From positions 8,556,001 to 8,620,000 of the forward strand of contig CM060733.1 in NCBI GenBank assembly GCA_030704615.1: a stretch of 64,000 nt of DNA, read 5' to 3'. The notes beneath the pieces were generated by a model, which saw only the letters and a program-made list of their open reading frames with translations, did no database searches and was not told the DNA's origin. The DNA comes from Takakia lepidozioides. Lineage: Eukaryota > Plantae > Bryophyta. Shown in pieces: positions 1 through 64,000 of this stretch. Position numbers and translations under genes: made by a program. Numbering within the stretch: the first letter of the stretch is position 1; the number at the start of each line of letters is the position of its first letter.

Positions 1-1510
1 GGGTGTTTTGAACATGGCAGACTGGCCCTGTATGGCACATTTTCACATCAAAAAACAAGCAAAGTGGGGGGCACAAACAGTGTGCGTTGCCACACACTGT
101 TTCGTGCTTCCAATTGGGGGTGTTTTGAACATGGCAGACTGGCCCTGTGTGGCCCATTTTGACATAAAAAAATAAAACAAATTGGGGGGCACAAACAGTG
201 TGCGGCTACGCACACTGTTGTGTGCTTCCATATAGGTGTAATTTGAACATGGCAGACAGCCCTGGTGTGACACATTTTGACATAGAAAAACAAGCAAAGT
301 GGGGGGCACAAATAGTGTGCGTTGCCGCACACTGTTTCGTCCTTCCATATAGGTGTGATTTGAACATGGCAGACTGACCATGTGTGGCCCATTTTGACAT
401 CAGAAAACAAGCAAAGACGGTGACATCAGAAAACAAGCAAAGATGGGGGCACAAACAGTGTGCGTTACCGCACACTGTTTCGTGCTTCCATCTTGGTGTG
501 ATTTGAACATGGCAGACTGGCCCTGTGTGGCATTTTTTGACATCAGAAAAGAACCAAAAAGGGGGGCACAAACAGTGTGCGTTGCCGCACACTGTTTGGT
601 GCTTCCAATTAGGGGTGTATAGAACATGACAGACTGGCCCTGTGTGGCACATTTTCACATCAAAAAACAAGCAAAGAGGGGGGCACAAATAGTGTGCGTT
701 GCCACACACTGTTTTGTGCTTCCATATATAGGTGTGATTTGAACATGGCAGACAGCCTTGGTGTGACACATTTTGACATCAAAAAACAAGCAAAGTGGGG
801 GGCACAAACAGTGTGCGTTGCCGCACACTGTTTCGTGCTTCCATCTAGGTATGTTTTGAACATGGCAGACTGGCCATGTTTGGCCCATTTCAACATCAAA
901 AAACAAGCAAAGTGGGGGGCACAAACAGTGTGCGTTGCCACACACTGTTTCGTGCTTCCATCTAGGTATGTTTTGAACATGGCAGACTGGCCATGTTTGG
1001 CCCATTTCGACATCAAAAAACAAGCAAAGTGGGGGGCACAAACAGTGTGCGTTGCCGCACACTGTTTGGTGCTTCCATCCTTATGTGATTTGAACTTGAC
1101 AGGCAGCTCTGGTGTGACACATTTTGACATAGAAAAAAACCAAGTAGAGGGGCACAAACAGTGTGCGGCAACGCACACTATTTCGTGCTTCCATCTAAGT
1201 GTGTGTGATACACCACAGACTGGCCTGGTCTGGTACAGACTGGCCTGGTCTGGTTCATTTTGACATGAAGAACAAGCAAAAAAGAGGGGCACAAACAGTG
1301 TGCGTTGCCGCACACTGTTTCGTGCTTCCATCCAGCTACATTTTGACATGGCAGACTGGGCTGGTGTGGTACAGTTTGACATAAAAAACAAGCAAAGCAG
1401 GGGGGCACAAACAATGTGCGTTGCCGCACACTGTTTCGTGCTTCCATGTAGGTGCTTTTGATACATGGCAGACTGGGCTGGTGAGGTACATTTTGAAATA
1501 AAAAAACAAC
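1..1510. repeat. Tandem array of ~117-119-bp units (12 in window, truncated by window start), each with a palindromic core
   Basis: Core GCACAAACAGTGTGCG-TTGC-CGCACACTGTTTCGTGC recurs at about 71, 189, 306, 449, 565, 683, 802, 919, 1036, 1153, 1289 and 1405. Inter-core sequences are also homologous to each other. The many overlapping ORFs here are artefacts of the repeat. Confidence 0.95.
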
Positions 1511-2450
1511 AAGATGAGGGGTTGTCGTGACAGACTTGTACCTTTCTTTGTGTTGCGTTGGATGTCTCTCCAATCGCAGGAGACCCTTTGCGCTTCGGAC
1601 TGCTGTCTACACCGAGCATGTTCTGGAGCATCTCCGCCATCCTCTTTTCCACTGTCTGCTTCTTCATGAGGCCACCATCAACATCCTCTTCGGCGTCCGT
1701 CTCTCCCTCGGATGCAGTCTCCTCCTCACCCATTCTCGGCAGTATGGGGGGATGTTGTTCATCTCCAAAATCCTGCTCTTGCATCGCCAACCTTTCCTCA
1801 TTGCCCTCATCTTCCTCTTTTCCCTCTTCGTCTACTCTTTCCAACCTCATTCTATCTCTGGCTCTCTTCCTCTCCCTAGTGCTGGTAAAGTATAGCGACT
1901 TCCTTCTCTTCTTCCTCCGGTGGAAACAAACGCTCCCCATGCTACCTCTAAAGCTCTCCAGTTTAACGTTTGCACCAACGGTTGCTTTGGCATGTATCCA
2001 AAATACGATTTGGACATTGTTAACCGTATTTGGATGCGGGTGTCATCATTATGTGCGAACGGAATTCATCCATTTCTCCATCTTTCAATTACCCAAAAAA
2101 ATAAGTGGTGACACTTCAATTGCCGTTCCGTCTACTTGTGGGATATGTCAGATGTACTTCGCCGGCTGCCAGTACACGACAGGCTTCTTGTATTCATGGA
2201 AATTGAGAAGCGCCGTAAAAATCGATCGCGAGTCGAATTTTTTAGAGTACTTGCACATTGGCAATAATTGTGATGCTTCACATATGCATCCACGTATGTT
2301 GTACTGCCTATCCTGTGATTTGCATTTCGCCATCGCCGGCGCAATGCAGTCATTTCGGCATAAAGCTTGATGTCGGCAATCGTAATGTGTTGCGTACCTT
2401 CGTGCGGAGTGTCCCCCTGAGTGTCAGTGTTTGTGTTGTGCTCTTCTGGC
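1510..2450 (-). pseudogene. Degenerate ORF with a charged/acidic segment, probably a transposon accessory gene
   Basis: ORF 660..1940(-) begins RRKKRRKS...RERKRARDRMRLERVDEEGKEEDEG and runs into the repeat array. Upstream frames are broken. No family recognised. Confidence 0.3.
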
Positions 2451-2848
2451 ACAACACAAACAAATTTGATTCGGGGTATCCTGTTTATTGGACTCGTGGG
2501 GCCGTTGTCGTCTTTCCATAATGTATGGCTTCATATCCTTTGCAGGGTTTGCTTTTCATCCAAACACTATACGGCTTCTTGTGGCTTCTTGTCTTTGAAG
2601 ACAATTTTTCTAGTTGGTGTCTCTCAGTGTGGCTGACTATGGAGTTCGGTGTAGACTTTCACCGTGCATGTTATTCTTACAGAAGATTGTAAATACCAAA
2701 ATCCTTTGCATACATCACCCGCAGTCATTGGGACAGTGCTACCCTTATTCACCTCATTTCGTTTGGGGTGCATCCCCTCTCGAGAATTACGAGCTATCAG
2801 TTCGGGGGACCCTTTGTGGATCACAACTTTGGGTCAGTGTAGGAAAAC

Positions 2849-3560
2849 ATGTCCAGGGAGGGAGACAAACTCGCTCGATTTCATTCCAATGCAGGTAGTC
2901 TTTCACTGACTGCCACTGCAGATGACGATGGGTTTGCAGTTGTGGATGAGCTGGTTACAATGTTCTCTCTTGAATTGGGTTCTCTGCTTGTTCAAAAAGA
3001 AGTGTATGACGAGGATGGGAATTTGGATTCTGGGCACTTGCAAAAACCATTGGTTGGTGAGTGTGGGAGGAAGTGGAGAGTCCTTCCAGGCACATACCGG
3101 GTCCTTGGAAAAGAGAGAAGACAATCAGCAGGATCAGTAGTTACCCCTGGCACTGCAGCATCGGTTGTTCAGCAGAAGGGCACAGTTCATGTGAAACAAG
3201 AGGTGAGCACATCCACTACATTCGTGACTCTTTCAGACTCGTCCTCGGAGGATGTTTCTGAGATTCCTCCGCCAGTCCAGACTCCATTCTTGGATGATGA
3301 CGAATTGCAGGAGATAATGAGTTCCAGTGGAGTAGCTGGACTTCTGCAGGGCATGGACAAGAAACATGACGGACACCCTTGGTGCAACATTGAACATCCA
3401 CAATGACATTGGATTGAAATTTCGAAGGTCGGTTTGCGTTGGACATTGCAAGTGCCTGAATACTTCTTGCCCTCGCCTGAGAAACAGCTCTAAACCAAAC
3501 GAAAGTGAGTGGGAAGGAATGCCCTTGAATCCTTTCACACCAGGGCTTGCCCCTCCCAAG
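2849..3560 (+). mobile_element. Frameshifted, truncated Cys/His-rich GCM-like (WRKY-GCM1 fold) transposon ORF
   Basis: MDKKHDGHPWC (ORF 2849) joins, after a frameshift near 3390, NIHNDIGLKFRRSVCVGHCKCLNTSC...NESEWEG..PFTPGLAPP (ORF 3366). From memory this resembles GCM-domain ORFs of bryophyte DNA transposons. It stops abruptly at the CACTA terminus at 3561. Confidence 0.5.
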
Positions 3561-4260
3561 CACTACAACAAAATCCGGCTTTTACGTCTGTTATTTTCCA
3601 GTCGTATCAGCCTTTTATGACTGAATGACTGCCCAATCAGATAAACCCAGTCAGTTGTGACAAATGAGTCGTAAACATCATAGAGTCGTATCTACCAGTC
3701 GTGGAGCTCACTGTTGACGTGGCAACGGGGACGCCTAATCATAGTCATTGATAGGACCATAGTAAATGACTGCGAATCCATGTCAGCTTCAAGTGGAACG
3801 GAAGGGATATGCCACGTGTCACGTCAAAGGGAAGGCAACAGGGTCTTCACGACTGGCATATACGACTTCCGCGGATTAACCCCAGGACAGCACGTGGAGA
3901 ATACCAAGAACGACACGTGGCATGACAGGGTGCCTTCCGCAGATTAACCCCAGGACAACACGTGGATTAGACTGGACATAATACGTGGCATGACAATATG
4001 GAGCGGGAGGGTCTTTCGTGACTGGCATATATGACTTCAGACGTTTAATCCCACGTCCACACGTGGAGTCAAATTATGCAGGATGGGGTGGGGTGGTCAT
4101 TATGACTGGAACATATGACTTCCATGGCGCACTCTGGATACTGCACGTGGCACGAGTATGGGCAAACACGAGGGGTGAAAGTGGCACGTGGCGGAGGCTC
4201 TGTGGATGGGAAGTAGTCGTGTACACGACCGTAGCATTGAAACACGAAAGCACCATTGAA
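3561..4260 (+). mobile_element. CACTA (En/Spm) transposon left terminus with subterminal repeats
   Basis: CACTACAACAAAA at 3561 is a canonical CACTA TIR. It is followed by repeated GACTGGCATATA(C/T)GACTTC-like motifs (~3851, 4020, 4104) and AGTCGT/ATGACT motifs. No convincing right end was found. Confidence 0.7.
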
Positions 4261-4699
4261 AATATACAAAAACACCATTGAAACATGAAAGCACATATGA
4301 AATTGGAACATCGATTCAAATACAACGTGACTTAATGTTCAGAGATCTGTTCCATAATCTAATCCTCTGCTACAAAAATGCACAAAGCTGCAAAGTCTTA
4401 GTAGACTTCCAAATGCCTGAGCAGAAGATGCATACACTGGCTTGGCCGGACTTGGTCACCCACCTTCAACTGCCATCCAGCCCGAAAACGGCAGAAGATA
4501 CATAAGCAAGCTTTCAGGCAATATAGCAATAGCAACATTGACATATGTGAAACAAACTAACATTGCTAAGAATGTCTAAGCACCATTACACAAACTTGAT
4601 GTGTGCAAAATGGAAAATTGCAGGTAGGGAACCCTTACCCCATTCTGACAGTCAAGGACTAGAGGTTTGGGAGTTGTCTTGTGATAGGTAGCGCGGTGG

Positions 4700-4835
4700 C
4701 TGCAAGCATCGCACTCCACGACACCACATCTCATTCAGCCATAGTGTTGAACACTCCTTTACATCCTCGATGCACCCACATTTGGCATACATGTCCACCA
4801 TGGAAGTATTCAGAATGACATCTGGTAATTGACGA
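4700..4835 (-). pseudogene. PLS-class PPR gene fragment
   Basis: PDVILNTSMVDMYAKCGCIEDVK, then a frameshift into VFNTMAE*DVVSWSAML. A second AERDVVS fragment lies at ~6550-6575. Confidence 0.75.
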
Positions 4836-4860
4836 CATATACCTTTTTGCCTCGGTTGTC

Positions 4861-6575
4861 CCACCGTTGACTGGGGTCAGAAAAGTATTCATTCCACAGC
4901 TTCTCTTCATCTCTGTTACCTGTTTTTTGATACTTTCCTGTTGTCACATTGGCAGTATCATGTCAAAGTCACTCCAAACTATCAAAGGTTCATTCAACCA
5001 GCTAACCGATTCTGATAAGAGGGAAAAACAGGGTGAAATGTGTTGAAGAAGGTGCCTTCATTAGCAATGCCTGATTTTATCAATTGTGCTGATGCTGCTG
5101 CGGCAAAACAGGCAAAGATTGAAACACAGCCTGCTAAGACCAAGCTAACTCTCCTACCATGGATCCACCAACAAGCTAACTTGCAGAATTCAACATGAAA
5201 ATGTAGGGACGACTCTGATAGCAGGGAAAAACAGGGGGAGATGTGTTGAAGAAGGTACCTTCATTAGCAGTGCCTTGTTCTACCAATTGTGTTGTTGCCA
5301 CTGTTGTTTCCAGTTTACCATCTACCCACTTGTAGCTACTGATCCACAGGGAATCAGACCCTAAACTTGTTTGAAATTCGGCCCTCTTGGATGAATCTGG
5401 ACCTCTATCCCCGGTCCTTCAGCTATCCCTGCCTGTGTACAATCATGAATACATCCTCAGCCTTGCTGCTAGCAGCTGACACTGACGGCGTGAAGTTCTT
5501 CCAGCAAACAACCCAACCCTACTTGTCAAAGTCACCCCAAACCACCACAGATCCACCCAACGAGCTAACTTACAGAATTCAATATGCATCTCAGGGCCGA
5601 GTATGATGAGAGGGCAAAACAGGTTGAAATAGGTCGAAGAAGAAGGTGCCCTCACCACATTGTCCTTGATAAGAGGAAAAAATAGAGTGAAATGTGTTGA
5701 AGAAGGTGCCATCATTAGCAGTGTCTGATTTTATCAAGTGTGGCACCGCTGCTGCTGTGGCTTCCAGTTGACCATCTACCCATGTAGGTCTTGTAGCTAT
5801 CCTTCCACAAGGAATCGTAGGTAATGTGGAGCTTGAAATGCGGCTTCTTGGATGAATCTGGACCCACACTCTATCCCTGCTCCTTCAGCTATCCATGCCT
5901 CCGCACAAATCATGCATACATCATTCCTTTGCTGCTAGCAGCTGACAATGACAGCCTACATCTGTTCTAGGAAACACCCAACTCAACTTATCACTCTAGT
6001 TTCTATGCTCAATTGCATCTGATACTCTTTGTAATCCAACATGCATTCACCTTTTTGCTCGATTGTCCCACTGTTAACTGGGTCAGAAAAGTATTCATTC
6101 CACAACTTCTCCTCGTCTCTGTTACCTGATTCTGGATACTTATCCTGTTGTCACATTGGCAGTATCATGTCAAAGTCACTCCAAACTATTTAAGGTTCAT
6201 TCAACCAGCTAACTTGCAGAATACAACATTTAGGGCCGATTCTGGTAAGAGGGAAAAACAGGGTGAAACGTGTTGAAGAAGCCTTCATGAGTTGTGCCTG
6301 ATTTTATCAATCGTGCCGATGTTGCTGCGGCTTCCAGTTGACCATCTATCGATGCAGGTTTCTTGTAGCTATCCTTCCACAGGGAGTCATAGGTGATCTG
6401 AAGCTTGAAATCCGGCCCTCTTGGATGAATCTGGACCCACACTCCATCCGTGCTCCTACAGCTATCCATACCTTTGCACAAATTATGCATACATCCTTGC
6501 CTTGTTGCTAGCAACTGACAATGACAGCCTAGAATTCATGCAGCAAACACGACACTACATCTCGTTCAGCCACAC
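4861..6575. repeat. Degenerate local segmental/tandem duplications
   Basis: Block 4861-5006 is repeated at 6068-6213. The motif GAGGGAAAAACAGGGTGAAATGTGTTGAAGAAGG recurs at ~5019, 5221, 5608, 5672 and 6249, with a shared downstream TTGGATGAATCTGGACC...GCTAGCAGCTGAC in three copies. Confidence 0.85.
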
Positions 6576-8471
6576 CACCCAAACCCTGCGCATTCGATGT
6601 CAAAAACGGGACTTCTTGAAAATGTTTTGCGCTGGCTTCTGTACTCCTAATTCCCTTTCCTCTTCCCCTGGGTAATCCTCCACAATCTGCATTGCTTTTG
6701 TTTCTCATCATCAACCGTAATCATCACCATCCTGATCTGTATCATCTGCTGTGGCAGAAAATGACAGTCCAGCCATTCGGGTTAAGAGCACGAGATGCTG
6801 CACTGTACTAGTCTCCTCACTTAGATGGATCCACGGCATATTCATGAAGTTATGCTAAATTTCACCTACCCCGTTGATCTTTCTTGGGTCTTCTTCGGTG
6901 TGTCGGAGCATATGCTCTGACCGCTAGCATCCATGGCCGCCATCACCTTCTTTTACCAGCCCATATGTGAGAGCCAACTGAGCAGTGGTTCGATGAGACA
7001 CGGAATGCAGTTGATATGCACATTGTTTTGTGGAGGAAAGATTATGTTTTAGAAATGGGTTCTCTCCCCAGCTTCATGGCATATTCTTCATTGCATTCCC
7101 TCTGTCTGCATTTACCCTTAGCGTGTAGAGAGCACAAAGTGTGGGAATGCTTTCGAATCGGCATTTCCTTTCTCCCAAGCGACGTAGGCATTGACGCTGA
7201 CGCTAGCGTTGGTCGGTGCCGAAGTACTCCAGTACCATCTTCCATCTTGCATAGTTTGCTGTTTGCCAACGCTCCACAGGGCCCACACTCCAGAATTCCA
7301 AGCTTGCTGGTTCACACTGTGGTCAACGCCGACAGGTTCGTATCAAGCCCTCATTCCATCGCAGCTTTTGTGTTCACACACATGACTGCTCTGAAGAGAA
7401 GCTTTGGTTCTGAAAAGCAGTCTGGCTCAATTGGTGGCAGATTGGGGAATTTGGCTGCCGGCTGGTTATGGTCTCACTCAGGATATAGGCCTTATCTAGA
7501 AAGCTTAAATATTACCTTGGTGGATCGGTGGAAGGACTTGAGGTCCTACACATGTTCTACTAGTAGAATTTCATATAGATCTACCTTTCCAGGTTCTTGC
7601 TTCCGTCAGATTATTTCTTCAGATAGTGAACGCCCAAAAGACAGGTGTGGCTAATAAATGGTATGATGCGTGAGATCCTGAAGGCCTGTTCAAAAATGCC
7701 AGGCCATTTCTTGCTTGACCTTTAAGCATCTTGAGGCATCAGTTCCAGATATGCCCTTGGTACCTTCGATACTGCTGACGCATTTAAGGACTGACTACTG
7801 GAAGTCGTTTTCTACTCCTTTTTTGGTAAAATGAAAGCCAACATGCCGATCAAAGTGGAGATGTGGGCTCCACCGGGGTCGCCAAATTGGATCGTTTGAT
7901 TTGAGCTTCAATCTTGCATGATTCCTTTCCCACATCGATCTTGCCAGACTGAAGCGGTATAAATGCAGCCCGACTCCCCTTTGTTCGACGGGGTGGTCCA
8001 GTACTTGCCGGTAACACCGTTGTGCGCTGCCTCCCAGAGCACTGCCCACATGTGAGCTCCCTTTCACTTAGGAACCGAGTTTGTCAGGAATAGGTTGGAC
8101 TTGAAGCTTGGATGAGACGAGAGGGACAGGAGTCCATTGAACGCAAATGGTGTCATGTAATTGTGAAATCTTTGAAAGTATTGTCGTAGCTTCTGTAGTT
8201 TACGGGTGACCATGAGACGGAGATGTGAGGTGCTGGTAGATTTCAATGTCAATTTGTGGACAGCATTCCATTGTGTGATCTGCAGCTTAGTGTCTAGGTT
8301 ACTAAGCCATTAATCGACATGATTTATCTACAATTTTGTTTCATTACATGAATGCACGTTCACGAATCAGTCCTCAGGATCCTGCCTCTGTCTCAGTATT
8401 TACTGACCCTTGAGCTGGGTAATCAGTGTCTGCAGAGTGGAGGGTCGAGCCTAAAGCCTACTTGAGACGAT

Positions 8472-10037
8472 ATGGCGTCCACATTATTGACAGTGCTCAT
8501 TCTGGGAATGTTGTGCGTTGCCGCAGAGGCACAGAGCTTCGATTTCTTCTACTTTGTCCAGCAGGTGAGCTCCTCATCATCAACATGGAGCTAAGAAGCT
8601 TCTCAATTTCATAATGTTAGATGTACCAAACGGTCATTCTATGTTTGCACCACGAGAGAGAGCTTCCTTTGAGGCGCTGGTCCAGGATACAACCCCATGT
8701 AGATATATACAGTGGTGCAATCCAGGGCCCACTGGACGTTTATTGATGGATCGTGATCTCGCGCTCCATACCAGAACTCTTCGTACAACTTCCTGAAAGA
8801 TCATGACATTTGGCTATGGTTGGAACGTTGGAACCTTGAGAGAGAGTACTTCGCAAATTGTTTGGGTGATGTTCATCACTATGTACAATTGACGAGTGAA
8901 ATCTCTTAAAGTTCATGATCATTCCCTGAGGTTTCTTTCTTTCGTTCATTCTGGACACGGCCGCTGAGGGGATTTGAGGTTGGGGGTGGTGGGCAGTGGC
9001 CAGGGTCTTACTGTGATACAAGCGCAGGGTGTTGTTACTCAACAGGAGGAAAGCCCAGAGCGGCCTTCTCCATTCACGGGCTATGGCCCAACAACAACGA
9101 TGGCTCCTACCCATCTAACTGCGGTGGCGCTGCCTTCGATGTCAATACGGTATAAATCCTTTCAGTATTTTTGTCCATGCTCTCAAATATTTCCTTCTTT
9201 CCTAAAGGCCGATCCTGTAATGTGTGAACTCGAAGGCGTGTTCATACTACATATCCGTGATGCAATTAGCTTCAGTCGTCTTCCATTTCAGTTTCAATAC
9301 ATGGGCTTTGTGGGTAGCAGATATCAGACCTTCGAACTAGCTTGAACAGAGACTGGGGGTCCTTGGCATGCCCATCAAGCAACAGTAACCATTTTTGGAC
9401 TCACGAATGGACAAAGCATGGCACATGCTCTGGATTGGCAGAGCACGACTACTTTCAAGCCGCCATTAACATCTACAACCAATATGACCTCACTGCTGCT
9501 CTTGCCTCAGCCGGTATGTAATCACAATTATCCTACGCTAGTCTGCAACAAAATGCTCGCCTGCCCATCCTAGAAAAGCAGTGACTCTCTTTAGAGGTGA
9601 GGGGTCGTCGTGTAGCGTCACTCCTCGCTTCGATGAGACTGCCTCCCCTCTGCCTCCTCAGCTCTATCACTCTGGACTTGCTGTAGACCTCCTTAATTTA
9701 CCCAGGCGTTATGAAGATTTCTGACACGTTGGTTGTTGGAGCGGGATTTCTCACTGCCCCCACCTTCTCTGAGTATATGTCTGATCTTTTGCTATGAATT
9801 AAACCGTCTTCAGGAATTCAGCCAGATGGGAACCAATACAATGTAGCAGATATCCAAAGTGCCTTACAGAGCAGCCTCGGCCAGGCCCCTGGCATCGAAT
9901 GCAACACAGACCAGAATGGAAACCGGCAATTATACCAGATCTACGTGTGCCTCTCCACCGATGCATCCTCTGTAGTCTCCTGCCCCGTTCTCCCAAGCAA
10001 TGAGTGCTCCGGATCAGTAACTTTCCCAAGCTTTTAA
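8472..10037 (+). CDS. Secreted class I RNase T2 (RNS1/RNS3-like), 4 exons
   Basis: Exons 8472-8564 (MASTLLTVLILGMLCVAAEAQSFDFFYFVQQ, signal peptide), 8997-9149 (WPGSYCD...FSIHGLWP, CAS I), 9321-9513 (FWTHEWTKHGTCS, CAS II) and 9814-10037 (PGIECNTD...QLYQIYVC...FPSF*). All introns are GT-AG and in phase. Confidence 0.96.
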
Positions 10038-10329
10038 GACAAATACATGAGAGAGCTCTAGGACCAATTTTGAGTAGGAAACTCCTGCGCCTAGATCAAC
10101 GATGTGACATAGACCGAACTCGTGTTGTTTTGACTCAAATACTGAGTCCATTGTATCAATTCTCAATTCTTCCGTAAGGAGCAAGAGCTTTCAGATGCTT
10201 GGGCATCTCAAATTCATGTGTGGGGTTACACTGAACCAATAGGATGTGTAGTGTACACGCTCACACTACATTGGCGTGAGAAAAGTCTATAAAATACATG
10301 AATGAACTGTCATCATCTCTCACGATGCA

Positions 10330-10500
10330 TCAAGCACAAGCCGGCCCACATAGGAGCTTTGCAAAATCGGTACTAGGTATTGTGTTGAAAGGACGCCCAA
10401 CCTGTCGCACCACAATAAAGTGTCAAGCTTCCGCCGCTTTTCCTTACCAAAACCATGGCTGGATTGGCTATGGCGCACGACATCATCAACTTGGTGATCA
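10330..10500 (-). mobile_element. Possible highly decayed Ty3/gypsy RT N-terminal remnant
   Basis: One minus frame reads ANPAMVLVRKSGGSLTLYC, similar to the gypsy RT motif SP(I/V)VLVxKKDGSLRLCVD. It is short and broken. Confidence 0.25.
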
Positions 10501-11052
10501 TTGTGTTCATCTTCTTCGAGATATTTGACAACCGTAGTCTTTAGAGTCGAGGGTGGGCTCTTCAACGAGGCGACTCTTATGATAGCAGGGAGATGGTGGG
10601 TGAAGAGCATGACGTGAAAACTACTCTCGTTTCTCGAAACCTTCTTTCCATTTCTCAAATTCCTGTTCTGATACTTCGCTCTGTGGGTGTCAAGATTTCG
10701 AATGAGAACCCAAGATTGTTTAGTCTTTCTCAGGAATCACAACCGTTCACATGGGGAGGGAAAGACCGTTTGAACGAGTTGGGGATCCTTCAAGACGTGA
10801 ACGTGGTGATAGAAGCTAGCACTGGGTATTTGAATCCATTCGTGCATTGATCGTTGCCACTTCTGAGTCCGGGATTGGGATGAGAATGCCTCAGTGATGG
10901 CTTTCAGATACATTTGGAAGGACGATGAAGATCCGTGGGTTGGGTAGTCATGCTAGTTTACATCATAGTTTACAATTAGGGTTCGTTCATCGCGCATTCT
11001 TTCAAACGTGTGTTCAAAACGTTGGGAATCCTTGAAGGGCAGTTCAGGTAAG

Positions 11053-14000
11053 ATGGCGGGAGAGGTGGCCACAACCGAGAAGCAGGCAGAGCTGTTGAAG
11101 GACCAGGGCAACTCTTACTTCAAAAAGGACAAGTTAGCTGCTGCCATTGAAGCATACACTGAGGTTTCCTTCCACCTTCCAGCTTAATCTCAGCGATTTG
11201 CTTAAGTGTGACGAATGAGGTCTTCAAACTCTTCCCGTCTGATCCCAATCTACCAAGTTGCCCGAGACCGATTTCATATTTCAAATCTGCCCAATCTTTG
11301 TTCCCTTCCATCACAATAACTTAGGTTTTTGTTGAATCCTAATTCATAGCTTTTAGTTCATGAGATTCTAAAGGAGGTTTCCACTCAATGGTATTCCAAT
11401 TTGTTAGTTTAGGTCTAATTAAATGCACCATAATGCAAGTGCAGCGGGAAGAAACAATGTGCTTCCTATGAACAGAGGATGTCACATTTGATTCACTAGT
11501 TTCATAGTAATGCCGCGATGCTACTGGAAAGCCCAGCAAACCCACTGCAGCCTGAGTAAGAGGATTCTGGACATTTAAACTTTAGAGTCTTCTTCTGGAT
11601 TTTATACATACAGCTTTGGTACATTGCATGTGCGTTTTGTGGCAGGCAATAACACTGTGTCCGAACGTGCCTGTGTATTGGACCAATCGTGCACTTTGTC
11701 ATCGTAAGCGCAAGTGAGGGCTCATTCTCTATAATTACAACTCCCAGAACATGGCCAATAAGCTGCAGCAGTTAGTGAGGCTGACGTTGCAGCTCAGACC
11801 CGCAGAGTAGATGGTCTCCTGTTTACAAAACTGTCATAAGACATCAGCACATATTTCTAAGTGGCAATTGTCGTGCTTAGGCACATGGAGCCCGAGGGTA
11901 GGTATGAATCATGTGAACAACCAGGGAGGCCTTGTCAACCTAATATGGCTCCACTGGTTAGCATCTACTAGACTCTAAGAAGAGTGATGCTGGCAGCAGC
12001 CAGCATGACTCTTGTGCATTAAGATTGTCCCTATACATTTTGCAGCTAATTATGGTGTGATTAGGGCATTTTTGCTGTCTGTTTCTTCCCACAGTACCCA
12101 ACAGATCAAATGCGCTAATCCAGTGTACCTACCCACAGCTCGATGGATCACATAGCAGAGTCCAACCTTTGAATTTAACAGTGGCTACGGCGGTCTTTTG
12201 ACTGTCAGAAGCTTGGATGAATAGTGGTAAACAAGTTACTTCGTCAGTGCAGTGACTGGGAACGTGTTGAAGCTGACTGTAGGAGAGCATTGGAGCTGGA
12301 CAACTCCTCTGTCAAGGTTTTTTCGCTAGCATAATCCATCAACCAAGTGAGACTTCAGAGTTTACACAGTACGGCTTTACATGATTTCAGGGTCAATTAT
12401 CATAGGGTCGTGAATTGCTGTATTTATATAGGACTACAAATAGAGCGACTGAGGGTTCTTTATCACCCTCATCGAAGAAGATTGTTGGATGTCAGGATTT
12501 TGCATAAATCCAGGAAATTGGGAATAGCATCGTTCATTGTAGTACATGAAAGTGTCAGGGTCAGTCATCCATTGTACTGTATATCAAGGCCAAAGTGACT
12601 GATCTTGGAACCAAAGGCACATCAACGCATGAGTGCATATGTGTGTGTCTGAGGTGAGCTAGGATAGTGAATCAGATTACCCAGGTAAGTTGCTACAACA
12701 GCATCCCACCACCAGCATCCAACGCTCTTCTTCCAGCCCAGTGTTCAGGTGGGATTTGCCTTCTGCCAATCTATGTGCCCCTATAATCAAATACTTGGTT
12801 GTGCAGAGAATGCAAGGTTTCCATCAACTCTCAGGGTTTGGGAACACTGCAGGCACACTACATGTTGGGTTTGGCCCTATTGCAAAACAAAGAGTATGGT
12901 GAAGCTGTCAAGCAGCTTGAAAAGGTAGATTCTCCTTCACTTTCGCATGGAGTTTATTCAATTTCATGCATGTGGCATCTTCGTTTAACAAAAGTGGTGG
13001 CTGGAATTATACTTGGGTTGGGACGTGACATACGATTGGGATTTTTAGACAGCAGCAAGCAACTTACGTAGTATGTGTTATATGGAAGCAGGCATTGGAG
13101 CTTGGAAGGGGGTGTAAGCTGGGGAACTACATGGTGGAGGAGATATGGCAGGAGTTGGTCAAAGCCCACTACACTGAGTGGGAACAAGTGGCAACCGCCC
13201 GGCAGCGGCAACACTGCGAAGTGAGGTATGAGTAAAACTTTGCTGGAACATCTCAGCCCAATTCCAACTGCAGAGTTTCTTCTCCTGTCCGGGATGAGAT
13301 TCGGGTTTGCGAGAATCCGTGTCTGATTCTTCAGTCCACAATGCTATGTTTAATCAGAAGCTCTTCCTTAGTTATTTGTCTTCCAACATTTTGGTCTTTA
13401 TTTCCACGGTAAGCTCTATCCTTGATGTAGCCGAAGTTGGGTATCGAGTTTATTGAAATTTCTCATGTACTTGTCTGTGTCGGTATCATAGAAAGTTGTA
13501 TGCATCAAGAAGGCTAAACTAGCATCTCCAGTCTATATTGCCCAGCTCGTCATTTAGAGTTCTTCAGTAGATCATGTCAACAACTCTCTTCAGTAAGAGT
13601 ACACCAACTACATCATATTATAAGGCATGAAGCTGAAATTCTTTCACCTGAAGAACATTTCTTCTTTCACTGTCCTCTCTACTACAAGATCCTACTGCCA
13701 ATTCCGAGACAGCCAATTTCTTGAGAGGTGTTCCACTACAAGGATCAGAAATGCTTGGCAGCACATCTGTGTAAAGTGTTACATCTAAGAGCCCTTAATG
13801 AATAATTGGCTTTGGACTGCTTGTTGAGGGCCCTACTCTCTTTCTTGCATCCTGCTTTCTTGTCCCCTAAGCTCTTAGAGCTTTCAGCGGACATTATACA
13901 GTGTCTTTCTTTCTCTCTCTTTTCTTTCCATTTTGTCCCATAAGCTCTATGAGCTTTCCGCGGACGTTATAAAGCACCATTTCATTTCATTTCTCTCTCT

Positions 14001-15755
14001 CATATTTATGAATGCTTAATCTTTTCTCATGCATCCAGGGAGGTTAGTGAACGGCTTCTGAGGCAAGATTACGAGAAAAAGGTCAGGGAGGTTAAAAATA
14101 CAGCTTCGACATCCCAACAGGATGCCCCACTGGGTTCTGAAAGCATGAGTTACACAGATGTAGCAGCTGGCAGTCCCTTTAGCATCCCCTCAGAGCAGAG
14201 TCAAGCCCATGCATCAGCTGACGAGAGGCGAATAGCTGAACTCTCCGAGCTAAGTGAAATGCACCAAGAGCGACTTCACACCCTCTGCAAAGTTTTTGAC
14301 GAAGCCAACGCACCTGACAGGCCTGTTGAGGTGGGCTGCCTCTACGGACCTCCCTGATGCAGTCATCATTTTCACCGAGGAAGAAATGGTAATTATTGTT
14401 TTTCTAAGGGAATTATAAATGACATGACGGCATTATTTTCTAGACAAACCCCCAAATATCTTCGTATGGATGAATTGATGACACATCGAGTTCCAATCCT
14501 ATGCTCAAGAATGATAGACTTAAGAAGACCTTTGAGGTCAAGTTTAATTCAAAACAGGTCCCTATGGGTTCAGTTTGAGCTCTGTTTTTAAGGTACTTAA
14601 AAGTCAAGTTCCCTTGGGGGAAGCTGTTGTAGGTAACGACCTCTTGTCCACTGAGTCTGTTCAATAAATCTACTGATCATCTTCCAAGCACCACAATATA
14701 CTTCACAGACTTGCTGACGGAGGCTTCACAGGTACCTGATTACTTTTGCTGCAAAATTACTATGGACATTTTTCGGGACCCAGTGATCACCCCCAGTGGC
14801 ATCACATATGAGAGGGCTGCTCTCAATGAACATCTTTGCAAGGTCAGGCTAGTCTTCTTTCCATGGTCAGGAAGCGAATCACATGTCAGAGCAACTTTTA
14901 TTGTCTCCATCATGAACAGGGGAGGCATTTGTAGATTGTGTCCACAGCAAGAGAGACTCGTTGACCGTTTGATGTGAATGTTTACTATGATGTATACTTT
15001 TGAGCTCATGGTCATCACTGCCCCTTTGCTGGATTCTGACATCATGAGTTGTATTAATGAGGATGGAGAAGTCCACAGCCCCTTTAGCACCCCATCAGAA
15101 CGGAGTCAAGCCCAGGCATCAGCCAAACTTTTGCTATTAGTACAAGCAAAGAAAAATGCACCAAGTGATAGACCTTTTGGGGCTTTCCCGACCATGGTAG
15201 GAAACCCAGCACAAAGTTTCTTAAACGACCATGCTTGGTTCAAGACAAGATTAATTAGTGCTGGCTGACATTAACTTCATACTGAAAGGGTCACTAGTCT
15301 TCAAAACTCTGTTTGATTATGTTGGCCAAGTGTGGCCAAGGGAGCAGAGAAAGATGGGGAGAGGAGGGAAGGGAGGAGAGCATACTGGGAGGCTCTAGTC
15401 GTGGAAGGCTTTCTCCATAGTGGAAGCTATCTTTGACTGTCCAGATTCCTTCAGAAGGCACTTATCATAGCAACAATCACCGCACAATTCAGATGAGGGT
15501 CATAGATTTTGGCAATATTCTGACCCTCTCAAACTTGCAAGCTCAGTGTTGGGGCCACTTTCGTGAAGATAGTGACATTCTCAGCATGGATGTTCTAATT
15601 GAACAGGAAAAGGTGTTATTTGATTGCAGGTTGGTAACTTTGACCCATTAACACGTGCAAAGCTGTATCCAGAGCAAGCAGTACCAAATTTGGCTCTCAA
15701 GGAGGCTGTTCAGGCCTTTCTTTCAAAGCACGGCTGGGCATATAAAACATTCTGA
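11053..15755 (+). CDS. CHIP: CHIP TPR/U-box E3 ubiquitin ligase, 8 exons
   Basis: Exons 11053-11163 ([22 protein letters not shown]), 11646-11713 ([22 protein letters not shown]), 12253-12316, 12853-12924 ([11 protein letters not shown]), 13092-13225 ([10 protein letters not shown]), 14039-14330, 14732-14842 ([29 protein letters not shown]-box) and 15630-15755 (FDPLTR...[21 protein letters not shown]). Confidence 0.96.
13860..14000 (+). repeat. Short dispersed repeat (two tandem copies), probably a retroposon 3' tail
   Basis: TTGTCCCATAAGCTCTATGAGCTTTCCGCGGACGTTATAAAGCACCATTTCATT followed by (CT)n. A related copy lies at 32478-32545. Confidence 0.6.
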
Positions 15756-16272
15756 GTTATCCCCATTCACAAAGGACTTGCCAGCATCAATAAACTCATG
15801 GTCCATTTGCTCTCACTGGGCCCACCTGCTTCCGAGAACAAATGATTCTTTTACGACATTTGTTTCCAACAATTCACTGGGTGACAGGCTTCAATTTCTG
15901 CAGGCATTATCAGTGACATGTCAAAGCACCAACCGGACATCAGTGAATGGCAGTAATTGAACAGGTGAATGGTGAGGACCATTTCGCCACCCAAGTGGCA
16001 GAGGTAGATTGATAGCTTTGGGCACCTCTGACAGGTATCGAAGTTCGATAGGTGATCAAGATTGAAGGACAGAATGAATCTTTTCGACATTGTACCAAAA
16101 CCTCAGCCACGCTGGGAAATCCAGCAGGTTTCCTGGTGTACTCTTTGATTCATAGCATTTTAACCGTGGTCTGCAATGTCCAAATAGTCCCTATTGAGGA
16201 GGAAGCAGATGGCACAATTCAAAGCTGTTCAGTCAGTACCTCGATCATATTCTATGAGTAAATGTGATGGAG

Positions 16273-18246
16273 TCATACTTGGCCAGAGGAAAGGTGCGTA
16301 AGTGTTAAGGCCAAGACCTGGATGCCTTTTACGATATCATCCACAGATGCATGCTCATCAGGCCGATGGCTGTACCCTTTGTAACAGGGGATGAAAATCA
16401 TACCCATGGGTGCAACTCTGGCCATGAACAGGGAGTCGTGGTATGCCCTGCTGATCATGAGCTTATATGATAGCCCAAATTGCTTGGCGGCCTCCACAGC
16501 TGCGTCCACTATTTGGTCCCCACTGAGAGCAGGAGGGTCCTGATTCACCATCACAAAATCAGTCAACACCACATTGCGTCTCTTGGCAATCTCCAATGCT
16601 TCTCTGCGAATATCTTCGACCACTCCATCTCTCCTCTTCTCATCAATGTCTCTCACATCAATCTGCAAATTAGCTTCACGGGGTATACTATTGACAGCCC
16701 CAGGATGGAGCTCCAGCACACCCGTGGTGCCGACCGTGTCTATGGAGCCTGAGGCAAGCACGTGCTTTTCAACAGCCAAAGCCAGCTCTGCTGCTGCCAA
16801 ACCTGCATCATTCCTGTACAATCCACCAGATCTCCAGTCATAAAACATTTATGGATTCCATCTTTCTCAATTTTGCATTGGCTTTGCCTAAGAGATCTAG
16901 GTCAGTGACCCAAACAGGTATATAGAGACTTTCAAAGTGCACACCATGGTGACTACACAACTGTGAACATAGCATGCCTCAGGCCCGATACCCAAGTGTC
17001 ATATTGTTTGGAAGGAGATGAATGGTGATAGGCCAATGAAATCAAAGTGAAGTGTACAACGAACCTGTTTGGCATGAGGACAGCACCAGCATGGCCACCA
17101 TCACCCTTGAATCCCACTTTCAAACTAGCAGGCGCTGCAATGGCAGTCACAATGCCAACAGGAACCCCTGGAAACAACCACTGGAACATCTGAAATCAGG
17201 GTTTGAAATATTACGACAAGACAAGACAGTCATGGTACTCATCCACTTACCTATGGTTCAGAGAATGTGGGTGACATTCGTGATGTATTGATTGACTGGG
17301 AATAGATGAAATGCTTGCCTTCTATTTCAAGAAGAGGACCTTGCTCTATGTGTAACTCCACAAAAGCTGAGTATACCCCTTTTGCCAGCCCCACTAACTC
17401 CAGGTTCTCCTCTGCATTTGCATACCCAGCATTTTGAGCTGCTTCGGCAAATGAGACATTGTGAGCATCAACAGCCGTCTTCAGAATCTGAACAAAATTG
17501 GCAGTGTTGGTCATTGCTCGGCTGCCAAGACAACCAAACCCAAATCGAGTTGGCTCCTCAGATGTAAACATTATCACCTCCACCGATCTTCGAGGCTGGA
17601 ATCCTACCCTGCGAAGAGCCCTCACGGCTTCAATTGCTCCAAGGACTCCCACAACACCGTCATATTTTCCTGAATATGGAATTGCATCAGTGTGTGATCC
17701 CGATGCCACTGCTGCCATCCCCATTTCACTGCCCTCCCAGCGGCCAAAGATGTTTCCAATGGCATCCTCGCGAACTGCAAGCCCAGCATCCTCCATCAAA
17801 CCTCTGATATACCTGCCATACACAAAATTCTGCCACAGATTTTTGTCCCTCGCATGCTTCAATCGCACTGGACTTTGTGAAAGGAAGACCCAGGTGATAA
17901 TCGACAGAAACTACACTTACCAATCTCTGTTTCTATCTCTCTCCCCCCAACATACAAGAACCAATTGAATTTGACGAATGATTATTTAAGTTGCATACCT
18001 TCGAGCTGCCACATCATTCTCAGTATAAAGAACGCGGGTCACAGATGGGGCGGGCGTGTCCGAGAAAGAGGCGAGCTCATCGATCTGCCGCTGCACGCGC
18101 TGGCCATCCACCACCAGTGTATCCGACAGACTGCTGCTGCTACATGTGCCCCCAGAGTTCTCCATACCCGGGCAAAAGCTGGCTTCCTCGACAGCCAGCG
18201 TTCCACACAGGAGCACTAGCGCCACTCCAACTCGCCATAGCCACAT
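16273..18246 (-). CDS. UAH: Ureidoglycolate amidohydrolase (peptidase M20 family, purine catabolism), 4 exons
   Basis: Exons 18246-17999 (signal peptide; IDELASFSDTPAPSVTRVLYTENDVAARR), 17812-17319 (GSHTDAIPYSGKYDGVVGVLGAIEA, FTSEEPTRFG, FVELHIEQGP), 17167-17065 (GGHAGAVLMP) and 16813-16273 (SRAYHDSLFMAR, GYSHRPDE). Confidence 0.95.
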
Positions 18247-19599
18247 CTCTTCCAAAAACAAAACGAAGCACCCACAATTCCAGCACCCAGATGAAGATCA
18301 CCAAAACCCACACTGAAGAGCGCCCAAATTCAAAGACTCCAAAGGCCAATTTCAAATAGCTAAAACTAAGACCCCATAGCCACCCTGCTTTGGAATTCAA
18401 TACCAAGCCCTGCACCAAACCCAGCGGGACAGGAGAATCGCCCCAACTTTTCTCCCTTCAATTCACCCCATTCTTGCTTCATCTCACCTAAGGACAGAAT
18501 TGGTTCAGATGATCCTGAGCCGAGGCACTAGAAGGTCCGAAGTTCAATCCTCGTAGTCAGCAGGAAAGATGTTACAATATTTGATACCTAGGTCTGTCAT
18601 TTCACTGTCCTTACCCTCGAGTCATTTGCACATTGGTGGGTAGTTTTCACATTTGGCATTTTCTTCTTCATGTCCAGAGGAGGACCGAAGACACCACACA
18701 TGACCTGGGCGGCAAACAGACAACAGAGCAAAGCAGTCTTGTCACCCCATTCCTGGCTAGGTACGGTAGCCAGCATTAGGTACTTCTTCTTTTGTTTTCG
18801 ATCAGGGATTTCAAATGTGTTGGGAGTTGGAACTAAAAGAGAAATGATGGCCACATCTTGTAGAAGTCGGTGTGACAATTGGTAGGAAGCCAAATCCACT
18901 TCCTGTTTGTATGTGGAACAGATTCACAGGGACAAACTTTCCAGGTGTTAAACTTTTCAGGTGTTAAACTTTTCAGGTTGTTAAATGGGAGAAGACATTT
19001 GGAAGAATGTGTGGACACTGTAATGAGTTGACACTGTACGTAGGACAGTCCTGGTGTACCCGACGCCTATCCAAAGGCTCGTGTCTTCAGATTTAGAGTC
19101 AGACCCCCACTTGAAGGCTGACAGCATGAACTGTCCTTATTTTGAAATCCCTACTAAAGAAGCCATGCAGAAATTATCCATGACAGGAGGCCACTTTTGC
19201 TGTCAAACCATAATGTTCAAACGTTCAAACGTTATGGTTCAAACGTTCAAACCATAACGCTCTCTAAGATCAATGAAAGATGGGCAGGATGGAAGCAAAG
19301 CCAGTCCCAGGTATGTAACAGAAATCCAGCAGTAAATTTGTGAGCATTTGTATTTTGGGTGCGAAAATGCCCAAATCATGGTTTGAGGTTCTCGTTTCAC
19401 AAGAGTGCAGACTCCAGAGGGCACTGTCTCTGCTCCATGAGTTTCTAGACAGGAAAATTGTCTTGTCCTATTCCAGAACAGCATGAGAGAGAGAGAGAGA
19501 GTAGCATGTAGAGAGACCATCATCACATCCTTGAGAACAAAAGCACTCTACACTACACGTGTGAGAGACCGTGTCAGAGTTGCACGTTCATATTTGCTC

Positions 19600-21162
19600 T
19601 GGACCCCTGCACCCGTACTTCTCGTATATAGGTTCAAAATCGACGCCAAACATACCACACCCTTGCCCGCCTACCGTACACGCTGTTCAGGGCAGGCACT
19701 GAACCGCCTCTCTTTCACTGAATCCGTGCACCATATTCAGTCCATGTACTCGACCCTCAACCGAGTCGTGCCGACCAGTGTTGTACTGGTATGTGCCAGT
19801 CGGCCGAGGTATGTGCACTGGTATGAGTAAGGGTATTGTAGAACATACTAGTTGGGTATGTCTTGGGGCGTATACCCCGGCTGGACCCCGGGTTTTGAAC
19901 ACTGGACTTACCCCCCTACCTACCATACCAGTCTAAGTATGAACTATTTTCATACTCAGCTTGAGACCCGTATTGAGGATTGATGAACCCAAGCTAGCAT
20001 GGGTATGTGTAATGATACAATTTTTTGTGTTTATCCTCATTCATATTTGTGCAATATAAAAAATAGCACTGTATCTTTGGGTTCCCAGTCGCTGGCATCA
20101 CTGATTTGAGCGGCTGGCATCATCTATCCCAACCAATACATAATATAACCCTGTACCAAAAATATAAATTTATAAATAACAACATGGGTTTGTGGGTACA
20201 AATATAAAGACATGTAAAAATAACATGAAGTAAAACTTAAAAATACGATAATATATGATGTAATTGTCGAAGATACCATCCATTAAAAATATAACCATAC
20301 CATTGTACATTTATAACTACCCCCATATGTCATTTGAGTTTTTGTCATACCCATACCCATCCTATAACCTACCCTGGCCAATTCTAATCTACCCCGGGCC
20401 CTACCAGTTAGACCCAAGAGCCAAGTTGGACCTAACAGGACGAGTTGGGTATGTCAAATTGGACATACCAGTACAACACTGGGTCCGACCATGGACATGT
20501 CAGAGCGTGCCTCCCAGCCTCTTGCTTCCCTTCCAGCCGAAGACAAGAACTGCGATACAGGAATGACGAAGGCAAGCAATAGGTGAGGAACGTGATAAGG
20601 CGCATTGAGAACGTCACTGGGAACTCTAGGAAGGGAGAGAAGACTCCGGCCGAGGCTGGCGTAACTAAGAGCCACTTCGCCTTACGGCTACTGGAACTCT
20701 AGGAACATAGGGTACAGGGGCGTAACGAGGGGCAAGGGTGTGGCTATGAGCAGCCGACCCCTTCACACACCTTTCCAAAGTCCTAAACCAACCCCTCCAA
20801 AATAGGCATAGAGGGCCATTTCAGTGAGAAGGGTGGGGATGCTCTAAGTTCCCGCCTTGCTGGAGTTTCCAGCCATGTTCTCATATCACGTTCGGGACCC
20901 ACCTGTCTGCCTTCACTGTTGGATTGGAAGCTGGAGGCTGGGAGGTGCGCTCTGACATATCCTGACTTGGTTGAGGGACGAGTCCTTTAGGGCACTGAAT
21001 ATAGTACACGGATTCAGTGAAAAGAGAGGCGATTCAGTGTCCGCCCTTAATGGCGTATACGGTAGGGGGGCAAGGGTGTGGTTCGTTTGGAGGGAAATTT
21101 GACCATGTATACAAGAAGTACGGGTGTAGGGGTCAATAGAGGCGTAGAGTGGGGATGCTCTT
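19600..21162. mobile_element. Composite of PIF/Harbinger (Tourist-like) non-autonomous elements forming a long inverted repeat
   Basis: 19600-19770 plus 20490-20530 are the reverse complement of ~20925-21135. Tourist-type ends GTGGGGATGCTCT(T)A occur at ~20833-20846 and ~21149-21163. Confidence 0.7.
19776..20481. mobile_element. hAT-like MITE nested in the Tourist-like element
   Basis: Perfect 19-bp TIR CAGTGTTGTACTGGTATGT / ACATACCAGTACAACACTG. The 8-bp flanks GTGCCGAC and GGTCCGAC match at 6/8. The host inverted repeat resumes after it. Confidence 0.8.
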
Positions 21163-21509
21163 ACTTATTAGGTGGGCTTTGCAAACAGCCCCTTTAAGAA
21201 AAAGCAAAATTGGAACTCGAACCATCTTCAATAGCGCAATCTTACATTATGCCAAAACCTTGGAGGACTCTCTTGAAGGACTGATATGGCTACTTCATAA
21301 TATTTTCCTTAAAGTTGGATTTTTGTTGGCTCCTCATGTAAAGCTTATTTTCCTGTGCTAGGGATATTCCTCTCTCCTCTATAGGTTTAAGTTGTAAAAA
21401 AGGATGCGGCTTTGGAGAGCAAGCCTTGCTTGAAATTGGAATGTTGCTCCCTTGCTTGAAGTGGGGAATGTTGCTACAGAGCATGCCAATGTATTGACCA
21501 ATGAGCGTG

Positions 21510-22600
21510 TCACATCGGGTATCACCAATTTACATCCCCTCTCTCTAGTCTCTACCACATCCATACACACTGATTGTCACACCAAAACACTCTGCCAAGA
21601 ACCCAAGCCCCTCTGAATTCCGGTATTCGACCTTGGAATGGATTCGTTCAGCTATCACCAAGTTGAAGGATAAAGGAGATGTACCGTTGAGACATGTTGT
21701 TGGCCGTTTAAAGTTAGTTTATGGACTTGTTAACATAGTTTATGGATTTGTCTCTCCTTAACAGTAACCACATCGTTGGCGATGAGGTGTGATGGGGGTG
21801 CATGGCAATCGGTGGAGCCTGTCCGGGCAGGACATGTGGCTGTTTAGATTAGTCTGATTTACCTATATAATTGATGGGGGTGTAAAGCTCGCCCACGCCA
21901 CCATTAGCGAGCTCCAACGAGCTTGAATTCTAAAAACATCATCCCCGAGTCAATGCAACCAAGCCAAAATCCCTCCAATACAAGCCTAATATGTCACTCT
22001 AGGTATTGCATCCCGAGCATGAGAGGGATGAAAAAACCTATGAGGGAAAACCTTCCCCTGCAAGTTGGGTGAAGGACAAAACGCGCTGCAAGAAAAACCC
22101 CAATCATGTTACAATGTGATGCCTAGGCTAATCATAAACTCCCAGCCTACAACTTCATCTCTCCCTATGCCGAATACGGCTAACTAACAAGCAGCTCCGC
22201 CACAAGAGGCTCTGTCTTTGGTGATTTTGGGGTTGTTATTTTATACTTTTCTAGGGCTTCATAAATCATGCCCATCAACCCTCCATAGATTAGGCTTAAT
22301 AGATAAGCCTAGTTCTCTCCCTAAAGATGTCCCCACAATGCCTTTATCCCTTGCGGGTCCCATCAACCCTCTAAAGACTAGGCTCTCTCTCTCTCTAGGC
22401 TTAATGGATGAGCCTAGTTCTCCGTTCTATGCCTAGCTCCGCCTAGGCAAGAAGCCTCCACAATGCCTCTATCCATTGCGGGTCCCATCAACCCTCTAAA
22501 GACTAGGCTCTCTCTCTCTAGGCTTAATGGATCAGCTAGTTCTCCGCCTAGCTCCGCCTAGGCAAGGGGTCTCCACAATGCCTCTTTCCCTTATGGGACA
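21510..22600. mobile_element. LTR-retrotransposon debris: putative tRNA-Trp primer-binding site (-) and an LTR-like block with internal tandem duplications
   Basis: TCACATCGGGTATCACCA at ~21510-21527 resembles the plant tRNA-Trp 3' end. Block 21881-22600 has TG...CA ends and repeated GGGTCCCATCAACCCTCTAAAGACTAGGC. No TSD was found. Confidence 0.4.
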
Positions 22601-22849
22601 GAGCCAACAAACATAGTTGTAGAAAAATCCAAAGCCACACCAAGACAGTCCATGGAGTTTGTCAATAGAAAGCAGCTATCGAGACAACTACAAGCACTCG
22701 ATGTCACAAAGATAGCTTCACCTGCACTCTATTGACAAAAGGGGATTAGTAAATCTGCCTTCAACATTCAAACAAGTCAAGTCTTTAACTTGCAATGAAG
22801 CAAGCAATCCATATAAATTGTATGATCAATATCTGGGACTGAGGCAAGT

Positions 22850-23597
22850 TGAGCCAGCAATATGTACTGCCTTCCACGTAGTTTCTCTGCAATCAGGTAA
22901 GGGCCCTCAATCCTCTTGGCACCCTTGGACACAATCTTCACTTGTTGCATGTGCACACAAAGCGATTGATCTTGCAAGAACTCCTCCAAATAATGAACCA
23001 TGCGGTTATAGTCAGCATCAACCAGCTGAGAAGCATTAATGTGATGATTAGTCTGAGTTTCCAATCGCCTGCGGTTTGCTGCATGTTAGCAAGAAACAAG
23101 TCCCAATCCACTGGTTCAGAAACAAAAGTCACCAAAGGAGGGTGCGAGCCATTCGGCCACACAACAACTCAAAATGAGAGATTTTAGTGTTGGAATGCAC
23201 AGACATCCGATAGGCAAAGATAAATACAGATAGCTCGAAGTACCCCATCCGCATCCGCCAGGATGCCATTTTTTTCGAACATGGTACACATGCTTTTGTT
23301 GAATCTTTCAGTTAACCCATTGCATTGGGGATGATATGGTGCAGTAGTACGATGCTTCACCCCCTGAATGTTGAAACGTACAATCTGCATCAGCTTGTTA
23401 CATAAATATGTCCCTTGGTCTGTCAGGATTTTCGAAGGGCATCCATGTCGTAGTATGATCTCATTGAAAAAGAGTTGGGCTACTACATCTGCATCCTTAG
23501 CAACCAAGGGTTGAATCTCAACCCACTTTGTTAAGTAATCCGTGACTACATCAATGTAGGAATGGTCCTTAACAGTGGTTTGCAAAAGTCCACACAA
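22850..23597 (-). mobile_element. Ty3/gypsy integrase fragment
   Basis: VTDYLTKWVE...IILRHGCPSKILTDQG...TTAPYHPQCNGLTERFNK is the rve DDE core. A downstream GPY motif (RIEGPYLI) follows in another frame. Confidence 0.9.
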
Positions 23598-23599
23598 GA

Positions 23600-25000
23600 C
23601 TATTGACTTTCAATCCAAAGGCCAGACATAAGAGATTAAGGGCTTCGCGGGCTCTGATGATGTTCAGAGAGTCCTCATTATCCAGAAGCAAGGATGTATC
23701 GTCAGCATACATGGATATTTTAACAGAGGGACCATAATCCAAACAGAGCCCGACAATGTCTCGCCTACAATTGAGGTAGTGCCCCAGGGCATCAGCGCGG
23801 CGTCGATGAGGAAAAGAAAGGGAGCCAGCGGGCATCTTTGGCTCACTAATCTGTGGAGAGGGAAAGATTTGGAGATAGAACCATTGATAATAATCTTGCT
23901 AGATGCAGAGCTAAGCAGTATATGCACCCACCTAGAGAAGGGCTCGGGCATTCCCACTTTAATCAAGACTCTTATGCTCCTTCCTCTGTGGTCCATTCCT
24001 GTAAGTGTACAATTTACTTGAGTGGGCAAATCGGTAGGGCTCCTCTCAGAGCTTCCCGTCACCTCTTCCAAAAGTCATAGTGTGCCTTGGGGTCAGGACC
24101 TTGGCCTCCGTAGGCTGCCTCCAGGTTCCTCCCATACTCTTTTAGGTTTCCAAATCGGTTATGGACTCTCGGATGACGACGACGCTTTGACCCAATTCTT
24201 CAAAAGCTTTGTAAAAAGTTGGCCTTCTAGAGTTCCGCTATGCTGTCCATTGCAGGGCGCATTCTAATTCTTAATTAAGTCCTGCTCGCCTCCATATTTC
24301 TAGCTTCCGTTTGGTTCCCGGGCTCCAAGCTGGTGCCAAAGTGAAATTGTTGATGAGGAATTTTTTGTGGGGCGCCTCTCCTCAAGCTCGGTCAAGAAGC
24401 TAGGCATTGGTCTCATGGACATAACTCTGTAGACCCGAAAAGGAGGGTGGCTTGGGTATTCTGGACCCCGAAAAGCAGATAACGGCCTTGCTTGCAAACT
24501 GGATCACACCCTCCTTCGCTCATGGTACCAGTCCCTGGTGCACCCTAGTAAGATCTCACATGGTTCAAGCCTTTCCCCGCAACTCCCTTTCTTGGGCCCC
24601 TTCCCTGAAATGGCTGGTTCATGGAACTAAGAAAATCTCACTGCGCTGGTTCTTTTGCCTGGAACTCCATCTGGGTTGCTTGGCTTACGTTGAGATCCCA
24701 TCTGACACAAAGAAGAGCCACATGCTTTGAGGAGGCGATTAGACAAATTTTGTTTGGCAACCTCAACCTCGACTCTGACCCCTGGCCACTTTCCACAAGA
24801 AATGGGCTACATGAGAATTATCTAAAAGTCTGGCATGTGGCCAATGTTTGGGAGAATGGGAGTTTCCTAGACCTCCTACTTTTTTCCATGCTTGTTTCTA
24901 GTAATTCCTCTATTCGAAATGGATGGGACCACATTAAGTAGGGAGTCTCCTTTGTTAGGTCTTTACTGTTGAATGGGGGCTGTACTATCAACGATCTTCC
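23600..25000. mobile_element. L1-clade LINE ORF2 fragment with an inverted 5' segment
   Basis: Minus 24000-23600 reads IIINGSISKSFPLHRLVSQRCPLAPFLF / MYADDTSL...FGLKVN. Plus from ~24066 reads SKS...LLGFQIG, LSIAGRILILN, LGILDPEKQITALLANW. It contains frameshifts and stops. Confidence 0.88.
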
Positions 25001-25747
25001 TTGTTGGTTTGGATCTCTGAAAAATCGGTTGATATTGTTTTTTTGGCAATCACTTCCTCTGGTCAGCTTTGGCAGGGAAATAATCTTTTGCTCCTCCCTA
25101 GAAGGAATTCTCTCTCTCTCTCAGAGGCCCTGGCTGTCTAGCCCATGACCAGGCCCTAAGAGTTTCGCATTAGAGTTAATTTAGACTCTCGTACGCCCTC
25201 GAATCAGGCCCTAAGTATTTCTTCCTTTAAAAACTAGGCAAAATTGGTTGCCACAAAGGGTTCTCAAATATAGGAGTGACACTCCCATCAACAAGCCTAA
25301 AACGCCAATGGGCTCTCTTGCTTTGACAAACCATAAGAGGAAGGTGAAGACTAGGGAGCATGACTCAGCACAACATACCAATCGGAGCCTTGACATAATG
25401 TAAGGTCCTTTGACCACATTTTCTCCGTTGACTTCAACATGATGCATAGTCTCTCCCTACGAAAGAGCCAACAAACGAATTAGACCGGTATACACTGGAT
25501 GAAATATTTCGACAGATGAACACCAGCAATTCATTCACTCGGTGACAAGGCTCGAGCAGGAACCAGCAGGAGGTTCAAGAGCTCTGTGAACAGAATAGTG
25601 TTGTGTACCCACGTGTTGCTTTTGCTTCGTCTCAGCACGTTGAGCAGCAATGCAGTAGCCTGCCTTATGTGGCCAGGGCTTGCATGTATTCCATGCATTT
25701 GTCTCTCTCTCAACCTTCTTACTCAACCTGGCACGCAACATTGCACT

Positions 25748-26025
25748 CAGTGTTTTTTAATCTGGCGAAAAATCGCCAGATTTCGACCTGGAAAATGGGT
25801 CAGCTACTTTTACTAAGGAAATACGGGAGTAAAAATTAAAAAAATCGCCAGAAAGCGCCAATGGTTAAATATAGGATCCAGATTTTTCCTACGTGGACCT
25901 GTTAAAATATGACACCTCTAATATAGCAACTTTTCTAACTAGGTCACCTCGTTAGTCTCGCCATATGGGCACTGGGTAGAATCTACATGTCGCCCTGCCT
26001 GCGATTTTGGAAAAGTGAAAACAAT
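25748..26025. mobile_element. MITE-like dispersed repeat (CAGTGTT end), copy 1
   Basis: Shares GCCAGAAAGCGC...TACGT...CACTGGG...TACATGT.GCCC...ATTTTGGAAAA.TGAAAA with 37725-37864. Confidence 0.6.
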
Positions 26026-27528
26026 TGCACTACACACAACTCACAGCATCTCCACTAGCTACCTCTACTATCCCTCACTCACTCTTCATTCTTTTGACTT
26101 TGCACCCTCTCATAATACCTAGTGTAAAAGGTCAAACCTGCCCTGGAGGAATTTTCGAATTTTCCACAGCATTTTATTTGACGGAATTTGTTATCTTTGT
26201 AATTCAACGAACGTCCCTGGCCGGGAGATTCCCCCGATTGGCGGCAAATGTCTCCCACTTTTGGACGGTACCCGAAGATTCCTCCGCCCCCAAATTTCCC
26301 AGTGCAGCTCTCACAATTTAGGAAGGGCTAAGAAACCCGTAATACTTCCGTTAAATTTGACCATATCAAATTTCAAAATTCAAACAAGTCTTTACGAACC
26401 GTCCGATCAGCCCAATTTGGGTGATCACAGAGCTTTCAAAATGTGGTATATTCTTTCATTCGTTCAACACTATCTACCTCGGCGCTCGTCCAACTAACAA
26501 TAACCGCCACGTCCATCCAACTGAGTGAGAAGTTAGAACTTCTTCATTCATCCGCACGAAGGCCGCCACGCACTACACAATTGTCAACCCTAGTTATCAC
26601 TCGCACGGTCGGCAGTTCGACCCTCTCTCGCTTACGCGGAAAGATTTATTAGCGTCATTTAATCTCGATAATCTGCGTGCCATTACGCGGTTGCGAGTTA
26701 GGAGGCCGGAGGTGGTGGGAGAGACGGCTGGCCTGCGCAATGAATGAGCGGCAGAGCCGGGCGGCGGTGGAACGTTCGGGAGGGCAGCGGGGCGTGAATG
26801 CAGCGAGGCGGTAACAGTTAAGCGCAGCGTGTGCAGTAGGTGCCGCTCCGCTGCCCCCCAACACCTGGCCCTTCCTTCCCTGCCCGGATTAGCACGCCGC
26901 TCTGCGACAATGGGCACCAAGGTTTCCCGGGATTAGGCTGCCATCCTACAACCGAGGGGCTCGGAGCGAGCTTTAAAGCAGCGCGCTCTAGCTAGGCGTG
27001 AGTAGCTGCTCCATCTGCTAAGCTCCATCTCCACAGCATTGTTCAAAGGATCAGACGTTCTGCGAACTGATTTCCTTTCCCGAGCTGCTGTTTGTGTGTT
27101 GTTAGTTTTCGTGTGTGAAAGCTGAAGAGCTGCGTTGTGGGAGAGGTGAAGCTGTCTCTGTTAGGCTTACTCTGTAGTACATAAAGACGGGTTGGCAGTA
27201 GATAGTTGATACACACCTCTTTTTGTGACATTGTTCGATTAGAATAGAGGCCGGCATTGTGAGATAGCCTTGTTGTCCGGCATTGTAGAAAGCACACTTG
27301 AGTCTGGTACGGGTTTATATAGGACGTGCTCCTATTTACGGAAGTGTTTCGTGGTGTACGTGAAAGGAGGTTTCTAGAGGGAATTTTCAAGCGTTTCTGT
27401 GTTGGTTGTGTTCGGTAGGGTGTGACTGTGTTGGGCATTTTTTACTTGCTCGAGTTCGGAAGTGTTGCCAGTAAGCCAGTGAGGCGGTTGGCTGTTGAGG
27501 GGATTTTGAGAATACTCGGAGTACAACG

Positions 27529-29124
27529 ATGGGGGGGGGCAGGGATGGGAAGAGCTCTAGAATGGAGATGGGTACCAAGGGTGGAGCTGCAGGAACTGGG
27601 AATGGGGGTGGAGGGCCAGCCATTGCGATCAAGATTAGACAAAGGTTGCCAGACTTTCTGCAGTCTGTGAACCTCAAGTACGTGAAGTTGGGTTATCACT
27701 ATGTGATCACACATGCTATGTTCCTCTTAATGGTACCTGCCTTGATGTTGGTCGCTGCTGAGATACGCAGACTTGGTCAAGAAGACATTGGGCAGCTATG
27801 GGAGCATTTGCAGTTCAATCTACTGAGTGTGTTGGCGTGTTCAGGAGCGCTGGTTTTTGGTGGCACTCTGTATTTTATGTCCAGGCCTAAGCCGGTTTAC
27901 TTGGTGGACTTCGCTTGTTATAAGCCTGAAGATGAACGGAAGTGCACCAAGGAACTTTTTATGGAGCGGTCGGCAGATGCAGGTGTGTTCAATGATCGCA
28001 GCTTGGACTTCCAGAAGAAGATCATCGAGAGATCAGGTCTGGGGCAGGATACTTACCTTCCCCGCGCAGTTCTCAGCATGCCGCCTAATCCATGCATGAA
28101 AGAAGCGCGGTTGGAGGCGGAGCAGGTGATGTTTGGTGCCCTGGATGAGCTCTTCGAGAAGACCGGGGTTAAGCCCAAGGACATAGGGGTCCTGGTTGTG
28201 AACTGCAGTTTGTTTAACCCAACACCCTCGCTCTCCTCCATGATCGTCAACCACTACAGAATGAGAGGGAACATTGTCAGCCTCAATCTCGGGGGCATGG
28301 GATGTAGTGCTGGTGTTATAGCAATTGATCTTGCCAAGGATTTACTGCAGGTGCACAGAAATTCGTACGCCATTGTTGTCTCCATGGAGAATATAACTCT
28401 CAACTGGTATTTCGGCAATGACCGATCGAAGTTGGTGTCGAACTGCATATTTCGCATGGGAGGCGCCGCCATTCTTCTTTCGAACAAGAGAAGAGAGAGG
28501 AGAAGGGCCAAGTATGAGCTGGTGCACACGGTTAGAACTCACAAGGGGGCAGACGACAAGTGTTTTCAGTGCGTGTTCCAAGAAGAAGACGAGACTGGCT
28601 CTATGGGAGTTTCCCTTTCTAGGGACTTGATGGGTGTTGCAGGGGATGCTCTCAAGGCAAATATCACCACTCTTGGGCCGCTCGTTCTTCCTCTCTCCGA
28701 ACAGATCCTCTTCTTTGCCACTTTGGTTGGTCGCAAGGTATTCAACATGAAGATCAAGCCTTACATCCCCGATTTTAAACTTGCATTCGAACATTTCTGC
28801 ATTCACGCAGGAGGGAGGGCTGTGCTGGACGAGATGGAGAAGAACTTGCAGCTGACCGAATGGCACATGGAACCTTCGAGAATGACGCTCTACAGATTTG
28901 GAAATACTTCTAGCAGCTCACCATGGTACGAGTTAGCCTACACAGAGGCCAAGGGGAGGGTGAGACGAGGCGACCGGCTGTGGCAGATAGCGTTCGGTTC
29001 GGGATTTAAGTGCAACAGTGCTGTGTGGCGGGCCCTCCGAACAGTCAAGCCCCCTACACAGAACCCATGGTCAGATTGCATTCATAAATTTCCCGTCAAG
29101 GTACCTGCCTTTACGAGTTTATAA
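27529..29124 (+). CDS. 3-ketoacyl-CoA synthase (FAE1/KCS family, KCS4/9-like), intronless CDS
   Basis: 531-aa ORF with [20 protein letters not shown]-terminal TM helices and catalytic [23 protein letters not shown] and GSGFKCNS. The true start may be the ATG at 27562. Confidence 0.97.
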
Positions 29125-30813
29125 ATTCATGTGGGGCCAACGTGCTTGACTGGCTGCTCGGAATTGTAGATATGAAGCAAAATGAGATCCAAAATGAGGT
29201 CAATTTTGCTTCCATGTCTGATTCAACTTAAGAGCGTTGAATTCAACGCAGCAGAGCTCCAAAAATGCTCGGAGGTGATGAGGTCTATCACTGAGCTTGT
29301 AGATGATAGTTATGTACTGTAAATCATTCCACTGTTTAAACAGTGGCCCAAGCATTCACATTGAAATCTTCTGTTACAGTACCACTCTTAACTGAAGTGA
29401 CTCCTTTCTGGTAGTCTTCCTGGATTTTGATTACTTTCCTTTTTAGTAGTAGAGTGGGTGAATGGCCTCTGTTGATATATGTTTCTCAGTAGTGTCGTTA
29501 CTTGAGAGATCGAAAGTTGCTAGTGACAAATTTCACTACCATGATAAATTGCAGCCTTGGCTTGCACCAAGATAGTTTTCACACACCCCTCAATCTCCCA
29601 CCATTCTTGACCTTGTAGTAAGATGAATGTCACCAAAATTCTCAATTCAATGAAGTTGGAGGGATTGTAAATGAGTTTAGAGCTGCAGCAGAGATCCAAG
29701 CTCTCTGGAGGTCTGGACATATATTTGTGCTTGTTCATAAGCAATTTTTGGCAAAGAGTTGTACAAATTGTAGTTGCCGTATTCCAATCTTGTCTGAAAC
29801 TTTGTTTTACCATTTATTACAATAGAGCTGTGATCAAGGATGGTACTTTCGCGCAGTGCACAAGCAGCCACAAAGAGCCCGCCCTCTCCCCCTGTAAGGG
29901 ACCGTGCTTCACACCTGATTGGATAACAAAATCTGACTTCAAGCTTTGACTACCCTTTGAAGACCTTCCTTTATCAGACTCCAGCTATTTAATCTGCCAA
30001 TTGATGCTCATTCTTTGGATTTTTATTCAGAAGCATTCTACTTAAGTTGTTCCTTGTTCCTGATAGTGTGCAACCAGTTCGACATACACAGTTGTAAAAC
30101 ATTGCATGGCTCCCCAGCAGACTTGGCACTTGAACTATACAATGTCTTTGAACCCTCTTGCACCACTTTATGACCCTTGGTATATGGTTTATGCAATGAT
30201 TTGACAAACATTGCATGCATGTTATGAGCTAACTACCCATGTTAACTATGTAAAACATAGCAAACATCCCTAAAGTGTGCAGCATGTGAGAATAATGATG
30301 CTCTTCATATGGAGAGGTGTCATAATAGATGAACTTTAGTGACAGTGATAACAACTGGTTGTTGATACAATGTATACTTGTACAACAGCTATGGGCGTAT
30401 TGCTACTCAACAAATGGTCCTCTGAGTCTGGAATTAACATTGCAACCCCTAAAAGTCCTGTTCTGATGAGAACAGGATCATGAACTGACCCGCACAGAAG
30501 ACCTTACGGAACCAACCCTATAGGTCGAAGAACTCTACAGATGGTGTTTCCCCTGGGTTTGCCCTCCTTCAAGATGGATAGTGACAATCTGTGATGCAAA
30601 CATGGTTATTCCTCAACGTAAATAACGTGTTGATCTTCAGCTAGTGATCTTCAGCTAGTATTGGCGTTGCTCTTCTCTTTTCTCTTTTCTCAATACAGTG
30701 GAAAGCAGTGTGTAGAAAACCCTTAGTACCAAAATGGTTCAACTATAAATTAGAGTGAAGAAGTACCAAGTGAAAGATCTCTCTGACATTGAAGTTAGGA
30801 AGGAAAGAGATGG

Positions 30814-33800
30814 TTATCTGCCTTGGACTAGGCCACTGAAGATCTGACTGCTCCCACCCAAGGTGGCTTCCCATTCCAAGGATGTAAGCAATGTTTGGGA
30901 AAGAGAATAAACAAGGTGCTTCATGTCCGGCCTGATCATTGGGTCCTCTTCTACGCATGCTTTTGCCAGCATTGCTACCTGCAGACACGAGAGTCATAGT
31001 TCAATGTGAGCAGTGTGATCAGTTCAAGAGTGATCACACTGATATTATATCCTGTGTGATCAGTGTGAATAAATTCTTAAGTGTCTTCAGCAGGCACTTT
31101 GTCAGAAGGTGATGTTCGAAATCTTTTGATGTGATCTTCTTGTTGCTCTGTTTTGCTCCATGGGCCCCATTGATGTTGTTGAGTCTCTCCCATTCTTTTT
31201 ACTTATCTTCTGTCTTCTCTAGCTCTCATTCTACTTATGCGATGCCTAATACAACATTTTGGGGCAGAGTGATGTCTCTTTACAAATTTTCCCATGGCCT
31301 CTACAGCAATGAGTGCCTTGCTTGTCTCCCTGCAAGAGGCATTCCACACTCTGGCCACGTTTGTTTCATACCCTATGACACTGTTTTGTCACTCTGCCTG
31401 GTTCAGTTTCATTCCATCTCCTTGGCTCTGTGGACCATGAGCCATTGCAGCCCTCTGTGGACCTTACAAAATTGTTGTGGGTGGTACTATGCTCACTTAA
31501 GGCCTCTTTGGATGCATATTCTGTTGGCCTGCATGATTATGCACTATGGGTAGTACTAGAATTTTTCAGTTTTGAAGGGAATCAAATGCACCTTGTAGAC
31601 ACAGTCAAGAGGGAAGCTGTTGCCGAGCTCAGGGTCCACCATCCCCCTCACCACCTCCACTGTAGGGTCCTTCAGTGCTCTGGACATCTAAGGCAGCCCA
31701 TAAGAAAGACATGTACACTGACGGTCAGTCAAACAATGGAAGGGTGAGTGATGGGCCTAAGCTGATTATCTTGTACAAGATGCAGAGCTGCAGCAGGGCA
31801 TTGCCATACTCACCCTGTGCTGCCTATTTCAGATAGCCCCTATGGCTTGGAGGGTGGGACTCATTCTGCTTTTGCAACATGAACTCCTTCCACCCTCCAG
31901 ACTGTGTGAGTGATGTAATGCGGCAGGACATAGATGCCCCTTGAATCCTTTCCTTCGAACATTGTGGAAGGATCCAGACTGAAGATTGTTGTCAAACACG
32001 ACACTTACCCGTGAAACAAGGGACCGTCTATCCTGGAGGTTTAATTCGCCCCCATTGCTCTTGGTCCGTGTGATTGCCTCATCACCAGTTATAAGCTCCA
32101 TCAACACCACACCAAATGCATAGACGTCACTCTTGCTTGTGGCCTGCCCATCCCTTACATACCTGGCCATTGAGAAGAAATAAGGGTCAATTTCAACCAA
32201 GAGGAGGTTGCAATAGAACTGTATACTGGACTCTGACCAACAGGGAAATGAGCTCGGCTTCCCGGAAAGAAGGAAACTCACTCAGGTGCTAGGTAGCCAA
32301 AAGTTCCAACCACTCTGGTTGGCGTCTGGCCCCCAGCGTCTCCTGCTTGCTCTACCAGCTTTGCCAACCCAAAATCTGACACCTGGGAAACAACAGCCAG
32401 TCGAAAATGTCAGGAAACCTGGGCTGCTTCTGTCTCCCTCTTTGTGGTTTTTTTTCTATTTCTTGTTTCTTGTTTCCTTTGTCCCATAAACTCATTGAGC
32501 TTTCTGCTGACGTTATAAAGTACCATTCATTTCTCTCTCTCTCTTTCCCCCTTGAAGTAAAAATACCCTTCTGTGTCTTATGATTGTTACCCATACTGAT
32601 CATGTCTTCTTAGCTAGCCCCCCACCCTGCCCCCTCCCTATCACATTGTGTCAGACGAACACCTTAGCACGGAAGAGGCCATCGAGCAGAATGTTGGAGG
32701 TCTTGACATCACGGTGGACATAGTGGGCCTTGGTGTGATCGTGGATGTACTCCAGCCCCCTCGCTGCATCCAAGGCTATCTGCACTCTGCCTGACCACGG
32801 TAATGGCAGATGCCCTTCACCCACATGACAAGAACACACCATGCTTCAGATTACTGTTGCTGTAGCACTCCTGTTCAAATCAAACTCTCTTTTGCATGAT
32901 ACCCAATGTCTGCTCAAGCTTGGAATCAATGGTTGCTTCAACCACTCTCCTCCAAACGAAGTGGGGACCTATCATGTGAAAATACGAGTGGAGTCGTTGG
33001 GGTCATTACCATTTGCAGCAGCGTTATGAAGACGATCGCTGAGAGCTCCATTCTCAACAAACTCGTAAACCAGGAACAGACTGGTCTCACCTGCCGAATA
33101 TCCGATCAACTCCACCTACACCAACCCATGGACTATCAAATGATTGACCTCAAGAGTTCGAGGTGTTGAAGGTTGCTAGGTTCATCGACAGCTATTGAAG
33201 AAGACCTTTGCTACCATGCATACATTTTGATGGGGACATACTATACAACGTGCATTAAGAGTGAGTCAGGGCACTCAACTGTCATCTACTTTGAGCAATG
33301 ACCCGTTTTGGACACATTGAGCCTTGCGCTTACCAGGTTGGTATGGTGCACTTTGCAGAGGACCTTCAGTTCAGCCACAAACTCCTTTGCCTTGGTGTCC
33401 TTCATTTGCTTGATTGCCACCTTCTGCACCGCATGAAGTTGTTTTCACTGTGAGCGTACTGGTCAGTGCTGACATTGTTATCAGCCTGACATAAATTGAA
33501 ACCCCTTGCAGGACGTGAAAGCGAGAAAGATGGCTGCTCAATTCCCTCAATCGGGTGCACTCAACATGAGGTTTGCTTGCCAACGTCTGTCTCTATGAAC
33601 CCTCCATGCATAGAGAGACCGAGCGTGATTACACCCAAAAGTGCACTGACATCCCTGTTGGGCTAAAAAGAAAAAAGCTGCAGCACCGACAATGTGATAG
33701 CTCACCAACACGGGTGAACACACCATATTAAGACAACTCTTATATCAATTGACATCGGTCATTGGGAAAGAGAAGAAGACACCCACCTGATTCCTGAGCT

Positions 33801-35483
33801 TGGCCGAGAAAACCAGACCGAAAGCGCCCTGCCCCACCTTATGAGCTTCATTGAAATTATCCGTAGCCTCCAAGATTTCTTCATAGTTAAAAACCACGGG
33901 CTTCTCTGAATCAAATACTGTGATCATAGCTTCTGCAAGAGAGACACACATTTTCTACGCATGAGATCAGCTCTGTTAGAAAGCTAAGATACAAGTTGTA
34001 CTTTGGACATGAACATTCCTTACTGAAGAACTACTCCAACCCGTTGGATATGACGTCAACTGATGCTCAGCACGAATAAGTTACTGAGTGAATTGCGAGT
34101 CACATCGATCTTAAGAACTGTTATGATTTCGAGACGAAGCATCTTCTAGCGATTAGCTTCTTGAATGTGAACTGCTGGAATCCCATTTCTTCGAGGATAA
34201 TTAACTCCATGCAACTCAGTGCCCAAGGAAGTTTGCAAGATCAAGACCTCTAGGCAAAGCGGTGTTGCCCTTGACGGCATTGTTCCCACTGCCTCTGTTT
34301 TGACTGTACTGACCAACGCAGTTTCTCCAATTCGAGAAGGACAGACCGGACTGAGAGCCCTTGGACGGCAGAGAGCCTCTGGACGAGCCTAATGAGTATG
34401 AGATGTCCTGACTGCCAGCAGGGGGGGTTACTCTCTGAATCCCATATTCACGGTCACCGCTAAAGTGCAACAAAATCCTCCACCGAAGGCAGCAGGCGCC
34501 CACCAGGAGCGCTACTAGGACAATCAGTGCGGCGGCCACGATCCCCAATACCATGCCCAAGTTAGTTGATGATTTTTTGCTCGAACTGCTTGCAGGTGTA
34601 CTCGGTGATCCTGGACTGCTTCCAGGGTCGGAGGGGCCTCCATTTCCTGATGAATTGGTGGCTGCAAGAGGGCAGAGATTTCATGCTCAGTGACATTCAT
34701 GGATCTAAAGTCCCTCTGAAAGTTGTTCTGCTGTTAGTACTGGAGATGCCTGAATCTAGTAAGTACTTCATGAATAATGTCTACATGTGCGGCATGGTCA
34801 CCCGACAGAAATCAAGGAGGGCTCATGAATGAGTTTCCACACTTACCGATAGAGTTGCGAGGGATGAACAAGGCCTCGCCAACATCAATCATGTTTGGAT
34901 TCACGATGTTGCTGAGCTTCTGTACCAGGGCTAAGCTTGATTGGAATTCGTTTGTCACAATGCTCAGAGTATCGTTGGCTTTCACAGAGTACGACAACAA
35001 GTTGCTCCATCCTGCAGGAGGACACCCGCAGAGCAGGTAGATGGTAATTGGCTGGTTCGGTTTCAAGGAGTCGGTGTTACAAGAAACACATGCCAAGCTG
35101 CCGAAATACACTTGTGATATGCCCGCGATCCCAGCTGTATCGCCAGCTTGGACCACATAAGATGTTTGAGCTAGATATGATCCCTGACGGCACGTACAAG
35201 TCACTGGCACATAGAAAACCTTAGCTCCTGACTGTGCATCAACGTCGCTATGAACGTCTGCGGGGTTCGACACATTGAAGAGAGTGGCCACATCATTCTG
35301 TGTTTGGCTTGAACCAGCTTGGCGGTAGTACAGTGAGGCTGTTGTACATGAGGGCGCGTCCTTATAGGTGCAAGGCATAGGAGTCCCTACAATATCACAC
35401 AATACTAGCTCGGCAGCTACCACCAGCGTCAAGCACAAGAGTACTTGCCAACCTCCAAGATCACCACTCCTCACCATTTCCAC
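30814..35483 (-). CDS. LysM receptor-like kinase, AtLYK3-like clade, 10 exons
   Basis: Exons 35483-34847 (signal peptide, LysM ectodomain with CTC and CGC), 34661-34248 (TM), 33932-33787 (GQGAFG), 33423-33334 (VAIK), 33115-33010, 32814-32663 (HRDVKTSN), 32382-32282 ([12 protein letters not shown]), 32162-32009, 31687-31592 and 30978-30814, ending [20 protein letters not shown], an LYK3-type C-terminus. Confidence 0.92.
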
Positions 35484-36601
35484 CTATTTGTCACTATAAT
35501 CCGCTGCACCCTCTCGATTTTGTTGCACACCTGCACCACCTGCCCACTTGCGAAGAGCCTCCAAACTGACTACTTCCCTGCAAATCTCGCAGCGACCCTG
35601 TATTTCCGGTGGAAATTCTACAGAATCTCTCCCTCTCTCGCGGGAAAGTCATAAAGCTGTGCTGGCCCAGATCTCCAATGTCTGTACTTTCCTAGCTGTC
35701 TCGAGTCCATAACCATGCATTTGGCAATACGACCAACCAGACGTATACCTACATATGCAGCTTCGCTGATTCCAACCTGTCCTTCATGCCTGCAACAACA
35801 TAGAGACACTTCGTTTGTCCATGGATGCACCATCTCCAGCTGCCGTATGGTGTGACAATAAAACGTACGATCGGGCTTCCACACCACCATTCTCAAAACT
35901 AGGCATTATTAACGTCCGGAGTAGGAAAAGAACATAATCTCTGAACACGTCTGTCCCTCGATTCCTCGGTAGCTGACCAACTTTCCACCCTCGTAAACTG
36001 TCTTAAGTCACGTACATGGGGACTCAGACCAAAGTTGAGACTGGCATGAGGTCACAAGCGCTTGATATACCACCATAGGGACGGATGGTGCGATGAGTTG
36101 GAAATCGTCTAACTAACTGCACGCACACATACAAGATGGGGGCTACAATATGAGACAGGAAACACTCAGCTCCCAAAAACAAAGCTCAACCGGCAGAAAC
36201 ACGCCCCCAGATAGAAGGAGAACACTGTAGATGCTTCTAAAATCGCCTAGCAAACAACAGTGGAACGCTTGTGTGTGTGGAGATCCACACAAGTAGAACA
36301 GCTCAGAGTGCAGACGAAGACGTCGCTGGTGCGAGGAAGGTGACGATAATACAGATCCGCTTACCCTTAAGTTAACCCAACTCCATTACTACTAATCTAT
36401 CACTGATCTCATCTCTAATCAGTTTTCTGCCAAACAAATTTTGGTCTGCAATATTAGTCACAAATAAATTACAGATTAAAAGACAATTACAAATCCATGG
36501 CAATGACAAACTTTACACAATCGATCCGTCAGAAAAAAAAAAAAAAAAAAAAACAAACAGTTAGAGTAATTTAAAAAAACATTTAAGAAAAAACAGAATA
36601 G

Positions 36602-37495
36602 GGGGTTTGTAGCCCTGATGAAATTTTATTAATAATTTTTATTAACATTTTTCCTTAAAAACAGGGGGATTGATCATTGTAGCCCTGATTAATTTTATTA
36701 CTGAAATATTGGGGGCTGAGAGCCCTTACAACTTATTTGGGTTTATTCGGGGAAAAAAATAAAAAACCCTCTTACGCCATAAGGCACACACACCGTAGTG
36801 ACTAGTCAACATTTTTATATTTAGAAGAAAACCTAATCTAAGAAAAATTAATAACTTTAACAATATATTTTCTCTTATCAGTAAGGTGGCCTCCGGCGAG
36901 CCCCTTCTTCGAAGAGCATAATAATATATATGTCCTCGTCGCTATCGCCCTCCTTGTACTTTCCTTTGGAGCTTTACCTTTGTCGTAATTTTATGACTCA
37001 ATATTAAATTACTTTCCTCAGAGACAATAGCTACATTCAATACAAATATATATATATATATATATATAGATCATTTTGTCCTCTTTTACCATTTGCTCTT
37101 TGGTCTATTAAAAATCTGGCTATGAAAAATTATTGAACTTTCCTGGGAGGTTCTTTGATTCAGCTACAAACCCCTGGAGGTTATCAAGAAGGTATATGGA
37201 TATAGAACCGTAGTTCCCAAAAAAACAAAGAACCAGCGAAGGCTCATAACCGCTGGTTGCATAGTTTTGAAATAACCAGCCTAGAAACCGTCAAAGATCC
37301 GCCAAAGACCTGCCGGTTATTTGGTTATTTGATAAAAGTCATTGATTCTTTGAGGTTCTTACAATTAACGAGAACAGGTGATTCTTTCCATAAGAACCTT
37401 ATGAAAAAACCGGAACCAAAGGTTATTTGATTCTAAGATTTTGTAAAACCTGGAACCAGAGTTATGAAAGAAATCGTATAACCGCCCAACAATGG
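36602..37495. mobile_element. AT-rich MITE-like element(s)
   Basis: 12-bp inverted ends GGGGTTTGTAGC (36602) / GCTACAAACCCC (~37163-37174). An adjacent GAACC/GGTT-rich remnant ends ATAACCGCCCAACAATGG. Confidence 0.45.
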
Positions 37496-37665
37496 ATTGA
37501 ACCTTCCACCAAAGACCGTGTTGAAGGGAAGCTTGCATGTGGACCCTTGTTTAGGAGAGATAAGACTCCGGCCAAAACTGGCGTAAGTCCTCGCCAACGG
37601 GTTCCACAATACTAATAATTGTAATAATCTCTCAAACCATAGTGCTAATAAGTCTGATTTGAACC

Positions 37666-37864
37666 GGTGTTTTGGGTCAACGACTTGTACAAAGGAGTTA
37701 TGGGGGGGTAAAAATCAATAAATTTGCCAGAAAGCGCTCATAGTTGAACATCAGGAGCCTGATTTGGCATACGTAAAACGTGCCACCTGTTATATAGCCA
37801 CTGGGGTTGAATATTTACATGTAGCCCCTGTAGCAATTTTGGAAAAATGAAAAACAAAACACTG
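37666..37864. mobile_element. MITE-like dispersed repeat, copy 2
   Basis: Ends CGGTGTTTTG / CAAAACACTG, with internal homology to 25846-26025. Confidence 0.55.
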
Positions 37865-40023
37865 ATGTGAAACTCCAGTGCATTATCATCAGCGGACTTA
37901 ATTAAGATGAGTCTAGCTTGTATCTATGTGAGGCCCCATAGTGGGTGCACAAAAATGCGCCGGATAAGTATCAACCACCAGTGTGCATGACGGACAAATA
38001 CATGAGTGTGGACTGGACATCCAAGATGCCTTGACCGGCGAAGCAAGCATCACTACCACCTTAACCCTTTGTCTGTAGCAATGTGGCACAGCCGCTGCCC
38101 CCCTTCTCTTCCCTTGGTTGAAGCTTATCCAGTCATATAGTCGTCCAACATGGAAACATGTACTTGTGATAAACTGCTTCAGCATTCCTCTATGTGATGT
38201 TAGCACAGCCTGAGGCGGCCGACCCAATGCAGCAACAAACTACATGAAAATATCTGAACTCATTTTATTGGCTCCAGGAGACTGCCCTCACACTGTGCAG
38301 CTCTGCAATACTAGTTTCAGCCTACTGTATCTTCCGCAAAGAATCACTCACAAATAAGTGGTGAAGAAGAAATGGATGAAAGCATGACCATGGAAGCAGA
38401 TGAGAATTTGTAAGGTGAGGTAAGATAAGTGCAGTTTTCCAATTTATAGTTATGGAAGAAAGTAGATCTTATGCGATTAGTCGTTTGCTAGAGGACCTTC
38501 AAAAAGATAGTTAGCTGAGGTAGTACAATTAAACTTTACAACTCTGAGGTGGGCTCATACTTGTTTACCACTAGGAGGCTCAGTGGAGGACCCAAAGGAC
38601 CGAAGGACACAATATACCATTATTTTGGCAGTCACAAAACAGCAGAGATGGCTTGGTAAGAGATTTCTAGGAGAGAGAATATGATGAATTCAAGCGTTTC
38701 TTGCGATGTGTTACAAGCCCAGGGCTGAGCTGCCTACATAGCTGTACATGACAATGGCTCAAAAACTTTCATGTGAAAGAGATAGATCAACAAGTTGACA
38801 TCCTGTGAAGTTTTGGGCAAACTGCTTTGTCTGTCATCCTGAGCTGCTCAAGTAATAACTCACTTAAGTCCTCCTCTTGTCATTTGTTAATCACTTCTCA
38901 ACAATCTGGGAGCAAATTATCCTTTGCACGACGAGCTCTGCGAAGCGCCCTCTGGCCCAGCACAAGGCTCAATGGATCTATTCTTCTAATGCTATATAAA
39001 ACTCAAGCCTTAGCTTAGTCGTACATTGCGAACCACACAAACCATACCAGTCTGCTAGAGATGAACTATCCCACTACAGACTTCCCTTAGACTTATGGAG
39101 AATTCTGTCACGTAACATTGCGAGCAGAATGCTCTTTCCTTCCGTGCAGACCTGCAGGCGTTGTGAGCAGGATCCTTACTCCCACAGTTCTTTGTCAAGT
39201 TTAGGGTTCATTTTTGACATGACAGATCTCATGATTTCGATGTTCTCTGGCCAGAGATACATCAGGCTGTGTTGTTGAGGAGTTGGACGATCGTTCTCAC
39301 TCATTGTATACAACAACTTCCATAGTTCACAGGTGCTAGGTCAATGTCACATTGTTCAACTGTTCCCCCATGATGTTGGTATCTAAAACTCTAACACCTC
39401 TGCAAAGGAAAATTACAGCCCCAAGGATCCTTCTAGAGTTCACATTCACATTCAAAACATCATAGAACGTATGAAAGCAATTCATGGAATTACGTCTAAC
39501 CAACACATCTAAGGGACCATCAAGCCAGTGAGCCAGATACCAAGTTCCCTCCCAATGGACCCTTTCTCTCATCAATGGCCACAAGGCTACGGCAAACAAC
39601 GTCTTATGAGTACAATCTCTCATCCCATGTCCCTTCAAATGGACGCAAGACAATCGCTCACATACATGGGAGCTACTAAGTTTTGCCTGGTCAGAAAGAG
39701 CCACATGTCAAGGGTTTTTGGTAGCTCCACAACAGGAGAGTAAGTACAGAAGGAAACCTTAACAGATCAGAGGGCTGGGAAGGGAAGTTCAACTCCTACT
39801 GGCAGAAAACATCTCTGGAAAGATTCATTCGCCCAAGTACTTCACGAGATGCAACAGATTTTGCTGCACAACCATACCCTTCACCCCACCTCCAATCACC
39901 GTGATAAAAGACAGGCCACTCTTGGAAGGTAGAGGTTTTGATCAATGACAGTTGGAAAGCAGTCCTTCACCTTCCAACCAGACAAACAGCTATCACAATG
40001 TTGATCTTAAAAAATTTAAACCT

Positions 40024-43000
40024 TTACATCAACACATGCTGTGTGCCTTTCTTCCTTTTATTTGAAGCCACGACTCCATCTAGCTTCTCTGATTGGCTCT
40101 CACCTTTTCTCCGTTTACTTTTCTTCAATCCCCCCTCAATGGCTCCCATAACAAGTCTCAGTGATGGGTCCACTTCATGTATATCTGCACTTGCACTCCC
40201 ATTATCAGTCTCTTTTAACTTCCCCAACTTTCTGTTCTTCTTCTTCAGTTTCCGAGGTTTATCTTGTCTCTTGAACAGGGCATCTATTTCATCCTTTTTC
40301 AGGCTCTTACCTGACTCCACTTGTGAAGGGGATATGCCCTCTCCTGACCCAAACTCATTACCATCTACCCCAAAATCAGGCTTACTTGATGTACTTGCCT
40401 CCTTCTTCCTCTTCAGTTCTGGACCCTTCGCAAAACTAAAACCCAACTCGGCCATGGCCCCATCTAGTTTAAGAGCACTGGTGGAGGCCAACAACTCGCT
40501 TGACATCCTCGTCGACACTGGAGTCTCACCATTGGCTTCTTTGATTTGCCTCTTTCTCTGTCCCGTGGAAAGCACATCTGTGGCTGGAGTGGTCGCAGTC
40601 TCAGGCTTAATATTCAGGGCCTCAGTTTCAGCCTGAAAAATCTCAGCAAAGGCTTCCCGTGTGCCCTGCTTGGAGCTTGCTCGCATCCGCCATTCCTCCG
40701 GACCCTTTGCATACCTGTGCACAGTTACACACACATGAAACATTCCTGTATATTTGACTAATGTACTGAGCCTCCAACCACCGCAGTGAGTCCAAAAACG
40801 TCCTCTCTTTCTTGTAACCGGCTAGAATTCCAGCCAGCTGGAAGGGTTAACATCGACACCCTCTCTCTAAGTCATTTTAGGTGGTGATTGTCAACCAGCT
40901 GGAATTTGCTACATAAGGTGTGACATGGCCAGGTACTAGCTCAATTGTAAAGCAGTCTCTCTGTCACGTGGCATACAGACCCGTCTTGAACTGCAGATTC
41001 GTAAACCGCTCTCCCTCCAAATTGATTAAGCCTCAGATTCATACAAAAGCCAGATGTCAAAGAAAGCGTACAAGGCAATGTCACATCGCTTGAGCAGATA
41101 GGGACCATGTCTGGTCTTTGAGAGCTCTGGCTGGGCGTGAGAAAGCTCTGCAGCGATCACTTCCTTTAGTTTCAGGTCCCCTGTCGTAAAACATTTCTCA
41201 ACAGTGTAGGAGCAAATCGGGTGCACAGCCAGCTCTGCGAAGTGCCCTTTCAACCTGTGGCCCACCATGAGGAGTGATGAGTCCGTTCCTCCAATGGTAG
41301 ACAAATTTAAGCCTCAACAGACTCATACATTGCGAGCTATAGTCTGCCAGAGGAGAATAAGCCACTACGAGATCAGCACAAACTATCTCTCCAAATCAGT
41401 GTGACAATTTGCACCCCCACAAGCCTGAACATAGAAACCAGTGAAAAACATTTGTCTGTATAAGTGGGTATGTGTCAGAGGAAATTGTAGATGTACACCA
41501 AGAGTATGACAAATTGGCTTCCTTCATTATATATTGGTGGTCGAAGCCATTTGGCATGTTATCATCTACATAGACATACTTAGAGATGAGCCGATGCTTG
41601 TGTTTGAGTGGAGCAGCTCCAGATAAGAGAAATGCTTCCACCACTCTGCTGCCACTAGGGTCCCTAACAGTGTCCACGACGGATGTAGCCTCCATGGCAG
41701 CTATGCTTGCACAGAACTGCTGGCAACACTCCTGCACAGTCCCTTCCCACCTCTCACAACACATTCACACTACATTTACATTGTAAATGTTCAGATGAGT
41801 ACAAAGTTGGAGGTCAACCTTACCTGAGGGAATCCAAAAGCTGTCTGCAGCATGGTGCAACCCACCACCGACATACGTGAGCCAAATGGTGGCTTCCATT
41901 CTGCTGGAAACCTGCCAGTGCCAGAGAGATTCTCCAGAAATAGCATGCGTGGTACAATACAATTGGGTGATGGTGTATCAGGGTTGATGGCGTGTGCAAG
42001 TACCCGGCACACCTGCACCCCTTGCCGACTTAGTTTGGAATCAGCCAAGAAAGACCCATTCGTTGTATAGAAGCGAGAGAGTTGATCAAAAATATGCACA
42101 CAGTGACTAGAGAAGTCAATGGAAATTCAACCAGGGGGACCTGCCTCACGCTGTCGAGTACGAAACCGAGCACATGCAGCTAGAAGAGCTGCCACCACAC
42201 CCCCCCTCCTCTCAGCTATCACCTCCACAAAACTGGCCTCGAGTTCCTCAACCATCATATTCACCTGTCATTTCCTAGAAAAAAAAATATCAGACTTATG
42301 ACATTGACATGATATGCAGGACGCCCCACCAGTGTCCCTCCTCATTCAAATGGCCCATAACTCTGTTCAACGCAGTTACTTTCATTGCCATCAGGAATAA
42401 CCACAGCCTCAGGCATGGCTTTTTCTCCAGCAAGTTTTCCACATCATTCAAAAGGGCACAGGGAACTTTCAGATTTGGTCCGCACAGTCTCCAGATCATG
42501 ACAGGCAGATGACTACGCTACCCATAACATCCAGTCACACAGAGAGGTCTGCATTCTGTTTTTCCTCTCTGGCTCTGCAAGCAAATCAAATGTGGCACTA
42601 ACATCACATCTTCGGTTAGGGTACAGATAGCTGAGCTGGAACTGAAGGCATGCTAGCTAGAAGCTACCAAGAAGGGTACTGTCCTATTGGCAGTAAGGAC
42701 ATAATTTTTTGCCCTCTCTCAGTTCGGGCCTTTGTGGCCGTTTGTGGACATTAATTCTATGTTTCTCCTCTATCCTTCCGGTCCTTTGAGCAACTTTGGA
42801 AATACACATGTTCTTTGTTTCCTCTTTCCATCTTTACTTTTACTCTCCCTTTGTCTCTCTCTCTCTCTCTGTCTCCTGTTCTGGGCTACAGAAGCTCTGT
42901 GATTAAAGTTTCCCCTTTTTTCCTATCACCAGTCTCTTCTGGAAATGCGCAAACATGGGTTCATTGTTCCATCAATGGGGACCTAAGCCCTACTCCAAGA

Positions 43001-45530
43001 GAGGAATGCACAAAGGAGACATACCTGACCTGCATGCCGAGCAGCTGCAATGAGCGCCTGAACCACAAAATTGGCTGACGGGTGCAGAGATAACTGAAGG
43101 AGGTGGTGCCGAAAAAAGCGTTGAAACATTTCCATGTATATCGCATCTGGCGCCACTTGAAGCATCACCTGCATCTCTCCAACAAGGGGTGTTTCAGTCT
43201 TTCAGTCTCTATCTTGTTCCCCTACCCTCTCTTCTTATTTCAACCTCTGAGAAGCTGGAAATGTGCCTAAAGAACAGCTGCCAAAAAAGCAGAAAAGGCC
43301 AACATAACCTCATTACCTTTCCTACTACAAACTGAGACATGAGAATACAGAACAGCCAAAAACTAGTGACTGTCTGACCTCCATAAGATGGCTTCCGTTG
43401 CAATCTTGGATCATTTCCACGGTCTTCTCAACTGAGGCTTTCTCCAACACAACTCCCTCCTTCACCTCCGCTTGCTGACCACACTCCAACATTACTGCAA
43501 TCACCTTGGTAACTGTTGATTTATCCCCTTCCACTGCCCGCAAGATTGTCTGCACCAAAGCCATTCCGCAATTTGAGATATTTGGAGATTCTTTCAATTT
43601 GCAGCTTCTTATGTGCAGTGGGTGGTCGGTCCACCTTCCACATGGAAGGCAGTAGCCCCTCGGAGTGAATTGACACCATAGGTTACGCCTGCTTCAGCAG
43701 CAGTCTTCCTCCATGGAATTATGATGCTCCTATACAAGCATTAAAAAGACTACTGCTGCACACCTTTTCAGCCAGTTTTAGCGCTTTAGACGGATGGATT
43801 TTCACAAAAACTTACTGCTTTGGAAATGTTACTTCTTCAGATAATCTAGAACCACCACTGAAGTGGGCCTTCAGCGATGGGAGTGGTTCTACTCTACTCT
43901 TTCCTTTCACCTCTTCCTTCCCTCTCACCTCTCGTGGCCCCCACACTGCTTCAACAATTTGTACATTTCAAGCCACTATAAGAAGAGATATATCGAGAGA
44001 AGGAACAGAGGCACACAGCAGGAAGGATACTCAAATCCAGGAGTTGAAATTACAAACACACACACACCCCCAATGTAAATGTCCAGGAGTAATCTAGAGT
44101 AATCTGGATCCAGATCTGGATCTAAAATTCGCTGCATAAAAGAGTTGGTGATAACCTTACAAGGGTCACTCACTAAGTGTCAGGGCATCAACATCATCAG
44201 GGACAGCAGTGACTAGCTGCTACAACTTCCTGAAAACCCAACAGTGGATGTGGACACTAGTATAATTGCATGCTCATAAACTTGGGCATGTGTCTGACAC
44301 TGGTAGCCCCACTGAGTATCTGGTACAACTATGGACATAACAGGAAAAATCAGCCATGACATTGGCTCGCACTCGAGAGGCAGAGAAACCCAAAATTATA
44401 AAACAGGGCAGTTTCAGCAGATGTGAACAGCAACCTTCATAATATCAGGACAGTACATGATTTCATACCTGTAATGCAGGACCCCCTGCAGAGCCTGCCC
44501 TCAACTCTACCATGCTTCCCCTGCAACTTTCCAGAATGATGCCTACAAGTGATTTTAACTGATCTGGGAATACCCGGCCCCTTGATCGGGCACTCGCAAC
44601 TCCCCGAGGCTTTGATGCAAGGTTGCCCAACCGTTGTGCAAGGCCGCTTTTCAATTTCACCCCAGCCCCTGATTTTGGGGATGCTTCTAGTGGAAGCCCA
44701 CTACAGAGAGCCAGAAGCTGGCGAAGCACATGAGACCCATAGCGACTGCGCATTAAATCAACAGCATTCTTGCCTTCTTCCACCGCCTGTCACATGAACA
44801 CCATTAATTGGTGAGACAACTCCAAAACAAATGCCATTGAGACTCTAATTTAATTGAAGATACATCATCACCCTAGCAGGCCCTGAAATCCACGTATCAG
44901 ATAAGGAGTGTAAGTTACTCGCTCTTTCTCTTCTTATTATTCTGTCGTGGGTTGTTCCCGCATGAGCTCTCTCTCTCAGATGTGCAGAGGGACACTAAGA
45001 ACGCCAAAATCTATCTATTTATAAAGCCAGAAAAGATGAAGCTGATGGAATAAACATTGATTTCTCATTCCACCCTTCGCCCACTCACCAAACAAACTTA
45101 CCTCACATATTTTCGAAATTGCACGCTCGACCGTGGAGTACCAACCGGCTCCCTCAACACCACCCCCCCCATTCAAAGCGGCTGCCACGGACTTCAGCGC
45201 AGCTTCTGCCACATGAGACCCACCTGGGTCTAGCGACATAGAAGTGAAAACAGGTGTACATTGCTGAAGAAACAATGCTACCTGAGAGATATCACTAGAT
45301 GAGAGAAGAGTTTCCAGCACCCGCCCACATGTGGAATTGCAAGCCAAATGCAGCTCTTTGCCCCGCGCTTCCTCTAATGCGTTTGCGCAGACTGTGGCCC
45401 TCTCCTCAGGGTCCTCAAGTGAACCCCCCTCACCCACCAGTGCAGCTATCTCGGAGAAATACTGCTGGATTTGGGGATCAACCTGCCCCCTGCTTGAGAC
45501 TTGGACATCCGCCTTACCCCTCCTCGCCAT
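40024..45530 (-). CDS. NOP9: Nucleolar Pumilio-repeat protein NOP9/APUM23, multi-exon
   Basis: VDPQIQQYFSEI...CANALEEARGKELHLA, GSHVAEAALKS, YGSHVLRQLLALCSG, GSHLMEV, LSLHPSANFVVQALI, CIVPRMLFLE, DPSGSRVVEAFL and KGHFAELAVHPICSYTVEKCF, with a K-rich C-terminal exon 40714-40024. ATG at 45530. Confidence 0.9.
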
Positions 45531-48041
45531 CGCCACACTAGATCAGACAGATTCCGAGGTTTAGGGTTTAAGGAGCAGGAATTCTTCTGTTGCACCCCAC
45601 CCATCCGTAACAATCCCCATCCATAATATCTACATCCCATGCACCCATCCATCCTGGATTTCACGAAACTCCAATTCCCCAACAATCATTCTCCTATCAT
45701 CCATAATATAGAAAAAGGGAAACGCAACGAGATGTACTAAACGATTCTCGATTCTCGAGATCCTATCCCCTGAAAGGAAGGATTTAAATGTGGTAGGGCC
45801 CGCTGTCAGGTCCTGGCCTCCTCTCCCTCATTACGAGGAGGCCACACAAAATTGAGAGGCGGCCAGATCGCGTTGACCACATTTTGTATGCAACTGCCAA
45901 CTGGGTTCCGATTTGCAGTAGAATCTGGGCGATGCCAGATGGAAGGCAGTGAGCTGCAGAGATTTTAAGAAGTTGGGTCGCTTGGAAGGTGTTGGGGGAC
46001 TGCGGAAACGTGCTGCTTGTGGCGCGCAACTCGCAACTCGAGGATCGTCTTCTCCGACAAGTACTGACCAAGCTGCCTTCCGACACAACAGTACTGTGAG
46101 CGGATAGAAGGGGTTTGATTCGCTGCAATGAACTGGAGGCAACTTTGCTTGCCGGATCCAGTAGTGAAGCTCTTCCTTCTCGTCACCCAATCTGGTCCAC
46201 CGTTAATTATCTTTATGTGCGGAAGATGACTAGGAATCTTGATTCTGTATTTGGTCTGCCTCCAGTGAACTTGACTGCAGCTTGAGTCGCAGGATTGATG
46301 GAGGTCTTTCTCTTTCATCATCCCGAACTCACCACCCTGTACATGTTTCTCTTCAGGGAGGATCCTGTCGCTGGGGAAAGAGATGTCAACATCCGATCGC
46401 TCGTCTCAGTCCAGCAGCTCGGAAATGCTGCCACTTGCTACGTTTCACTATAGTGGGGACAGCCATCCTCACCCGAGTTCAGTTCCCTCACTGGAAGTAA
46501 GGAGGTCCTTCATTGACTGGCCTGGCCTATTCTGTGTGCCTCTCTTGTGCGTTGTCACTTGCTGCGTTGACTGAAGGAGATTGGTCGCCATGGAAGATTC
46601 CATAGTCGAGAGTTCCACCTATAAGTTCAGATCGCCGGATCCTCAGGCCTGGCGTCCCGACCATACAGCCAACTTCAGGTGGGATTTTTCAGCCATGTAG
46701 CCTTCTCCACTCTTTCATTCAGAAGGAATTCTCACTCTCCCAAGAGCGCCTTCCCGTATGCTGACAGAGAGCTCGACTGTTGAGGCCAATAAACACTACT
46801 TTATCCCATTTGTAACTACCTGTAGCAATGGATACCTTCGTGGGTGTTCAAAAGTCCAAATGAGGTGTTCCCTGATCTCCTGATCCCATAGTTCCGATCG
46901 CGCATACCAAGGTAGTCCAAAAGCGATGGAGCTCTTTCTACCCCTGTGAGTAAATTGAAGTGTTGGTGTCCTGTAGGTTGTTAGTCTTGACCGAGAATTT
47001 GCATTTCAGCAAGTGGACTGCATCTATCCCCATTTCATGTGCAAAGTTTTCCGAACTGCAAAACGAACTTGTTTCTCACATGTTTCCTTACTCACCTGCT
47101 GAAGCCCATCCTTTTCATGATAGAAAGACCAGGTGGTTTGCAGTCATAATTAGTTTCGGTGTAGTATGTTACTCTACAGTTTTCGAATCTTCATCATCAT
47201 TTCTTCCACCAGGCTGTTTACCTGCAGTTATGCCTAGGTATCCACTGAAGTATTATGTCTATTAAGTCTATGAACTTGTTTGACCACATCTTTTGGTTAA
47301 GAGGCCTGATCTGTAATACAGAACTGCTCAAAGATCAGCTTAGGAGGTTATTATGTGTTCCTTGTCACCTGACCATTGGAGGATGTACTCAAGGGTTAGT
47401 AACTTGGGCCTTGTGTGAGAACAACTTAGGGAGCTTTGTGTAAACTTGCCTGGCAGACCTGATACCCTTGGCCTGAATATCTCAGCATGGCTAGTCTGAG
47501 CTGCAGGATGATGCACCTGTAAACCCATTTTTCTGCACTTAGTGGAACTCTTTTTATGTTTCTATTGTAGCATTTACGGTTCCTAGTTCCACTTATTTCC
47601 TGATCATCTCTCAATGAAGTTGAGCAATTGTAAGTTGAAACATAATCCCAGAAGTCGTCTTGGATGACATCTATGTCTGACTCAGCTCGGTTACTTGCTT
47701 CTTATCTTTAGCTTGTTGGTCCTTGGATCTTGTAGAGATTTACATGGTAGAGTCCAAAATTGTCTTGTACCGTTTCCAGATTTCATCCAGCAAAAATCCT
47801 CCCTCCTGTCGATGGTGACCAAGGCATCCGAGTCATCTGAGTCATCAACAGCTACCTTTTACACCAAGGTCCCTTCAAGTACCTTGTATCAGTTTTGTAC
47901 AAGGTAGTCATAATCTGGGCTATAGGTGATTTAATGGAAGCCTCTTTGTCTAGGCACATGTTTTATTCACCTATATTATGTTTGTGTACTTGGGTAGCTG
48001 CCAGGCTAATCAAAAGCAGAGTTTTCTGGTGATCCAGGTCT

Positions 48042-51000
48042 ATGAATGATTCTAGCGTGACTTTGGGCACACTTGAAATATCCAAGAACCTACTTGAAAA
48101 TGGATGGTTATATTCTTCTAAAGCGTATAAATTGAGGCATGCTGTTGTTGGGAAGAACGTAGTGGTTGAAGATGATTCGAAGACGAAGATTCGCTGGATT
48201 GCATTTCCTGGCACTCACAACCATGAAGACTTCATCACCGATTCCAAGTTTGGAGAGGTTGAACTCACTTCCCTGAAGCCAAGTGAGGAGGGTCCCAAGC
48301 AGCACTATGGCCATGGCTTTGAAGGGCTCCATGACAATGTGGCCAACCCTGTGCTTGTGCACAAGGGATTCCTAATGCGATTTTTGAAGATTATGGAGAG
48401 TGACACACTGTGCAATGCTGTGAAGGTTTGGATCTAATTCTCATCAGTGTTGCTCTAAATATATCAGATTTTACATGTACATCAATCACAGCAGATTTGC
48501 AAAATCAGTGAAAACTTAACATCTAATGAATCTCGAAGGATTTTTAATGGTGCAAGAACTTTGCTGTCCTAAAATCAAGCCTTGTGGTGATATTGAGTGC
48601 AATTTCCTCAATGTTTCTTACCCTTTGAACTAAGGAGCCTCTGTTAGTTATACAGACTCGCACCTTAGTATGGCAAGCATACGCCTTGCCTTTCTCAGTA
48701 GAAATTACGTTGATCGGGCCATGAAGATTGGAGGTCTGCCAGCAAATGCTGTTGAGGTGCGGGAGTTTTTTCTGTTTAGGAGTATGCCAGTCCATCCAAG
48801 AGTGAAGAGTGCTATTTAAACTGTTAAATGCAGGAGAATGACACCTGGAAAAACAACGGAATGAAGTATATAGTCTTTACAGGCCACTCACTTGGTGGAG
48901 CAATTGCGGTGCTGGCCACAGCTCAACCAACAGAAGACAGAAATTATGGTGTAAACTCAATCAATGCAAAGATAAGTAAGCCATGCTGTCTCACATATGG
49001 TGCGCCCTTGATTGGTGATGCGAAGCTGGCAGAGGCCGTACGCCGTGAAGGCTGGGAAAGGCAGCTATGCCATGTTGTGTCACGGCATGACATCGTCCCC
49101 CGCATTCTCCTTGCCCCCCTCACTTCATTGGACAAGCCATTGAAGGCCGTGATTCCATTTTGGCTGAGACAGATGATGAAGGACAAGCGTAATCCAGAAG
49201 CCCCAGATCAGGTTGATGCACACAACTTGGAGTTTGCTACTGCTGTACAAGGTGGGACACAAATTGGCTGGCTTTTGTCTTGGTTTATAAAGCCCACTGA
49301 TGATAGACCTGATCAGGGTGAGGCACGCAACCTATTACGTGTTGTAATGGAGGGGGCTGGAAAGGTGGTGATGGCAACCTCAACAGCCTTCTCAGTGTTG
49401 AGTTTTTGCAAGAATGTATTCAAAAACAGCCCCTACAGGCCATCTGGTACCTTCATCTTTTGCAGCAAGTCTGGGGCAGCAAGCCTGGACAATCCTGCCA
49501 TAGTCCTTCAGATGCTACATGTCACAATGCAGGAGCTAGATAACAGTCCTGGTGATTGGATCTGCGAACATATATAATATGATGAACTGGTGACAGGGAT
49601 GGAAGAGGTGAACAATGTGGACACTTTGGTAACCATGGCATTGTCAGAGACAAAATCACCTTTACAGATTGCAAACCTGCTGCAGCTTGACATCATTACC
49701 AAGGGAGTTCAGGTGAAGTTCTTCTTTTTCTCCTTTTTTCCTTTCACTGTGTGACTGGCAAGTTCCACGACAGCCACACAGCTATTGGAGCAGCCATGCT
49801 GAAGTCAACGTCATCCTTTGTAGTCTGATGGTAAATCCAACCCATAAATTAGCAATCAATGACTTGTAGCCTGATTGTTGTCAGCTTTGTGGGTGGTCTG
49901 GTCATTCCGGTCATAGTGTCGTGTAGTGGGAGAACCAGTGTCACACAGGACAATGCCCTCAAGGGTAAAGCATAAACGACATCAATGGCAGGGGAATGAT
50001 GATGGAGAATGTCCTCCCTAGCCTGATGTTCCCCTGCACAGCCATTCAAGCCCAAGACATTCCTATTTAGTATGAGGACGAAGGCCCTGATGAGATGAGT
50101 TCTGTGACAGAATATGAACCATTTGGTCAGGCATCTCTCTGGGTCCTCACTACATGTTAGAGGATGTGGCAGTGGATGCTGTTTGATGAAGGTAGTGCTC
50201 AAAGGTAGGAAATATGATATTCATGAAATAACTTGACTCTCTCTTAAGAAAGGACCTTTGATTTTTGATCCAGCATCTACAACTTTTCAAGTCATTCCAG
50301 TGGGCGGAGACAACTAAGCAGACGCTTCGCTATCAATAGTGCAGGTCGCCTCGCCAAATTCAGAAAGGTGCTTGTGGCCATGATTGAGTTGGAGTGGTTT
50401 AAAATGGAATGCGAGGAGCAAGGAGTGTACTACTATGATGTGTGCAGGGGGAGGGGAGCAGCTCATGGAAGTTTCGAAGGCTAATGTTTTGGCAGCCATG
50501 AAGCACCCATGGTGCTTGGTAACTTCTGGGACGAGACAATGGAGATGTATGAGCAAAAGCTGCTACCTGATAATTTTCAAGCCCAAAACAAATGGGTCAA
50601 TCATGGCCACTCGTACCGTTTGTTGGTGGAGCCTTTGGACATTGCCAACTATTATCGTCTGGGCAAAGACAAGGACACTGGCCATTACATGAGGCCACAC
50701 CACTATGCAATCTTAGAGAAGTGGTGGACAGACAAGAGGGGAAACAAATTCCACAAACCTGGAAGTTTGACACGAGACTCACAATTGTGGGCCAAGAAGG
50801 AAAAGGCAGAACAATATCTGACAGACACAGTGAATGATGGTGTGCAGGGTGGTAAGGAACTTCGCAAGTTTGAGGAGGATGTTCTGGCTCAGTACCAGGA
50901 AATGAAAATTGCTGACGACCTGAAAAAGAGTAGCTGGAAGGAGTGGTGGCGCAGGTATCGGAAATCGCTCCCTGCAAAATCTGACTTAGCAGAACGATTT

Positions 51001-51042
51001 GACTCATGGTTGTTTTATAAGGAAGGCAACGCGTGTGGGTGA
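48042..51042 (+). pseudogene. EDS1/PAD4-family gene (lipase-like plus EP domain), disrupted
   Basis: Exon ~48039-48425 has IAFPGT and VHKGFLMRF. Exon 48834-49712 has VFTGHSLGG, CLTYGAPLIGD, HDIVPR, SPYRPSGTFIFCS and EH, with an in-frame TAA at 49575. The last exon ~50274-51042 has LEWFKMEC..GVYYYD, LGNFWD..EM..LPDNF, YRLLVEPLDIANYYR and SLTRDSQLWA, with a TAA at 50482 and apparent frameshifts. The 5' end is uncertain. Confidence 0.88.
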
Positions 51043-51683
51043 TCTGTTTCAGCCTTATCGGTAACAGCAGCTATATCCATGGAATTTTTCATATTGCATT
51101 TCTTACACTCTTCTCTAGTGGTACAATTGCAATATAACTCGGAAAAGGTATCAAAACACTCCCCAGTGACCAACTAAGCTAATCCTGCAAGCCGTCTCAA
51201 GGTTGTTTGTTTTCCGCTACCCTGGTCGAACCAGTGGTACAAGAAAGCTGTTTGATGTGATGAGTTGACACCCAGACAGAGATAGAGTTTAGCTCTCCTC
51301 TATTGATAAGTTGGGATCTTCATGGGTGAGGCACATGCAAGCCATGTTCAGGACAGGTACGTCAAATGTTTTATGTATAGTATTTTACACATGCTAGGGC
51401 TGTGTGATCAAAACTGTATATACGGAATGGACGCTGTGGGCTAGGGAAGTTGACGAAGTAGCATCAGTAGGCACTAATAGCTATGCCCTCTGCAGCCCAA
51501 CAATTCATCGTGAAACTGCACATGGCAGAAAGAGATGTGATACTCCTGTTGGCTTTGGTTGTACTACGACAACTGTCCAAAGCTCTGCATACCCAGGATC
51601 GCAACATGAGGGCGTGGACCAGCGCTTAAGAACTGAGACACCTGAATTACTTGTGAGGTCTTCAGAGGGGCCAACAGCTGTCT

Positions 51684-54600
51684 CTACTTGCTTGCTGGAT
51701 GAGTATTTTCCCCAGGTGCAAAATCAGTGGCTACAATTGCATTGCAATTGATCGCCACCCAAGGTTGCTGCTCCTCCATGAAGGCCCTGTCACAATGGAC
51801 AAGTGCAAGATGATGTAACCTTTCAACTTAGGCCTCTTTTCCACATGGTCAAGGAGGATTAGACGAGATGGACTGATTCAAGACAGATAGAGGAGAGGAA
51901 GACTCCTGCCGAAGCAGGCACAACTTATGGTGTCACTGAACCCCAAAGGGCTACTGCCGTCCATTTGGATGGTGGACACCTTTTAATGGCCGTAACCGGG
52001 GCAATGCAGTTCCCCAGACCTCCCCCAAGGAGTCCTCAGGTACCCCACACATTTAAGTGACCGGTTAAAACCAGGACCCCTTTTTTATAGCTGGATTGGC
52101 TATAATGGGTGACATCCAACATACACCTATGTGGCTTTTGAACCCGCGACTACCTGTATGGCGGCCTTTCTGCCCTAACCACTGGGCCATCTGTTGGATG
52201 CTGATTGAAGACAGATGCCTCTCAGACTCCCCCTCGAGAGGTCACGTGTGGTAGTAAAATGGACTCCCCTGCTACTGTCGCAACCAGTCAAGTAAAACTA
52301 TCAAAATCCCCCAAAATACAGCAGGCAAAACATGTCTTTGTGTGCCCATCAACATGGAAAAGACACCTTAAGGATCTTCAATCACTAGATTGGACAGCGC
52401 ATTGTGATCGTAGTGCCCTGTATCCCAATCCCTGATTTTTCAAGGAGATAGATCATTATTTGACTGTCCAGGCCAATGACAATTTTGGCAGAAAAGATGA
52501 TATGTAGCTTTAACAACAGAGTAGGATCATAGAAAGGAAGGAGTTGCATAAAGAGTAAGAGCATACTGATGTTTGCACAGACTGGGCATGTGGAAAACAA
52601 CTATGTATTTGCAGGTCGGAGCCTCCTGGATTAAGTTGATCAATGCCCTCCCTTTTTCTGAGCACACAAACCTCACCTGCCATAACAGCAGCCAGCTTCC
52701 AAACAGAAAGCACTGACAAAGTTGACTAACACAAGCCGACATTTCTCTGAATGCTGGAGATCAGCTAAAGTTTGCTGAAGCTGAGTCATACATCTATGCA
52801 CGCAGCAGAAGAACTGAATCAGTCACAGTCAGTGTAACTTCTAGTGCAGCACTGGCTTGTTAGAATTCCTACTTTTGATTGGACATGACGCTTGGTTATG
52901 GCCAATTACAGATCAAGCCACGCAAATTTCTGGCCAAGGCGTCCCTAGATACTTAAAAGCCGCTAATATGAATATCACGAGGCAATGGCCCAATGGCTGA
53001 CCTTCCAGTGTACACTCACGTGGATTCGACCTGAGGACAGTGGAGTCTGAATCACAAGGCAATGGATTGATGTGGTAATGACGCCTTTTAATAGTGGCTG
53101 CTCCTAACCCTCCTAGCTGTCTTCACAATGGAAACTTAATATACATACGAAAAATGGATAACAGGAAGACGTAGGCACCTCTGTCTCGCGGGGCTTGTTT
53201 GTCAGATCACAACGGGTTCCGTTTGTGTACAGGTGTGTATGATATCTACCCTCCCGTCCACAAGATCATGTCAATCATACTAGCAGCTCATAGAAGAGGA
53301 TGGGGCATGGTAGGGATGGGCGATGAGAAGGAAGCAGACTGGGGTCATTGGCATCACTTCAGGTTGATAGAAAAGTGGACCTACCTTTGTACATCCAGAT
53401 AGGTTCCAATCAACTATGTACAATAGGATCCATGTGAAAAGAAAGAAGGAAATGAAATGGTAACTTTAAGCGTCCGCGGAAAGCTCAAAGAGCTTTTAAG
53501 ACAAGAGTAAGCAAGAAACAAGAAAGAGAGAGGGGCCACAAGCAGCCCAAAGGCAACTATTGCTCAAGGGATTGTCTAGATCTCGTAGTAGAGAGGGCAG
53601 TGAAAGAAGAAATGTTCTTGAAGAAGAAAGGAACTTCAGAATGTCAAAAAGGAGGCCTGAGAGCTTGCCCATGAGAAAGGAGTGCGCAGTCTTTTTGAGG
53701 TGGAAAGGTGCATGTGCATGTACCAACTGCTCCACTTTCAGGCGGCTATGATAAGGCAGTGATCCAAGAGACCCACTCAATCAATAGGTTGGAAATTCAT
53801 GGGCAATTCTTTAGCGAGGTTGCCCCTTTTCAAAGATGAGAGAAAACACCATTGAGAGCTTACCTTTCTGCAGCTCTCTGAGAACCAGCATCTTTTTGAA
53901 GAGAGGCACTGGGAGATGCCCGGTGAAGAGCTGCTGTAGCTTCGGCATCAAAATTCCCCAGGATGAATTCTTGCACTATCTGCAAACACACAATGCTGCA
54001 TGTTACTACTGGCATTCTTTCCAGCAGATATTTAAACAGGAAATGTGCACAGGTATCAATCATCCTCATTTGCTTTTCTACAGTGGAAATGGTCTAGAAA
54101 CATTAATCATGTAAAACCAGTTAACTTCTAGTACTAGAACCCTTGGACACGCCACGGATATGGGGACGAAAGGCTGTCAGGAACACCTTGACATTGGACC
54201 CGACAGAAAATCTGCAATCTTATGTCGCCTGTCATTTTTTCTTAATGAACTTGAGGAGAGCACTGGCCAGCAAGGAAACAACCACAAAATGCAGATCGCC
54301 AACCATCCACAGGATTTAATAAATTCCAATGTTTGGACAATCTGTCAAACGATATTATAGGTATCTATCCCCTGCAAAACCTGCTCCTAAAAAATATGCG
54401 ATTGAATACAAATCCTCCAGTTTGCAAGTGCTGTGTATATTACCTCTCTACATATCACCCTGCCTATTCATTGTTGTAAGCTTCAAATTCAAGTGATGAA
54501 GGAGGCTCTGAAGAAATAGGCCACCCTTAAGAGAGGATTGCTTTAATTTAGCTCCCCAAAGTGTTAGTCCTGGAGGTTCTGCAATGATATCAAAGTGGCA

Positions 54601-57004
54601 CAGTTGCCGGATGGGAAAGCAATACACACATCTTGTGGGAGAAAGGAAGTGAGATTAATTTGAGTGAGAGGCAAGAAACTTACCAGTTTTCTGTGGCCTC
54701 TGGCGGTTCTTTCTCTGAGAGGTAACATTGTCTGCCGGACTAGGGTGAAGAAATATACTACTGAACCATGTTGAATATCAGGTCCCCAAGTGCTGACAGG
54801 AGCCTGAACAAATCGTCATTTCAGCAGCCTTAAGGAAGTACATTTGGCTCACCTGTTGAGAGCTCACATGCAATGCTTTGCTACCTTTCCACACTAACAC
54901 CCTTAAAACTACAAACTTTTGAGTGCCTGGTGATGCCCAGTGAGTCTCACCATTTCATGTCACTATTACAGAGCAAGTACCATTAATGCTATGTAATCGG
55001 ATAGAGGGTTTTACTTACCTTATTGTCATGAATGTGAAATTGCCGAAAATGACCGTTGTAGCAAAGTTCGTAGATCCACCACCCCTCATTCTTCGAGGCC
55101 ATAACAATACTACCGTCAATAAGCCATTTTTTCACCATTAGGTTTTACACTGGGCCACTAAGTAGTTTAGAGATGTGCAAGTGAAAGCGTCATATGCAAA
55201 AGTCTCAACAGGTTTCCTCTTGACAAGTGAGGACCCAAAAGTTGGGCTCCAAACCTGGAATGAATTGGAGGCGCTTCTGATTTCCTCCTTCTTGCATATT
55301 GTAAACATCTGTGTTTGGTCTTTGTGCACACACTGGTTGTCGGGCATAGCATGCCGATCATGACCTTGCACCAGAGTGATTGATACCAAATGAAGCATGA
55401 AGAAAAAAGCAGGGAAAACCAATGAAGTGCAATAGACATACCCGACGAAAACATGTGTCTTTCAGTCCATCAAGCAGGTCTTCAGGGGACTGCTGCTTGG
55501 AGCGCTCTGCCTCAGCGGAGCCCATGCTGCTGATATTTTGCTGGCCCTCCTTCACAATCTGGGTGTGGCCAGACTTAGGTAAATTGCAACAGAACTGTTT
55601 CCCATGTCCGTCAGTCATGAGAATTGTTTCCTGGCCCGATGCCTGCCAACCATTTACACTGGTGTGGTGAGCATGTAGAGTTGTGATGATGCTCCCGACC
55701 CTCTTTCATGACAGCAACAATTCAGACATTGGAGATATCTAACAAACACTGCAGAGTGAGAGAGTTAAACAAGTAAGGAACTGAAATACACCGGAAGGAC
55801 AGGTAAGTCGCTGGGGTGAAACGCAATTTTGTACTTGGGGTCTTGCACACTGTGAAGGATTTCCTCCACTGCAATGCACTTCCACCACATTTGTCAGCCA
55901 TTCCTGCAAAAAGCACGACGCATCGAAAACCGAAACAGCCCACATAACCCAGCAAGTTCGGTTTAGCATTCATTTGAAGTACTTCATACGATTGAAAAAA
56001 GGAAATGGGATTGACAGAAGTGTTCTCTCTAATTGAAGGAGCCGATGGAGAGACCGCTAGGGTCATGAGCTGCCTAAGACCATTATGGCCCAAGACTGGA
56101 TTCTTCAACTCATATGAACCTAGTACTTTATGCGCCCACATGGTTTCACCAAGCATGGATGCGGAGAACTGAGTAGCAAGCGAACAACTCATCCCCCAGA
56201 CAATTCATGAATGTCCACTGTAAATTCCCTTGGGCGACGCCTTTGTAAGAGGTTCTTACGGTTTGGAGGTAATCATGTCGAAACCAAATCCCACAATGTA
56301 AGAAAAAACAATTCTGACGACGACCCCAACACGATCCCAACACGATCTCAGATGCCTGATCAGCTATGCAGCCAACAGTGTGCAAAGTATTTCGATTCAA
56401 CTGCATCTTTGGACATCTTCCAAAAGTCTTCGAAGTTGTTGACTGAACATTGCCCAATTCGGAATGTTCCCATAATTTCCTTAAAATGTAGAATCCGCTG
56501 GCAGTACGTGGGGAGGTGATCCGCCCCTTCAACACTGGCTTTGCGAAGATCCAGATTTTTGGCTCACCTACCAAATTGGCTTGACTGAAGCATAAGTTAT
56601 TATTCTGAGGCAAATCTGCCGTGGAGATTTTTCGACTGCCCCGAACTGCGGTGGCAAATGTGTCCTTCACAGAATGGGACATAATCTGATGAAAGCGACA
56701 CTATGAAGCTTTATACCAAAGCCATTGAGAATTCCGACCTAAAAATGGCTAACCTCTCAAGAACGCATTGTCCTGCCCTCAAGTTGCAGGAAAGGCACCC
56801 TTTCAACGATCTTTGACCCACCGCCTCCTAAGAGAAATCAAGGTTCCCATCGTGGAATCCAAAACCCAATCAGGTGCTCACAGATGAAAACACAATACCA
56901 GGCTGGGATGACAGGATGCGGTCCGCGGCAGCTCCATGAAACCCAAAAGCGATCAAAACAAAACAGGCGGCAGCCATGTGCAGCACAACAGTTGCAGCCT
57001 CCAT
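51684..57004 (-). CDS. OS9: OS-9 ER lectin (MRH domain, ERAD), 8 exons
   Basis: Signal-peptide exon from ATG 57004; 55868-55792 (QDPKYKIAFHP); 55642-55442 (MTDGHGKQFCCNLPK...PEDLLDGLKDTCFRR); 55090-55019 (EGWWIYELCY); IVQEFILGNFDAEATAA; YHTHLYTNGTRCDLTNKPRETE; VRFVCSE..EAPTCKY..PSLCKH; last exon AINCNAI...* at 51684. Confidence 0.92.
52113..52200 (-). mobile_element. tRNA-derived SINE head or tRNA-like remnant in the last OS9 intron
   Basis: A-box TGGCCCAGTGG and B-box-like GGTTCAAAAGCC at tRNA-like spacing, enclosed by the 9-bp inverted repeat CATCCAACA/TGTTGGATG. No clean anticodon arm. Confidence 0.55.
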
Positions 57005-57267
57005 AGCCTCACCTCCAAGCTGTATGATCCTGCTGCCAACCATTCTGTGTTCCAGGCAGGGGATGCACGAGCATTGTCTTTTCAAAACGAAGTGACTGTT
57101 TGAAATTGGCATCGAATGAGGTCCAGGGGTCAAACCTTCTTGCTATCCTTATCACATTGGAGGTTGCATATTTTACATATTCTTTGAAGATCCAGAGATG
57201 TGCTTTGGTGAAACGAATGCTAGAAAAAATTGCGAGCAGCACATTCTCTCTCTCTCTCTCTCTTTAA

Positions 57268-58124
57268 CCCCTAAAGGACGAGCTAACTTTGGGGAGTTTT
57301 CCCAAAAAGTGGGCCATACCCTCCATTGCTAAGCTGTAACTTCTTAACCCCTTACATCCAGCTGGATGAACCGTTCCATTCCATCCCTACCTACTACATG
57401 AAGGTCCTCAGAAAATTGTAGCACTTTTGACAGTTCCATTTAGTAGATTATAACAAAGATAAAGATAAAGCTTCTTTAAATGTCGAGTGAATTTACTGAG
57501 CCTACTGCTCAACACACAGGCCACCGAGGGCCCAATTATAACAAAGAAAATTGGCCAAGTTGAAACCATGAAAAAAAAGAAAATTGCTTTGACCATGCAA
57601 GTTTGGTGATTTTACATTTTTTCTTGAAGAAATGGCCTCCAGAATCCGGATAAGGGGCAACCAGCAGGTCATCTCCCAGAATCTCAGACCAAAATACCAA
57701 AAATATGGGGGGGCTGCTTTGTATGTGAAATCTGGGGATAAATTATCTTGTTTTGGCTTCTTTCCCAAGTACACCCATGAGGTGACCTTTGTTTCCAATT
57801 CCTCTCGTAAGTAAGTGCATAGTAACATTTCATGGTGCCTTGTCCAAAAATTTTGGCATCATGATAAATTTTCAGCCCTAGATGTTATCTTGAAGATTGC
57901 CCATTTGGCTGCCACGTAGGCAGGTCAATGGTGCTCTAACACTTTCATGAAACCCCGGCACTTTGCAAATTCTAGGGAGCAGAGGTTTTATGATTTTTTG
58001 GCGCTGTAAATTCCCACATGTGCTCCTCTCTGACATCTACAATTCATCTTCAAGGTTCACTGGGAATTGGAGCGTGGCAAGTAATCTGACGCGACCCGAA
58101 ACGGGTCGCGTCGTCTTTTAGGGG
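57268..58124. mobile_element. piggyBac-like non-autonomous element (857 bp)
   Basis: TTAA|CCCCTAAAGGACGA ... TCGTCTTTTAGGGG|TTAA: 13/14 TIR match, TTAA on both sides, CCC/GGG termini. Subterminal perfect hairpin GACGCGACCCG-AAA-CGGGTCGCGTC at 58088-58112. Confidence 0.75.
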
Positions 58125-58859
58125 TTAATCTTGGGTAGAATATTTCATGTGCGATAAAGTGATTTTTTCCTATGTATGTCCTGAAATTGTCAAGTAGACA
58201 CTTGCTACAAAATTCATTCCCTGGCCTAGGGCCTTGTGGGATTTGCTGTCATGTGTTGGTTTAAATCTATGGTTCAGAACCCTAACCCTGCAATTTAGTG
58301 CTCATTTACAAAGGTTGTGTAAGCTGCTACCTGAAACTACTACAGTGTCAAGCACACAGCTCACCAAGCTCTGCCGGCTGCGGCTAACAAGATTTAAGCG
58401 CAGCCTAGCCTTCATTAAGCTGGTCGAGCTTCCTTTGCATTTATAGGGAAGCTTTAGCGTTGACACAAACAGGATATTTACACTTAGCCCTTAACTGTGC
58501 TTTGCAAATACTTCTTGTTATGTGAATAGATACATGCGTCGCAAACTGGTCTGTCTCAAACTTTCAAGGTTCTGTGTAATATCACACCAAGTTTACTATT
58601 ACTCTTGCAATCTTTCACTTGCTTAGAAATGCATGTTGGACAGCGATAGCAAGCGTGAAGACCTGCTTCTCACCTTGCACATCTTCACTAACACGCATTC
58701 TGTTGGATGTGGTGGTTTTTGGGACGGGCGCAGGTGAGGGTCCTTCACTTTTCATGGATTTCTAAGCTGTATGTGTAAGTTTTGCTACAGAGTACACTAA
58801 ATAGATGATGGAAATCAACATGAACCATCACAGGAAGAGCTATTGTGGCAAATCAAGTT

Positions 58860-59530
58860 ATTCTTGCTTCTTCTTGGTTCTCGGCTTCAGTCTGGTATCC
58901 TAGGCTCAAATAATCAAGTAAATCCAGACTATGACTAGGAACTTCGTGTGGGGAGGCACTTCACCTTCCCCCAACAGAAGAGCCTTGGTCAGCTGGTCCT
59001 AGATTACGCAAAAGAGGAAATTTTTTGGCTTGGGTATCCGTGACCCACAAACCCAAATAATCTCCTTACTTGCCAAATGGGTCCCGAGAGTTCTCATGAA
59101 TCTCTCTGCCCATTGGAGCTTAATTATTAGATGCCACATCTTAGACACCCATCCGTCTCCTGGTGCTTGGCCACAGTCTCTTAGATGGATTGTTCAGGGG
59201 GGAAGATCTCTCAAAGCGGGGGCCAATGGCTCAAAGGATTGGCAATCGATTTGGGCAGCATGGATGCGTGTGAGACCTCACCTATTCCAGACCATCCCCT
59301 CTTTGGTGGAGGAGGTCTTAAGGCAGCCAGTATTTGGGAACTTTAACGCAAATTCGGAAATCCTTATTAAGTGCTCAAATATGTAGGCTTCCTGGGAACA
59401 GGCAGGGGTTTCGAACTTCTGTCAATTCTGGGAGGATGGGGCTTTCCTCCCGAAATATGTTGCTACTGCAACACTATCGATGAGGAAAGCGACCGCCTGG
59501 GACACCATCGTCTCGAACATTCCCCGCTCA
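58860..59530 (+). mobile_element. 5'-truncated L1-clade LINE fragment (post-RT region)
   Basis: RNFVWGG...ALVSW...GLGIRDPQTQIISLLAKW...SIWAAW...EEVLRQPVFGN, the same region and family as 24350-24780. Confidence 0.8.
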
Positions 59531-59589
59531 CGTGACCAGGCTCACGTCGAGGCATCCCTGGTCCTTAGGCAGTCCACCAGTGCCTCCAC

Positions 59590-59965
59590 GGGTCAACACA
59601 GGCCGTCCACAGGTCAACATGGGCCACCACAGACCAGCACAGGCCCACACAGATCACATGTCATAGCCAACACAACCCCATATAGGCCACAGGTCACAGC
59701 CCATCGCAGCCCCACAAGCCACAGCCCATCACAATCTGTCATAGCCGTCACAGCCCATCACAGCCCCATAGGCCACAACCATCACTGCCTGTCACAGCCT
59801 GTCATAGCCCGTCACAGCCATCACAGCCCCACAGGTCACAGCCATCACAGCCCGTCACAGCCCCACACAGGCCACAGCCATCACAGCTTGTCACAGCCCT
59901 ACACAGGTCACATGGTCACAGCCCGTCACAGCCCGTCATAGCCCCAAAGGCCACAGCCTGTCATA
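59590..59965. repeat. Low-complexity CACAGCCC(A/G)T minisatellite, probably part of an LTR-like block extending to ~61450
   Basis: Many imperfect GTCACAGCCC / ATCACAGCCC units. The His/Ser/Pro-rich ORF 59480-59941 is a by-product. Confidence 0.7.
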
Positions 59966-61722
59966 GCCCCATCCATGGCCGCTTCAATGGCAGTTTAGCC
60001 ATTCCTCCAAGGGGTTTAGCGACACCAAGCTAGGGTTTGCATCTCCTTGAACTCTAGGCTTCTTTGCACCGAGCTATGGTGGCTGTGAGGAAATTAGCAA
60101 GGTATTCTTGCTCTCTTCGGCTCCCACACACCACCAATAGTAGCTCTAAGTCATGAGGAAGGTGTTTGCCACAATCCAAAGCCCTCTTTCTCACTTAAAC
60201 TCTCCCAAACACGCCACTCAAGACCGTGACAAGCAACCATGCGTTGCTGATTTCCAGCCCTTGTAAAACACTATTTCATGCGCTCTCCTTAGCCATGACA
60301 TGTATCTAGAGCCTATTCCAGCCCCCTACACCTGCCGTTTCAAGAGCCATGCTCTATCTAGGCTTGTAGTTGAAACCCCAACTCAAAACACGCGCTACAA
60401 GTGCTGAACTGTCACCCTAAGAGCAAACTAGACTCTTACCTTCCCTACTAGCTCTCCATAGCTTAAAGATGGAGGCCTAACTAGGCTAAATGCATGCTCC
60501 ATACATGCACTACTCCCTTCACACAAGAGGTAATATCAGCCCCCTTATCTTGGCTCCTTGGCACCTTGATGCTCTCTAAGACAAGACTAAGCACTCCACA
60601 GCCTTTGCCAAGCTGTTGAAACCCTAAGGCTTACATTTCCAGCCACAAGACACCCCTCTTGTGGTGCAAGAGCTCTTCTTCCAAGCTTTGAAACCATAGG
60701 TGCACATTCCATGGCCTTGCCGCACCTCCTAGCTCATGTTCCAGCCCTGCTCTTGCCATGGCAAGAGCCCTCTCAATGCTGAAGCTTGAGATTGAAACCC
60801 AATCTCAACATACTCCACAAAGTGCACTGATTTGCCCCAAAGCCAAATCAGCCCTCTTGCTTGATCTTTACTCTTCCGCAACATGGAAGCTCGTATTCCC
60901 AAGGCCAGTTCTCAGATTCGCTGCCAGAGCCACAGTGAGCACTATAACCTACTCTTGTTCAGCCTTATATGCTCATGACTGATCCTCTTCCCACTCGTGC
61001 TCACCGCACACAATCTGAAATCATCAAGGTGCTCTGGAATTACCTGCAGCATGGTGATTTCATCTCTGAAGCTGAAGATCGAATGCCAAGCCGGTCCGCC
61101 TACTCGTACCCAACATCGCCTCCGCTTCTAGGAACCACGACCTTGATGATGCTCCTCGCATCCCAACCTGATTTCTCTCATTCTCAAGCAAAACCACAAG
61201 TGCTACAACTAACTTGTATCTGACACTAACAGATACGAGCTCATCTTTCTCGAGTGATAAAGAAGAAGAATACAAGCTCTCTTGAGCTCACAAACTTTGC
61301 ACATGAAATCATCACTCATATAAAGTCAAGCCAAGTACACCCCATGCTATGGGGAATCCATACTACGCCTCAACTCGAGAAAGTTGAGCCTCCCCGCGCT
61401 TGCCGTGAAGATAACCACTCCAGGGCCTAAAGCTGCCTTGACCCCTGGATTGACATTTGGGCCAATCCCAAATGTCAATATGTAAAAGCTAACTATTTCC
61501 TAGCTAGTTTCACACTAGTGGTGAAATAACTTGACGGACCCGCTAAAAATAGCTTCGCAGGTTTATGAGTTTCGTAAATTATAGTTGTGTAGAATGTTTT
61601 CCAAGTCTAGGGGGAATGCGTAGAATGTGCCCCCGTGCTCGCTACCCAACCTCCGTAACTGGCTACCCTGCAACCTCCATAACCGGCGGGTATGAGCCTT
61701 GGCCAATTCTATGTTTCTTCGC

Positions 61723-62918
61723 TCAAGAACTTTGTCTTTCTAACGCCATATGTGAGTGTTGGATGTGTAGAGGGTGTGTGGGGTCGAAGGTTGGGGCATG
61801 TAGTGATCCTATATGGGCGTTGAAATCTCCAACCAAAAATATGTCGATGTATGAGGTACGAAGACGAGATATATCTTCTTCCAATGGAACATACAGTGAA
61901 TCTGTCGCATGTGGAGGCCATTGTGTGGAGATGCAGTCGAGCAAAATAACATCCCGCCAACAAAATATTTGGTTGAAGGTTGTAGCCCTTGATGTGATAT
62001 CAAATGTAGCTTGCCGGTGGGTCTTTGTATGGGAAGGAAATGTATGGTAGAAGCTAGTTAGCAAAGTAACAAGCCACTCCATCAGAACCTTTGAGACCTA
62101 TGCGTGGACGAGTCACTGACTGAAAGCTATATCCGAGAATAGAAGGAGGTCATTTCCTTCATACGCATGTGTTTCAAAGAGAAAAAGAATATCACACTTT
62201 GAGAACTAGATACCAAGAACCCAATTGGATGGCTCCACAGTGAGCCATTGTTGTTCCATGAGTCTCCCTGTGCAAGGGTCCCTAGTTTACCAACGACTCG
62301 GATGTTCAGGGCTTTGAAAGCCCGTTGCCGTTCCTCAAGCAACATGACCAAAACTGTCTCTTCTAAAGTGTGGTAACTCTTGTTAGATGGTACCGTGCTG
62401 CCCTTGACTATGTTAGCCGAAGAGGAAGCATTTGCCTTATGGTCTTCGAGCTCCCGGGCCATTGTAGATGTCACAGCCTTGCTAGCTCTTTAGTGAGGGT
62501 TACCACTTGTTGATGAATAGTACTTGTCGTGAGGGGACCTGAGAGGTCCCTCTCTGTGAGGGTCCTCACTTAATCCCCCTCAAGCTTAGAAGTGCGTGTG
62601 ATGTTGGTGGCTTTTACATTGAGCTGTTTCAAAGACCATCCACTTTGCTATTGCTCTCTAGAAGAGAAGTTTTCAAGACGGTGACCTCTGCTCGCAGATT
62701 CTCCAAGTCCTTGTCTTGGGCCGCGAGCAACTGCTGAAGTGCCTCCACAGAGATGAAGCTTGTTTGCAGGAGCGTGACTTGGTTGCGAAGATTTTGAATA
62801 GCAGCACTCCTCGTGGAGTACTGGCGCAAGGGATAAGCATGTTGAGAGGCCGGGGCAGGAAGAAGAAGCAGAGGAGACCCGAGATGAGGCGAGGGCGAAG
62901 GCGAGTCTTTATCTTCAT
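61723..62918 (-). mobile_element. 5' part of a non-LTR retrotransposon: coiled-coil ORF1 and APE endonuclease remnant
   Basis: IFLVGDFNAHIG is an APE endonuclease motif. Upstream are the coiled coil IQNLRNQVTLLQ...LENLRAEVTVLK and EERQRAFKALNIRVVG, typical of LINE ORF1. Confidence 0.7.
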
Positions 62919-64000
62919 CGAACGCCCTTAGACGGGAGACGGGAGAGAGAGAAGGGCCACAAGTATCCCAAGAAGAGAGATAGGGCTTGTCTTGTCATGA
63001 CAAGAAATGATCTGTCAAGACTGACCAGATCCGAAAGGTTTTCTCTTAAAACCCAAGACAAAACAGCCTTGCATTGCAAGGCACCATCACCCTTATCCTA
63101 AACCACAGGTTTGTTCTTGATTTGTTTCACACTTCTGGGTGATCGGGGTGGGTGGTGGGGTTTGTTAGAAACCCTTCAAAAGCCCCATCTTTCTTCATAG
63201 TGACAGACATCATACTGAAATTCGTGTTCACTGTACTGTCACATTGGGTTTTCCAGAATGCCGAAATTCGTGTTTTTTAGCATGTCATAATTCGGTTTCA
63301 TTGAAGTAGTGTTAAAATGAATACTTCCTTGAAAACCACGTCTTAAAACAACCAAGCACAATATTCAAAATGAAACCACTCAGCTGGGCTATAGATTGAG
63401 ATTCATCCAATTCAAGATAGGTCTTCAAAACCTTCTGCTAACATATCCCAATGGCAGATTACTTCCGTAAAATACTTCCCTCAAAGAAACCCGAGGCTAT
63501 CATCAAGCACTGTACCATTCTTCTTAGGCAGTGGCTGCCTCATGCCCCGCATGTGCTTGAACATGTGTGCGACACATGTGCGGAGACACAACAGACGAAT
63601 AAATCATTTGCCTCTAAAAACCCCGAGACCTTGGCAGCCCTATCCTTTTTCCAGATATCACCCCAAATGGACTTCCAATCTGTAGGGAGGGTAGGCAGAT
63701 GCCTCCACTTAGAGTTTCATTTGCTAGCGAAGAGCATTGGAGGCCGCAAGAGAGAATAAGCCAACTTCACCTTGAACCCAAAATAAGGGGTATGCTTCTT
63801 ATCCATCCAACGCCATTCAGCGGGGTCAAACTGAAGCAACCTAAGAGGAGCAGAAAGAAAGCATATGAAAGAATCATGATAATGCGCAAGGTTGAGGGGG
63901 GGTTCTGGATCACAAGCCCCGGAGGTAACCGAAAACACCCTAATGGGAAATAAATCGGCAGGCCTGGTGAGATGCAAGGCGGGGAGAGACCAAGGCTCCG

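What the first reader, a model, noticed from the sequence alone, without database searches (positions are those of the whole stretch)
48042..51042. Lipase-like + EP-domain (EDS1/PAD4-family) gene in an apparently non-seed plant
Seen: an S-D-H lipase-like domain is followed by an EP domain (LEWFK..C..YYD, FWD..EM..LP..F, YRLLVEPLDIANYYR, SLTRDSQLWA). Established: this fusion defines the EDS1/PAD4/SAG101 TIR-signalling hub, generally described from seed plants and reported missing from model mosses and liverworts. Inference: the host looks like a non-seed plant. If so, the locus points to an earlier origin followed by losses, or to horizontal transfer.
Basis: partly seen in the sequence, partly recalled or inferred. 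Interest (0 to 1): 0.85.

Follow-up and report, generated by a model that had tools for sequence, protein, structure and literature searches.

The report
Broken moss EDS1-family immune gene
An early-branching moss (most likely Takakia) carries a transcribed but broken copy of the EDS1 immune-signalling gene family, usually described as confined to seed plants, and a second moss has a copy that reads open as far as it is visible, which suggests that this immune hub dates back to the first land plants.

Summary
Confirmed, with corrections. It is a transcribed pseudogene: two stops and a frameshift are shared by RNA-like contigs of two other samples, so they are not assembly errors. A flanking KCS gene places the host as sister to all other mosses sampled; with a ~325-Mb genome this points to Takakia lepidozioides (inferred). 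A second, different early moss (Logan contig L002) has a relative that reads open as far as visible. The two form a clade in separate lipase-exon and EP-exon trees, nested in none of the EDS1, PAD4, SAG101 or gymnosperm subfamilies; with lipase-less EP-like proteins as outgroup, seed plants group apart (95/86). Two introns match seed-plant genes closely, a third roughly. Best reading: the family was inherited from the land-plant ancestor and lost many times (0.68); ancient transfer into the moss stem remains (0.2), and sisterhood with one Ginkgo gene is not rejected statistically. Papers of 2022-2026 call the family absent from mosses. The scan noted an intact paralogue elsewhere in this genome (s1-473581, unchecked). 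Function untested.

The parts
46590..46678 (+).
   Evidence: GT-AG joint 46678|48038 in contigs of X5 and X6; in frame with exon 2
46679..48037 (+). Intron 1, 1359 nt, phase 2
   Evidence: Cryptomeria gene has an intron of apparently the same phase near its N-terminus, position only roughly comparable
48038..48425 (+). Exon 2, N-terminal part of the lipase-like domain
   Evidence: 33-40% identity to Ginkgo EDS1-family proteins; no Pfam hit on its own
48249..48257 (+). FGE tripeptide, aligned with the same motif in Ginkgo proteins
48426..48833 (+). Intron 2, 408 nt, phase 0; same phase and within two residues of the intron of Cryptomeria and Magnolia genes
48834..49712 (+). Exon 3, core lipase-like domain with Ser (48888-90), Asp (49089-91), His (49569-71)
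   Evidence: Pfam Lipase_3 E 2.3e-16; PDB EDS1/PAD4 E 1e-27 to 1e-26; triad columns
49395..49421 (+). Hydrophobic helix before SPYRP, aligned with the EDS1 alpha-H ('LLIF') region; absent from angiosperm PAD4/SAG101 rows
   Evidence: alignments
49575..49577 (+). Premature stop TAA, two codons after the triad His
   Evidence: covered without differences by X5 and X6 contigs
49713..50273 (+). Intron 3, 561 nt, phase 0; same place and phase as the last intron of Cryptomeria and Magnolia genes
50274..51042 (+). Exon 4, EP domain, ending at TGA 51040-42
50310..50325 (+). Approximate place of a one-base frame break (the spliced frame stops at TAG 50337-39; homology continues in the +1 frame)
   Evidence: no gap in X5/X6 contigs
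50482..50484 (+). Second premature stop TAA in the EP frame, inside an 18-nt excess over homologues (alternatively two compensating indels)
50590..50592 (+). Lys at the position of Arabidopsis PAD4 K380 (EP cavity)
   Evidence: numbering; role of K380 from PMC12266115
50665..50667 (+). Lys at the position of Arabidopsis EDS1 K478
   Evidence: numbering
50701..50703 (+). Codon at the position of Arabidopsis EDS1 R493: His in the window, Arg in samples X5 and X6 and in L002
   Evidence: role of R493 from 10.1101/572826
45018..45542 (-). First exon of the NOP9-like neighbour, head to head with the EDS1-family gene
   Evidence: Pfam PUF_NOP9 E 6e-9
27529..29121 (+). Intronless 3-ketoacyl-CoA synthase used as host marker

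Best explanation
Shown: this is a spliced, transcribed but inactivated copy of an EDS1-family (lipase-like + EP domain) gene in a moss genome, and it groups with an apparently open copy in a second early-branching moss, outside the seed-plant subfamilies. Inferred: the family was already present in the common ancestor of mosses and vascular plants and was lost independently in peat mosses, arthrodontous mosses, liverworts, hornworts, lycophytes and most ferns; this copy is one more such loss, a recent one. Inferred from established knowledge: before it broke, the protein worked as one half of an EP-domain dimer (with its paralogue or with itself) that binds small nucleotides made by TIR domains of the moss's own NLRs and passes the signal to an RPW8-type helper NLR. 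Today this copy yields at most a lipase-only fragment of about 406 residues, probably nothing useful.
For: Domains and fold. Three GT-AG joints and all three lesions in two other samples of two other studies; even DNA depth across flank and gene, 26.5 vs 27.4. Eight of nine coding substitutions between samples change the amino acid (P 0.30 under neutrality, 0.004 if 40% expected) and a further 4-nt frame break exists in X5/X6. Host: KCS sister to Sphagnum + other mosses (88/82, 90/84); 5084 windows of 64 kb against 325 Mb for Takakia (PMC13120521). Second moss: P0121/L002; KCS genes from the same runs fall among non-Sphagnum mosses (99/95) and the transporter on the same contig groups with moss-like sequences. 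Moss pair 99/97 (EP exon) and 92/93 (lipase exon); with EP-like outgroup: mosses 97/81, seed plants 95/86. AU rejects the pair with Ginkgo P0281/P0283 (p 0.010) and the window alone with the P0122 clade (p 0.018). Shared introns. GC3 0.49-0.55, within the range of neighbours 0.47-0.60. EDS1 K478, PAD4 K380 and (in most alleles) EDS1 R493 positions kept. Moss TIR domains mostly need EDS1 when expressed in tobacco (10.64898/2026.05.20.726525).
Against: Many independent losses are needed: no EP protein named from Physcomitrium, Ceratodon, Sphagnum, Marchantia, Riccia, Selaginella or Diphasiastrum appeared among the listed hits (top hits only, many unnamed). AU does not reject the moss pair as sister to Ginkgo P0122 (p 0.29, 0.28, 0.19). 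Raw identity window-L002 (40%) is no higher than window-Ginkgo (40-42%), branches are long, and the outgroup tree has only 125 columns. One host marker only was put on a tree. No ligand binding, dimer or helper NLR was shown; no RPW8 note exists for this genome, which shows nothing either way.
Confidence: 0.68

Rival explanations
1. Ancient horizontal transfer: the lipase-EP fusion arose in vascular plants and a genomic, intron-bearing copy moved from a stem seed plant or other early vascular plant into the moss stem lineage before Takakia split off, then was kept in a few early mosses.
For: Patchy presence; closest named relatives are gymnosperm genes; sisterhood with Ginkgo P0122 not rejected; shared introns fit DNA transfer equally well. 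From memory, not held: Qin et al. 2024 trace EP proteins to the vascular-plant ancestor.
Against: With outgroup, seed-plant members are one clade without the mosses (95/86); both mosses keep a His in the G-H-x-Y-R motif shared with three of six outgroup proteins, where most seed-plant rows have Thr; the Takakia lineage split about 390 million years ago (PMC13120521), before crown gymnosperms by my knowledge, so the donor must be an extinct or unsampled stem lineage.
Confidence: 0.2
2. Later or repeated transfers from a Ginkgo-like gymnosperm into each moss, the moss pair being a long-branch artefact.
For: Identity to Ginkgo equals identity between the two mosses; FastTree warns that long branches meet.
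Against: The pair holds under a site-mixture model in two independent exons; 13 residues are shared by the two mosses and by at most 2 of 51 seed-plant rows; the window alone with the P0122 clade is rejected (p 0.018).
Confidence: 0.07
3. The copy is not dead: the 406-residue lipase-only product, with its triad, has a function of its own, as the PAD4 lipase-like domain does against aphids.
For: Spliced transcript in two samples; the frame is open from 46590 to just after the triad His in this individual; precedent cited in PMC12266115's reference list.
Against: Both other samples carry four extra bases at 48937 that break the frame shortly after the catalytic Ser; substitutions are mostly non-synonymous; a stop upstream of the last intron invites nonsense-mediated decay (established knowledge).
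Confidence: 0.05
4. Assembly chimera or seed-plant contamination.
For: The DNA runs with full coverage may be the source of the assembly; contigs break at a small repeat near 47600.
Against: Three samples in three studies with the same species label hold it; RNA-like contigs join all four exons across that break; depth equals that of the flank; no seed-plant protein exceeds about 45% identity; base composition matches neighbours.
Confidence: 0.02

Closest known systems
EDS1/PAD4/SAG101 family of seed plants (Arabidopsis 7XDD/7XEY/7XJP, rice 8ZF0)
   Same: Lipase_3 + EDS1_EP architecture, S-D-H triad (as EDS1 and PAD4), EP fold, cavity Lys/Arg positions, last two introns
   Different: Host is a moss; not an orthologue of any one of the three in trees; mixes traits: EDS1-type helix before SPYRP, PAD4-type K380, Met at the PAD4 R314 position as in SAG101 and Ginkgo; this copy is broken
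Gymnosperm EDS1-family expansions, closest Ginkgo Gb_07529 (P0122) and Gb_18098/Gb_22765 (P0281/P0283)
   Same: Best named hits for every exon, 33-43% identity; four-exon layout as in Cryptomeria SUGI_0204870
   Different: Moss pair sits on a long stem outside these clades; grouping with P0281/P0283 rejected, with P0122 alone not rejected
Fern 'EP' homologues reported from transcriptome orthogroups (PMC12512272, citing Ali et al. 2025) and EP proteins of vascular plants (Qin et al. 2024, from memory)
   Same: Both already push the family beyond seed plants
   Different: Neither reaches bryophytes as far as I could read; I found no named fern member among my listed hits and could not check those claims
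Short lipase-less EP-like proteins (P0168, P0188, P0222, P0263, P0266, P0269); 'EP-like sequences in green algae' of 10.64898/2026.05.20.726525
   Same: Pass the EDS1_EP cut-off and share the core motifs
   Different: No lipase domain in the predicted proteins, much more divergent; hosts not identified

Membership tests
EDS1 family (lipase-like + EP) | N-terminal class-3 lipase-like domain closest to EDS1/PAD4 | tested here: met
   Pfam E 2.3e-16; PDB top hits PAD4/EDS1 E 1e-27 against fungal lipases E 1e-3
EDS1 family (lipase-like + EP) | C-terminal EP domain, HMM match over at least 50 residues (criterion of 10.1101/572826) | tested here: met
   PF18117 118.7 bits over 155 residues; fold match
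EDS1 family (lipase-like + EP) | Both domains in one transcript | tested here: met
   Splice joints of all four exons in contigs of X5 and X6; one DNA contig spans 47608-51900. RNA status of these runs is a guess by the tool, but precise GT-AG skips support it
EDS1 family (lipase-like + EP) | Open reading frame giving a full-length protein of 500-700 residues | tested here: not met
   Two stops and a frame break, shared by three samples: a pseudogene of the family. L002 reads open across its four visible exons (read by eye; 5' end missing)
EDS1 family (lipase-like + EP) | S-D-H triad (EDS1, PAD4) | tested here: met
EDS1 family (lipase-like + EP) | Hydrophobic alpha-H ('LLIF') helix and FGE motif, said to be absent from non-seed lipases | tested here: inconclusive
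   A hydrophobic helix aligns with the EDS1 region but with other residues; an FGE lies in exon 2 aligned with Ginkgo, but I could not confirm that it is the motif the paper means
EDS1 family (lipase-like + EP) | EP cavity residues (EDS1 K478, R493; PAD4 R314, K380) | tested here: inconclusive
   K478 and K380 kept; R493 is His here but Arg in two other samples and L002; R314 position is Met as in SAG101 and Ginkgo
EDS1 family (lipase-like + EP) | Dimerisation, binding of pRib-AMP/ADP or ADPr-ATP, recruitment of ADR1/NRG1 | not testable with these tools
   needs biochemistry on the intact paralogues
EDS1 orthogroup (strict) | Clade with angiosperm EDS1 | tested here: not met
PAD4 orthogroup (strict) | Clade with angiosperm PAD4 | tested here: not met
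   no AU test run for this grouping
SAG101 orthogroup (strict) | Clade with angiosperm SAG101; decayed triad | tested here: not met

The most novel reading that the evidence does not exclude
Early mosses keep a pre-duplication EDS1-family protein that still senses TIR-made nucleotides, so the TIR-EDS1-helper NLR pathway is ancestral to all land plants; and the EP domain itself descends from stand-alone TIR-signal receptors, as hinted by a lipase-less EP gene next to a TIR gene and a weak MLKL-like helical ORF on contig L094.
Probability: 0.4. Interest if true: 0.9.

Novelty: new variant of a known kind. Interest (0 to 1): 0.74.

Why it matters
Current papers place the EP domain's origin in the seed-plant ancestor (10.64898/2026.05.20.726525; PMC9654257), call EDS1 and PAD4 absent from mosses (PMC11850516), or reach at most to ferns (PMC12512272). 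How TIR-NLRs signal in seed-free plants is named there as an open question. A moss clade outside EDS1, PAD4 and SAG101 moves the origin back to the land-plant ancestor or documents a very old plant-to-plant transfer, explains why moss TIR products activate tobacco EDS1, and offers natural pre-duplication proteins whose ligand, dimer state and helper NLR can be tested. The copy in this window is dead; its value is as evidence, the intact paralogues are the experimental material.

Tried and rejected
Searches were run exon by exon, by reference; the joined spliced protein was not built or searched. Trees were made separately for exon 3 and exon 4, each read with X at its stop. Empty results: scan of metagenome contigs for EP relatives; exact look-ups of the window's EP ORF, of Ginkgo P0122 and of one L018 exon; the scan's notes by sequence (a blank means nothing here); papers naming the L002 runs; Atlas searches gave only family-level or unrelated hits; Dongus 2022 and Qin 2024 not held. 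One alignment script timed out. Rejected: liverwort host (first impression; named clusters and trees say moss); assembly error as source of the breaks; L002 as a Takakia paralogue (KCS from its runs is 84% identical to the window's and falls in another moss clade; no shared non-coding DNA); retrocopy (three introns). CHIP, UAH, NOP9 and LysM neighbours were checked by Pfam only, not placed on trees; OS9 was not checked. Exon 2 alone has no Pfam or PDB hit.

Full report
1. Observation. The ORF 48834-49574 hits Lipase_3 (E 2.3e-16) and 50509-51039 hits EDS1_EP (E 3.6e-34; 118.7 bits against a cut-off of 23.1); a short piece at 50344-50484 hits the first 23 positions of the same profile. Against solved structures both pieces rank EDS1, PAD4 and SAG101 chains first, far above fungal lipases. 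An AlphaFold model of the EP piece (pLDDT 85.6) finds EDS1-family chains as its 23 best Foldseek matches. All searches were made exon by exon; the joined model was left out.

2. Gene structure. Eleven runs were listed; six hold the stretch, from three samples in three studies, all labelled the same organism. Contigs of X5 (2017) and X6 (2021), probably RNA, skip three GT-AG introns: 46679-48037, 48426-48833 and 49713-50273. This adds a first coding exon, 46590-46678, in frame with exon 2, and moves the last acceptor to 50274. The gene lies head to head with a NOP9-like gene. DNA depth is 26.5 on the upstream contig and 27.4 on the gene contig, and RNA-like contigs bridge the one break between them, so the locus is neither chimera nor contaminant. 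GC3 of the exons (0.49-0.55) lies within that of neighbours (0.47-0.60).

3. It is a pseudogene. Exon 3 has TAA at 49575-77, two codons after the triad His. In exon 4 the spliced frame ends at TAG 50337-39 while homology continues one base further on; 70 nt stand where Ginkgo has 23 codons, so one base is extra near 50310-50325. A second TAA at 50482-84 lies in an 18-nt excess over homologues; two compensating indels would explain it as well. X5 and X6 cover all three places without differences or gaps, so the lesions are shared by the samples. Both also carry four extra bases after 48937 that break exon 3 early. Eight of nine coding substitutions between samples are non-synonymous: P 0.30 if neutral, 0.004 if 40% were expected. 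The window's branch is no longer than that of the open L002 copy, so the inactivation is recent on this time scale (inference).

4. Host. The intronless KCS at 27529-29121 is 86% identical to a cluster holding Ceratodon, 81-83% to Physcomitrium, Sphagnum and liverworts, about 75% to angiosperms. In a site-mixture tree bryophytes are one clade (96/93) and the window's KCS is sister to Sphagnum plus other mosses (88/82 and 90/84; the quick tree agrees). That is the place of Takakia (PMC13120521). The scan holds 5084 windows of this genome and a piece longer than 61 Mb; 5084 x 64 kb is 325 Mb, the size listed for Takakia lepidozioides (scaffold N50 83 Mb). The name is an inference from one marker and the size; 'moss-like bryophyte, not seed plant' is firm.

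5. A second moss. Among 1.84 billion representatives the best hit of the EP piece is P0121 (50% over the matched part), ahead of Ginkgo, Taxus, Pinus and Cryptomeria proteins. It lies on a 12-kb DNA contig from two runs that differ at 13 sites (L002, L003), downstream of lipase exons; read by eye, four GT-AG-bounded exons keep an open frame, with two more introns than the window gene and the 5' end missing. Two KCS genes from the same runs fall among mosses: P0006 with the non-Sphagnum mosses (99/95), P0019 with a Ceratodon paralogue (100/100). The sugar transporter on L002 itself is 71-73% identical to, and groups with (SH-aLRT 93), metagenome sequences that I take for mosses (unnamed). So L002 most likely belongs to another early-branching moss, neither Takakia nor Sphagnum; the species is unknown.

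6. Phylogeny. EP exon: window + L002 99/97 on a long stem, joining a polytomy of PAD4-like, SAG101-like and a gymnosperm clade (clade names). Lipase exon: the pair 92/93, again on the backbone between the EDS1 side and the PAD4/SAG101 side. Placing 203 further EP fragments put almost all in seed-plant clades; six lipase-less, divergent EP-like proteins joined the moss pair. Used as outgroup on the 125-column core, they give mosses (97/81) sister to all seed-plant members (95/86), the order of the species tree. AU tests reject the pair with Ginkgo P0281/P0283 (p 0.010) and the window alone with the P0122 clade (p 0.018), but not the pair as sister to Ginkgo P0122 (p 0.29, 0.28, 0.19). Raw identity between the two mosses (40%) equals that to Ginkgo, and long branches are in play, so the root is likely, not proven. 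Introns 2 and 3 match those of Cryptomeria and Magnolia in phase and place (intron 2 within two residues); Cryptomeria also has an N-terminal intron of apparently the same phase as intron 1. This excludes a retrocopy but does not separate descent from DNA transfer.

7. How it most likely worked. In flowering plants TIR domains make pRib-AMP/ADP or ADPr-ATP, which bind a pocket between the EP domains of EDS1-PAD4 or EDS1-SAG101 and recruit ADR1 or NRG1 (PMC12856790). The moss gene keeps the triad, a hydrophobic helix at the EDS1 dimer-helix position, and Lys at EDS1 K478 and PAD4 K380; the R493 position is Arg in two other samples and in L002 but His in this individual; the PAD4 R314 position is Met as in SAG101 and Ginkgo. 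This mosaic fits a protein from before the three subfamilies split. Other notes of the scan list TIR-NLRs and an intact EDS1-family gene in this genome (unchecked); RPW8-NLRs are reported in all land-plant lineages (PMC12512272); most non-seed TIR domains need EDS1 in tobacco. I therefore infer an ancestral TIR-signal-sensing dimer, with this copy as a partner or duplicate that has since been lost. No step of this mechanism is shown for the moss proteins.

8. Comparison with the literature. A May 2026 preprint states that robust EP homology is found only in seed plants; reviews say the same. One 2025 paper reports rare fern homologues, and from memory Qin et al. 2024 trace EP proteins to the vascular-plant ancestor (not held). 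Searches pairing EDS1 with Takakia, Polytrichum, hornwort, liverwort or moss terms found no report of a bryophyte member; subscription papers are not covered.

9. Verdict. A real, transcribed pseudogene of the EDS1 family in a moss, marking a moss lineage outside EDS1, PAD4 and SAG101. Vertical descent with repeated loss 0.68; ancient transfer into the moss stem 0.2; later transfers 0.07; artefact 0.02. New variant of a known kind; interest 0.74, held down because this copy is dead, the root is not proven and function is untested.

Noticed in passing
L094:469-5732 (NCBI GCA_030012885.1, contig JASCQV010002970.1; organism not named by the tools): A lipase-less EP-like ORF (5001-5732, +; PF18117 E 2e-16) lies 4 kb from a divergent TIR gene (469-972, -; E 1e-17). 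Between them, on the EP strand, an ORF at 3309-3650 has a weak MLKL_N hit (E 0.015, below cut-off) and may be an upstream exon. It looks like a TIR enzyme paired with an EP sensor fused to a death-domain bundle; splicing not shown.
   Followed up: partly
P0188, P0222, P0168, P0269, P0263 (P0168 on short ENA contigs L092, L093): Further stand-alone EP-like proteins of 120-220 residues passing the Pfam cut-off; P0188 and P0222 begin with a hydrophobic helix. Hosts unknown.
   Followed up: partly
L002:2-2598: EDS1-family gene of a second moss with two introns that the window and seed-plant genes lack and an acidic insertion of about 35 residues in the EP domain.
   Followed up: partly
window:50701-50703: The codon at the EDS1 R493 position is polymorphic (His here, Arg in X5/X6), in line with ongoing decay of the pseudogene.
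   Followed up: yes
window:46237-46270 and 46351, 46514: X5/X6 contigs upstream of exon 1 show a 32-nt skip with non-canonical ends and small insertions; probably 5' UTR polymorphisms in the 1-kb gap shared with the NOP9-like gene.
   Followed up: no
window:31800-35500 (-): LysM receptor-like kinase gene (LysM and kinase Pfam hits), another immunity- or symbiosis-type gene 11 kb from the locus.
   Followed up: no
window:1-1300: Tandem repeat array giving repetitive Cys/His-rich open frames in several frames.
   Followed up: no
P0123 (Arabis alpina KFK28610.1): 2011-residue prediction with two EP domains, lipase, TIR, NB-ARC and LRR; probably neighbouring genes merged by annotation.
   Followed up: no
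Ginkgo and conifer hits: Gymnosperms hold at least five deep EDS1-family clades that are neither EDS1, PAD4 nor SAG101 orthologues in the strict sense, with large expansions in Pinus and Cryptomeria.
   Followed up: partly
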